The position numbers and the translations under genes were made by a program. The notes below the pieces were generated by a model. The model made no database searches, was not told the DNA's origin, and worked only from the letters and a program-made list of their open reading frames with translations. DNA of 63,990 nucleotides, filler included, from Asterionella formosa (Eukaryota): assembly GCA_002256025.1 (NCBI GenBank). It is 8 parts of 8 records of this genome, joined end to end, with 100 filler letters (N's around TTAATTAATTAA, not from the genome) between each part and the next. Parts side by side here need not be neighbours in the genome. Positions count along the whole stretch, not along the records: positions 40,617 to 48,620 come from NKIB01012341.1; 7 more parts are not named here. One strand, given 5' to 3'. Of this stretch, positions 1 to 63,990 are shown one piece after another. The first letter of the stretch is position 1. Each line of letters opens with the position of its first letter.

Positions 1-2427
1 TCATCAACAACACCGTTTATCATATGATCAATATGTTATGATCAAAGGTATAGGATAAACGAATCAAAATTTATGGATTAAAGATCATAGTTTTTACCGG
101 GGTAGTTGCTCATGCAGCATGCAACCCGTTCCCCCCCCTGTACACAGTACAGAAGTGATAACCCCCAAGCTACCAAATTTTGATGTCTTGTAAGAATTAT
201 CGCAGCATGCATGCATACATGACTCCTACTGGTATATACAATGCGGAAATGATGACCACCTGACTACCAATCCTATAGGTCCTGTAGAGTTATTGCAACA
301 TGGCTGCATATCTAATGAAAGGGCGGGAGGAGTCATACATGCTGCACCTGTATAGTATGAAATATGGAAATGATCAAATACAGCTAGTCTACACAAGGAG
401 CAGTACATCATATATGCCCTGCTGTTGTTAATATAAATCCTATGAGATGTCTTGATCTGTTCTGCGATTTTTCACCACAATTGTTTTCATGGGCTGTTTC
501 ACTGGACAGCATTCGAATTGATTGTGCTTTGAACGAAGCAATTATCAAAGTCCACCCCATCCCATTGCAGAATGGTTAGTCTCACAACTAAGTATCAGCC
601 AGTCGATTAAAATTGGACTGTCTTTTGTGCACCCTCGTTGTGTTGTACTTGACTTGGCAGCTGTCAGCCAATAGCAGCCATGGTATGCCACCATTTATTA
701 TCTGTACGAGTTTCGAATGCAGTCAGCTATGATAACTTTTGTTCCCCCCTCCTAAACACTATCTCACCACCCTTGTCATAGATTTTTCTTTATCCTTTCG
801 CTTCACAGGCCCAGGTCACCCAATGCCTTCATCTGCAAGGAGTTCAGCCGAGCAGGTCCACGTTGGCGTCAAGAAAACCTCAACCCCGATTTTCCTCACA
901 TGCTCCACCCATTGACTTCTTCATTGATGAAGTCAAGGTAGATATATTTATATCAGGTGGCACAGGCTTGTGTATAGATTGATGATGCCGAAAGCATTGC
1001 TTCCTTTTCATGTAGGTACCTATTTGTCAACATTGTTTGGGTCCTCGATCTATTCTTGTTCCCGCAAGACCAGAAGCAATTATCCCTGAACTTCTCCCCC
1101 CCCCCCACGAACCTTCATTTCTCTTTCCAATTGTCCCGATGTTTGCAGAGCAATTTTAGTTCCCTTTTGAATTTTTCACTGGTTTCGATCCCTTTTGCTC
1201 CGTTCAAGTCAAGAAACAAGCAACTCATTGAGATTTCTGGAGGTCTCGGTCAGTGGCACCATAGTACAGCAAGCAACAATCAACAGATCATGGCGGCTGT
1301 TCTACATTTTCTGTAGCAAGTGACAAAGTGACATTCAAGGGTCTGGGATCATTGGGGAGAAAAATTAGTAGGATTCTCTGTGTTTGCCCCGCCCATTTGG
1401 CAGCCATTCTACCATTGCTTCCTCGCACCAATCAATACTAGATAGTATAGCTAATGAAAACCGTAATTAGATGAAATGTGACTTCCGGTTTCTAATATTT
1501 TACATTGTGGCACTACTGAAACTTTAATCCATAAATGGGCATTCAACTTGTGCTTCTTGCATTTTTGCAGTATAGACTGACTGGTGGTCGATAGGCCAAA
1601 GTGTCTGGCTTTTTATGAACATCTACAAAGTAGTTCTTTTGTCGAGGTTTGTGTCTAAATCCAACTGCTGCCATCCATTGAAACATTCCAGATACATCAA
1701 AGAATACATTCCTGTCTTCAAAGGTAAGGAACTAGTACGATGACAAAGAAAATCTAATGAGACATGAAAATTACGAAACCAGAATCACTCTGTTACTATA
1801 AATAGATGGCACAGTCTAATGCTTCTTTCTGCATATCGCCTGCTATGCTGCGTTTCAATTGTAGATGTATTATGTTCTTGTTAGAGAGACGATGTTACGG
1901 AGAAGTAGATTGTGCTGTTCTATAATGGATGTTGTTTACTAGCTATGATTGAGGTTGTAACACTGACCGATGCTCTGGTGACAAACCGGAAATATTCGTC
2001 TTGTGTGATGAGCCATTTCGTTTTCATTGGATTTCTTTTCAAGCTCTTAACGGATTGCATAGTACGAACATACTGTGCAATGTAGATGATGATTCATTGA
2101 AGACATATGATGACTTGAACGACAAATGAAGATTTTATCACAAACACTCGTTCCTCTCGACATGGCTGCTTTGTTGTTGTTGCAAGAATCAGAGTGAGCA
2201 CTGGTGAGGATGATGAGCCAAACCACATAACATTAACTGGTACATTATCCTACCAAAAAATTTAAATAAAGGAACCTAAAAGAAACAATACATATAATAA
2301 TCAAATTTCTATAGCCAAAAGGGTTACTTTTTAAATTAAGAGGGCATTTATCAAAATTATTAGATGATATAATAACGAAAAATTATGATCAGATGATCAT
2401 TTTCCTATGATGCATCATAGGAATATG
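1..2427 (-). mobile_element. Decayed DNA transposon, copy A (right ~2.4 kb; the left part lies outside the window; the right terminus is lost at ~2428)
   Basis: Co-linear direct match to 59666-62062 along its whole length, and its end matches 40617-41010. Minus-strand transposase fragments: WMAAVGFRHKPRQKNYFVDVHKKPDTLAYR (~1588-1677) and GVEVFLTP..AELLADEGI (~815-890), with many stops and frameshifts. Confidence 0.85.
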
Positions 2428-3511
2428 AATCAGGTTCTTTGCCCTTTGTATGCATGTCGATCTAACCGACCCAATTTATCAGCTTGCAACAAATGGTGGA
2501 CTCCCGCCAACAAATATACATAGTGACAGGCAGAGCAAGGTTCAGTCGTTTTCATGCAACAATCAAGAATTTCCTGGAGATGCAAACATCAATATTAATT
2601 TATTTTTATTTGACGAATAAATTCGAAGGAAGGTTATAGCAAGATGAGCACGGTGGTTAATCGATGATTGCTGGCAATCAATTGGACTCAAATTTGGCAG
2701 AATTGATGATGAAAACAAAATGCAGACTCATCTATACTATGGTAAACAGAATTAATCAGACAACTGCATAGTCAAACTAACATTAACAAGGCTAAGGCTG
2801 TAACTTCTATTCTTCAACAGTCTAATTTAAAAACCACATACCACACACGCAATGGGCTTTTAGAATGGTAGCTGCTTTACAGACATGCAACTGACGCTAC
2901 ATACTACTACTAGACTAAGTTTACTTACAACTTTGCTGAAGAGCTAGCAAGTATATCAGAGATTGACTACGCAGCATGGGGTTGATTGCTTTGATGAGTG
3001 ATTGTCAGTTTATACTTTAGAAATGACAAAGGTGAAATGTGGCAAACAGTAGACTGATCATATGGTTTCGCAATGTTTAATTAATGACAAGGACAACGAA
3101 AAGTTCATGCCAACAAGATTCTATCATGCACTGGTATGTACTGACATGTATGACTTTAAATTGCGAAAGGCTTGGCGATGCTTTAGACTGCTTCTCTGAA
3201 TCGTTATTCAAAGAATTGTGTGCTTCACCCTTGCACTAATTCACTTGTTTAACCTCGCGTGGTTGCTCTTGTCTTCCCTTGTCTTAGCTGCCGACTCTTG
3301 GTTGTTCGATTCAACTCTAAAAGCTAGAACTTAATAGTCGCGTTGTCGCTATATTGAATTTCTCAGCTTCGACTCCTTCGATTCGTGTCGCGTGGTTTGT
3401 ATCATCCGGTGCTCGCCTGATATACTAACTCCATCGCGTCCGTCCTTGTCCGTAATATCAAGTATTCCCTCCCTTGCTTGACCGTGGTGAAAATATGGTA
3501 TAGAGAAAGGC

Positions 3512-3548
3512 AAAAATTCTACCCAGTAGTACTGGGGGTAGAATTTTT
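3512..3548. repeat. Hairpin/palindrome: 13-bp arms AAAAATTCTACCC / GGGTAGAATTTTT around an 11-bp spacer
   Basis: Perfect inverted arms at 3512-3524 and 3536-3548. Its right part (GTAGTA[C/T]TGGGGGTAGAATT) recurs in direct orientation at 6385-6404. Confidence 0.85.
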
Positions 3549-3569
3549 TTTCACATTTTGGTAGCTACC

Positions 3570-6440
3570 AACGGACCGATGGAACCCTGCAGTATGCCAT
3601 GGTATTGTCCAAGAAATTCTACCAGGGGTACCTAGTACCTCGTACTGGAGTACCGGTAGTGGTACCAGTGCCAGCACTGTACCAGGGGTACCTCGTACCT
3701 CGTACTGGAGTACCGGCACTGGTACCTGGTACCCTGCCCTGGTACCAGGCATGTGTAGCTGGTGAGTACTTTTGGGCACGACTCGTACCTGTACCTGTGT
3801 ACCTGGTGCACTGGCTTTGTTGTGTTTTGTTCAGGGATTATAATGCTGGTAAAACATCATAAATTAATATAAACTTAAACATCAGCATGGCAACAAGCAA
3901 TGTTGACCAGGAGAGTAAATGAACTGACACATTCCCATGCTTACAAAAATGTACTTATTTCCATGATGTTGTACAGAGGTTATGGCAAATAGCCAATGAT
4001 AGTACTACAAGCTGTGAGTTTAGTGTAAAGGAGCCTGGGGAAAACAAGGATAATAACCAAACACTTGTCCAGTATTATTCCATGAACTATTACTGCAAAA
4101 AAGGCATTGTAGTACTTTATGCCACATTGTCTTTTCACTTGGAATGTAATTACCCACAGTGGAAATCCAACAAGGTATGGCTGTGCCTGTCAATGCTGAC
4201 TTTGTCATCAAAAAGGCAATAAAACAGAACAAGTCTGCAGACTAGACAAGGGAAAAATTACAAGTAAGGGAGCCTCTAGAGTCTCACATTTAGCAAGATT
4301 TCAATCATGATGGCTGGTCATCCTTTTCTCATTCAAGTATAAAATATCCAATTCATCGCTCAATGGTATAATCTGCCTGTGTGTGTGTGTTGTGTCTGTC
4401 AATTCCATGTGGTCAGCCAAATTGACAATTGCTTCCAACTAACAAGAAAACTAACTGCAAATATTTGATTCCTTATCGCTCTGATGGCCAAGCTGCATCT
4501 GTGTTGAACGCAAATTCTAAGGACAAGAGGGATGCGCCAAGCCAGGTTCTCATTGATTGCATCCCTGTCAAAAGGCAGTTGTTTTCTCGTTTCCTTGGCC
4601 ATTATCCTGAGACGGAGTGTATGGACCAATGCACTAACCCAAAAAACAGTGTGTTTTCTGCTAAGAACTGACAATCCAGCAAATGCTAAAGAAAGACTTA
4701 GACAATTCTGCAAGATGATGTGCATGCAGGAAAATCATGAGTTTTGACAATTGAACAATGGTAAATTGTCAAAACAGGATCTCTAAGTAAACATTAACAC
4801 ATACAAGTTGAAATGAATGCTCCTGATATGATATTGTTTGAATGAGGGTCGCACATATCGTGGTGGTCAGCGCTGGGCAGTGTTCCTGACAAAGTTGCTT
4901 TTGCTGCAACAAATGCCAACAGCAACCCAAAATGGAAATGTCAGCCATATGCTTTCAAAGCGATCAATCCTAAACAAGTTCAGAGGTAACAAACAGAGTT
5001 GAACGATTAAAACGAGTGAGCTAAAAAAATTTTAAATCTATTTTCGATCGCCTGGTTGAGCTGGGCTTGAAAAAATGATGATGTGAGCCCTGTATGTCAT
5101 TGTGAACCTTTCTAGTCACCTATCCAGAGTACCCATGAAGTGCAAGACATCGGGGATTATAAACCATTCTTAGTTTATTTATTTCAAGTTCAATGCTGAC
5201 TTTGAGACTGACTAAGTATATATTACTCATGAATTCCTGGTTACTAGAGTATAAGTTCTACTTTCTTTGTAGAAGTGACCGTTTAACCAGAAGGAAATCA
5301 CTGTATGATATCCTACTTCGAAATCAAACATTGTAATAAGTGTTCTGAAATGTGTGGTTATGCCTTTTCCTTGGCTAAATGTTAGTAGAATATGTCTATA
5401 GCTGATGAATCATATATCTGGGGTTGGTTTACATAGCCACACTAGCTATCCCTATAGGTCAGATCCATTCTTGAGCTAGCTAAAGTTCTACTTTAGTAGA
5501 GCTTTTGGAATAGTCAACATTTGCTATGTTTGTTGTAACTATTTAAATAGCCTTATGTGTACGCTACCCAGCCAAGCAATGTACCATAGGTCCATGCCAC
5601 ACAGCTTGCTCTAGGAACCAACAAACCAACAATCAAGCAGGTATTGCGGACAAACAAGCAAACATGGATGTGGATCCTGATAATGAAAGAAACCTTCCAA
5701 GGCACCAAAAATATATTTGTTCTTTGGTAAGAATGGGAAGTTGGAATCACCGAACAAAAAACCAGAAAGGCTACTATTTACAAGCAGCAGGGCAGGGAGG
5801 ATGAGGAAATATGCATCTACTATCAGCAGGCGCAAGGTTGTCTGGGATGCAGTGGCGACTCTAGCTAGTTTTAGTGGGTAGATGGCACATCTAGCCCTGT
5901 ATTAAATCTATGAGACATATGGTTTGGATAAGATTGTTACTCACATTCTCGTCAACCAAATGTTGAAAGGTTGCAGTGGTGGTGGGCATCCACAACTACA
6001 GCCGTGTTAAGCTAGATAAATGCGTATACTACTAAATAATAACATAAATACTTACTAAATTAAATTCTAAATTTCATTTTCAATGTACTGTACCTTGTTA
6101 TTTCATTGCCTGCTTCTTACCCGGTATAAATACCAGACCAGTTGAATCAGCATTACACACAACGAAGCTAGCAAAATCCGGCAACACCAGGTGCTGGTAC
6201 CTGGTACATACCGTAGTACCAGGTACTGTTACCAGGGTACTTCATGCATTGTAACAGCATCGCCCCTGGTAACCCTGGTACCAGGTACCAGCACGGTGGC
6301 ACCGCCCACTCATACACAGTGCATGCTTTGTACGTGCATCATGATAGTTAACTAGTGCACTAGCTTTCACTATGACAAAAAATGGTAGTATTGGGGGTAG
6401 AATTAATTGTCAATACTGGCACAGTATGACTCCATCCGTT
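3570..6440 (+). mobile_element. Decayed Crypton-like (tyrosine recombinase) element bounded by long imperfect inverted repeats
   Basis: Plus-strand remnants CQFHVVSQIDNCF, KDKRDAPSQVLI and CFLVSLAIILR (4395-4625), and a GCR1_C-like C-terminus APKNIFVLW*EWEVGI..KPERLLFT..SRRKVVWDAV..IYETYG..GGHPQL (~5700-6010). 3570-3622 is the approximate reverse complement of 6396-6440, with further inverted patches out to ~3850/6148. Confidence 0.65.
3620..3726. repeat. GTAC-rich tandem duplication, period 60 bp
   Basis: TACCAGGGGTACCT[A/C]GTACCTCGTACTGGAGTACCGG occurs at 3620 and 3680. Confidence 0.9.
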
Positions 6441-7559
6441 ATATGCACAAGATACATTCTGGAGCTTAAGAAATAGAAAATGAATGATTTTTCATAACAA
6501 AACGTGTTTTTTATACCGTCAGTGGGTCAATTCAGTTCGTAATTTTTCTCAGTGGGTCAATGCAGTTTTTTACTGGTATCAGGTACCGGTAGCGATAAAG
6601 AAAGTAGTATGGATATATTCCCAATATATCTGATAGTATAGGTGATGATAGAAGAATTGCTTACTGGCATGTTTATGTACATCGCTTGCTATTTTTCGTC
6701 AATTGCGGGCGCCGGAATCCTTGGAAATGTCATTCAATACTTGATGGAACAAGCGGAATCAAAGTGCTGAAGCCAAGGCATCATATTCAGACGCTCTATT
6801 GGCTGGAACTTGATAATGCAGGTTGGAATGCTGAAGGAGGTCTTGGCATCTACTGGCTGCATTGGACATTAGCCAATTGAGTGGAATTACCAAGGAGGTT
6901 GATGTGATTACAGGACTAATTCATGTCGCTTTGCACCTTGATTCTACAGTAGCTGCTATTGATTTGAATACTGAATATGTAGAAACTCTGCTTTATTTGA
7001 TGAAGAATAATTGTCCCAAAGTTCCTCTAGTAGCTAATTCGAGTGGAAGGCAAATTGAATGACCTTGGTACTATCCTTCTGCAAAGTCGACATTTGCATA
7101 AGGTTGCTGCGCGCAGTTGACCGTGTTGCTATGTGCATGCAAAAGGATCCATTGACAACGGCAAGACAAAGCCAGTTTTTTCAGTGCCTTGATACGCCAC
7201 CTTTTAAGGGCGACACAGAGAAGCATTATTTGCATTCACCGCATTGCGATGACTTAAGAATGCTGGAGAGATTGAGTTTATCATTTCCGCTTCTTTCTTC
7301 ATTGGCCTTGTTACAAAAATAAAGTTAAAGAAAAAGGGAAGGTTGTATTCAGTGCCAATGACGACGCATTGCGAAACCCTGTTTGGAAAAACTTCAACAG
7401 GAAATTGGTGCCATCATCGCAATTGATTCTGAAAAAATCAATGACGATGTGGAGGACAAAGCTTTGGCTTGTTGCTACATGATTGTAGAATATTGAAAAA
7501 TCTATTATATATTTTAGTAGTGTCAATGATAGTCAATGTGTTGTTGTTTCGAGGAACCT

Positions 7560-7900
7560 AAACTTGTAGGAGTGAATGCCCACCATTGTGACAATCCTTT
7601 TTCATTTGGTTGATTATCTGGGACACTGTTTTGTCAACACCATATGCTTCATAAATGCGGTCAATGGCTACATGAGCAGTATAGTATCAACTTGAACTAA
7701 GCATGCCACTGCTTCCCACAAAACCTTGTGCCAACAATAGAGGCACTTTACATGCCCCCTTTCAACCCTTGTAAATAGCCTAGCAGACTTTCGACCACCA
7801 ATTCCCACTTCAAGCTCCTGCCAGAGTACAAAGAGTGTCTTTGGGGTCTTACTAGCTAAGACTGCTGCGGTATTTGGGCTCCACAACCATGATACCCACG
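7560..7900 (-). pseudogene. Second Crypton-like GCR1_C-type C-terminal fragment
   Basis: SKTPKTLFVLWQELEVGIGGRKSARLFTRVERGHVK..KVLWEAVACLV, continuing after a frameshift as AIDRIYEAYGVDKTVSQIINQMKKDCHNGGH. Homologous to the 5700-6010 fragment but on the opposite strand. Confidence 0.65.
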
Positions 7901-8338
7901 TCAAATCCAAATTCATTGTCGCTTTGATTGTTATTCACTCCTGGATCCTGAAATTCGAAACTTGCATCATGTCAAACCTTGATTAGAAATTTGCGATGCT
8001 AGAAAGTAGTCGAAATTTGTTGTCACATGCTGCTCAATNNNNNNNNNNNNNNNNNNNNNNNNNNNNNNNNNNNNNNNNNNNNTTAATTAATTAANNNNNN
8101 NNNNNNNNNNNNNNNNNNNNNNNNNNNNNNNNNNNNNNTACTATTGGATGCATCAAGGACTGGTGCTCCAGGTACTAGGTAGATACTTAGCTACTACAAA
8201 CAAAGGTAGGTGAAAGTACCGGAATGATACTGCAGTATTGGATACTGAGGACTGTTCTTATCATTCTGTGATTGGTCATCATTGGTGTTTCATCTTCGTC
8301 GGGTTTTGTTTTGAAAATGACGGTTAGTATCATATTTT

Positions 8339-8993
8339 TGTATCACCAAGAGTTTTTGTCTGATCACTGGTGTATCATGGGTGTATCACTGATTCAGTTT
8401 TTGGACTCCTGACCAATGCTGTATCAGTAATAAAGCTGTTGATTGCAGTGTATCACGTCCATTGTCACTGATTAAATAACTGTAAGCATGCCTGCGCCAT
8501 ACATATAATTTATTTTGTTGATGGGAAAATCAACATCAGCAACACAGTGAACATGAAAACACAACTGGTGCAATCGAACAATGATCTAATGGCATCTATA
8601 ATTCAAACTCTAGCCTCATACCACTTTTGCAAGCCCTTTTGTCACATGATAGTATTGTTGTAGTTGTAGCATCGTTCATAAAATGATATATTAGACCTCA
8701 ACGGCGCAGTGGCTTGTTTGCCATTCTGATGGAGAAATGGCCAATTATCAACATGGCCAATCATGTGTTGACAACAACATGTTGATGAGTCTACCAGTAC
8801 TGGTAGCATGTATTCGCAGGCTTAGTCACATGATATATTTGTTATTAAATACTGTTTATTTTTATTTAGGCTATGCATAAGCAAATTATTGCTCAGATTT
8901 ATTTAGATGTTTGTCGCTGGCCTGTCGCTTGTCTTTTGCTGCTAACAATCCATGTTCCACCATGAGACACTGTGATCACAAATTAGTGATACA
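8339..8993. repeat. MITE-like non-coding segment with imperfect inverted repeats
   Basis: 8339-8380 (TGTATCACCAA..TGATCACTGGTGTATCATGG) is the approximate reverse complement of 8960-8993. The TGTATCA motif is reiterated on the left and TGATACA on the right. Confidence 0.45.
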
Positions 8994-11488
8994 GTGTCAA
9001 GAAGTTTGGAATGAATGAAATTCAGTTCAAATCGAGTTACTGTTACTGACACATTTTGAAAAAATTTCAAATTAAGTGATACACAATGAAAAGTGTCAAG
9101 CAAGAAAGAAAAAATTGCTTGGGGTTCTTAGAAATGTAGTAAGGATTATCAGTTTCTGAGGAGACATATGCACTGTACGCACTAGTACTTTCACAAAACA
9201 GGCAGCATTTAATTTCCACAACACAATCGAAACCTGAACCCAATTGAGACCTGTATGGAGAACATACACAGACTGCAAAATCGTTGTAACATGTACACTC
9301 CTGAAACAGGCAGCATTGGATAGAAAGAGTGTTACTCTAGCATTCTTGGTATATTTGTATTCCCCATAAAAGCACTGTTAGCTATACACAGAAATGCTAT
9401 ATACTGTTAAGAAAATTGAAAGGGGTAGCATCAATCACTGCCTCAAACACCATCCTCTGATCTTCATACTAGGTAGAATAGTACAGTGCTGTATCACTGC
9501 ATACAAAGAATGAAATTTTCAGCAAAAAATACCGGTTGTCACCAATCACAATATGCTATTTGTATCATGTTTTACCTTGAATTGTTGTCAGGAATCATGT
9601 TCAGAACACAATGCAATTTTTTCAAATACTAGCAATGAGTCATCATAAGTTGTAGCAACATCTAAAATTAAAGTTGTGTTTTTATATTTTTAATGACACT
9701 GACTAGTAATGAACTTCCACTTATAGCTAACTTTATCATTAGCAATCTCTCAATGTTGACCTAGTCCTCAGAGTATAATTCCAAAAGCTTGGGTTAGACC
9801 AGTTAGCAGTATTTGTGCTTCATCAATTTTGTATAATTAGTACTATTACACAGAACTATATTTCCCTCTTCTTCGAAACTACCATTTTAAGCTATTTGAT
9901 TCACTTCCAGTCTGACGGGTTTTAGGAATTCAAGTATCCCATTAGTACTACTAGCCAGGACATTGGCTGACTCCTCCTTGCTTTTAGTAACAAATTGACC
10001 AATGACAATAAAAATGGATCTGGCTGATTGTCACAATGTGAATGAATGCATTGTTGTTTCCTTCAATAAATCACAGTGAGATTATGATTTGAGAATTCAT
10101 ATTCCCATGGATTGAATGTTATGGGGTTTGGGGGGTGCACGAGTCAAGGCGGTGCGTGAAATGCCAAGACCATGCGTGAAAGATGTTGAGCAAGCCCAAG
10201 GGATCCCTCGAGGTGCAAAAAGTAGTTTAACAAGTGACGTACAATGTACGTCAAACTCTTGTTAAAGAGTTTAGAACAGTTACTACACAAGATCAAAGCC
10301 AATAGGCGAAGAGAGATGTCNNNNNNNNNNNNNNNNNNNNNNNNNNNNNNNNNNNNNNNNNNNNNNNNNNNNNNNNNNNNNNNNNNNNNNNNNNNNNNNN
10401 NNNNNNNNNNNNNNNNNNNNNNNNNNNNNNNNNNNNNNNNNNNNNNNNNNNNNNNNNNNNNNNNNNNNNNNNNNNNNNNNNNNNNNNNNNNNNNNNNNNN
10501 NNNNNNNNNNNNNNNNNNNNNNNNNNNNNNNNNNNNNNNNNNNNNNNNNNNNNNNNNNNNNNNNNNNNNNNNNNNNNNNNNNNNNNNNNNNNNNNNNNNN
10601 NNNNNNNNNNNNNNNNNNNNNNNNNNNNNNNNNNNNNNNNNNNNNNNNNNNNNNNNNNNNNNNNNNNNNNNNNNNNNNNNNNNNNNNNNNNNNNNNNNNN
10701 NNNNNNNNNNNNNNNNNNTATACCAGGGTGTACGTGATACCTCATCACTTAGTGCTCAGCGCTAAGTCTGTCTATAATTTTTGACTAGGCGTGATGGAGC
10801 TTGCTCCTCATGCCGCCCCCCCAATCTATACCCATTTTCAGGTACCCGTATCCCCATCACATCTTTATTATTCGATCAACGACACGGGCCAGTTTGTTCA
10901 TTGCCAGCGTTGTGAAGGAATGATTTTGTTTATATGTATGCTGGGTTGTTGTTGATGCTTTACATACGCGAAATTTTGTTCTATGTAGGGCAAGTTGTCC
11001 TGCTTTGTACCTCCGCACATATTCCGGTAGGCTCTGTTCCTTTGTATGCATGTAGGGTTGCACCCCAACATTGGAATACCGGTAATTCCAAGGTTTCACT
11101 TTCGTAGGATGGATAGCAGGTGCCAGGTGCCAGGTACCTGGTACCACTAATAGGTTCCAGTACTGGCACCATGGGTACCAGGGTACAAGGTATTCATAAA
11201 TCATTTACAAACTGATCTACCTTTTTACGTGGACCAAATACCCGGTAAATGGTAACTACCAGTACATAGAATCTAATCATTTAGCTCATGCTGTACCTAA
11301 ACCTGCCACCACCAACAAAAACGAAAAGAATCGTCAAAACGAGGATGATGGCATCCTCACCACAAAAAAGGTTTTTTTGTCATGAAAGTTTCTCCTGTAT
11401 TTCCGGTGATTTTGAACATCGAGTTGAATAGCAAAAGGCACTTTTGGTATCACCTCTCGTCCACCACTGTTTAAAAAAATCCTTCATC

Positions 11489-12064
11489 ATGACCATCAGT
11501 AGTCTTCAAATAGCAGCAGCATCGAAGCAACAAACGGAAGGGTTTGAAAGCACCTTTCAGGCCGGGTTGGACCTTTCCGAATTTGGAGTGTCGTTGTCGC
11601 AACAAGTGCCTTGTGCGTCAGCGCAGCGTCTCCAAGACAAGCAAGCCAAATCGCATGAAGCGATACGGAATGAACGAGCTGATTCTATTATGGAGAATGT
11701 CGTACGAGGCCGGGTCTTGCAATTGAAGGATGCCTTATCAGTCATTAGCAGCACTGCTAGTGACGAACCAGCACGGGCGGCCCACCCCAACGACGATCCA
11801 TACAACAGCAATGTAATGACGACGGACTTGGCAGCGACCCTTTGTTCCATGCATGGAGGAGATGACCATGGGGGCGGGAAACATATGCACTCCTTGTCCA
11901 AGATGAAATCAAGGGCAACTACGACAGCGAATAGAAAGGCGTATTCGGCCAACAAACCCATTGTGAAAGCTCAACAACGAAAGCAAATGGCGAATAAAAA
12001 GGCAAAGAAATCAAAGCATGTTCGAACTGGATGGAAGGGAAAACCTGTGGGGAGAAATAGATAG
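11489..12064 (+). CDS. Hypothetical protein (191 aa, Lys-rich C-terminus)
   Basis: Uninterrupted ORF from ATG 11489 with coding-like composition, convergent with the carrier gene. No family recognised. Confidence 0.6.
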   Translation: MTISSLQIAAASKQQTEGFESTFQAGLDLSEFGVSLSQQVPCASAQRLQDKQAKSHEAIRNERADSIMENVVRGRVLQLKDALSVISSTASDEPARAAHPNDDPYNSNVMTTDLAATLCSMHGGDDHGGGKHMHSLSKMKSRATTTANRKAYSANKPIVKAQQRKQMANKKAKKSKHVRTGWKGKPVGRNR

Positions 12065-12249
12065 TTTACATTATTCAGACCTATTTCACTATAGTAGCTG
12101 TTGGTTCCTTAGATAGTCCATTCTTGAGGTCGTTTCCTCATGTCTCATTTGTTGCGCTTCATGGAGTCTTCATACGGTACATTCTACTTAAGTTTAAGAT
12201 TCTCGTTTCAAATCTTATCTTGATTGCGACCTTGTCCCGAATTTTGGGT

Positions 12250-13723
12250 TCATTTCTTCGTGAACGCCGGTAACTTTTTATGAAAATGTGGAGCCGGATA
12301 GGGCACAGCGAGCGACGCGGCAACCTCCATCGTTGTTTGTTGCAGATATTCTTCATCGTCCGCCCTATTCCTAGCACTTCGTTCTACCATGACTTTGCGC
12401 ATGAATTCATAAACACCAAATTGAATCCCAATCATTGGTACCACCGACACCAATCGCGGCGGGAGTCCTCTATAGAAGGTAGCGAAACCCTCTTCCTTGG
12501 CCACTCGAATGGCACAATCCACAATCCCCTTATAGGGAATAGACCCCGCCAATGCCTTCATGCTAGCTTGCGTGACCAATCGTGTCTTAACTGTGTCCAT
12601 GGGAATCATAATGCACACTGTCATGGTTGCTGAAAAGCTTCCCATGATTGAATTTTCCAGATCGGTTGGGTCTCTGTCACATACCCGACGGTGAACTGCC
12701 TTGAGTCGTTGAAATAAAGTCCATGTAAGGGCCTAGATGTACAAAATGAGTTGTGCGTGCCAGAATATGAGTATCGCATGTATACCACGTATCATCTAGT
12801 GCTAGTCGTTGTGTATCCCAACTACTTACATAACTGGGAATTTTTCCTGCCAACCCAGGCCACCACCCAGCATAAAACCCTTTTACACCTTCTCGCTTCC
12901 ACAACCCCCGAATGGCCTCGGGCATATTATTATAATTCCCTGCCATGATATTGTCCGTTATCATCATTTGTGGCGTCGACACAATCGAACAACAAATGGT
13001 TGACAGCGACGAGGACAAGAAATCTAACCCAGGTCCAATTTGTTCGGCTCGCTTTCGCAGTGCTGGTGAAGATTGAACTAGGTCATTTAGCTTGGTCCGC
13101 ACAAATTCCAATACCGCAAAATTGACAGCTCCATGAGGAACAGATAACAAAAAGTTGGCCCCCGCTCCACGCGAAAGTCTTTTGAAGTTGGAAGGCTGCA
13201 GTAGTGAGTTAATGGTGGGCCGATCCGCACCGCGTGCCGATTGTAGAATTGTTTTCATGGTGTTGGCCGGATGCATGACAGTTTGTGCTATGGAGCGAGA
13301 AATGGCGCCACAGACCATGTTTTCCCAAAAGAGCAGGGGGCGACGTGGTTCCATGATTGGTTCAGGTATTGATTTTTTGGCGCAGAGCAAAACCTGCTGT
13401 TCTAGGTGGTCTAATTCGTCCATCGTGGTAGGGTCATGTTGCGGTCGTTTGGGTCTCAGCAAAGCGTATGTAGTTTGTCGAAAGGCCATTCGCTCTTCTC
13501 GTGAAGACGTGAATGCGTTTTGATGTTGGTTACGCGCGTCTGAATCTGATTGAGCCGATGAGCAGTGTCTGGTGGAATATTGGCGATGGCTGAGTCGGAC
13601 TCTGCCGAAATGGGATGTTGCTGCCAGGCCCCGTCCATTCGCAGCCGCAACTAGTACCAGCAGTATAAGTACCGGTAATAGCAAGCATTGGAGCGGGCGT
13701 TGTCCGTGTGGTCGGAGATTCAT
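12250..13723 (-). CDS. Mitochondrial carrier family (SLC25) protein with N-terminal signal-peptide-like extension; 2 exons (13723-12830, 12732-12250)
   Basis: Three Px[DE]xx[KR]-type repeats (HPANTMK, TPQMMIT, IPMDTVKTR), plus GFYAGWWP and FYRGLPPRL. The GT-AG intron 12829-12733 (97 nt) joins IPSY|ALTW in frame. Confidence 0.92.
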
Positions 13724-14838
13724 CGTGCTCGACGGAATTGATCAAGAAAGGATGCTGGAAGAACCAAGCAAACAAAACACGCTAGGACTTTTCGCGCAAG
13801 ATACGTTGGATCGTATGTGTGATGGTGCAAAAAGGAAGAAGTCACAGACGCAAATGTCGGTCTATACACCGGTAGTCANNNNNNNNNNNNNNNNNNNNNN
13901 NNNNNNNNNNNNNNNNNNNNNNNNNNNNNNNNNNNNNNNNNNNNNNNNNNNNNNNNNNNNNNNNNNNNNNNNNNNNNNNNNNNNNNNNNNNNNNNNNNNN
14001 NNNNNNNNNNNNNNNNNNNNNNNNNNNNNNNNNNNNNNNNNNNNNNNNNNNNNNNNNNNNNNNNNNNNNNNNNNNNNNNNNNNNNNNNNNNNNNNNNNNN
14101 NNNNNNNNNNNNNNNNNNNNNNNNNNNNNNNNNNNNNNNNNNNNNNNNNNNNNNNNNNNNNNNNNNNNNNNNNNNNNNNNNNNNNNNNNNNNNNNNNNNN
14201 NNNNNNNNNNNNNNNNNNNNNNNNNNNNNNNNNNNNNNNNNNNNNNNNNNNNNNNNNNNNNNNNNNNNNNNNNNNNNNNNNNNNNNNNNNNNNNNNNNNN
14301 NNNNNNNNNNNNNNNNNNNNNNNNNNNNNNNNNNNNNNNNNNNNNNNNNNNNNNNNNNNNNNNNNNNNNNNNNNNNNNNNNNNNNNNNNNNNNNNNNNNN
14401 NNNNNNNNNNNNNNNNNNNNNNNNNNNNNNNNNNNNNNNNNNNNNNNNNNNNNNNNNNNNNNNNNNNNNNNNNNNNNNNNNNNNNNNNNNNNNNNNNNNN
14501 NNNNNNNNNNNNNNNNNNNNNNNNNNNNNNNNNNNNNNNNNNNNNNNNNNNNNNNNNNNNNNNNNNNNNNNNNNNNNNNNNNNNNNNNNNNNNNNNNNNN
14601 NNNNNNNNNNNNNNNNNNNNNNNNNNNNNNNNNNNNNNNNNNNNNNNNNNNNNNNNNNNNNNNNNNNNNNNNNNNNNNNNNNNNNNNNNNNNNNNNNNNN
14701 NNNNNNNNNNNNNNNNNNNNNNNNNNNNNNNNNNNNNNNNNNNNNNNNNNNNNNNNNNNNNNNNNNNNNNNNNNNNNNNNNNNNNNNNNNNNNNNNNNNN
14801 NNNNNNNNNNNNNNNNNNNNNNNNNNNNNNNNNNNNNN

Positions 14839-16124
14839 AAATCCATGCTCTCTCGGATTGTCACATCCTGGATTCCCTCATGGCCCCAGTCACCAGCTAG
14901 CAGGTAGTTCCCAGAAATATGATGCTCCCAGAAGATTTCATCAACACGATTGTCTGGATCATCCAGAATGTGCAAAATGGAACCAGCCTCGATCGCAGGT
15001 GAGTCAATGTCAAGCTTGAAGAGGACATAGTCATTTGGTGTCACTTTCTCCTTGATAAGTGTGGGCAAAAATGGATTCTTTGCAGTATGATACTTGGCAT
15101 TATTGACCACTTTTGTTTGTTGGTATACAGTCTTGTGCCGGACATATGGTGGTACTGAATAGTAAAAATTTTCTTCCGGCACAGACATTTCAAAGGCTAG
15201 GATTTCGTCGAATTCAATTCCATGGCGTTCCCACAGGGTGTAGAAGTATATCAATGATGGCCCACCCAATCCCTTGTCCCATGAGGATGCTCCGGCATCA
15301 AAATACCAGGACTTGTCGTAACGTACAGGAGGAGGTGGGGGAATGAGCCATCCCTTGAAGACAACAGAATGATAGCTATACCCCTCTTCATTCTGTGGAT
15401 GTTCATCCTCAGGTGGCCCGATGTTGTTAATACATCGACAAAGTGGAAACCGGAGGTGAGATGCCAGGGGTTCAATGTATTCCACGTATTCTTCTCCAGT
15501 TGTTTCATCTAAAAATACAAATTTCGAAACCACATCTTCCATGTCTGGACCAGGAACGACCGGTTGAGCAGGGAGCAGTAGGACAGAATTGGGCACCTCA
15601 GCGGGTCGCTCCCATGTCATAACCATCTCTTCAAATGTGCCATCATTCTTTCTATTGTACCAAAGCTTGTACAGTCCATCATCAATGAGGCACCAATGAT
15701 TGTAAGGAGCGACAAAGTGCGACGTGCAAGTGGCATTAAGCAATTGATGAATCAATGCTGGGTGCAAGGTCGTCAAGGCGTGACATATCTCTGCATCTTT
15801 TTCCCACTGTTTGGCATTGTCGAGCCATAGCTGTTCCAATTTGGAAGATGTGTAGGAAACGAATTTCCGTTTTAGCCCTTGAGCATTCGGAATTGTTGCA
15901 TTCGCACGGATTTGTAAGTTGGAAGTGTCCCAGTGCCGTTCGGCGCCAAGACTTTCAGTGGCATGGGGCAATATCGCCTCATGGCTGTATGCTGCCAATG
16001 TAGCTGCTTTATGCTCCTCTATCCTCCTTGTATCACGGAACATTTGTAAACACAAAAAGACTGCATTTAAGGCGAGCAAAGCGATCACCGCGACGTTCCG
16101 TTGATTCGTCGTCATCGTCATCAT
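14839..16124 (-). CDS. Type II membrane FkbM-like/SAM-dependent methyltransferase-like protein (3' end lost in gap)
   Basis: N-terminal TM helix (VAVIALLALNAVFLCL), YFDAGASSW, EILAFE, DYVLFKLDIDSPAIE and VDEIFWEHH motifs. The ORF runs into the N-gap. Confidence 0.7.
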
Positions 16125-16406
16125 CCATGGGATTTTCTCTATGATGTACAAACATTTCGATGCCTTCCTGAGTACNNNNNNNNNNNNNNNNNNNNNNNNN
16201 NNNNNNNNNNNNNNNNNNNTTAATTAATTAANNNNNNNNNNNNNNNNNNNNNNNNNNNNNNNNNNNNNNNNNNNNTATGTAATAATATCTACTCCACGGG
16301 CCGGCTACACTTACATTGCTGCATTAAATTCTCAATAACCAAAAAGTCAAGCCGCATCGCTGGTCGCCAATTTCCTTCATCCCCACCGTTGTTTTCACCA
16401 CCAACA

Positions 16407-19400
16407 ATGGTGAAAGATCCTAAAGTAATCAAAAAGCTGGCTCCCAAGGAAAAGGGTCGCTGGTCTCTTGGCAAAGCCGGCTTGAAAGATGAACTGTTAC
16501 CGGACTATGGCGACCCGTCCGTCAGATTTGCCGCGGAACGCACTGCTGATCGACCTTTGCAAAAGTCGGACGGACGCCCCGGGATGAGTAAAATGGGAAT
16601 GAGCAAAACCAGCATGAACAAGGCGAAAAACATCGCGCAATCGGCAGGAACGACGCGATTGAACAGAATTCTAGACCAGCCGAACGAATATCGCATTGGG
16701 TATGTGCCGAACCTTTACGATGATTTGGAGACGGAACCAGAGTACAACGCAAGGTTTAAGCCACGAGCAAAGGAAAATAAAAAGATGGACAAGGTCAATG
16801 ATCCCATGAATGAAGCAGAAGTGGCTGCATTTGTGGGAAAAGTTGTGATTCCGGAGTTGAAAGTGGATGCTCGCTCCATTGGCGGACAAGCGGATCCCAA
16901 GCTCAAGAAGACCATGGTGCAAGAGACGCTATTTAGTATGCGATGCAAGGAATTCAGCATGTCAGGGAATGACACCAATCCAATTTCACAGTCGGCATTG
17001 GAGGCTCCAGACCTGTATGCCAAGCACAAAAGATCGCTAGGCTTTGCCGGAGGCCCCAAGGCACGCAACAAAATCAAGTATGTATTTTTGGTACGCTCCA
17101 CTAATCGGCCTCTCTTGAGCGCCACGGAAGTTAATGGAAAGACATCAAACTCTTCCAAGTTACCTAATGACTCCACCCATGATGGCGGCAATGACGATGA
17201 TGATGATGACTCTTATGACAAAATGTACCGTCCCGAAGAAGGGGAAGGCGACGACGGAGAGCAAGAAGAAAACCAACCCTCTCAAAAGAAGGACCAGGAA
17301 GGCGAGATTTCGTCCTTTCCAGCTTTTGTATGTATGACCATTAACCCTGACGGAACCTCTCCAGATGTACGCAAATTGATCGAATTGGACCTCCTATCAA
17401 CTGTCCAAAATGTCACTACTGGTGGAGCGTCTATTGTACAGCTTGCCTTTGAAGATGGAGATACCGTCAAGTTGGACTTTGCTGTCGAAGATGGTCAAGA
17501 GTCAACGGCGAGTATGAGGAAGGAAAAATTTGTCTGGTCTCTCTTGCAAATCCATGCCATGTTGTGCACGTCCGTGGTCGAGCGGAATTCATTGGGAAAT
17601 CGGAATACAGTAACAGGACCGTCCTCCAAGGACCGTCTATTGCAAGCTTTGAATGTGCGCAATTTAGACCGTGCAGAATTGCAATATGTTGCGACCGTCA
17701 ACGGCTTTTTGCGAGACTCTTCCACTCTCTGTGCCCTGCTCGATCGCCAATGTGATCTTGGGCCAGGTCATGGTGACAGCATAGAAGATGAAAAGAAGGA
17801 GGAAATGGATGGCATGGCATATGACATGATGATGGGAAACTTCAGTACAAGAGTTGCCATTTATAATTCTGCCGAAGAGCGAGCCGATGCTGAAGAAGTA
17901 TTGAATGGTTTTGAAGTGCTTGTCAATGAAGAAGATGCACTAGCAGCCGAAGTATTAAAGCAAAAGTTAGAAGAGCGAATGCAAGAATTGGAAGCGGAAA
18001 CTTGCCGCCGACTGATCGCATGGGAAGATGAAAAACACTATTCGCTAATGGGGCAGGATTTTGATATGGCAGACCGTGATTCCGAAGACGCCTTGTCGTT
18101 GGCGGGTTTGTTCAAGACCTTGGATTCTCTTGACAAAGAGTTGGAATTAATGGAAACGTGGCTACACGGTCGTGCAAGTGTCATAAAGCCGTTGACTGAC
18201 GATTGTAGAGATATCGAAGAGGAAAATCGTCAGTTGGAACAGCAATGGAAGTCGTATGAACTGCTTGGGGATGAATTGAAGCGTGTGTTGACAGGTGTTG
18301 GTATCGATAAGGCACATGAAAAGATTCTGAAGAATCCTGCTTCTGCCCTAACGTATGACGGTACCGGAAGTATTGATATTATTGAAAGTGATGCTGGGGT
18401 AGACCAGATTCACGTTGCTGGTAAGGCTCTCAAGCAGGCAATGGAGAACGCCAAGAAGGCAGGATGCCTTCACTTGCGTGCAGTCAATGAACGAGTGGAA
18501 GACTTGACAGTCATGTCCAACTCGTTCTGCACAGCTCTAGCAATGATTATTGTGACAGTTATGGAGCAGATTAAAGCAGAGGTCATGGTTTCCAGTGACA
18601 ATGGAAAAGTCAGTAAATCTGACACGCACGCTATGATTGCGAAAAAGATTCGTGATGTAAGTTGAAAAAATGGGTCACGTCGTTTTCTAATCTTTTGAAT
18701 TAACTTTTTTGTTTCTAACCGCGGTGTTGTCATAGACCCAACGAAAGTTCCAGTCAGCGCTTTTGGGTTACATGAAGTTGATTGAAGTCCTGTCCTTGTT
18801 AAAGCCTTCCCTTTTGCAAGCAATTCGTGACGCATACGCTGAAATGGTTGCAGAAGGTATTCTCATGAAGAAACGAATGAAGGGCTACTTCCAAGCTTTG
18901 CCGGGAAAGAACTCTGCTTATCTGAATCTAACTTCCAAAGACTTGAAGGATTATCCTTCCTTCAAAGAGAACTACGACGACGAAAAGAAAGTGAACGGCA
19001 CTGACATCAGCGCGGCATTGTCCGAGCTGCTCCCTGTGATTGCTCGGGAAGCCTATTTTACAGCTGCTTTGTTTGGGTTATCAACAAAGAATCTAGACGG
19101 CCGTGAGAAGAAGCGCAACTTCGAGTCCGCCAAGCGAAGTGTTGACCACTCTACACAATACTTTCGATACTATATTCAACGTACTTGCGGTATTGTCCAG
19201 GATGGTATAGATGACAACAATGTCGGCACTTCCAAGCTGAAGGGTGACCCTATGCTTTCCTTGGTATCATCCATCCATCTGAACGAGGTAATGGAGCAAT
19301 ACATTGATCGAGAAAAGAAAGGAGGTGATCACTCCCTGTCCTTGGCCTATGTCCGTGCTAGTATTCTCGGTCTTCGAAAGAAGGTTGACAAACAATGGGT

Positions 19401-20313
19401 CGAATGGGTGGAGGAACAGATTGAATGGGTAAAGTCTAACCCGGGTGTACCTGCAAGCGGTAAACGCGCTGGTATTTTCATGTCATTCTCTCGATTTCCC
19501 GTTTACCTAGACCATATCATCCTGTGTTGCCGCGAGGGAAGACCTGATACTTACACACCCGACTTTGCTAGTATCCAAGTCGTGTCGTACTACCTACAAA
19601 AGATCGCAGCTGCCTTGTTGGAATCACTCCGTGTATGCTCTGAACGTGAAACAACCGATCAACAGTATGCCGCCAATGTAATGAGGATGGAGAACACATA
19701 CTTTTTCTCTCAACAAATCAAGGAGCGAGGTCCTGAGATTGGTAATCTATTTGCGAAGCAGCTCCTGAAAGCCAGTGCAGTCTGCAAACAGAGTACTGAT
19801 GCGTACTTGGGTTGGATGATCAAACGTGAATTCAAAGCCCTCCACACCTTGTTTTCTCACATCTCACGAATCCGTCGTGATGTTGGCGACAAGGATGTTC
19901 CCATCCACATTCCACGAACCACCTTCGTGAAGACGCTCCAAAAAGAGTCAAACCGTGAAGTGATGAAGGAAAAGATTGCTACAATCTATGCTCGTATGGA
20001 GAAGCACCTATCCGAGGAGGGTTGCTTGTTGCCGGTCGCGTGGAAGGCACTGGTCAAGGTCTTGTACGAATGGTTCGGGCGCTGGGAAAAGCTCAGTAGT
20101 CAGTGTTATAAGCACGTGTTGGAACCCAGTGCCGTGGATGTTGTGCGCTTGGCAAAACAAGCCGGGGCGCCAGCAAATGTTGCCAAAGTGAAGTTGCATT
20201 CAGCTGTTGACGCCTTGAAAAAATCCAAGTTGACGGCGGGATTGGGGTCAGTGGTTAACAAGGGCGGCCCAGCCAAGAGGGCTACTAGTACATCAGGGAT
20301 GGCTGATTTTTAA
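16407..20313 (+). CDS. SEC3: Exocyst complex component Sec3/EXOC1; 2 exons (16407-18656, 18736-20313)
   Basis: Coiled-coil segment DIEEENRQLEQQWKSYELLGDELKRVL and a long helical Sec3_C-like C-terminus (VMRMENTYFF, YARMEKHL..LLPVAW). The GT-AG intron 18657-18735 joins the two ORFs in frame. Confidence 0.8.
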
Positions 20314-20369
20314 GGTGTCAATAAAATCATGCATAAATGTAAACGATAGTGAAGCGATATTTTGGATTC

Positions 20370-21368
20370 TTAATTCGTGACTGTATCTAAGCACACATAA
20401 CCGCACCCTTTGTCATCCTGCATGCAGTCATTTAGCAGCTTGCGTACTCCGTTGATGGAACATGCAAATGTGGTTGACCCGAAGCACTTGTGTTGTGCCC
20501 GCTGTAGTACCTCCTGAAAGTGTAGGACTTGCGTCTCAACCATGGATCGCCCCAAGTGGTCTATTGTAATGTCTAACGATCGCACTGCTGCTTGGTACAA
20601 TTCTTCGTCACCTTTAACACGTATTTTCCAGTCTTTGCTGTTGAGAAAAAACACTCGTTGCAGCATCGGAATGAGGAAGACGCAATTGGTAGTTCCATTT
20701 ATGGCGAATATATCATTGGAAGGCAGGAATAGTATATCTCCCCATTCCAGACCCATCAGTATCTTAAATACAACCAAACTCTCTTCTATTCTTTCAACAA
20801 CGCCAATAAAGTGGTATTTTTGAAGAATAGCACCAACAACCGTGTCAAAGTCCGTAGTGCTGTTCGAGTAGATAAAGGAGGGACCCAATGTTCTAAGTGA
20901 GTATTGGCTCAAGTGCTCTTGAGTTGTGACAAATTGATGAAATCTTTTGATAAAGTAGTTGGATCTTCCCTTCTTTCCTTCGAAAAGAATAAACTCAGCT
21001 TGAGCTCGTTCGGATGGTTCTCGTATAAACGTCCAATGGAACGATTGATTATCATTTGGTCTCCCGTACTTCCGTTGTAATTGGAGATCAATCCCTCCCA
21101 ATACGGCATTTTGAACATTGTCTAATTCAGTAAAAACTGGTACTAATCCCTTGTTGGATTTTTGCCATATTCGTTGTGGAATGGCGGGTCGGACAACATC
21201 GAACTCTCCTCCATCACTGCGCTCCCTGCTGTCGTTGAGTGTGGCGGCAGGACAAGCGACTCGCAGCAGTACATATTCCATCAATGACCTCTCCACGAAA
21301 ATTGAAATAAGCAGCGCTAATGGAACAGTCCATTTCTCATACACTACGTGTTTTCGAAGCATGGGCAT
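20370..21368 (-). CDS. Membrane-anchored sulfotransferase-like protein (diatom-expanded type)
   Basis: N-terminal TM, WTFIREPSERA (3'-PB-like), YHFIGVVERIEESLVV, DEELYQAAVRSLD and a C-terminal GCGYVCLD. The 5'-PSB KTxSST motif is not evident. Confidence 0.6.
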   Translation of the reverse strand: MPMLRKHVVYEKWTVPLALLISIFVERSLMEYVLLRVACPAATLNDSRERSDGGEFDVVRPAIPQRIWQKSNKGLVPVFTELDNVQNAVLGGIDLQLQRKYGRPNDNQSFHWTFIREPSERAQAEFILFEGKKGRSNYFIKRFHQFVTTQEHLSQYSLRTLGPSFIYSNSTTDFDTVVGAILQKYHFIGVVERIEESLVVFKILMGLEWGDILFLPSNDIFAINGTTNCVFLIPMLQRVFFLNSKDWKIRVKGDEELYQAAVRSLDITIDHLGRSMVETQVLHFQEVLQRAQHKCFGSTTFACSINGVRKLLNDCMQDDKGCGYVCLDTVTN

Positions 21369-21739
21369 GAGTAGATAGATCGAAGACACTGATAGAGAAT
21401 GCCATTGTCGACAATTCCATTTCTGTTCCCGGTAGACTACTACGGATAATGATACAGTGGTCTAATTTAGCCTTGTCATGATTTTTTTTGCTTGTTTGTG
21501 TGACTGTCTCGTATCACGAGCTAACCTGACTGCCAAACCTAGCAATGACTGCGCAGACGGAATAACCCGGCAGGCGCGTACTATGATAGTTTTGTCAGCC
21601 AATGCTCGCAATGTGATCGTTATAGTTGCTTGAAAAATCGCTGCTGTCGATATTTGTACATGAGGATGTGCATGTCCATTGTGTAAATAAAAGAATTACG
21701 AAAAAATTTGTGTTGAAAGCAAGTTATAGCTTCTTCACA

Positions 21740-22950
21740 ATGCCATACATCGTCCTCCTCCTCCTTGTCGTCGTTACGGTTTCTGCCGATACCCTTGGAT
21801 TCCTCGCCAAGGAGTCTAAGTTTATTTCGAAGGATGATATCAGTGCTTCCAGCGCGTTTGGGAGAACCATCATGGCCAATGCACGCGCATTGGCCAACAA
21901 CAACAATAACAACCAAAATCAATACAATTTGGACTTTTTGTCGGCGTACAGCATCAAATTCCAGGGATGTCATCACGTTTCGCAATGGAATGCAGATGCT
22001 CACGATGAAGGGGACGTTCGCATTTTGACGAAACGTCTCGTTCGGTTTCGGCTCTGTCCTTCGGATTCTTGCAGCAATGATAGAACTGCCGGATGCTCAT
22101 CAAAGTATGGAGACTACGTGGTTGACCTAGATACCTTCGTCGCTTCCTACCTTTCAGCCATTGCCAACGAGGAGGGAGACATTTGTGATTCGACTGAATA
22201 TGAGTGCAAGCAAAGCTGTAACAATGGGAAGGACGAGGACTGCATGGCCGACTGTTTTGATGGCTTTGGTGTTTCTTACTGTATCAACGGCGCCACGGAT
22301 GATAACAACGGATTCGATGTTTCAGGGTACGGGGCATGCGCTCAATTTAAGATGAATGGACGTCGATCCTTGGCAGAAGATTACAAATATTACCTTGGAC
22401 CGTACTGCGCCGATCAGGGTGGCGAGATCCACCTGGGCTTGTTTACTGATGATACGTGTACTACTTTCGCCAGCAATGGAGAGGCCGCGTTCGAAAGTGC
22501 CACGGGATTCAGCCTTCCCTACAGTGACACATCTCTAGTTTCGAATCGTTGCTTGGCCTGTTCACATATAAATGGAGATGGAAACACTGAAATAAAGGAT
22601 GTCTGCACCACTACCTACTCTGTCTCAGGAAAGTGTGAAACGAAGATGGCAATTGAATACCCCAATGAGAGTGCCTGCACATATGTGGAGGGAATCAAAA
22701 TCATCAGGGCTGACGGTGTCATTCGAACGTCGGCTGTCAGAAAGTCCAAATCAGCTGCTGTTTGCATTGGACTCTTTCTTACTATTGCTGTTCTCTTGGC
22801 TGGATACGTTTATTACCTTCGAACCAGTAAGTTACATTCTTCGGTTTTCTTGTCATGTTTCGAGATTCTCCTCCAACCCCTTGCCCCCTTTTTAAAGAGC
22901 TCGGAAGGGCAAAAGTCAATCTTTCTGCCGCTTCTGCCACGCTGGTGTAA
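21740..22950 (+). CDS. Silicanin-1-like (Sin1 family) membrane protein; 2 exons (21740-22826, 22898-22950)
   Basis: Signal peptide, RxL motif (ARAL) followed by an N/Q-rich tract, YSIKFQGC, VRFRLCPSDSC, YGDYVVDLDTF, a Cys-rich luminal domain, one C-terminal TM and a short tail KLGRAKVNLS after intron 22827-22897. Confidence 0.8.
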
Positions 22951-23385
22951 TACTTTGTGTGCACACCTATCGACAAAGATCCAAGTGTAGTTAAGTAGAA
23001 TGGATCATTGCATTTTTAACCTGGCGTGTTGCTATTAGATGGTACTTTAGTGTGTGGCTGTAGGAATGATGGATGTATGAGTACAGTTGGGAATTCAAAT
23101 AATGTCGTGTGAAGCAATTTCTTGTGCTGGATGGTTTTGTAACTTGCAACCAGAGCTTGTCCAATTATTGTAAATGATTGCAGGCAGCATCACCATTTGT
23201 CTTGTGTGCATACTTAATCGACACTACAAACTGCAGATAAAAGGTGCCGTGATGCAATTTACTTAACAATGATTGAATCTGTTCATGATATGTTAATATA
23301 ATAAAGATGTTACTATAGTGCTCCTGCCCCATGGAGTTAGGGCTTTCATTTATCACAATATTGGCTATGTATCCACCTCTATGAC

Positions 23386-24294
23386 CTAAATATTAATTCT
23401 GGTACAAGGGAGTGCTTGAGGGAGAGCTTGCTCAGGGTGGTGGTCTCCATGCCCATTCCCGGTTGCGGCAAGCTCCACCTTGCTGTAAGGGAATGGCCCT
23501 CCTGGATCAATCCGTCCTGTTGGTCCATTCCTTTCTATTGTTTCATTTGTTGTCTCTGACGCCGGCACAGTCGGTTCGCCCAAGTTCTCGTCATTTTCCT
23601 TAGGCGTTCCCAACACTAAGTTCGTACCTTTATTGTCATGGGCATCGCCATCTTTATGTTCAACAATCTCAAATTCTATCTCAATTTCCATTTCATCCTT
23701 CAACTCCTCTGGTTTATTATCTGGGCCTTCCTTCGGCTGCCCCATGGCTTCCTGTTGGTCCATATCTTGTCGAGTGCCCGAGTATTCCATAATAATTTCG
23801 ATCAGTCGATTTGTTTCTTCCCGTCCGGTTGTTTTAAATGTGAATTTTCGAGATCTGAAAAGTCCAAAGACTACCTCAAGGATATCCATCACTTGAGGGT
23901 CGTTGCTGTCTTGCAAAGCAATGACATTGGAAAGGTTTATTGATGCCAGGGGGATCAAGTGCTTTAATAGAGCCTCCTCTCGAGGTACGGGCTCCCAGGT
24001 TGCCATTGTCGGCAATTCGTATCGTGGAAGGAGCTCTTTGAATGCATTCTCGGCCCAAGTACCACGCTCAATATTCTCAAAGGGCGTGCAATCAAAGAGG
24101 TGAAGATTCTTATCGGCAGTAATGACAATAAGGGTGGTTCTCCAGGTTCCCATCAAGCCAGTCCTGCGGTCAACAACCTTGGCATGCTCCAATAGACCAT
24201 TGTCAAAGAATTCGCCAGGAAGAGTGTCCAGCAGCTCATCCAAGTCTGGCATTCCACCTGATCGATTCATGATCTTTGACTGTCGCCTAGGCTC
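23386..24294 (-). CDS. Partial CDS (5' end in gap) with PH-like domain and acidic tail
   Basis: Open frame up to the gap. GTWRTTLIVITADKNLHLFD and KFTFKTTGREETNRLIEII resemble PH-domain strands and the terminal helix. Confidence 0.6.
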   Translation of the reverse strand, partial: EPRRQSKIMNRSGGMPDLDELLDTLPGEFFDNGLLEHAKVVDRRTGLMGTWRTTLIVITADKNLHLFDCTPFENIERGTWAENAFKELLPRYELPTMATWEPVPREEALLKHLIPLASINLSNVIALQDSNDPQVMDILEVVFGLFRSRKFTFKTTGREETNRLIEIIMEYSGTRQDMDQQEAMGQPKEGPDNKPEELKDEMEIEIEFEIVEHKDGDAHDNKGTNLVLGTPKENDENLGEPTVPASETTNETIERNGPTGRIDPGGPFPYSKVELAATGNGHGDHHPEQALPQALPCTRINI

Positions 24295-24456
24295 NNNNNN
24301 NNNNNNNNNNNNNNNNNNNNNNNNNNNNNNNNNNNNNNTTAATTAATTAANNNNNNNNNNNNNNNNNNNNNNNNNNNNNNNNNNNNNNNNNNNNTTATTA
24401 CGATACAGTAAACTCCGAATTCAAGATATAACAACAACCAAGCAACAAGAAGGACC

Positions 24457-27312
24457 ATGAACAACATCAATAAACAACAACAACAGCAACAGCAACAACG
24501 ATCCATTTATTATTCTCATCCATCAGTTTCAGTTGCAGCTGTTCGTCACGTTCCTCGTCCCATTCAAACATCAAGTCGTCGAGCTGAACATCATCATGTA
24601 TTAGATGATGATGATGTGATTTTAGTGAATCGACATGGTCAACATCCGGCGAGTAAGTCTCAAGTCATGTGTGGAACAGCCAAAGTACTTGGACTTTGTG
24701 CAAAGTTTCTTGAATTGTATTGTTTTGTTTTGTTTAGTTTTGTATTGACTCTGGTTTTACATACAGGTCCACTGAAAAAAGTAGGATGGGGAGTGAAAGC
24801 AACTACAACAACAGAAATAGCAACAACGAATAGTGGCAGTGGTAGGTCAGAACCAATCCCACTAAAAGTTACAACAAAACCACCACAAACATCAACAACA
24901 AATGAACAACAAGCTGCAGCCATTACTTCAATCAACGACGGCAACACAATTTGCACTACTCTGACAGCACAACATCATGTATCGAATACTACTACTACTG
25001 CTGCTGCCACTGCCACTCCACGATGGGGAGACGATGATGAATCATCAGAGGAAGAAGAAGATCCCCCAGAATTGGCATCGCCATTACTAATCGATCCTCA
25101 CATTTCAGACCATCATCATCATCATCAACAACAACCACCACCACCACCATTGTCCTCCAATTGGGTACGTGTTTGCAATGTATTTGCGTTGATTGGTACA
25201 TTCAAAACTACTACTAGTCTCGTCGATTTCTTGCTCATATGCCAATATTATGTTTCAAAAGCAGCAACACGAATCATCACCACAACCACACTATGACGCA
25301 TGTCATGGAGGTATCAATAATAGCCATGTACATCAGCGGGTACGTTCGTTTTACTTACAACGTGTTTTTTTTCATTATTTCCAACAAACCAATATGCATC
25401 ATCTCATTTTGACTTGTTGATGAACAACCATGTTTCTTTTTGTAACAGCAACAATATTATGAACCACGACATTTTACAAATTCACAACAACAGAATTGGG
25501 TACGTCGTATTATAATGTGTCATGAGAGGAATGAATTATGGTTTCATTTTACAAAAAGACTGCATAATCTTGTTGTATTAGTAGTTTTTGTAAAAATATC
25601 ACTCACTCACTCACTTATACTCCCCATTTTCATACTTTTATTTTCGAATTTTGTTATGGAATGAAATGCAGAATCCAAATCAACATGGAGGCAACCATCA
25701 CCATCATCAGTATGGCACAACAAGTACAAGTAATAGTGACAGCATCATGCAATGGAGAGGAAGTGCTACCACTGCTACTACTCATCATCCTACCAGTACT
25801 AGGTTACATCATCATCAACATCATCATGAAGCGGACGATACCATCAAGCGAGATAAACCAAAAAAAGAAAAAGCATTTCAACCCAAGTTACTATTAAATC
25901 CCAATCACATGAAACCATTACTCAAAACTGAAATCCTTTCTGTGGAAGTGAAACCACCATCAAGACCACCACCACAATCACAATTGACGGTAGAACCAGA
26001 GACTTTGGTGGAACATTTCAATACTACCATTGATGACAAGGACGAGGAGGACGATGTGGAGGAGGACGAGGAGGACGAAGTGGNNNNNNNNNNNNNNNNN
26101 NNNNNNNNNNNNNNNNNNNNNNNNNNNNNNNNNNNNNNNNNNNNNNNNNNNNNNNNNNNNNNNNNNNNNNNNNNNNNNNNNNNNNACAAGGACGAGGAGG
26201 ACGATGTGGAGGAGGACGAGGAGGACGAAGTGGAGGATGAGGAGGAGGAGATGGAGGATGACGAAAAATCGAGTTTAGAAGGAGAAGAAGAAATGTATGA
26301 TGACTTTGACGTTGTTCTGGATCATCATAATTCACATTCTGTTAAAGAATTTTTGACAGAAGAAGAAAAGGAAAAACGTCGCCAGGCATTGGCATTGGAG
26401 CAACAACAATTGATTTTGGCGCATGTTCAAGCAGGTCGTGCCATGCGTGAAAAACAACAATTGCAACACCATCAAAAGCAACCAGCAGCTGCTGCCAAGT
26501 TGGTTATGGAATTGGATATCGATGATGAAGCGAGAGAACAACGTCATTCGCATCAAACCACGCGTCTTCCTCGAACCAAGGGAGTAGCATTTCGTCGATT
26601 TGACAATGGATCCTTACGTCGTGTGGATAGGCACGGAGAACCATCATTGAGATTATTCAAAACTCCAAGGCGACAGGAGGAGAAGGAGACAGGGGACGAG
26701 GCAAAGAAAGACGCTGCTGTGATAGACAAAGGGATGAATAATAGCGTTGCCATAGCACCGATGGAGACTGTGCAAAAGGAATTTATCCCAGCTCCCATTC
26801 CCAAAGTATCTGCGTGGAAACTTGGTATGTGTGTTGTATTTTTATTTGTTGAAACTTGATGGTAGATTCGTTTGGCATTTAGCTCTTTCTTACACACTCG
26901 GATGTCTCTATACTATAGGCCCTCCTCCAGGTATTGTGCCTGCTGTGGAGCAAGTCAAAGTAGCACATCCAACACTGACCCCACTGCCACCACCAACAGT
27001 TGCGGAGGAAGCTTCCATGGGCGATGTAAATCCTGCTGACGATAACGATAACGAGGACGAGGACGAGGACGAGGACGAGAAAAAGCATGGCGGTGGTCGA
27101 GGTGGTGGCCGGGGTCGTAGCGGTGGTCGACTTTCAGGACGAGGGGGAAGGGGAGGGAGAGAAGCATTTAGTGGAAGATCAAGGGGTAGAGGTGGACGTG
27201 GTGGTCGAGGATCGAAGCATTATCCAAGTTCAGCTGATCATGGTGGTAGAGGTCCCTCCAAATTCACCAAACCTCGCAAGGATGGAACAAATGAAACAAT
27301 GCAGACAGCATG
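24457..27312 (+). CDS. Multi-exon low-complexity protein (Q/H/T/P-rich, acidic tract, C-terminal RGG box); possibly RNA-binding
   Basis: Inferred introns: 24653-24766, three GTACGT-donor introns between ~25164 and ~25671, and one at ~26826-26919. C-terminal GGRGGGRGRSGG repeats. Exon boundaries are approximate. Confidence 0.6.
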
Positions 27313-27567
27313 ATCATTCTAGTAAAAGCTTTTTGAAAAGAATTTACGTCAATAAGTGTTGTTCTGAAAATCAATAATGATTGGTGCCTGTACGGAAACC
27401 GGCCGGCCTGCTACCAAATTATAAGAGAAACCGTGCAGCATTCCTCAGGCATCACAAACAAGTTCAAACTCCTACCGTAGGACAAGACTCGCGTGACGAG
27501 GCATTTTTTATAAAGCTATAATGATGGCAATTCTAGACTTATTCCAATACTGTTACGTCTTTGTTAT

Positions 27568-28032
27568 TTAGCGGTATCGGTAGGTAATTCTTCCTCTTGT
27601 CAAATCATAGGGAGACAATTCAATCGTCACTTTATCTCCCACCAATATTTTGACGAAATTTTTTCTAATTTTTCCACTAATGGTAGCAAGGACTGGATCT
27701 TGTGTTTCGGCAGCTCCATCAATGGCACATCGGAACATGGCATTTGGTAAGGATTCCAATACGACAGCTCCCACTTCAATGACATCATCTTTAACCTTCT
27801 TGACTCGTTCTGTTTTATTTTTCCGTTCATTCCCTTCGGCACGGGCTTCTTTCTTTCCAAATAGCGAAGTAGTAGTAGTAATTACTGGAAGAACATTTGC
27901 AGCAGTTGTAGTAAATACTGAAGAGGACAGTCGTGTTGTCAATGTTGTTGATGGATGAACCATAAACGCTTCGGCACATCCCAAGAATGTGACACAAGCG
28001 AGAGCGAGGCACATAAGAATAGATTTCATCAT
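27568..28032 (-). CDS. infA: Plastid translation initiation factor IF-1, nucleus-encoded with bipartite targeting sequence
   Basis: IF-1 core ([55 protein letters not shown]) preceded by a signal peptide, an AEA-F cleavage motif and an S/T-rich transit peptide. Confidence 0.95.
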
Positions 28033-28877
28033 TGTGGAATGATCAAACAGTCCTTTGAATTGGACTGTAATAGTAAAAAGGATAGTGTAGGTTTGCACAA
28101 GGATGGATATTGAATTGAAATATTGTCAATGGGAGTAGGAGTCAGAAACAACCAAAGTGTGGACCAAGGAGGGGGGCGGAGGAAGAAGGTGCTGATGGGA
28201 TTAAGTTAGATACTATCTATGACATACGTACCGGTACCAACAACAACCTCCTTTCAAGGAAGGAAGTAAGTACCGTATGTGTAGAGAGCAAAGCCTCGGG
28301 TTCGCTACAGCTGTCGGATGATGATCATATGCATTTTGTTCGTGCATGTAAACAACATAGCAAGATGGAACCGGTACCAGATGTCTACATAAAAGGTACT
28401 GAACAAAATATCGTACTCCCTCCCTCGTACTCCCCAATTACAGTAACTGGTACCGGTATCAAGTATATCAGGTACTGTGTGTACTAACGACCATGTCTGA
28501 CACGTTCCCCTCTTATGTGGATGACAGAAACTCCTTGCTTGGCTAATCCGCGTACTTGATGAATGTGTGGACATGAATGCAAGTTGTTTGGCTGATGATG
28601 TGAAAGCAAAGGATACTGAGTGAACTAAAATGATCGCCTCTCCTAGTATCAATTACCGGTAGTCCCGTACAGGACACTTTCCTTACATCAATGTACGGGG
28701 GCGGATACGTATGTACCGGTACCTGGTACCGTACTCCCTTTTCAACAGCCATCATCAGGCAAAATTGAAATTTCCACACGAGCAACGGACAGACATATCC
28801 GGTCATTCCGGACAACTTTACCGACATTTTATTACCGGTACTCCTGTTGGTGGTGCCTCATCATGTACCATCAAGGA

Positions 28878-28904
28878 AACCTAACCTTAACCCTAACCCT
28901 AACC
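28878..28904. repeat. Short interstitial telomere-type (CCCTAA)n tract / telo-box
   Basis: AACCTAACCTTAACCCTAACCCTAACC lies in the divergent intergenic region between infA and the aftiphilin-like gene. Confidence 0.7.
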
Positions 28905-29179
28905 GGATATAATGGCAACAGCCAAAGAAACCAATGTAACATCTTTCTACATGATTTTCGTTCTACTACCGGTAGTGTGTTTACCGGTACCTGGTACTGT
29001 AGTCTATGTGGCGCTCGTAAAGTTAGGTACCGGTAGTTAAATTCGTTTCAGAATGGAGAGCATTTATTGCATTGCTTCTGCTGCTTGCTTGTCTGATAAC
29101 TATATTGAATGTTGATGCCTGCCGTCTTGATTTGCGAGTAAACGAGGGAGTATTTGGTAGTAATCTACTGATAGACAAT

Positions 29180-31373
29180 ATGATTGACGATAACAAGAAC
29201 GAGAGGAACGAAGTGATTGTAGAATCAGCAGTGACAGCGGAAGCAGCAGTCACGCCAACAAGCGCCTTGCTGGTGACAGCGACGGATCCATTAGGTCATT
29301 TCACGAACTCGCAATTAGAAGAGGAAGATGAAATAATGAATGGAAATAAACTGCATCACACCAATAACGAGGCAATTGAGTTTGGTCACGAGAAGCCGCA
29401 AGGCTTGGAAGACAATGGGGGCAATACCCCTTCAGTAATAGTACTAGTTGAAACCTCATCAGAGAAAGCTACTTCAACTAACTTTGGAGACTTTGATTTT
29501 GGTGCAACACCACCAATGAACTCTGACCCTGAAAATGGTGGTGACTTTGGAGATTTTAATGAAGTGTCCTCGAGCCAACAACAAGAAACACAAGCAAACT
29601 CTCCCACTGATATCGGGGTATTTGATTCTGCCATGGAGGGTTTGGAAACAAGTCCAGTCCTTCTTGATGAGTTTCAAGAGTTTGCATCACCAGATCCTGT
29701 TGAAGAAAATTTATTTGACAATGCAGTTGCAGCAGAAAGCGCGGACGGAACTAAAACAATTAACTTTGGAGAACTTGATTTTGGTGCAACACCACCAATG
29801 AACTCTGACCCTGAAAATGGTGGTGACTTTGGAGATTTTAATGAAGTGGTCTCGAGCCAACAACAAGAAACAGAAACATTGGATGCATATCTTTCGAGTC
29901 ATGAGGGCGTGAAAGATTTCGGAAGTTTCAATGAAGCAACATCTCAAGAACATCTGACCGATACGGAGCAAGAGGTTGGGCCGCCAACGGGCACCTCAAT
30001 TCGTCCTGTTGAGTCGACAATAGTTGTCGAGGACGGCAGCTTTGGTGATCTCACTGAAATATCGAAAGTAACAATGTCAAAGACATCAGAGGAGGCAGAT
30101 GACGATGAATTCGGCGATTTTAGTGATTTTACCGATAATCCCACTGGTATCATTACTTCAATGAATACTATCTCGAATGATTTTTCCGCACCTTTATCTG
30201 CTGCTGATGACTGCTTTTGTTGTGAGGGCAATGATCCGACATCATCAAAAAAAACATTTGCATCGAACGAGGAAGATGACGGCGACGACTTTGGAGATTT
30301 CAATGATGTTCCTGTAGAACAGGAGCAACCCACCGCCAAACTCAATTCCCTAGACGACTTTGGAGATTTCAATGGTACGAAAATTGCTTTGCCTACAACT
30401 GTTTCAACTGTGGGAACTACTGTTGATCCTGGAACAACTCAAGGAGCTGACGACGACGACTTTGGAGATTTCGGAGAGTTCGACGAAGACCCCAATGGGT
30501 TCGAGGCGCTGCAAGATGCTTTGGTTCCCATTCCAGAAGACCCAATTGTCACTAAAGCACGAACCGTATTTGCACACGTTTTTAATACATTCAACGGTCA
30601 CGTAGACGATGGGAACGATGAAGAGTCTTCGCCCTCAACTGTTCTAGTGAAAGACATTATGGTAAGTGACTACAATGTCCATCAAATTATGATGATTCTC
30701 CTTGTAACTCACATCATTTTAATAGGAGCAAGCACTGTTGTCACGAGGGCCCGTCGATTCGCCTTCTTGGTCAACAGGGGCTCTTGACGCCGTACTGAAC
30801 GACGTTGACATACTTGGTACAGCAGCCCCGAGGGTTGTGATCGACGATACTGCTGTACCGCCGTATGCACATTTCTCCATGCCACCTGGAGGCGTCAACC
30901 GATCTGACTATTTCTTGCAGAAGCGACGACCTGCCGAAAAGCGGCTACTGGTTCCCAGCGTCGCTGCTATTCAATTGCCAACTGGGCGAAAAGATGCATA
31001 TAGAAACGAAGTGGCACGTGACGAACGCCCGTCTGATCATAATATACCGACACCTACCGCTGCAAGCTCATCACAGGGAAGCTCTAGCCCACAGCAAAAT
31101 GGATTAAGCCCCGTCAAATTGGACCTTTCAGATCTTAAGACACCGTAAGTAATAGTTAAACGTGAATTCTGCCGTCTATTGTTGTCAATCTTAAAGAAAG
31201 GAAACTCACTCAACTGAAAAACCATTCCAATGTAAAGAGAAGGAAACGAACGTGGTGGAACCGCCGAGATGTCTCATCCTAGTATGATATCTGATGTTGC
31301 GAAACAGTTTCTCCTACAGATACCAGACCTTTCGTTCATGCTCAGCTCCACTGTATGTATGCGCAAAAAGTAA
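29180..31373 (+). CDS. Aftiphilin-like clathrin/AP-1 accessory protein; exons 29180-30661, 30726-31144, 31238-31373
   Basis: Acidic disordered protein with many [D/E]FG[D/E]F gamma-ear-binding motifs and a C-terminal IPDLSFML. GT-AG introns 30662-30725 and 31145-31237 keep the frame. The start codon is uncertain. Confidence 0.75.
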
Positions 31374-31747
31374 AAGATAATTCAAAATATCCTCGCAATT
31401 ACTGGATTGGAACACTCGCTCTTACTATTACACTGTATCTATCTATATTATACTCTTTTAGAGTATATAGATAATGTAGAGTGCTTTTAATAATTTATAT
31501 CAGGACGACTAATACCGTTATACTTATGATGGTACTATTCTCCACATCAAAAGTGAAACTCAAATAATAGTAAAAGCAATAATGTAAATAATCTTGACGA
31601 AGTTTGACTCCCAATATACAAAATCAATCAGCTCCTTTCCCTATTCAATGTGTCTATAAACTTTATTTATTTAGTTTTGTAGTGCTTTATTGTCTATGTA
31701 TCCAGAGGTGAATGCTCTTAATTAGATGACATGAACTCCTTGTGGGA

Positions 31748-32395
31748 TCAGCCAAAATCAATACTGGATTGATCATATAGATAAATACCAACATCTCCTT
31801 TGGTGCTCTTGTCCATTTGTACAGCGGTCCATGACTTGATCGTGAAAATATAGCTAATGACTCGAAACGGCTTTCCTTGCTCCTTCCTCGTCCAAGCCAC
31901 TTGTTCCATCAATGGCCGTATCGTTTCAAGACCTCTAGGCATGAGGAACAAAAATACAGCAGTAGCATCTTCCATAAAATTGAAGTCTTTTCCTCCTGCT
32001 GCTGTTGTCATCCCCCCGCCACGAAGTATGCGATCATTCAACACATCTCCCTCTCGAATGTGTATTCTCTGGCAAATGTCATTTGGGAGTGAACGAAGTA
32101 TCATATTGGCACGGTCCGCATACATAGGATCAAGTTCAACACCAACACAATGAATTCCAGGAACAGCTTGGGCAGCAGCCACCAACAATCTACCGTCTCC
32201 ACACCCTAAATCAAACAATACATCTGAGGAAGTTAATTGCATCATCTGGATTGCAACCTTTTGAACTTGAGGCATGGTGGGTGTGAACGGAGCCAAATTA
32301 TTATTAGTCATACATTTCTTCCTTGTTGGTGGCGTCTCCACGAGTCCCTCGTCGTCCTCTTGTTCCTCGTTGTCCTTGTCGTTGTCGACTGTCAT
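31748..32395 (-). CDS. FAM173-like class I SAM-dependent (protein-lysine) methyltransferase (5' end may lie in gap)
   Basis: LAPFTPT, LFDLGCGDGRLL, GVELDP, ATAVFLFL, RVISYIF, IYLY. Confidence 0.85.
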   Translation of the reverse strand: MTVDNDKDNEEQEDDEGLVETPPTRKKCMTNNNLAPFTPTMPQVQKVAIQMMQLTSSDVLFDLGCGDGRLLVAAAQAVPGIHCVGVELDPMYADRANMILRSLPNDICQRIHIREGDVLNDRILRGGGMTTAAGGKDFNFMEDATAVFLFLMPRGLETIRPLMEQVAWTRKEQGKPFRVISYIFTIKSWTAVQMDKSTKGDVGIYLYDQSSIDFG

Positions 32396-32524
32396 TATGG
32401 AATGTGCTANNNNNNNNNNNNNNNNNNNNNNNNNNNNNNNNNNNNNNNNNNNNTTAATTAATTAANNNNNNNNNNNNNNNNNNNNNNNNNNNNNNNNNNN
32501 NNNNNNNNNTATCGCTCAATCAGC

Positions 32525-35500
32525 ATGCCCGCAGCCAAGGAAACGAAGGACGCGGTGGACGATCGCGGCATTCGCTTTGGCACCGAAGTGGCATACGACG
32601 ATGCGTATCAGGATGGCACAGAAGGCTTTCTCGACTCGCTCCCCACTGAAGAAGAAGAGCGCCAGGAACAGGAGGAGTTCTTGGACGAAGGTCGTATCAG
32701 TTTGCATCCTAGTAGCAAGGCAGGTCTAAAGGTGCGTGGATGGAATACTGAGTGTCACCCAGGATGGAATGGATCAACAACTCCAGCATACTCACACATC
32801 AAATCGCAGGCGGAGGATGTGGAAGAGGACCACAATCCATTCAAGGGAAACCAAAACGGATCTGGTCTTATCAATACAAAAATAGCAGACCGAGAGTCCG
32901 ATTATCAAAAGCGACGGAACAACAGATCTGTAAGAGAAGAAGGTATGTCGTTCAAGGATGCCATGCAACATGCGACCCTGGACAAGGAACGCCAGGAATT
33001 GATTGACGAAGTCAAGAAAGATTTGTTGGACGAGGAAGGAAACATTAAACAACAAGAGGAGCCTGAGCGAAGGAGACGACGTTGGGATCAGCCTGTTCAA
33101 ACCGAGTCAGGGAAAGATAATGAGGCAGAAGCCGCCCAAGTTACCGATGGTGAGTCGGTAGCCTCGTCCAAACCATCATCGTCTAGATGGGATGAACAAG
33201 ATGACAAGCCTGCAACAGGACGACGTCGCAAGCGATGGGATGAAACACCAGTAGCACTGTCTGGTGCTACTACTTTTGATGTTTCGGCATCGACACCACT
33301 CATTTCGACTGCCACAGATGCTACACCACGAGTGAGCAGTCAAAAGTGGGACGAGACACCACTTGTAACAGCCGGTTCATCTATCACGGGCACACCAGGA
33401 GTGGAAACTTCCCGTAAACGAAGCCGCTGGGACCAGACCCCTGTCGCATTGGGTACTCCCTCTGTGCCTGGCACTCAAACTCCGCTGACAGGCAATATTA
33501 CAAGGGCACTATTGTTAGAACGAGAAATGGAATCTCGCAATCGCCCTTGGTCGGAAGCAGCACTGGATGCGATTCTTCCATCGGAAGGGTACTTGATTCT
33601 TCGTCCTCCTGCTAACTACATTCCCTTGCGAACCCCGTCTCGCAAGTTGTTGGCTACCCCCACGCCATTGAGTATGACACCTGCTGGATTTCTAATGGAG
33701 GTACCTATTGAACAGCGCACCGACACGTCCATCTCCGAGATTCGTGAAGCTTATGGTATTCCACTGGCTCAAACTGCATCAGAGACTGGTGAAATGGGCA
33801 GTTTACCTTTCATCAAGCCAGAAGACATGCAATACTTTGGTCGCCTATTGGAAGATGCGGACGAAGACAAGATGACTAAGGATGAATCAAACGAACGAAA
33901 GATAATGGCCCTCTTGTTGAAGATCAAGTCTGGTACTCCACCGCAACGCAAGACGGCCATGCGTCAAATTACAGACAAGGCCAGAGCCTTCGGACCAGGA
34001 CCATTATTTAATCAGATTCTTCCGCTTTTGATGAGTCCAACCTTAGAAGATCAAGAACGTCACTTACTAGTCAAGGTAATAGATCGTATCTTGTACAAGC
34101 TCGATGATTTGGTGCGTCCATTTGTGCACCGCATCCTGGTGGTCATTGAACCCCTTCTTATTGACGAGGATTATTATGCCAGAGTTGAAGGTCGCGAAAT
34201 TATCAGTAATCTCGCCAAGGCAGCTGGTCTGGCAACCATGATAGCTACCATGCGACCTGAGATCGATTCCCCAGATGAATATGTCCGCAACACCACCTCT
34301 CGTGCCTTTGCTGTCGTCGCCTCGGCCCTTGGGGTGCCCTCGCTTCTTCCGTTTCTCAAGGCGGTCTGTCAATCTAGGAAATCCTGGCAGGCTCGGCATA
34401 CTGGTATAAAGATTGTCCAGCAAATTGCCTTGTTGATGGGATGTGCTGTCTTGCCGTACTTGCGAGAATTGGTGGATATTGTGAGTCACGGTTTGACAGA
34501 TGATATGCAGAAGGTTCGAACCATAACTGCTTTGACAGTGAGCGCTTTGGCGGAAGCAGCGTATCCCTTTGGTATTGAATCATTTGATTCAATCATTCGG
34601 CCTCTCTGGAAAGGTGCATTAGAGCACCACGGCAAGTCCCTTGCTGCCTTTTTGAAGGCGATTGGCTATGTTATTCCACTGATGGAAGAGTCCTATGCCA
34701 GTCATTATACTCGTTTGGTCATGCCGATTTTGCTTCGTGAATTCCATTCGCCGGATGAAGAAATGAAGAAGATTGTGTTGAAGGTAATTCAGCAATGTGT
34801 AGCCACTGCTGGAGTGGAACCGGAGTACATTCGCACTGACATCTTGCCGGAGTTCTTCCGAAATTTCTGGATTAGACGCATGGCTTTGGATCGTCGAAAT
34901 TATCAACAAGTTGTTGAGACGACCGAAGAGCTCGCAAACAAGGTCGGCAGTTCTGATATTGTCAGTCGTATTGTTGATGACTTGAAGGATGATTCCGAGC
35001 CATACAGACGAATGGTCATGGAAACTATTCAAAAAGTGTTGACCAATCTGGGAGCTGGTAATATTGATGAACGCCTAGAGGAACGTCTCATAGATGGAAT
35101 GCTTTATGCCTTTCAGGAGCAAGCAGTTGATGCCGGCGTTCAAAGCAATCCAGAGAGCCAAATCATGCTTGACGGTTTCGGAACTGTTGTTAATGCTCTT
35201 GGTGAACGATGTAAGCCCTACCTGAAGCAAATTGCTGGAACGATTAAATGGCGCTTGAACAACAAAGCTGCGTCTGTCCGAATGCAAGCTGCTGACCTAA
35301 TCGGACGAATTGCAGTTGTAATGAAAGCCTGTGGAGAAGATCAGCTAATGGGACACTTGGGTGTTGTCCTCTATGAATACCTGGGCGAGGAGTACCCAGA
35401 AGTGTTGGGTTCAATTCTTGGTGCCCTTCGTGCCATTGTAAATGTTATCGGAATGACAAAGATGACGCCACCGATTCAAGATCTCTTGCCGCGTCTGACT

Positions 35501-36490
35501 CCGATTTTGAGAAACAGGCATGAAAAAGTACAAGAAAACTGTATTGACTTGGTAAGTGCAATCGTGTGCCGGCATGCCTTCTTAAATGGACTAGGATCTG
35601 ATGAAATTCTTGTTCTTCCCCCCAACTCCCCTGACTGGTCATTATTGATGCAATCCCTCTCTAACTCTGGTCTTCTTTCCACTTTACAGGTTGGACGAAT
35701 CGCCGACCGTGGTGCAGAGTTTGTGTCGGCCAAGGAGTGGATGCGCATCTGTTTTGAGTTATTGGAAATGCTCAAGGCTCATAAGAAGGCCATCCGTCGT
35801 GCAGCTGTTAGCACATTTGGATACATCGCCAGAGCGATTGGTCCTCAAGATGTTCTCCACACATTGCTCAACAATCTTAAGGTTCAGGATCGACAGATGC
35901 GGGTGTGTACAACAGTTGCAATCGCAATTGTTGCAGAGACCTGCGGTCCATTCACTGTCTTGCCTGCAATTATGAATGAATACCGAGTCCCCGAGCTGAA
36001 TATCCAGAACGGTGTTCTAAAAGCCCTTAGTTTCATGTTTGAATACATTGGAGACATGGGCAAGGATTACATCTACGCTGTTACTCCGTTGCTCGAGGAC
36101 GCATTAATGGATCGCGATCCAGTCCACCGCCAAACTGGGTGCGCCACTGTCAAGCATTTAGCACTTGGGGTAGCGGGTATGGGATGTGAGGACGCATTGA
36201 TCCATTTGTTGAATTTTGTATGGCCAAATATCTTTGAAGAATCTCCACACGTCATTAATGCTGTTCTTGATGCTGTACAGGGGCTGATGGTGTCGCTTGG
36301 ACCTAACGTGATCTTGCAGTATCTTTTGCAAGGATTATACCATCCATCACGCAAAGTGCGTGAATCATTGTGGAAGGTCTACAATATGCTCTACATTTTT
36401 AACTGCGATGCGATGGTAATGGGTTATCCACTGATCGAGGATGAAATTGACAACACCTATGCTCGCACTACACTTGAGCTGTTCATCTAG
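32525..36490 (+). CDS. SF3B1: Splicing factor 3B subunit 1; introns 32732-32809 and 35552-35689
   Basis: RWDETP ULM motifs and HEAT repeats ([53 protein letters not shown]). Both introns have GT-AG ends, and the second interrupts a conserved motif. Confidence 0.98.
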
Positions 36491-36546
36491 ACAATACTAA
36501 TTTGCTGATCGGTAAGTTTTAGTATAATTGCAAATGAAGCTTCGAT

Positions 36547-37214
36547 CTAATGATTTTCTTTGACTAAATTGTAGAGATCAATCGCTAGCATTTGCCAAAG
36601 ACGAATCTTGATTTCGATTTCTGCCGATGTTGTAGCTCTTGCCTTTGTTAAAGCTACGTGGACGCTTTCAATGTCGTCGGCTGTCCCGCTAGTGCCAATT
36701 TCATTCTTGAGAATCGTCTTCAACTTGACAAGTCTTCCATTGACCGCTTCCAGAACTTGGAGGTATGGTTGTGCCATACTCTTTGATTTATTTTGTGAAG
36801 CTGCAGCAATTCCTCCAATTAACCGCGCAATCAAATTCATTGAGCTCCTTCCATGAGATTGTAGGGTCTGTTCGTAGGGAGGACTAAATACATTGAGTTG
36901 AAGGGGAGAAAACATGTCGCGGGGCTGTACCCTATGCTGGTTTGTCTGTTTCTTCTGAAGCATAGTGCTCAAGTACAGTAAAGACTCATCGTGGATATCC
37001 TTGGCTAGGACAGCTCTTTTCTTGGCGGTTTGCATGCTGCAAGATTGATCCAGATACCTCTCAATCAAATCCCAAACGCCTTCACTAACCATTCCATCTT
37101 GAATCGATGGATTTTCTGCACTGTAGAGTGATTTGAGCATTTTCAGGTGACATGGAAGGAATTGTGAACGAAGTACCGGAGCAAAAAAGGCACTTCTAAG
37201 CACTGAAGCTTTGG
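36547..37214 (-). CDS. Partial hypothetical protein (5' end in gap)
   Basis: Open frame of >218 codons running into the N-gap, convergent with SF3B1. Confidence 0.6.
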
Positions 37215-38263
37215 NNNNNNNNNNNNNNNNNNNNNNNNNNNNNNNNNNNNNNNNNNNNNNNNNNNNNNNNNNNNNNNNNNNNNNNNNNNNNNNNNNNNNN
37301 NNNNNNNNNNNNNNNNNNNNNNNNNNNNNNNNNNNNNNNNNNNNNNNNNNNNNNNNNNNNNNNNNNNNNNNNNNNNNNNNNNNNNNNNNNNNNNNNNNNN
37401 NNNNNNNNNNNNNNNNNNNNNNNNNNNNNNNNNNNNNNNNNNNNNNNNNNNNNNNNNNNNNNNNNNNNNNNNNNNNNNNNNNNNNNNNNNNNNNNNNNNN
37501 NNNNNNNNNNNNNNNNNNNNNNNNNNNNNNNNNNNNNNNNNNNNNNNNNNNNNNNNNNNNNNNNNNNNNNNNNNNNNNNNNNNNNNNNNNNNNNNNNNNN
37601 NNNNNNNNNNNNNNNNNNNNNNNNNNNNNNNNNNNNNNNNNNNNNNNNNNNNNNNNNNNNNNNNNNNNNNNNNNNNNNNNNNNNNNNNNNNNNNNNNNNN
37701 NNNNNNNNNNNNNNNNNNNNNNNNNNNNNNNNNNNNNNNNNNNNNNNNNNNNNNNNNNNNNNNNNNNNNNNNNNNNNNNNNNNNNNNNNNNNNNNNNNNN
37801 NNNNNNNNNTTAGAATACTATCATAGTAAACAGCACCGGTTCGTCGCGAAAGCTAAATATCTCATGTATGTGGACCTTTCTCGAAGAAAATCTGGTATGA
37901 TCCCAATCTTGTCAAATCTAAGTCTTAGAACGGGTACAAAGCCTACCTAAAATATGTAAGAAAACGACATTGTTGATAGCAGATGTTCAAAATCATCTTG
38001 CAGCACGACCTCCGAGCGAACCGATCATTTCTACCCCGGTAAGCACATTTCTTCAGCCAAGAAAACAACCAAAATCACAAGAACAAGGCAGATATACTGG
38101 TATATAGAGAACACAGGTAAAGCAATAATAAAATCAAAAGAGTACCTGGTACCGGTTAGGTTTAGAGCAAAACTGAGTATAACGCCTAACAGCATAACTA
38201 TACAAACAACAATATTCGCAACACGAATCACTACGTTACAAATCGAATACCTTGACGATCAAC

Positions 38264-38893
38264 ATGGGCGAGACAAAGCAAACACAATTGCAAGCTAAGG
38301 CTGACTTTGAGACCAAGGCACGTTTGGCAAGGCCTACGAGAGAAATCCTTGAAGAATTGGCCGTCGCTTGTGCCACAAATCCAAGTCCAGACAACACATT
38401 TCAGTATGCCTTTTGTTTAAGCAAATCCGACGAGAAGACCGAGCTCCGGTACGCCGTGACTATTCTAGATGGTTTAGTCAGAGATGGATACGAGCATCAA
38501 GTTGACTGTATGTATGGTTCCGCGACGGCTCTGTACTTGTTGGGGGACTACGAAGAGGCCAGGGTAAGTTTCACTGTGCATTCATTGAAACGATTCACTT
38601 CGATAAATCTTGCGACGCCGTTGGTTTACCAATTTTGCTCTGACCACGCTTTCCTTCAATGATATGTTGTTGTTTCTTTATCCTCTGTTGTTAATTAGGG
38701 AAGATGCGAAGGAATCTTGAGATCAAACCCTCACAGTCGTTTAGCTTCCGAGCTCCATCTCGCGTCAATTGCGGCTCAACAAGAGTGGGAACAAAAACAA
38801 GTCAAAAAGGCAGCCACCGCTGGAACTATTGCTATTGCAGTTATTGGAGTCGCTGGAATTCTCGCAAGTGCTTTACTCAGCCATAAGAAATAG
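38264..38893 (+). CDS. FIS1: Mitochondrial fission protein Fis1-like; exons 38264-38563, 38699-38893
   Basis: TPR-like FQYAFCLSKSD..LRYAVTILDGL..DCMYGSATALYLLGDYEEAR|GRCEGILRSNP, then a C-terminal tail-anchor TM and basic end HKK. GT-AG intron 38564-38698. Confidence 0.85.
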
Positions 38894-39055
38894 TTTTCAA
38901 TGGTCACTTCTAACATGACTTGTCGACAATGTTTTGACGGCGCACTTTTGAAGTTTTTAGGAGTTTTGTAGTTTCAGTTGGTGTGTGTTCCGTTGTTCTA
39001 CGCTGGATAAAAATTACCAGTAAAGAGACTAAGATAATTGTAGCTTGAATTCGTT

Positions 39056-40112
39056 TTATACTACCCGACTATCTATTGCACCTTGCAAAAAGAGTATGAA
39101 ACCTAACGAAAACGACGAGACAATCCCTGTCGTGACCATATCAGTGTCTTCATATGCTTCCAGCAATAATTCGAAGATCGCAACCCATGCCATGGCACCT
39201 CCGGCAAATCCCAAGCCAACTGGAAGGATTGGAATAAAGTATTGTACAAAGAGATAAGAGGGAACCGCCATAAGTGGCTGCGGGATACTAGACATGATTG
39301 CCCATAGCGCTGCTGTGAGCTTTGATGTCTTCTTTGGAAGGAGTACAACAGCGATTGCCAATCCCTCTGGAATGTTGTGTACTGCCAAACTTGCTGAAAT
39401 GAAGACTCCGAGGTCACTTCCTCGTGATCCACCAAAGCTGACACCAATACCGACACCCTCTGAAAACGAATGCAGGGTCATGACAAAAAAAATCAAAAGG
39501 GCCCTCCGCGCGTCAGCACCTCCTAGTCCACCAACATGGACATCTTCGTACTTTTCCAAAAATTGCTTGGTCCCGAGAATAAAGACTAGTCCAAGCAAGG
39601 CACCGATAGCTGTTCGAACTTCACTGGATACTTGCACATCGCCCTCTTCGCCGAATGTGCATCCTTCGACAAATAATGAGTAGCTAGCACCAATCATCAT
39701 ACCAGCGGCAACAGCTATAAAACGCCCAAATTAATTGGATGCGGTCAGCTACGAAATGCATTCGATTTTCAGATAGTTATTCAATTCCATGTGCAAACTC
39801 ACCATTGGAGATTCCCACCCAGAATTTATCGAAATCGGGTACTAAAACCAAAGGCAAAACTCCCAGACCAGTACTCATGGCAGTAATCCAACCGTAGTAC
39901 CAAACATGCAGCAATGTGGGATCTCCAACAGGCTGAAATGGAACTGGTAAAGTTAGATAGCTCAAAAGTACAAGACCACCCAAAGCAAAGATTGCCCAGG
40001 CGGGTGTCGACACATCGTTGGCGACTGTCACGATCACTCCGTTGTTCGCCGCTTTGCGCTCTACCTCGGCTCCGTTCACTGATTGTATCGAATCCTTATT
40101 GTTCTCTACCAT
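39056..40112 (-). CDS. ZIP family (ZupT/GufA-like) metal transporter; exons 40112-39803, 39714-39056
   Basis: STGLGVLPL, SN|AVAAGMMIGAS, MTLHSFSEGVGIG, LAVHNIPEGLAIA, GFAGGAM. GT-AG intron 39802-39715. Confidence 0.92.
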
Positions 40113-40616
40113 GATGAAACTGTAGAGGTGTATTCGATTTCAGTCGCTATGTAAGTCGCCGCGATGAACCACGAGACGCTTGTTCGTACTAGCTACTGAG
40201 CGGCCACTTCTACTCTCGGAAAGTCAAAAATGTCAGCGTATATTCCATCAACCAACCGACTCAAGCCGTTGTTTCTTAAGTTCAATCAAAGGTATTTGCC
40301 ACTACTACTACAATCTTCGGAACGGTTGTTAAAACGCAGCAAGTTGCATAAAACGCCCCGACACCGTGTCTGAACTTCATCGAGAGGAACGTTAGTTGTA
40401 TTACCTGAGGTAGTCAAGCAAACCTGCGGTTAGCAACGCATGATGGCCAGATGGAGGCACGATACCTGTGACGATTCCTTCGTGTATGCACATTCATACT
40501 GCAAATGCTAGACTAANNNNNNNNNNNNNNNNNNNNNNNNNNNNNNNNNNNNNNNNNNNNTTAATTAATTAANNNNNNNNNNNNNNNNNNNNNNNNNNNN
40601 NNNNNNNNNNNNNNNN

Positions 40617-41032
40617 ATTTCTTTTCAAGCTCTTAACAGATTGCACACGAACATACTGTGCAATGTAGATAATGATTCATCGAAGACATAGTATGATGAC
40701 TTGAACGACAAATGAAGACTTTATCACAAACACTTGTTCCTCTCAACATGGCCGCTTTCTAGTTGTTGCAAGAATCAGAGTGAGGACTGGCGAGGATGAT
40801 GAGCCAAACCACATTACTTTAACTGGTACATTATTCTACCAAGAAATTTAAATAATGTAATCTAAAAGAAACAATACATATAATAATTAAATTTTTCATA
40901 GTCAAAAGGGTTACTATTAAATTACGAGGGCATTTATCAAAATCATTAGATGATATAATGAATTATTATCAGATGATCATAATCCTATGATGCATCACAG
41001 GAATATGATGATTTTTAATTGCAGAAGCAGTC
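40617..41032 (-). mobile_element. DNA transposon copy C (right end only, next to gap)
   Basis: Matches ~2031-2427 and ~61662-62084. Ends ATGATGATTTTTAATTGCAGAAGCAGTC, which corresponds to the terminal inverted repeat. Confidence 0.85.
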
Positions 41033-41871
41033 AGGGTGGATTCTTTTGGGAGAGGGTTGATGACTTTCTCGATATCTGGCTGCTATTTTCTTTGTTGCTG
41101 CTACTAGGATTGTATGATTGCAGGGGGAAAATGATGTTGCTCAGTCCCAAGTCGATGACTTGGAACAATGAACAAGTAGCTATTTCTGATGAAACATGTA
41201 TCCCAGTAGGTACATATATGTAAATTTACATAGTAGACTATGTATCTGTTTCTGCTACTAGCTGACTACCAGGTATGTAATAAACAATCGCGCTCAACGC
41301 ATGCATGTACATACTTACTATCTACTGGCTTGATGTTAGCGGGATGAAAGGCATCTCAATCCAGCTACATTTACATACACTAGTACTATGAATGAGCAAA
41401 AGCCAAGCCCATTTAAGCCTCAGTCATAATACATAGCTGTGAATTTCTATTGGTTTAAAATATGGCTCCCACTAGCAGCATCAGCCACGCCTACCGGTGC
41501 ACCAGTACCGGTAGCTTAATTTTTACAGGTTTACACAAATTTGCCTTATATTGGTGTACTGTGCTCAAAAGTTATCTAGATTAAAATACCGGTTCCTGCT
41601 GGGTCTGAAAATGATAGCATATTTTCTAGTACTAGCTACATATGTAGTAGGACATATGCTGGGACAAACAACGACGTCATGTACCGGTATATTATTTCGA
41701 CGGAATAATGGGGAGAGCTTTTAGGATATTAAATCTCAAGTCTGAGATATATATGAAGAACAAAATGTGATGTACCTGCCCAGGCATCTGAATCCTATGA
41801 ATCTACACATGACAAGTTCTCCATGTGCACCGCCAGTAAACCGGTTAGATATCCATACATAGCTACCAGTA

Positions 41872-42910
41872 GTATGGGGTTGATGATTCATCATTGCTGC
41901 CTTGACCATAATGAACAGATCGGACTCAATGTCTCCACGAAAATTGACAATGAATAATTCCTATTTCGCACATATATCTAGCCTAACATAGACGAGGGAA
42001 TCGTTTTGTTGTCGTCGTTTGCTCAATTTTGAAGCTACAATCAAAATAGAGACATCATTGAGTCCATAGTAGTTAGCTTGATAACTCATGCTAATAATAA
42101 TTTCAATCAACTGTACAGTTTGTTGAGAAACATTGAGAAAATTAAATCACGGAGAGGCATCGCCACAAGCAAGTAAGAAACTATCCTATAAAAATGCCAC
42201 TACCTTGCTCACTCACTCCAACTTTCACAAGAAAGCATGAATAACTAGACCTGAAAACAATGGACCTGGCAACATTGTTTTGAGTCACTTTCAAAAGATT
42301 AACCAACCAAGGTCTCACACTTGCCACACAGCATGCATACACATATTGCCTACAAGTAGAACCGCAAATTCCGAAAACAGTGCAAGTTCCAACTGAGAGT
42401 AAATTCCAAAGGTCTGACAGCCTTCTTGCATGCCCAACTTGACATCCGCATGAAAAATTCAACAATATGCTAAAGAGACGTTGGATACATTTTTCATCGA
42501 GATGCTTTTGGATTACAAATTATTAAGTAAATATTATGGTACGCTATTGAAAATGAACTCGACATTTGTGGAGGTTGTGAAGTCGCTCTTGGCCCCCCAG
42601 AGGGCCTTAGACCTGCTTGTTGTCTGCCTCACCACCCGAAACCCAAGTGACTACATAAACAAAGCAGGTGGAAAATGCGGAAATCGAACCCGCCACCTCG
42701 GAAGGTGAGCTAGCTAACCAAGCAACTAGCTAAGCTATTCCACTAGATGCTTTTGGATTATATATGCAGGACATTGCCAGCATGCATACCAGCACTGGGT
42801 TCCCCTACACTTTTTGCATTAAAATGTCCGAAAATTCAATATGAGTTAGTCCAGAGAATACGCGATTACTTTTTCTGACTAAATATCTAGCAAATCAATC
42901 ATTTTTTATT
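41872..42910. repeat. Dispersed non-coding repeat (segments X 41872-42090 and Y 42808-42910)
   Basis: X matches 55403-55680 (e.g. ATTGACAATGAA[T/C]AATTCCTATTTCGCAC, TTAGCTTGATAACT). Y matches 55040-55140 (ACTTTTTGCAT..TGACTAAAT..TAGCAAATCAAT). Confidence 0.75.
42516..42744 (-). mobile_element. tRNA-derived SINE (229 bp) with 16-bp target-site duplication
   Basis: tRNA-like head 42743-42668 (GTGGAAT..TTTCCAC acceptor-like stem, A box TAGCTTAGCTAG, B box GGTTCGATTTCC), a unique body and an AT-rich tail. Flanked by the exact direct repeat AGATGCTTTTGGATTA at 42500-42515 and 42745-42760. Confidence 0.8.
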
Positions 42911-43597
42911 TCTACTTTCAATGTAAGTTTGTAATTGCTATTTCTGTTAAGATTTCAATCAATGGATACAGTGACGCAAAACAACGACGAAGATGCATAG
43001 AAAGGAATTACATAATACACAAACAAGCTAACAATATTGTATACAGTATACATACATACAAAGCGGTAATAGCAAGCACACCAGCATAAATGACTAAAAT
43101 TGGTTCTATATTACTTTTTATTGAATGGAGCTAATGTATTTGTTACAATTCGCATTGAACAAACAGGTTGCTGAAAATTCTTACGGTGGCTGTCTGAACT
43201 TTGTTTCATGTACTGAAATTTTTTGCGAACAAGAGCAATTTAAAATTTAAGAAACAGTGAGAATTTATAGAGAAAGGTCGATAGCGAGAAGGCTAGCAAC
43301 GATAGATAAAAGTACGTACTAGTACCACAACAGGTAAGTTTTACGTAAGGAGATTGTCAGACGGGAAGGAGCACGAGGAAGCTTTTTTTAACACGCATCA
43401 CTCATGCACGAAAAACAATTTGAAATGTGAGGAGGACAAAAATATGCAGCGCTACATACACATAGACAAAACTAATGTAATTATTAAAATGAAGTGCGAT
43501 TTACATCAGACCGCAATAGTAGTAATCATTGTTGAACAAGGAAATCCCACCTTCGAACAACTTAACTTAAAATATATATAGCCAGCATATACAAAAG

Positions 43598-44972
43598 ATG
43601 CTACTACCAGAGGAGCCAGATCAAGAGGGGGCGAACGACATCGTGGAGGCCACTAGTGGCGCAGTAATCCAAATGAGCGACTATACTTACGAGTTGGACG
43701 ATGCCTCCATTGCGATATACCCTGCCTCTCCACGAGGAAGTTCGAAGCTCTTGAGAGTTAACGAAAATGGAGAAGTATCCCACTTCTCTAGTTTCTCAGA
43801 GTCGTTTGTATCCTTGGCGAAAGGCGCTCATGTTGTCTTTAACGAAAGCAGAGTCCTCGACGCTAGATTATTCGTCAAAACGAATGGAGATCAAAAAGTT
43901 GAAATGATGATTCTTGACATGGGAGACATTGATATAACAGCGCCGTGCAATGAGACTTTTCTCACAGTCATGCTCCGAACGGATCAAGTGCAAGCAGGCG
44001 ATGTTTTTGACGACGCAATTGGTGGCATAGGGAATATTGAAATCGCCAAGGTCAACGGGTAAGTGCAGCAACTAATGTCCTTTTCTTCCTGCTGATACAT
44101 TTCTTTTCTCAAGGCATTATTTTTTCTGTCACAGAATCTGGGAGGAAGATGTCAAAAGTGATGGAAACGGCACCGAATGCGTGATACGAATCTTGGAAAC
44201 AATGTCGTTAGAGGAGTACCTTGCGGTGGCTGGCAATGTGCCGATCCCACCATACTTTCATCGTGACGCTGAGATTAGCGACAAGGAATCCTACAATAAT
44301 ATTTATGCAGCAACCGGTGGATCGGTCGCGGCTCCTACAGCAGGACTGCACTTTACTGACCAAGTGTTGGCCGACCTTGGAGCCGCAAACTGTAGCTTCC
44401 TTTCCCTTCATGTGGGAGCCGGAACATTCAAACCAGTCATAGTGTTGGATGCACGTGACCACACCATGCACGCCGAAACATTTTCAGTCAGTGTGTTGGA
44501 GATGAAACGCATTGTTGCTGTCATGGTAGTGGGAAAGCCTTTGATTGCAGTAGGAACCACGTCGTCGAGAACATTGGAAAGTCTGTATTGGTGTGGAGTC
44601 AAACGCCTTAATGGTATGGAAATTGACACTATGAATCTTTCTCTTGGCCAGTTTGAATGGATGTCATTGATGGCTCTCAAGCCTACAGTTTCTGCTTCAA
44701 GAGCATTTCAATCTCTCTTGGAAGACTTGAAGGACCACGACGTCGTGTGTGGCAAGACATGCCTTATGATTGTGCCTGGATCGTACGAATTCAAGGTAGT
44801 CGATCATCTTGTGACCAACTTTCATGCCCCAGATTCGACGCTAATGCTACTGGTATCTGCCTTTCTCAAGAGCGGTGAAAAGATAAAGTTGATATACGAG
44901 GAGGCACAGCGAAACGGATACAAGTTCCTTTCCTACGGCGACGTGTGCATGTTGACACGCCCAAGATGCTGA
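43598..44972 (+). CDS. queA: S-adenosylmethionine:tRNA ribosyltransferase-isomerase (QueA); exons 43598-44058, 44135-44972
   Basis: QueA motifs: DYTYEL..IAIYPASPRGSSKLL, VFNESRVLDARL, GNVPIPPYF, GSVAAPTAGLHFT, LHVGAGTFKPV, AVGTTSSRTLES, LVTNFHAPDSTL, YKFLSYGD. The GT-AG intron 44059-44134 (76 nt) restores the frame. Confidence 0.93.
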
Positions 44973-46227
44973 TAGTACTTGCTACTGTGTATCTGGAGTA
45001 TGCAATCTAAATTGTTTGGAGTCATGTTAGTAAAGTACCTTTCATGACAGAGCTGGACTCAGTATTTTATTTTCAAATGAAGGGTCGTCCCTAGATTCGC
45101 CCCGTAATGATAAAACATAGCTGTGGCATGGTAGTGCTTTAGGTCGAGACTATACTCTTGATTATTCCCGTTCTTTGTTAGATGTTGAAATTGGGACGAA
45201 TGCCGAGTGACGAGGTACCTGGAGTAGGTACCCTGGACTCTACTTCTGCTGTGATGCATTTTAGTCAGTCTGAGGATAATGTAATACAGGATGTTACATC
45301 ATCTGCCTCCCTGCGATGGTCGTGGTCTAACGCTCAGCAATCTTAACACCCATCATCGTATAAAGAAGGCAGAGTCTAAGAGAAGAATGATACCTACTAC
45401 TGTAGAAATGTGTGAAGGCGGGCCAAAAAGTGATGTGCTTNNNNNNNNNNNNNNNNNNNNNNNNNNNNNNNNNNNNNNNNNNNNNNNNNNNNNNNNNNNN
45501 NNNNNNNNNNNNNNNNNNNNNNNNNNNNNNNNNNNNNNNNNNNNNNNNNNNNNNNNNNNNNNNNNNNNNNNNNNNNNNNNNNNNNNNNNNNNNNNNNNNN
45601 NNNNNNNNNNNNNNNNNNNNNNNNNNNNNNNNNNNNNNNNNNNNNNNNNNNNNNNNNNNNNNNNNNNNNNNNNNNNNNNNNNNNNNNNNNNNNNNNNNNN
45701 NNNNNNNNNNNNNNNNNNNNNNNNNNNNNNNNNNNNNNNNNNNNNNNNNNNNNNNNNNNNNNNNNNNNNNNNNNNNNNNNNNNNNNNNNNNNNNNNNNNN
45801 NNNNNNNNNNNNNNNNNNNNNNNNNNNNNNNNNNNNNNNNNNNNNNNNNNNNNNNNNNNNNNNNNNNNNNNNNNNNNNNNNNNNNNNNNNNNNNNNNNNN
45901 NNNNNNNNNNNNNNNNNNNNNNNNNNNNNNNNATGTATGTAATATGTCATACTCGACGAAAAATTCACCGGCGCACCAGCCCCACAATGACCATACGTAT
46001 GTTCTTCATGTTCCTGATATATGATATATAAATATATACCGGTATATGGTAGGAGGAACAAGAAACGAGGGGGAGGAAGAAAGAGCAACAAGCGACGTGA
46101 CAAATCTCGCGTGCTGAGAGCGAACAGAGCTCAACACACCAACCACTGCCCAACAGAACAGAACAGAACAGTCCAAGGACAAGATCAGTGCTGGTGTTGT
46201 TTTGACAAACAAACCATTGTTTTCACC

Positions 46228-47544
46228 ATGACGACTCTACTAATAGTCACTCACCACCAGCGCCAATATTATTACAACCTCGTATCGCTCGCCGCAACGA
46301 CTCGTCGGTTCACGAGCACGCAACGAGTCGCCCCAATACCGTCCCATTCTGTGGCGGGCGATGATGACAACACCCTCCGCCGACCCATTTATGTCGCTGC
46401 GACTCGACAACACGTCGGGAAGACGTCAGTCAGCTTGGCCTTGCTCAGCGGCCTACAGAAACGGTTCGATCAAGTTGGATTCATCAAACCTGTGGGACAG
46501 CAATCCTTGACTGTCATGGAAGACGGTCACCCCCTAGAGGTAGACAAGGACGTGGCGCTAGTGAAGGGACACTTCCATTTGGACCACTTGCCCTATAAGT
46601 ACATGTCTCCCGTATTGATCCCGAAAGGATACACGAAGAAGTATCTAGATGGCCAGATTAGCGATGACGCGCAACAAGAAATGGTGCAGCAAGCGTACTC
46701 GGAAATTTCGAGCAGGAGCGATGTGGTGTTGTGCGAAGGGACAGGACACTGTGCTGTCGGGAGTATTGTCAATATCAACAACGCCAAAGTCGCCAGCTGG
46801 CTGGGGGCGGACATGGTCCTTGTTGCCAATGGTGGGTTGGGAAGTGCCTACGATGAATTAGAGCTTAACCGTGTCTTGTGCCACTACCACGGGGTCAACA
46901 TTGCCGGTGTTGTTATCAACAAGGTCCAGGCGGATAAATATGATCAGACCGTGCAGTATTTGGGAAATGCACTGGCACGGTTAAACATTCCACTTTTGGG
47001 GGTCATTCCTGATCGACCATTTCTGGGATGTCCAGCGATTGCTGATCTGGAACGGCTCTTTGGTTCACCCCTACTTAGTGGACGAGAACATCGACTCAGA
47101 CATTATACTGTGAAGGACCTGAACTTGGTGGCCACTTCGTTGAGTGTCTTTTTAGAGAATCTGCGAGAAAAACCAAATCGAACCATGTATGTTTGTCATG
47201 CTTCGAGAAATGATATCCTCCTTGGGTTTCTTGGAGAGGCACTCAGGCGCAAGCAGGTTGGTGTGCCCTTTGAGGCTGCTTTGGTAGTTTGTGAAGGACA
47301 CTTGCTTGAGCCTCAAGTAATTGACATGTTGGACTTGGAGGGGGCTCCTCCTATTTTGGTAGTGCCTAATCCCACAAGCGAGGCCATGGCGTTGATACAC
47401 TCATATACGCCTAAACTCAATGTGGACGATACGACGAGAGTGGATACCACGGTACGACATTACGAACCCTATATTGATTTTGAATTGTTGTTGAAACGAA
47501 CTGGAAATGCGAGAAAGTCACCAGCAACAGAAGTACCAAACTGA
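46228..47544 (+). CDS. AAA_26 (BioD-like P-loop) + DRTGG-like protein, corresponding to the phosphate acetyltransferase N-terminal region without the catalytic PTA domain
   Basis: IYVAATRQHVGKTSVSL, VGFIKPVGQ, VVLCEGTG, NAKVASWLG, GVVINKV, LGVIP, HASRNDILLG. R/T/S-rich N-terminal presequence. Stop immediately after the DRTGG-like region. Confidence 0.82.
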   Translation: MTTLLIVTHHQRQYYYNLVSLAATTRRFTSTQRVAPIPSHSVAGDDDNTLRRPIYVAATRQHVGKTSVSLALLSGLQKRFDQVGFIKPVGQQSLTVMEDGHPLEVDKDVALVKGHFHLDHLPYKYMSPVLIPKGYTKKYLDGQISDDAQQEMVQQAYSEISSRSDVVLCEGTGHCAVGSIVNINNAKVASWLGADMVLVANGGLGSAYDELELNRVLCHYHGVNIAGVVINKVQADKYDQTVQYLGNALARLNIPLLGVIPDRPFLGCPAIADLERLFGSPLLSGREHRLRHYTVKDLNLVATSLSVFLENLREKPNRTMYVCHASRNDILLGFLGEALRRKQVGVPFEAALVVCEGHLLEPQVIDMLDLEGAPPILVVPNPTSEAMALIHSYTPKLNVDDTTRVDTTVRHYEPYIDFELLLKRTGNARKSPATEVPN

Positions 47545-47750
47545 AATCATTCTTTCATTGGAATACACTGAGAAAGTGAGACCGCCTTCATTCGAATTGA
47601 AACATGTCATTTGTGCATATAAAAAAGTCCGATGTCATGAGAGGCAGATTCATTCCATAGACGACAAAGGAAAAGAATAAAATAAGTACTTGCTGAATGT
47701 CCGTCCAGAATATAGAATCCCATAGTTATCCTCAAAAAAACATTCTATTC

Positions 47751-48620
47751 TCAATTCATCTGCCCCGCTCGCCCAAAATTAGCTCGTCCTCCACCATCGG
47801 CTCCATTGGGTTGTTCCTTTGGTGTACCCCCTTGTTCATGTGTCCGATTCCATATTTCCAAGTAATACAAAAGCGTACTCAAATCTTGCACTCGATTTCT
47901 AGGTAAGGGATTCATGGATCCCAATTCCGCAAAAGGTCCTTCTTCGACAAACCCAGCTGCCAACAACAGTCCCCGAGCAGGCGTGTTCCATACCTGGTGA
48001 TAAAACGTTTTCCCCGCAATACGAATTTGACGATATTTGGATTCCTTCGGATGACGAACAATGTTGGTCAAATATTTGATCAAGGTAGTAGCGTACATGT
48101 AATCTAGTCTTGACATTTGTTGAAAGCACCAAGTTACGGCTTGTTGTGTTGTTTCCATGTCCAATGGAAAGACAGGATCGTGAATGGAGCACATCAATTC
48201 CGTCGTGGAGGGCCGTTGCAAAGCAAAGGTGTGTCTCCCCAGTGCTGGGTCATCTGGATCTGTCGTTGGCACTGCATCTGTCGTTGGGATAACACGGTAT
48301 GGGATAAAATGTAACACGAGTTGTCCCGTGTCCTTACATCTAAAGGTCCATGGATGACCAATCCATGTCGTTTGATTGAAGACACTTCCATTCTTGATGG
48401 TACCTCGAAGAATTTCTTTGCCCTTGTAGTCGACCCAAAATACATCAACGGTCCGGTGCATGGAGTTCAGAATCTCCAGCTTTAGTGGCACGTGACCACG
48501 TTCCGAACGTGGAATGAAAGAAGGGGCTACTTCTTGACCATTCGCCTTGCCAATGGTGTACACGCGATAGAGACTAGCTTCCACTTCGTACCAACTCGTG
48601 AACCCATGCAGTCCAGGATG
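47751..48620 (-). CDS. VHL-beta-domain + PUB-domain protein (5' end in gap)
   Basis: VHL-like region RSE..LEILNSMHRTVDVFWVDYKGKE..TTWIGHPWTFR and PUB-like region TLIKYLTNIVRHPKESKYRQIRI..ARGLLLAAGF. Confidence 0.8.
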   Translation of the reverse strand, partial: HPGLHGFTSWYEVEASLYRVYTIGKANGQEVAPSFIPRSERGHVPLKLEILNSMHRTVDVFWVDYKGKEILRGTIKNGSVFNQTTWIGHPWTFRCKDTGQLVLHFIPYRVIPTTDAVPTTDPDDPALGRHTFALQRPSTTELMCSIHDPVFPLDMETTQQAVTWCFQQMSRLDYMYATTLIKYLTNIVRHPKESKYRQIRIAGKTFYHQVWNTPARGLLLAAGFVEEGPFAELGSMNPLPRNRVQDLSTLLYYLEIWNRTHEQGGTPKEQPNGADGGGRANFGRAGQMN

Positions 48621-49415
48621 NNNNNNNNNNNNNNNNNNNNNNNNNNNNNNNNNNNNNNNNNNNNTTAATTAATTAANNNNNNNNNNNNNNNNNNNNNNNN
48701 NNNNNNNNNNNNNNNNNNNNAGTACAAAATGAATGTTGGCGAGGAGGACCGTCCGCGCCAGTTTTCTTAACGAAAAGCAGCTGCTGGAATGAAAGGAACA
48801 AAATATCACATTCATGGTAAAATGAAATTATTGTTATTGTTATTGTTGTAGTTTTTGTCGTCTTTTCTGCTATCATGGTTGTGTTCTCGTTGTCGTTACC
48901 GCTGTCCCTGCTGTTTCTGCTTTCATTTTTCTTGTTCTTATTCTATTGTTCTTTCGTTGTGTTTACTGTGGCTGTATACCCTTCTCTTCCTTGGTGTTCC
49001 TCGCCCTGCGTTTGAACTTGAACATGCATTGTTTGATATGGAATGTCAAAAGGTTTTGTTTGTTAAAAACCAGCCATCATCTGACTCTTTGAATTTTGTT
49101 CTTCGCTTCCAGATCATAACAAGAAGGACTCTGTTGTGGGCCGGCTCCTCTGGAAGAAACAGGCAGGCATTTTTTGTTTCTCCTTGCTTGTCATCACAGA
49201 AAGGATGCATCTGAAAGTTCGAGAAATTATGGTAAGCAGTTAATATTTTGGGAAATGGAAACAGGTCTTTTGTCACATTGCTGTTGTTGCTCTGCACCGT
49301 TGCTCGTTTTCTTTTTCTTGTGTTCGGAACTATTTTTGATTGCTGTTGTAGTTCCTTTACCTCCATTTTGTTCTTCCTCTTACTTGTGCCATTTGGAATT
49401 GGAAAAGTGGTCAGT

Positions 49416-50114
49416 CATGAACTTACTCTGCCAACCTTGTTCTTTTTATACAGACAATCAATCTGTTTTTGGCAGGGTAGGGTTGAACCTTGGCTGGGAA
49501 TAATGAAATGCGTCGTGCTCTGCCCATGTCAGGATGGCTATCCTGTGTCAGGCAGGCTATCAATCATTTGTTATTCGAATTGTTGAAAGGATTCCTCTGG
49601 TGCATAGGGGACAAATGTATACATGGTAAGCAAGTGCAATGTTTTCTTGCCTTCTGCTGATATTGTTTGCTGTTGCTTGTTGTGGGCGGATCTCCTCTCA
49701 TATTCTCCTTCGTCTTTGTTCGGAATTGTTAGCGCAGGCATTGCCTATTTGTAATGAATTAGAAGAAGGGCTTGATTGTGTGCTTGTTAATTGTTGATCA
49801 CGAACTTACTCTGCAAACGCTGTTCTTTGTCAACAGACAATCAATCTGTTGAGCAAGGGATTTGTTGGGAATCAGGCGGCATGGTAAGCACAACAAGAAC
49901 GATGCCTTTGTAACAATTGTTTGTCCATGAACTCACTCTGCTTCCGTTGTTTACTGATTGCAGACAATCAATTTGATGAGGGCTGGGTTGGACATTGGGG
50001 AACATGGTAAGGAGCACACAGAACCGAAATCATGGCTTCGCAACTTTTGCTTTCTCATCAACTCACTCTGCAAATGCTGTTGCCCTCTTGTTTCTACAGC
50101 AGACAATCAATCTG
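49416..50114 (-). repeat. Array of four related units resembling 36-45 nt micro-exons with flanking splice signals
   Basis: Units at 49427-49462, 49810-49845, 49937-49972 and 50067-50111. On the minus strand each reads (CAG/CAA)|ATTGATTGTCTG...GCAGA|GT[A/G]AGT. Confidence 0.65.
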
Positions 50115-52010
50115 AGCAATGAGAATGAGCAGCCGGCACATTTGCTATGAATTGATCTACCGATACTAGCAACAGGGACTCCTGCAAGTATGAGTAGCCA
50201 GGCAATCTTGTGAGTCGTTACAGCATCCAGCTGCAAGAATGAACATCCATTGCTTGTCGTATTGGTTTGAGAATCACGTTCTATAGAAAGTATCAATATA
50301 AACTACTATATAGCGAAGCGATTAATTTGATTGATTTTGCGATTGTAGAATGAAATTGAAAAAGTGAATTGTTTACACATAATTATTTGTTTGACTAGCA
50401 TATATATTTGTTTAACCTTGAGGTATTAATGTGATCAAAGTAAAGATAAAATGGGAGCGAACTAACAGTGTTAATGGTAGTCAGAGTGAAGAATATTTGT
50501 GAACGGAAATGTTGCGAATTGTCGAGAAAAGTACCGTATTATAGAGATTATTACTGAACAAATTTTTCTTCGTGTCGCCAGAAAATATTGTCAGTTGGCC
50601 CCAAAAATTATGTGGGTTTCTAAAATAATTATGAAAGTTGTCGAAACTATTTTAGTTCACTCCATCCATATATATTGTATGATGCATCATATTTTATTGT
50701 GATGTCATACCCTTAAATTATGTACGTAGCTAAATTCGTCATATTGGGCCACCCAAATAATTAATTTGGGTGATCATATTTGACTAGCGTTTTTTTTGTG
50801 GCGGCTGTACCAGAAATCGGCGTTGTAGATAAATGTCACTGCTGCCTTGCGATAGTGCTGTTGACAGTGAGCTAGGATTATACTTTCTAGACCCTCTGCC
50901 TCGAATTCTGTTGTCCAGGTGGTTGTGTGGCCATCTGACTGGATGGACGGGACTAAAACTTTTGCTAGTGCTCCCCCTGTTCTTGGTGAGTTGAAAATCT
51001 TTTTCAGTCTTTAGTTCCTCCATTACTTCGTCATTGATGATGTTGAATGGGTGCAACCTCATTCTTTTTTCCAGTATTGGTGTGTATATGCCGCTTTTCT
51101 GAGTTGTCTGGACCATGAGTGTTGTCCTGTTGGTTTTTTGACTGCCTTTTCTCCTAGCTGCATCGCCCTTCCTATGTCCCAGTCCAATTTTTCCCATTCC
51201 ATTTGGATCACTTCTTTGGCGACTCTCTTGCTGTCCAACTCATTGATGCTCCCTGCGATATTGTGGGTTCTCCAATATTTTTTAACTTCAGTTATATATA
51301 TTTTACAATCCTCTTGACTTATTGACTGAAACTGTCTAAGCTTTGCTGGCACTATATCTTTCTGATTTCCTCCAAACAACTTTTTCGGGTCAAAGTCGAT
51401 ATATAGGGCTCTGTGGTCTGCTTGAATTTTTTGTAAAATGGTAAGATACCTCCTCTTTCAACCGCATCTCTGCAATGTGCACTTCCCAGAATAAAATCTA
51501 TTGTTTTGGTTCCTCTGTTGTGGGTAACCGGACTTTGCAGTTCTTGGTGTTGATGGCGAAGTAAATCTATTAGTGATCATTCGCTCAGAATCATTGATAT
51601 TCCTGAGGAGCTTGAGCCAATTTCCTCATTTGCGTCGAGCATGAGTAGGATTTCCTTGTTGTCTTGTTGAAGTGCTTGAATAAACTGTATGATATCTCTA
51701 ACAAATTGAGTTCTTGGATTTGGGTTTTGCTTTCCCTTCTTGGACATTGCCATGTGCTTCTGGTGGTAGGAGGTCCCTTCACCATGGTGTGGCATAGAGG
51801 CCTGTGAAATTCTATATGCTGTGATTGCTGTGATGCTGACCCCATTCTTGCCTTTTAGATTCATATACTAGCTCCAGTGACCCATGCCGGAGGGATCCTT
51901 GCCTGTTTTCTTCTCTGCTCTTGCTTGTTCCACAGCATTTTCCGGCTAGATCCATTGACATTCCACCTGGTTTGTAGTCCGATGTTGCTGGCATCTTACT
52001 TGTGGAGAAC

Positions 52011-52170
52011 TCGCATTTCACTGTTTGCATTGGTTTCTGGGCTCTTACTCTGAATTCCGTTTTTGTCCCTTGATTAAGCCAGTTGGTATTTCGCATTTCA
52101 CTGTTTGCATTGGTTTCTGGGCTCTTACTCTGAATTCCGTTTTTGTCCCTTGATTAAGCCAGTTGGTATT
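52011..52170. repeat. Exact 80-bp tandem duplication frameshifting the LINE endonuclease
   Basis: 52011-52090 is identical to 52091-52170. Confidence 0.95.
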
Positions 52171-52900
52171 TGTTTCTGCCCAACCGAATAGCCCTACATT
52201 GCATGATTTCAAAATTTCCATATAGTATATCAGATCCGTTGATGTTCTTTGGAGATGGAGACCTTGAATATTTTTAAAAAATACCCTGAAGATGTTTTCC
52301 TCTGACATAATCATTTCATCGTCCTCCCCCCATGTTGATGGACTCATATCTGCAGACTTTGTGGATGTGCCCATTTTTGTTTGTATTTCCTTCTTCGGGA
52401 TTAGCCTGTCTTGTTTTGTCTCTACGATCTGCTTGGGTCCTATGTGTGTGCGTAGTATCTTTCCCTTTCCGCCTCTAATTTCTAACTTGGATGGGATGCA
52501 GTTTCTTTGTGGGTAATATTTCTATCCCGTGTTTCATGTTCTTCAATCTGGCTCGTTTCAAACATCTGATCTCCAACTTGGTCTGGGTCGGTGGGATACC
52601 TCGACCGGAGAGCTGCTGGATCTATCATTTGATGATAGGGGGACTTGTTGAGCTTGCTGGTCTACGGTGCCTTGATCTCTGTTTTCCTCCAGCATAGCAT
52701 CTAGAGGAGCTACACTGTTTGATGCAAGGTGTTGAGATCCGGAGTGAGGGAGTTGAGTGGCTGATGAGTTGTGGTTGAAAGACCAGATGGTGGTTGAATG
52801 CTCTCGTGGTCTTGGTCTTCTGACTGCTCTGTGTCGGAATCCTCTAGGGGCGGTGGCGCGGAGTTTGACCCGTTTTTGGCAATGGTTTTCCTTGCCTTTT

Positions 52901-52980
52901 TCACTGCTCTGTGAGCCATGTGCCATGTTGCTGTGTCACTTCACTGCTCTGCAAGCCATGTGCCATGTTGCTGTGTCGCT
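52901..52980. repeat. Near-exact 40-bp tandem duplication frameshifting LINE ORF1
   Basis: TCACTGCTCTG..AGCCATGTGCCATGTTGCTGTGTC occurs at 52901 and 52941. Confidence 0.9.
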
Positions 52981-55039
52981 CCTTTCCATTCTTGTTTGTA
53001 TTGCCTCCATGTCCTCTGGTGATGCTGCTCTAATTTGAAGCTCACTTGGAAGTTGAGTGAGGCTTTCTTCCTCGTCGGATGTGTAATTTCCTGATTCTGG
53101 ATTGGAGTCTGTGGTTTGGGACCACATTGCTTGTGTAGAGAATTCTGATCTCTGCCTGGTTTCGCTTGACATTCTTATGTCTGAGCCAGCTAGAATCTTG
53201 ACTAATTCTTGGATGGTAACACTGATCTCCAATAGTGTTGTCGTTGTCTCGCTTGCCAGTGTCCGGAGATCTGATATTGATGAGGCTGTGAAACTTGCCT
53301 GTCCCGCCGCTTTAAATTGGTATCCTATTAGTGCATCGATGCTCTTTCGCATCGTTCGCTCCCATTTCTGATTTAATGTTTTCATTGCTTGGTCGTATAT
53401 GTCTTGTTTTGTTGCTACCTCATTCAGGAGTCTTTCAATCCCATCCCGTTCGTCCTCCGTGTCCAGGGTCATTTGATCTGTGCCTACTGTCGCTTGGGAA
53501 GAGTTATTTATGGTAACCTTCTCTGCATATGTGTGCTGGCACTCGGGGTGAACGTGTTTGTTTTGATGTCCTGCCTGTGCCACTGCTTGGGTGGGGTTTT
53601 CTGTCTCTGTCATGGATTCTGCATTGGTAGGCTTGAATCTTGACAGTAGAGCATTCACATGCTGTTGGTCGGCTGCATTCCTGTTGCCGCCTAAAGGTAC
53701 TCTCTTCATGGAGTAGGTGGGTGGTGTGCTCTCCCCATATTCCTGTATGAGGAGGCGGTTGAACCCTGATGCATGTTTGATTACCTCTATCTCATTTGCT
53801 GCTGGATATATGATGACTGGAACTCCTGATGTTGTGTAATCAATGTTACATAGTAGACAGTTATCTGTGGAGTCCACTGCTTCAAGCATGCATTGTCTGA
53901 ACCTCGTTATCTTGCCTTGAATAATTGTTCGAGTATCTATATCCTTAAAACCTGCCATCGTCAGTTTTGTCCTTGTGGTGGTTGTCAGCCATTTTTGTTG
54001 ATAGTAATACTGGGCTATTCCTTCATGATCTTGATCTGCTGCGAAATTAATGGCGTGATATCCCACAAAACCAATTGAGTAGTCTGATCTTATGGGGAAC
54101 AACTTTGTCATTGCGTTGTAGGTTGCCTGCGCTGTGTTCTTGCTCGCTCGCACTGATGCCATAGGCATATGTCTTCACTTCTATTCTGAATTTGCCGTAT
54201 TTTATTCCCTGGCTCCTTATTTGAAAGTCCAAAGTAGAGGAAACCTCTTCACCTAATAAACTCTTTATCCATTCCGTTGTACATTCTATCAAGGCTATAA
54301 AGCTGTTCTTTCCAAATACTACCCTACTTGCACATCGTCCAAGCTTTGATGTGTATATTCATCTAAGAACATGCGATTGTCCTTCAGAAATGGAACAATA
54401 CTTCTCTTCATTGTGGAGTAGTTCTTCTGTGATTTCACCTTGATGTACACGTCAATATAGTATCTTTTTGTACGATCTTAATCTTGATTTATTTGAGTGG
54501 TTGATCCTCTGGATTGAGTTTGAACGCCACTTTTATTGAGATTTCTGAATTGGCATGATCTAATGGGAGGAGTTTGAATGCGACATCTTTCTCTCTCATT
54601 TCTTCCATCATATCCTCCAAGAAGTTCTTTTTGAAGATGACTGTTTGGACTTCGAAATTATCATTCAATGGTGTAATGCCTTGAACCTTTGTTTTCCAGC
54701 TAAGCATCAGGTTTTGCATGATGCTGTACCCTTGCTCCAAGGTGGAGCACCTTTGGACCTGACTTGGTTGCTTGATCTCTGCTGTCCTCTTGTTTCCTGG
54801 TGCCCCCTCCTTTGTGATGCCTACGGCATGGGGCAATGGTGTTCCTGTCAATGCTGCAGTACCTTCATTGTTATTTTGTTCGTCCTTTGCATCAGTGTCC
54901 TTGAATTGTCGGCCTTCCGTTGTAGCTACTAGTACAGCTGCAATTGTTTTGTTGTGAATGAATTCCTCGCTTATTCCTTTTTCTTTCTGTGTTCTATGAT
55001 TCTTCGCTGTACCCTCTTCTTCATTTTCCGGTCCATTTT

Positions 55040-55750
55040 ACTTTTTGCATAAAAGTGACCGAAAATGCATAATTAGTTAGTCAGGGAAACTCGGGATTGC
55101 TTTTTTTGACTAAATTTGTAGCAAATCAATAATAATTTTTATCAATGATAGAAACTTTTCCTAACTAAGTTTTCAATGAATCTTTTTCCTTCTTATATTG
55201 TGGTACATTTTGTCAAGAAATCGGATGCATAATGCATCAGATGTACTTAGCTTTTCGACATGGAACACATCATACATACAACAAACCTCGTATATACTTT
55301 GTACATCCTGTATGTATAGCGTTAATTTATTATACATGCTTGGTACCAGATACCTGGTACCATCAGTCAGTACCTCCATTTGTGTTTGTACAGCTGCCTG
55401 TGGTATGGGGTCGATGAGACAGCAACTCCATCTTGACCATGACGAAAGTATGGAGTTGAATATCTTAACGAATATTGACAATGAACAATTCCTATTTCGC
55501 ACGTATATGCAGACTAACATAGACGAAATTATCGTTCAATAATATAATTTTTTGCACAAGTATTGACAGCAAAAATTTAAAATCAGCGCTGGAAGTTGTT
55601 TTTGGTCGTCATTTGCTCAGTTTTGAAGATATGACCAAAGTAGCGACAGTTGTGAGTCCGAAATGATTAGCTTGATAACTTTCACTACATAAGGTTTCCT
55701 ATGATTTGTAGAAATAGATGAGAAAACCTGAGCGACAGTATTCTCGGAGA
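55040..55750. repeat. Second copy of the dispersed repeat (order Y then X)
   Basis: Shares segments with 41872-42090 and 42808-42910. Confidence 0.7.
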
Positions 55751-56331
55751 AGGTACAACATTTCAAGATGCAACAAATTCCTTTACGTCAATTTTGTAGT
55801 GAGTTTCGTGTCGGCACTAATTGTCGTGGTACATTTTTTATGGAATCTTGAGTAGGGGGTTAAATTTAGTCATAAACGCGATATCTACTATGTTTACATG
55901 GTACAAAATGCATTAGTTTATCGTGTACACAAATACTGCTATATACCGGTTGTAGAGTACATGATAATCACGAGTGCCTACCGAACCCCCAACCTGTTGT
56001 CTGATCGGAACGAAGATGAGTTGCACAACCATTTTACCCGACACTGAGGTCGGTGTGTGCCGTATGTACCAGGTAGGTACATACGACAAATTCTACACAC
56101 GAGTATTTGGAAAAACGGAATCCAGAATCTGCTTGGATGTTATGCATGATGTCGAAAATGAGCATCACATCTTTAGCGGATATACCGGTATTTAGCGGCT
56201 AGCATGATGCATGTCTCACCTGCATACTGATATAGGTATATTATGTATGGCTGATGCACTGTGGCTGGTCAGATTAAAGATGGTACTGAAGTACCTGCAT
56301 TTGGACTTAAGTAATGGTAAAAAATCATGCA

Positions 56332-56724
56332 CTATTCTTCTAGCATGCCCATGGATAAATGCTTTTCTTGCTTGCGAAGGATCAACACCAATGTCTGCCA
56401 TCTTAACTGAGGATGGCGGCGTATATGATGCTGATTGTTACCATCATTCACCACCAGAGTTTCTACTACTTCATAATATATTGCCAGAACTGAGGACACT
56501 GTATGAGTTTCAACCCACTTTCCAGTAGCCCTGACTTTGTTCTCTAAGTATACCATCAAGAATCTTATGTCACACAGAATTTTGCAAGCCTTTCTAGTAG
56601 TACCACGACCCTCCTCTGCCATTATGAAATCTAGATGGTAGACATCTCTTCCTTGCAAAATCTTAAGGGGAGGAACATCATTCCTCACATCTCCCAACCA
56701 CCATTGCATCCACAAGTCTAAGGG
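56332..56724 (-). mobile_element. C-terminal fragment of a stramenopile Crypton(S)-like protein (5' end in gap)
   Basis: LWMQWWLGD..VPPLKILQGRD..LCDIRFLM..R..QLRWQT pattern, recognised from oomycete/diatom Crypton-like proteins. No recombinase catalytic residues are visible. Confidence 0.5.
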
Positions 56725-57208
56725 NNNNNNNNNNNNNNNNNNNNNNNNNNNNNNNNNNNNNNNNNNNNTTAATTAATTAANNNNNNNNNNNNNNNNNNNN
56801 NNNNNNNNNNNNNNNNNNNNNNNNAGGCAGCTTCGAGGAGTCGACGGTCCGACATTTCATCATTCATGGTGTTCAATGGCTGCTAAATGAAGCTCTATTT
56901 TATTGATGTTTTGCATTTCTGTCGTTCATGCTCTCTAGCAAGCCATTTGTTTCATCATCATGACAGGATGATCCAGTATGTGCCGTGCTTCATGATTACC
57001 GGTATATACCAGTGACACCTGGTGGAGTACCAGGTTCACTACCAGCAAAATTGGAAATAGGTGGCTGTGCGTGATGCCCTTTCCAAGAAAGGGTCGGGAA
57101 ACGATTCTTCCCATTTTGTATGTAGACTTCGTAGCAACAACACGTGGTATGCATAACATGTTAAAATACCCGGGTACCAGGTACCAGTAGATTATCATGG
57201 AGGATTCT

Positions 57209-57495
57209 TGTTGAATGTGTGTAACGGACATCATGTTGGTAATGGTTACACCAATTACACCAATACTGACAATGACCACACCAACCATGCCGGTGTGCAA
57301 ACTAACGAACAAGGCTGGACTGCGGTTGAACCAAGGAAGATCAGGACTAGAAATAGAGTGTTTGGTACCAGCGAAACTGGCTCACTTTAATATAATTATT
57401 CGGTTTTATAAACAATGCCCTCCCAGTGTGCTTTCTTCATCGGATTCGTTGTTTCATGGACACGAAGATGTATTGAGAACATTGTGGTTTCAACA
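57209..57495 (+). repeat. Putative 5' LTR (287 bp) of the Copia element
   Basis: Begins TGTTGA and ends TCAACA (inverted termini), 22 bp upstream of the gag ATG. No clear PBS, and the partner LTR lies outside the window. Confidence 0.6.
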
Positions 57496-57830
57496 TAACT
57501 AAATTAAAGTAAGCAAGATGGACAAGGTGAAAACAGAAAGTGGGGATACCGCCATGAAGGTTGATAAGGACTCAGGCATTGATGCCAAGAAAAGAGGTCG
57601 CTTCAACTTTGGAAAGCAACAGGCATCCCTGACACCAGCCGCAACGAAATTCGAACAAGGCAAATGCAACGAATTAAAAGGATATGTGTATGACTGCTCA
57701 GGTATGAAGCAAGCAGATCTATTTGCGAAGACAATGAAGGAGATCGCAGGCTTTGCTTGTAGGGCACACCTACTAATACGGTGGTGACATACAATTGGTT
57801 GTTGAGAACCTTGCTTGAGATGGTCAGCAT

Positions 57831-60800
57831 CACTACACGTATGTGAATAAAAACTATCATGAATATAGGATCAAGGGTATCATACGCGAAGTGGCACAGG
57901 ATTTTCATATATATGATAGTTTTTCAATCAAAAATATGATCAATGTATCATATAATTGTGATCATGCAGTAAACTTTTACCGAGCTTGAAGTATGATGAT
58001 ACTATAATAGCTATAATACCATTGCATCATATAATTAGTTAAACATGGTCATATGATATGTATACTTTTGTCATGCATCTATCTTAGCATGATCGTAATT
58101 CTCATCAATATCACTGTCTAAAATAGGATAAAATTGATCGAAATTTAGAACTTTATTTAAGAATGGTTTTATGTTTATATATTTTTAGTGGCTACAGAAT
58201 GTTCTACAATGCTCTCATCGCAATGATTGGTGCTTCAGCTTTCACTTCCACGTTCCCCCCAATCCAATTCTGAAGGTTGTTGTTGTAGTAGTCCTGGTTG
58301 CCTTGCCGTTGTTCCCCTGCGGAGTTCCATTTACTCCTGAGGGTTCTGAGTTTGCATTCACGCACTATTGAATCCGTTTCGTTGTTCCGATCAGTCATAC
58401 TAACAAAGAGAAGCAATTCATTGTTAGCTGTTCATGTTTTGCTTACACAACAGCATGCATTTCACTTCTATCTTCACTTGCCACAAATTGAGGAAGTAAC
58501 TGATGCATATTTCTGTAAAATAATGTGTCAGTTGAACATTGAATAAGAAAGTATCGATCAATAAATGGGCTCCAACACTGCTGTTTGTAACTTAAACTGT
58601 TTGTCTACAATTATCTTGAAAGAAGAAACACTCTTGTGTCAGTTTTTCTAACAGTTGTGGATTGATCTAAAGATGGCTGATAGCACTTACCGATTTCTTT
58701 TGTCCACATTGATGGTTGGCCAGCCAACAAATCGAAAAGGAGCTATTGAATCACTGAAAGGGGACGAGTCATTCCGTATTTGCAATCCCAACAATTGTTC
58801 ATCCTGACATTTGCTCTTGACAAATCGTGATGCTATGCACAGCTTGTTGATTCCGCTCTTCTCCATCATATTCACTCCTTCTTAGCCGCATGGTGTATCA
58901 TCGTGCTGTATTGTCACTTCAGTTTTTCGCATCATGTGTTGCTTGAGATCCTTCATTTCAGGAAGTGGATGAATGAAAAGTAACATGAAAGGCATTTGCC
59001 CTTGACTTACCATCAATTGATTTCGCCCTTCTCTTCTAAGCCGCAAGTATCATTGTGCTGTATTATCACTTTCGTTTTCCGCGTCATCATGTGTGATGAT
59101 TTTTCATTTCAGGAGCAAAGGTGTATGCATGACAAGGAACATGAAAACATGATTTCAAATGTATCAGCCATGAATACATATATATAAAGATTTGTAAGAA
59201 TTTTAAATGTATGTATAGTTGAACTTTTGCATAGTTTTAAACACGCTCATTATACGGCATATCCTGTGTATACTAATATCAATGTTGATTATACATAATT
59301 CAAATATATACAATGCATGATGAGTTCATAGTTTTCCACGACCTGTTGAATTTTTTCAATTTTTGTTGTGTCAATTCTTGTACCTACAAGTCAGTGGCTG
59401 ATTTAATTAGGCCCCTTAATAAACGGGAGTCATCACCAAATTTTCAAATGGTCGAAATCATACATTTATTTATATAGACATATTGACCAAAATTCATATG
59501 GCCTACTGGTAGTACTGTATTCTTGCTGGGAATTATTTCTATCATGGAAATGCCACAATAGTGCAGCGGAAAACTGAATATGCTCATGTGTTTAGGATCA
59601 TTCGATCATATTTTTAAGATCAATTAATCCTGATTCCTGAAAATAAATTTTGATCTTTTATTTTCTCATCAACGACACCGTTTATCATATGATCAAAGGT
59701 ATAGGATAAACGAATCAAAATTTATTAATTAAAGATCATAGTCTATATCGGAGTAGTTGCTCAAGCATGCAACCCCTTCCCCTCCTGTATACAGTACGGA
59801 AGTGATAGCCCCCAAGCTACCAAATTTTTATGTCTTGTAAGAATTATCGCAGCATGCATGCATACATGACTCCTATTGGTATATACAATGCGGAAATGAT
59901 GACCACCACCAGACTACCAATCCTATAGATCCTGTAGAATTATCGCAACATGGCTGCATATCTAATGAATGGGCGGGAGGAGTCATCTATGCTGCACCTG
60001 TATAGTATGAAATATGGAAATTATCAAATATAGCTAGTCTACAAAAGGAGCAGTGCATCAAATACTATGCCCTGTTATTTTAATTCCTATGAAATCTCTT
60101 GATCTGTTCTGCGCTTTTTCGCCTCCACGATTGTTTTCATTGGCTGTTTCACTGGACAGCATTCGAATTGATTGTGCTTCGAACAAAGCAATGATCAAAG
60201 TCCACCCCATTGCAGAATGTTGAGTCTCACAACTAAGTATCAGCCAGTTGATCAAAATTTGACTGTCTTTTGTGCACCCTCATTGTGTTTGTACTTGACC
60301 TGGCAACTGTCAGGCAAGGAGAGGAGCCATGGTATGCCACCATTCATTGACTGTACGAGTCTCGAATGCGTTCAGCTATGATAACTTTTGCTCCCCCCTC
60401 CTAAACACTATCTCACCACCCTTGTCATATATGTTTCTTTATCCTTTGGCTGCACAGGCCCAGGTTACTCAATGCCTTCATCTGTAAGTTCAGCCAAGCA
60501 GGCCCACATTGGCGTCAAGAAAACCTCAACCCCGACTTTCCTCACATGCTCCACCCATTGACTTCTTCTCTGATGAAGTCTAGCTAAGTATATTGATGTC
60601 AGGTGGCGCAGGCTTGTGTATAGATTGATGATGCCGAAAGCATTGTTTCCTTTTCCGGTAGGTACCTATTTGTCAACATTGTTTTGGTCAATCCATTCTT
60701 GTTCCCGCAAGATCAGAAGCAGTTATCCCTTTATTTCTATTCCCAAGAACCTTCATTTCTCTTTCACAATTGTCCTGATGTTTGCAGAGTATTTTTAGTT

Positions 60801-62084
60801 CCCTTTTGATTTTTCCACTGGTTTCGATCCCTTTGGCATTCAAGTCAAGAAACAAGCAACTCATTGAGATTTCTGGAGGCTTTGGTCAGTGGCACCATAC
60901 AGCAAGCAACAATCAACAGATCATGGCGGCTGTTCTCCATTTTCTGCAGCAAGTGACTAAGTGACATTCAAGAAGGGTCTGGGATCATTGGGGAGAAAAA
61001 TTAGTAGGATTCTCTGTGTTTGCCCCCGCCCATTTGGCAGCCATTCTACCATTGCTTCCTCTCAATCAATACTAGTATAGCTAATGAAAACCGTTATTAG
61101 ATGAAATGTGACTTCCGGTTTCTAATATTTTACATTGTTGCACTACTGAAACTTGAATCCATACATGGGCATTCAACTTGTGCTTCTTGCATTTTTGCAG
61201 TATAGAATGACTGGTGGTCAATAGGCCAAAGTATCTGGCTTTTCATGAACATCTACAAAGTAGTGCTTTTGTCGAGGTTTGTGTCTAAATCCAACTGCTG
61301 CCATCCATTGAAACATTCCAGATACATCAAAGAATACGCTCCTGTCTTCAAAGGTAAGGAACTAGTACAATGACAAAGGAAATCTGATGAGACATGAAAA
61401 TTACGAAACCAGAATCACTCTGTTACTATAAATAGACAGTCTCATGCTTTTTTGTGAATATCGCCTGCTATGCTGCGTTTCAATTCTAGATGCATTATGT
61501 TCTTGTTAGAGAGACGATGTTACGGAGAAGTAGATTGTGCTGTTCTATACTAATGGATGCTATTTAGCCAGCATGATTGAGGTTGTAACACTGATTGATG
61601 CTCTGTTGACAGACCGGCCGGAAATATTCGTCTTGTGTGATGAGCCATTTCGTGTTCATTGGATTTCTTTTCAAGCTCTTAAGAACGGATTGCATACGAA
61701 CATGCTGTACAATGCAGATGATGATTCATCGAAGACATATGATGACTTGAACGACAAATGCAGATTTTATCACAAATACTTGTTCTTCTCGACATGACTG
61801 CTATGTTGTTGTTGCAAGAATCAGAGTGAGGACTGGCGAGGATGATGAGCCAAACCACATTAGTACTTTACTGGTACATTATCCTAGCAAGAAATTTAAA
61901 TAAAGGAAGCTAAAAGAAACAATACATATAATAATTAAATTTCCATAGTCAAAAGGGTTGCTTACTATTTAAATTTTGAGGGCATTTATCAAAATTATTA
62001 GATGATGTAACGAAAAATTATGATCAGATGATCATAATCCTATGATGCATCATAGGAATATGATGGCTTTTATTTGCAGACGCA
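57831..62084 (-). mobile_element. Complete ~4.25 kb DNA transposon, copy B, with imperfect ~25-30 bp TIRs, an internally deleted transposase pseudogene (~61795-59900) and a second spliced gene remnant (~59170-58200)
   Basis: Interrupts the Copia gag. Left end CACTACACGTATGTGAATAAAAACTATCAT versus reverse complement of the right end TGCGTCTGCAAATAAAAGCCATCAT. Motifs YFVDVHEKPDTLAY (61221-61307), EQEWID and LTP..AELTDEGIE (~60465-60530). Confidence 0.8.
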
Positions 62085-63990
62085 CCCAAGGATCCACCAA
62101 AGGATTCTACTAGCACAGACGAACGAATCTGGGAGAAAGAAGTGGATGAGTTTGTAAAGAGGTCAACAGACCTCAAAGAAAACATCAAGACACTATACTC
62201 CCTTGTATGGGGGGGGGGGGCAATGCACGGATATAATGCAGCAGAAGCAAGGTTGAGGCCACGGACATATTTGAAACAATCTCGATGGAATGGACTGACT
62301 CTCCTTAAAGTCATCAAGGATGTCAACTATAATTTCCAAAGCCAGAAATACCTACCTCACTCCCTCTACGAATCCAAGCGCAGGTTCTATATGTGTGTCC
62401 AGGGACAAAACATGACAACACAGGTCTACCTAGAACACTTTAAGAACATGCTGGATGTTAGCGATCACAGCGGATGGACCATTGCTGGTGACTCAGGAAT
62501 CGAGACCATGATTCTGAATGAAAAGACAATTAACAAGGTGAACATGAATGATCAACAGCTAACTGAACTCAAGGCAGAGGTACTCGAGCGATTCACAGCG
62601 GTAGCATTCCTAATAGGAGCTGATCGTGTACGCTACGGCCGTCTGGTTGAAAATAGTATGGGAAACGACTTCCTACAAGGACGGAACAACTACCCCAACG
62701 GCACGCGCTACGCAAAGTAGGGTCAGTAGGCGATGGTGTATCCTTTCACAACGTGGATGACGAAGATGGAACGACACTGAACAACAACAGCGAGAATGGT
62801 GCACGGAAAAGGCCAAAAGGCAAGGCGCACATCATGTGCCACCGATGCCAAAAGAAGGGGCACTATGCCATGGAATGTGAGGAGCCTGCACCTGTCCCTA
62901 GGAATTTGACTACTAGTAATCCTCCCGCAGCTGAAACATCAACCCAGTCCGCCACCACACTATTAATGGGGGCTGGCATGCATGAGGATGAATTCGAGGA
63001 AAGTGCCCACTTCCAATTTTTAAATCAAGGAGGAGTGAGTCTAAAGATTGGGCCTGATGGAGGGCTACCACATACATGGATACTATTAGACAACCAATCA
63101 ACAGTTGATGTGTTCCATAATGCGGAACTCTTACGCAGCATCCATATCCACACCAGTAAAATGGATATCCACTGCCTGCAACAGCGTATAATCAGCACCC
63201 AACTCATAGGAGACCTTCATGGACACGGAACAGTACTATGGTACAACCCAAAGGGGATCGCGAACATCCTGTCCCTTGCACGTGTCAAAGAGCATGGATA
63301 CAGGGTAACATTTGATAGCAGCAGCCAGGGCAATGAATTCCATGTTCACAAACCTGACGGAACCTGTAGAGTGTTCAAAGAATCAATGAAAGGCCTATAT
63401 TACATGGATACAAAGGATAGCTCGCTCGTCTGGAGTCACACTTATCAATACGGTAGACGATAACCGTACTAGCTACTACTCCCAACATGACTACTCACAA
63501 GCTGTGCTAGCTCGAAAGATACAGAAGATTATTGGACGTCCTAGTACTCACACATTCATCAAGATTGTCGAGAACAACCTGTTCCCAAACTGCCCAATCA
63601 CATGCGATGACATTATAGCGGCAGAACGAATCTTTGGACCAGATATGGGTTCGCTGAAAGGGAAGACAGTACATCGCAGTTCAGTGCCAGTCAGGACTAG
63701 CTCTACCAACATACCCGCCGGGGTTATCGATAAATACCATAAGGTGACACTTGCAGGTAACATCATGTTTGTCAACAGTATGCCCTTCCTCGTTACCATA
63801 TCAAGACACATCAAATTTAGCACATATGAGCTCCTTGAAAACCAACGGCTACCAACAATAATAAAGGCCATTGACAATGTGCGCAAGCTCTACAAGAAAA
63901 GAGGTTTCCACACCAAAACAATCATCATGGATGGACAATTTGACGGACTGCGGGCCAACTTAGCCGAAATGGGAATGACACTCCACAGTT

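Follow-up and report, generated by a model that had tools for sequence, protein, structure and literature searches.

To our knowledge, reviews describe eukaryotes as salvaging finished queuine only. What, then, is a gene for QueA, an enzyme of bacterial queuosine (Q) synthesis, doing in the diatom Asterionella formosa, where would its product act, and how old is its presence there? The locus lies in a stretch of 63,990 nucleotides, filler included, of A. formosa DNA (assembly GCA_002256025.1), hereafter the window, to which all coordinates refer unless a locus name precedes them. QueA converts preQ1-tRNA into epoxyqueuosine-tRNA with SAM, and either QueG or QueH reduces the product (accessible parts of PMC11570991 and PMC10639084). 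Direct RNA sequencing can tell Q, preQ1 and preQ0 apart (accessible part of PMC10639084).

An earlier note on this DNA held that eukaryotes do not use QueA. This view is challenged by a 2025 study of Chloropicon (accessible part of PMC12301720), which predicts a mitochondrial route consisting of a bacterial-like TGT, QueA, QueG and YhhQ, with red-algal orthologs, so that a eukaryotic nuclear QueA is itself already in print. As far as the accessible part of that paper goes, its main text mentions QueH 0 times and does not describe fusions, and its supplementary tree could include diatom sequences. A literature search, mostly outside subscription journals, brought up no work dealing with QueA in diatoms, QueH in eukaryotes or QueA fusions, and found in print neither a eukaryote-wide QueA clade, nor a QueH version, nor a cytosolic form of the pathway; queuosine is also unmentioned in the main text of bioRxiv 10.1101/2020.01.24.918219.

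A spliced nuclear gene

Two open frames (43571-44062 and 44076-44972) match the front and the back of the QueA profile PF02547, and removal of positions 44059-44134 joins the exons into an open 432-aa protein. Exon 1 (43598-44058, + strand) encodes residues 1-153 plus two bases of Gly154, the intron (44059-44134, +) is a 76-nt GT-AG spliceosomal intron in phase 2 (GTAAGT...CACAG), and exon 2 (44135-44972, +) carries the motifs PIPPY, GSVAAPTAGLHFT, LHVGAGTF, HxMHxE, VGTTSxRTLE, TNFH and FLSYGD. The GC content of the intron is 37%, against 47% for the coding sequence. An exact 76-nt skip with GT..AG ends is present in RNA contigs of three of the four runs, from two studies, and bears out the canonical intron that the earlier note had proposed; in the fourth run, which comes from a more divergent strain, the intron is still present, and the contigs may be unspliced RNA or DNA. 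Among the 17 other frame-keeping GT-AG pairs considered, none is supported by RNA. The spliced product exists in the protein database (P0001, 99% identical), and four of the eight members of its protein cluster have 432 residues and the same start.

The A. formosa genome contains one QueA locus, on a contig of about 4.8 kb, with SF3B1 about 7 kb upstream on the same scaffold. Since the intron is spliced and the scaffold bears this eukaryotic gene, contamination is excluded, as had been argued from the intron alone: queA is a true nuclear, transcribed, spliced and single-copy diatom gene, and it is likely functional.

Several other features surround it. SF3B1 occupies 32462-36490 (+) as one open frame of 1342 codons, and a ZIP zinc transporter gene lies at 39056-40139 (-). 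Positions 46228-47544 (+) encode a 438-aa protein with AAA_26 and DRTGG domains, which resembles phosphate acetyltransferase in its N-terminal part but lacks the catalytic domain, and in a frame at 47751-48668 (-) a VHL beta domain precedes a PUB domain. Within 43110-43354, stretches of 34-43 nt match other RNA contigs that diverge from the window, in all four runs and with some matches deep, which possibly reflects an organellar DNA fragment or a repeat. An Rfam scan of 40700-45400 gave no match.

The QueA protein

Both exons pass the PF02547 cut-off of 25 bits alone (55.7 and 208.5 bits). In contrast, P0001 falls below the NCBIfam equivalog cut-offs of NF001140 (285.6 vs 324) and TIGR00113 (256.9 vs 267.45), which the Symbiodinium relative P0440 passes; the match of P0001 is split by an insert, and the low scores presumably result from this insert together with divergence. 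The insert (44586-44747, +; about 43 residues) follows RTLESL, is absent from the bacterial structures 1yy3, 1vky and 1wdi, with which the alignment is otherwise end to end, and is common to Bacteroidota-type QueA according to the tree annotation. The RTLESLYW segment had been suspected of being Bacteroidetes-like, and this long shared insert agrees with that impression.

Of 63 columns at least 95% invariant in the 168 rows outside the eukaryotic clade described below, 60 are kept, the exceptions being Q to N, T to N and R to K. At residues 207-209 (44292-44300, +), YNN replaces a near-invariant bacterial YQT, a change found throughout the diatom clade (N in 76/77 and 72/77 rows). The description of a full-length QueA with all hallmark motifs is thus right as to length and has to be corrected as to motifs. 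The structure model is of high confidence (pLDDT 94, pTM 0.93) and retrieves only four Foldseek matches at E <= 0.001, all of them QueA chains. Compared with bacterial QueA (EC 2.4.99.17, PF02547), the diatom protein has the same fold and nearly all invariant residues, while differing in its nuclear, intron-bearing gene, its Bacteroidota-type insert, YNN for YQT, and its NCBIfam scores. It likely converts preQ1 at tRNA position 34 to epoxyqueuosine, with the YNN change and the sub-cut-off scores leaving room for an altered specificity.

An old eukaryotic family with recurrent fusions

The family search gave, among the best 120 of 8000 scored matches, named sequences that include Cyclotella and Fragilariopsis. 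The tree set comprised 388 QueA domains with at least 78% profile coverage, reduced to 285 at 85% identity. In the FastTree phylogeny of these 285 rows, one clade of 116 rows (support 0.997) holds all the eukaryotes named in this section and encloses a diatom clade of 77 rows; in an IQ-TREE analysis of a 61-row subset, the two clades receive 100/99 and 100/100, respectively. The larger clade comprises diatoms, Symbiodinium, Chrysochromulina, Pycnococcus and a choanoflagellate, with labels that rest on a few named anchors and in a set of rows without an identified Chloropicon or Galdieria QueA. It is placed within a long-insert group (95/97) together with Paludibacteraceae, Flavobacteriales and a Lepagella cluster, and IQ-TREE does not resolve its sister group or donor.

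The intron position of queA recurs in five of six related loci, three of which are fused, and the sixth is intronless there. A horizontal transfer particular to this diatom, of the kind that the earlier note had suggested, is not supported for a gene that belongs to a clade spanning eukaryotes and has its intron where other diatom genes have theirs: the family is old and spread across many single-celled eukaryotes rather than restricted to diatoms.

Fusions, which the earlier note does not mention, were surveyed among longer proteins (best 120 of 634 matches). An NMT1/THI5-like, a FolD-like and a PCD-like domain precede QueA in a Bacillariaceae species, Amphora, Pseudo-nitzschia and Seminavis; QueA is fused to QueH in Stephanoeca, Chrysochromulina, Pycnococcus and Pseudoscourfieldia; and Symbiodinium carries all five domains in one protein (NMT1-, FolD- and PCD-like, QueA and QueH). 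The diatom clade contains 33 four-domain fusions, 14 partial fusions and 30 rows with QueA alone, some of these being gene-calling fragments, and among the other 39 rows of the eukaryotic clade, QueH is present in 16 and FolD-PCD in 13. The fusions with QueH tie the two last steps together within the eukaryotic clade.

The A. formosa gene stands alone. Its fused partner domains are absent from the window, where a search for NMT1, FolD, PCD or QueH remnants gave none at E < 0.06. Its nearest tree row is nevertheless a fusion (P0173), with an A. formosa end branch of 0.27, and besides the single A. formosa locus there is a second genomic locus (L069) that stands alone and has no presequence. The simplest history would be that eukaryotes took up a long-insert bacterial QueA once, in the distant past, and that early fusion and repeated fission followed; transfer from eukaryote to eukaryote could also have taken place. 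A. formosa queA is then likely a fission product that has lost the NMT1-, FolD- and PCD-like domains together with a mitochondrial presequence.

What do the additional domains do? By Pfam, PDB and fold, they match ThiY/THI5 (NMT1), FolD and pterin-4a-carbinolamine dehydratase. In a structure model of a fusion, all domains model well behind a disordered leader of 35 residues, and columns at least 90% conserved in 53 aligned fusions make up 25% of NMT1, 25% of FolD, 13% of PCD and 30% of QueA. The FolD-like domain has the FolD fold and keeps the DxDG and GRS motifs, with SWFxK in 47/53 rows. It differs from ordinary FolD in having Met-Trp in place of Gln-Leu (61/63 rows), the Gln of which we take to be needed for cyclohydrolase activity. 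Matches of the NMT1-like domain are weak: the nearest is the solute-binding protein 4nmy (E 4e-7), followed by ThiY (3ix1, E 0.03), and by eye the domain is without the Lys and His of yeast Thi5, which are presumably catalytic. The three families all bind aminopyrimidine-type rings, which suggests, speculatively, a salvage step that generates preQ1. The diatom NMT1 Phatr3_J33535 (accessible part of PMC9544697) differs by eye from the fused NMT1-like domain in its motif.

Bacterial sources of the fused module were sought and set aside, since NMT1-type matches were weak, occurring in 6 of 201 genomes of the G001 phylum (best E 2e-17), and the FolD found in plasmid records is an ordinary one at about 36%; an ESM Atlas search returned generic NMT1 clusters only. 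Other architectures were also encountered. Fusions of QueA with EPSP synthase (AroA; P0247, P0260 and relatives, about 800-860 aa) form one group of Bacteroidota type, in which one cluster names Lepagella, and three long proteins (P0228, P0230 and P0232) contain two QueA stretches each, possibly as tandem fusions or assembly chimeras.

Queuosine partner genes in the A. formosa genome

Among the partner genes, whose presence in the genome the earlier note had left to be established, QueH was found (189.8 bits, intact and covered by RNA), together with three genes of the TGT family (QTRT1, QTRT2 and a bacterial-like TGT) and QNG1. The TGT labels derive from pocket motifs compared with those in the accessible part of PMC12301720, and that of QTRT2 from a weak, degenerate match: QTRT1 has DDV and GGLAGGE, and the bacterial-like TGT (L004) has DEL and GGSLG and carries an N-terminal extension. 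The start of the latter (L004:805-900) lies beside an assembly gap and shows a hydrophobic stretch and, after it, an AA-FSP motif. By eye, we take this arrangement to resemble a diatom plastid-targeting signal.

No match was obtained in the 15,436-contig assembly for QueG, QueC, QueE or QueF, nor, in the same fragmented assembly, for the transporters YhhQ and QueT. NMT1, FolD and PCD domains of the fusion type are likewise missing from the 15,436 contigs. Since P0173 shares 46-90% identity in these domains with 22 other diatom fusions, this failure to detect them is meaningful. The genome does contain one FolD (L034; 176 bits vs 371-444 for the fusion domains) and three PCD genes (5-26 bits vs 90-108), all of which are ordinary ones.

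QueH is widespread in diatoms (among the best 120 of 7994 matches), and the diatom TNATSRWK motif is present in 40/42 fused and 100/120 stand-alone QueH proteins. The closest QueH sequences in plasmid records are beta/gammaproteobacterial (59.8% identity to Ralstonia and 58.5% to Klebsiella), and in a donor search covering these records and five genomes, none of the three Bacteroidota genomes matched.

Cellular location

Location was assessed by a charge heuristic rather than by a trained predictor. QueA begins with an acidic extension of 24 residues (43598-43669, +), which is not a presequence: its first 21 residues include six acidic and no basic ones, and the structure model shows a helix at residues 12-18. 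The earlier note had seen no targeting signal here, which holds, and had left the choice between a cytosolic enzyme and hidden upstream exons, which now leans to the cytosol. The 5' leader (43527-43597, +) is transcribed, with RNA contigs that begin at 43527 and 43548 and pass unbroken through an in-frame TAA (43568-43570), and a codon listing gives no ATG between 43496 and 43597; it is this RNA running through a stop upstream of the ATG that tips the question. No upstream exon or joint was seen in the RNA contigs, from which rare isoforms are lost, and the interval from the stop to the ATG contains three AG dinucleotides. The extension is possibly, on weak grounds, a relic of the PCD-like last helix of the fusion (shuffle p = 0.02, with 2/8 stand-alone proteins below 0.05).

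Similarly, no presequence is found by the charge heuristic at the first Met of QueH. Its RNA contigs start at L007:1277-1288 in all four runs without a joint, so that no presequence exon is seen; the contigs carry no strand information and run together with a convergent neighbouring gene. Over L007:1277-2600, RNA continues from queH into this neighbour, a membrane-protein gene (SERINC-like by eye) with far higher coverage, a pattern that suggests an overlap of the two 3' ends.

The lack of a presequence on both enzymes favours a cytosolic over an organellar route, and QueA and QueH probably act in the cytosol. Most members of the QueA family look mitochondrial by the same heuristic, which counts against this reading: 19 of 27 diatom fusions starting with Met have basic N-termini, one has an acidic or neutral one and seven have short ones; 19/20 fusions with an extension of at least 15 residues look mitochondrial by the simple charge rule; and 10 of 23 stand-alone diatom QueA proteins have basic N-termini.

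A candidate preQ1 route and its alternatives

Gene structure, transcription, fold, partner genes and the absence of a presequence from both enzymes are consistent with a pathway to which we give about an even chance, and which is read here from the gene complement. QTRT1/QTRT2 would insert externally acquired preQ1 into cytosolic tRNA, QueA would transfer the ribosyl part of SAM to preQ1-tRNA and rearrange it to form epoxyqueuosine, and the B12-independent QueH would reduce the latter to queuosine. Such a route would widen the range of usable precursors and rescue tRNAs stuck at preQ1. Its first step is modelled on human TGT, which inserts preQ1 in vitro, where it is not displaced by guanine (accessible part of PMC8136771); preQ1 and queuine also compete for mammalian tRNA (accessible part of the review PMC13294055). 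Two points count against this pathway. With QTRT1/2 and QNG1 present, Q would already result from the salvage of queuine, and the searches for QueC, QueE, QueF, YhhQ and QueT revealed neither a source nor an importer of preQ1. Associated bacteria may feed the pathway, as the earlier note suggested, although neither of the known precursor transporters YhhQ and QueT was found in the fragmented assembly; the accessible part of PMC8136771 states that there was at the time no evidence for physiological preQ1 in eukaryotic cells.

How does this candidate compare with known systems? All three genes of eukaryotic queuine salvage (QTRT1, QTRT2 and QNG1) are present, and QueA and QueH add on-tRNA steps that this salvage does not need. 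The logic is that of bacterial preQ1 salvage (tgt and queA with queG or queH, without queC/D/E/F), with late genes kept and the de novo genes QueC, QueE and QueF not found. In contrast to the bacterial systems, YhhQ and QueT were not found, the inserting enzyme is likely a eukaryotic TGT, and the two late enzymes differ in affinity, QueH being beta/gammaproteobacterial-like (plasmid records) and QueA of Bacteroidota type. A nuclear QueA, a bacterial-like TGT, QTRT1/2, QNG1 and a proposed preQ1 salvage are shared with Chloropicon, whereas A. formosa has QueH as its reductase, searches for QueG and YhhQ gave no match, and the heuristic assigns no presequence to either QueA or QueH. The A. formosa system thus appears as a QueH-based, probably cytosolic form of the pathway predicted for green-algal mitochondria.

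The same chemistry might instead take place in an organelle, an alternative that we consider rather unlikely: the bacterial-like TGT would insert preQ1 into the tRNA of mitochondria or plastids, which QueA and QueH would reach by a non-canonical route or as a rare isoform, along the lines of the Chloropicon proposal with QueG. The presence of this TGT (L004; DEL, GGSLG) with an N-terminal extension, the mitochondrial look of most relatives with an extension (charge rule), and the published Chloropicon model (accessible part of PMC12301720) speak for it. However, no upstream exon is seen in RNA for either queA or queH, the N-terminus of QueA is acidic, and the TGT start, beside an assembly gap, looks plastid-like by eye and does not match a mitochondrial QueA. 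Moreover, algal bacterial-like TGTs derive from a Chlamydia-type TGT (accessible part of PMC12301720), and the Chlamydia enzyme is described as queuine-only (accessible part of PMC11570991), which makes the bacterial-like TGT a poorer partner for QueA.

A broader scenario, in our opinion unlikely, concerns the relatives. An ancient mitochondrial multi-enzyme of many protist lineages, composed of an NMT1/ThiY-like binder, an altered FolD-like oxidoreductase, a PCD-like domain, QueA and QueH, would make preQ1 from another deazaguanine (preQ0 or a queuine breakdown product being candidate inputs) without QueF or QueL, and complete Q on tRNA. The diatom would have lost the front module and relocated its QueA and QueH to the cytosol for the repair of preQ1-tRNA.

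Might the eukaryotic QueA clade have changed its substrate or product and serve, instead of plain maturation of preQ1 to Q, a pathway that its NMT1-, FolD- and PCD-like fusion partners define? These domains are nearly as conserved as QueA itself (25%, 25% and 13% vs 30% of columns), the FolD-like domain has MW for QL in 61/63 rows, and diatoms have YNN for YQT. This idea, which we regard as improbable, is opposed by the widespread fusion to QueH, an enzyme that acts on what QueA produces, and by the intactness of A. formosa QueA without the extra domains. Even more doubtful is the view of queA as a decaying remnant, still transcribed and without a substrate after the loss of partner domains and presequence. 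Neither a preQ1 source or transporter nor the partner domains were found in the genome, as this view would have it. In contrast, both the reading frame and the motifs have stayed intact, fused relatives have end branches at least as long as that of A. formosa queA (0.27), QueH is likewise intact and transcribed, and L069 is also stand-alone and presequence-less. Finally, a bacterial contaminant or a recent transfer private to A. formosa, which the short contig (about 4.8 kb) flanked by assembly gaps might evoke, is refuted beyond reasonable doubt by the splice joint, the intron position shared by 5/6 related loci, the 100/100 nesting in the diatom clade and SF3B1 on the scaffold.

Implications

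Judged from this locus and its relatives, the late bacterial Q steps are far more widespread than supposed and would rely on the B12-independent QueH; they extend to diatoms, dinoflagellates, haptophytes, prasinophyte-type green algae and a choanoflagellate. Through guilt by association, the conserved fusion points strongly to a FolD-like enzyme that is so far uncharacterised, and a QueA-QueH pair, if it does work in the cytosol on eukaryotic tRNA, would offer a tool for the direct conversion of preQ1-tRNA into Q-tRNA. If the pathway is active, preQ1 would be a micronutrient for major plankton groups, rather than the competitor that it is reported to be in mammalian cells.
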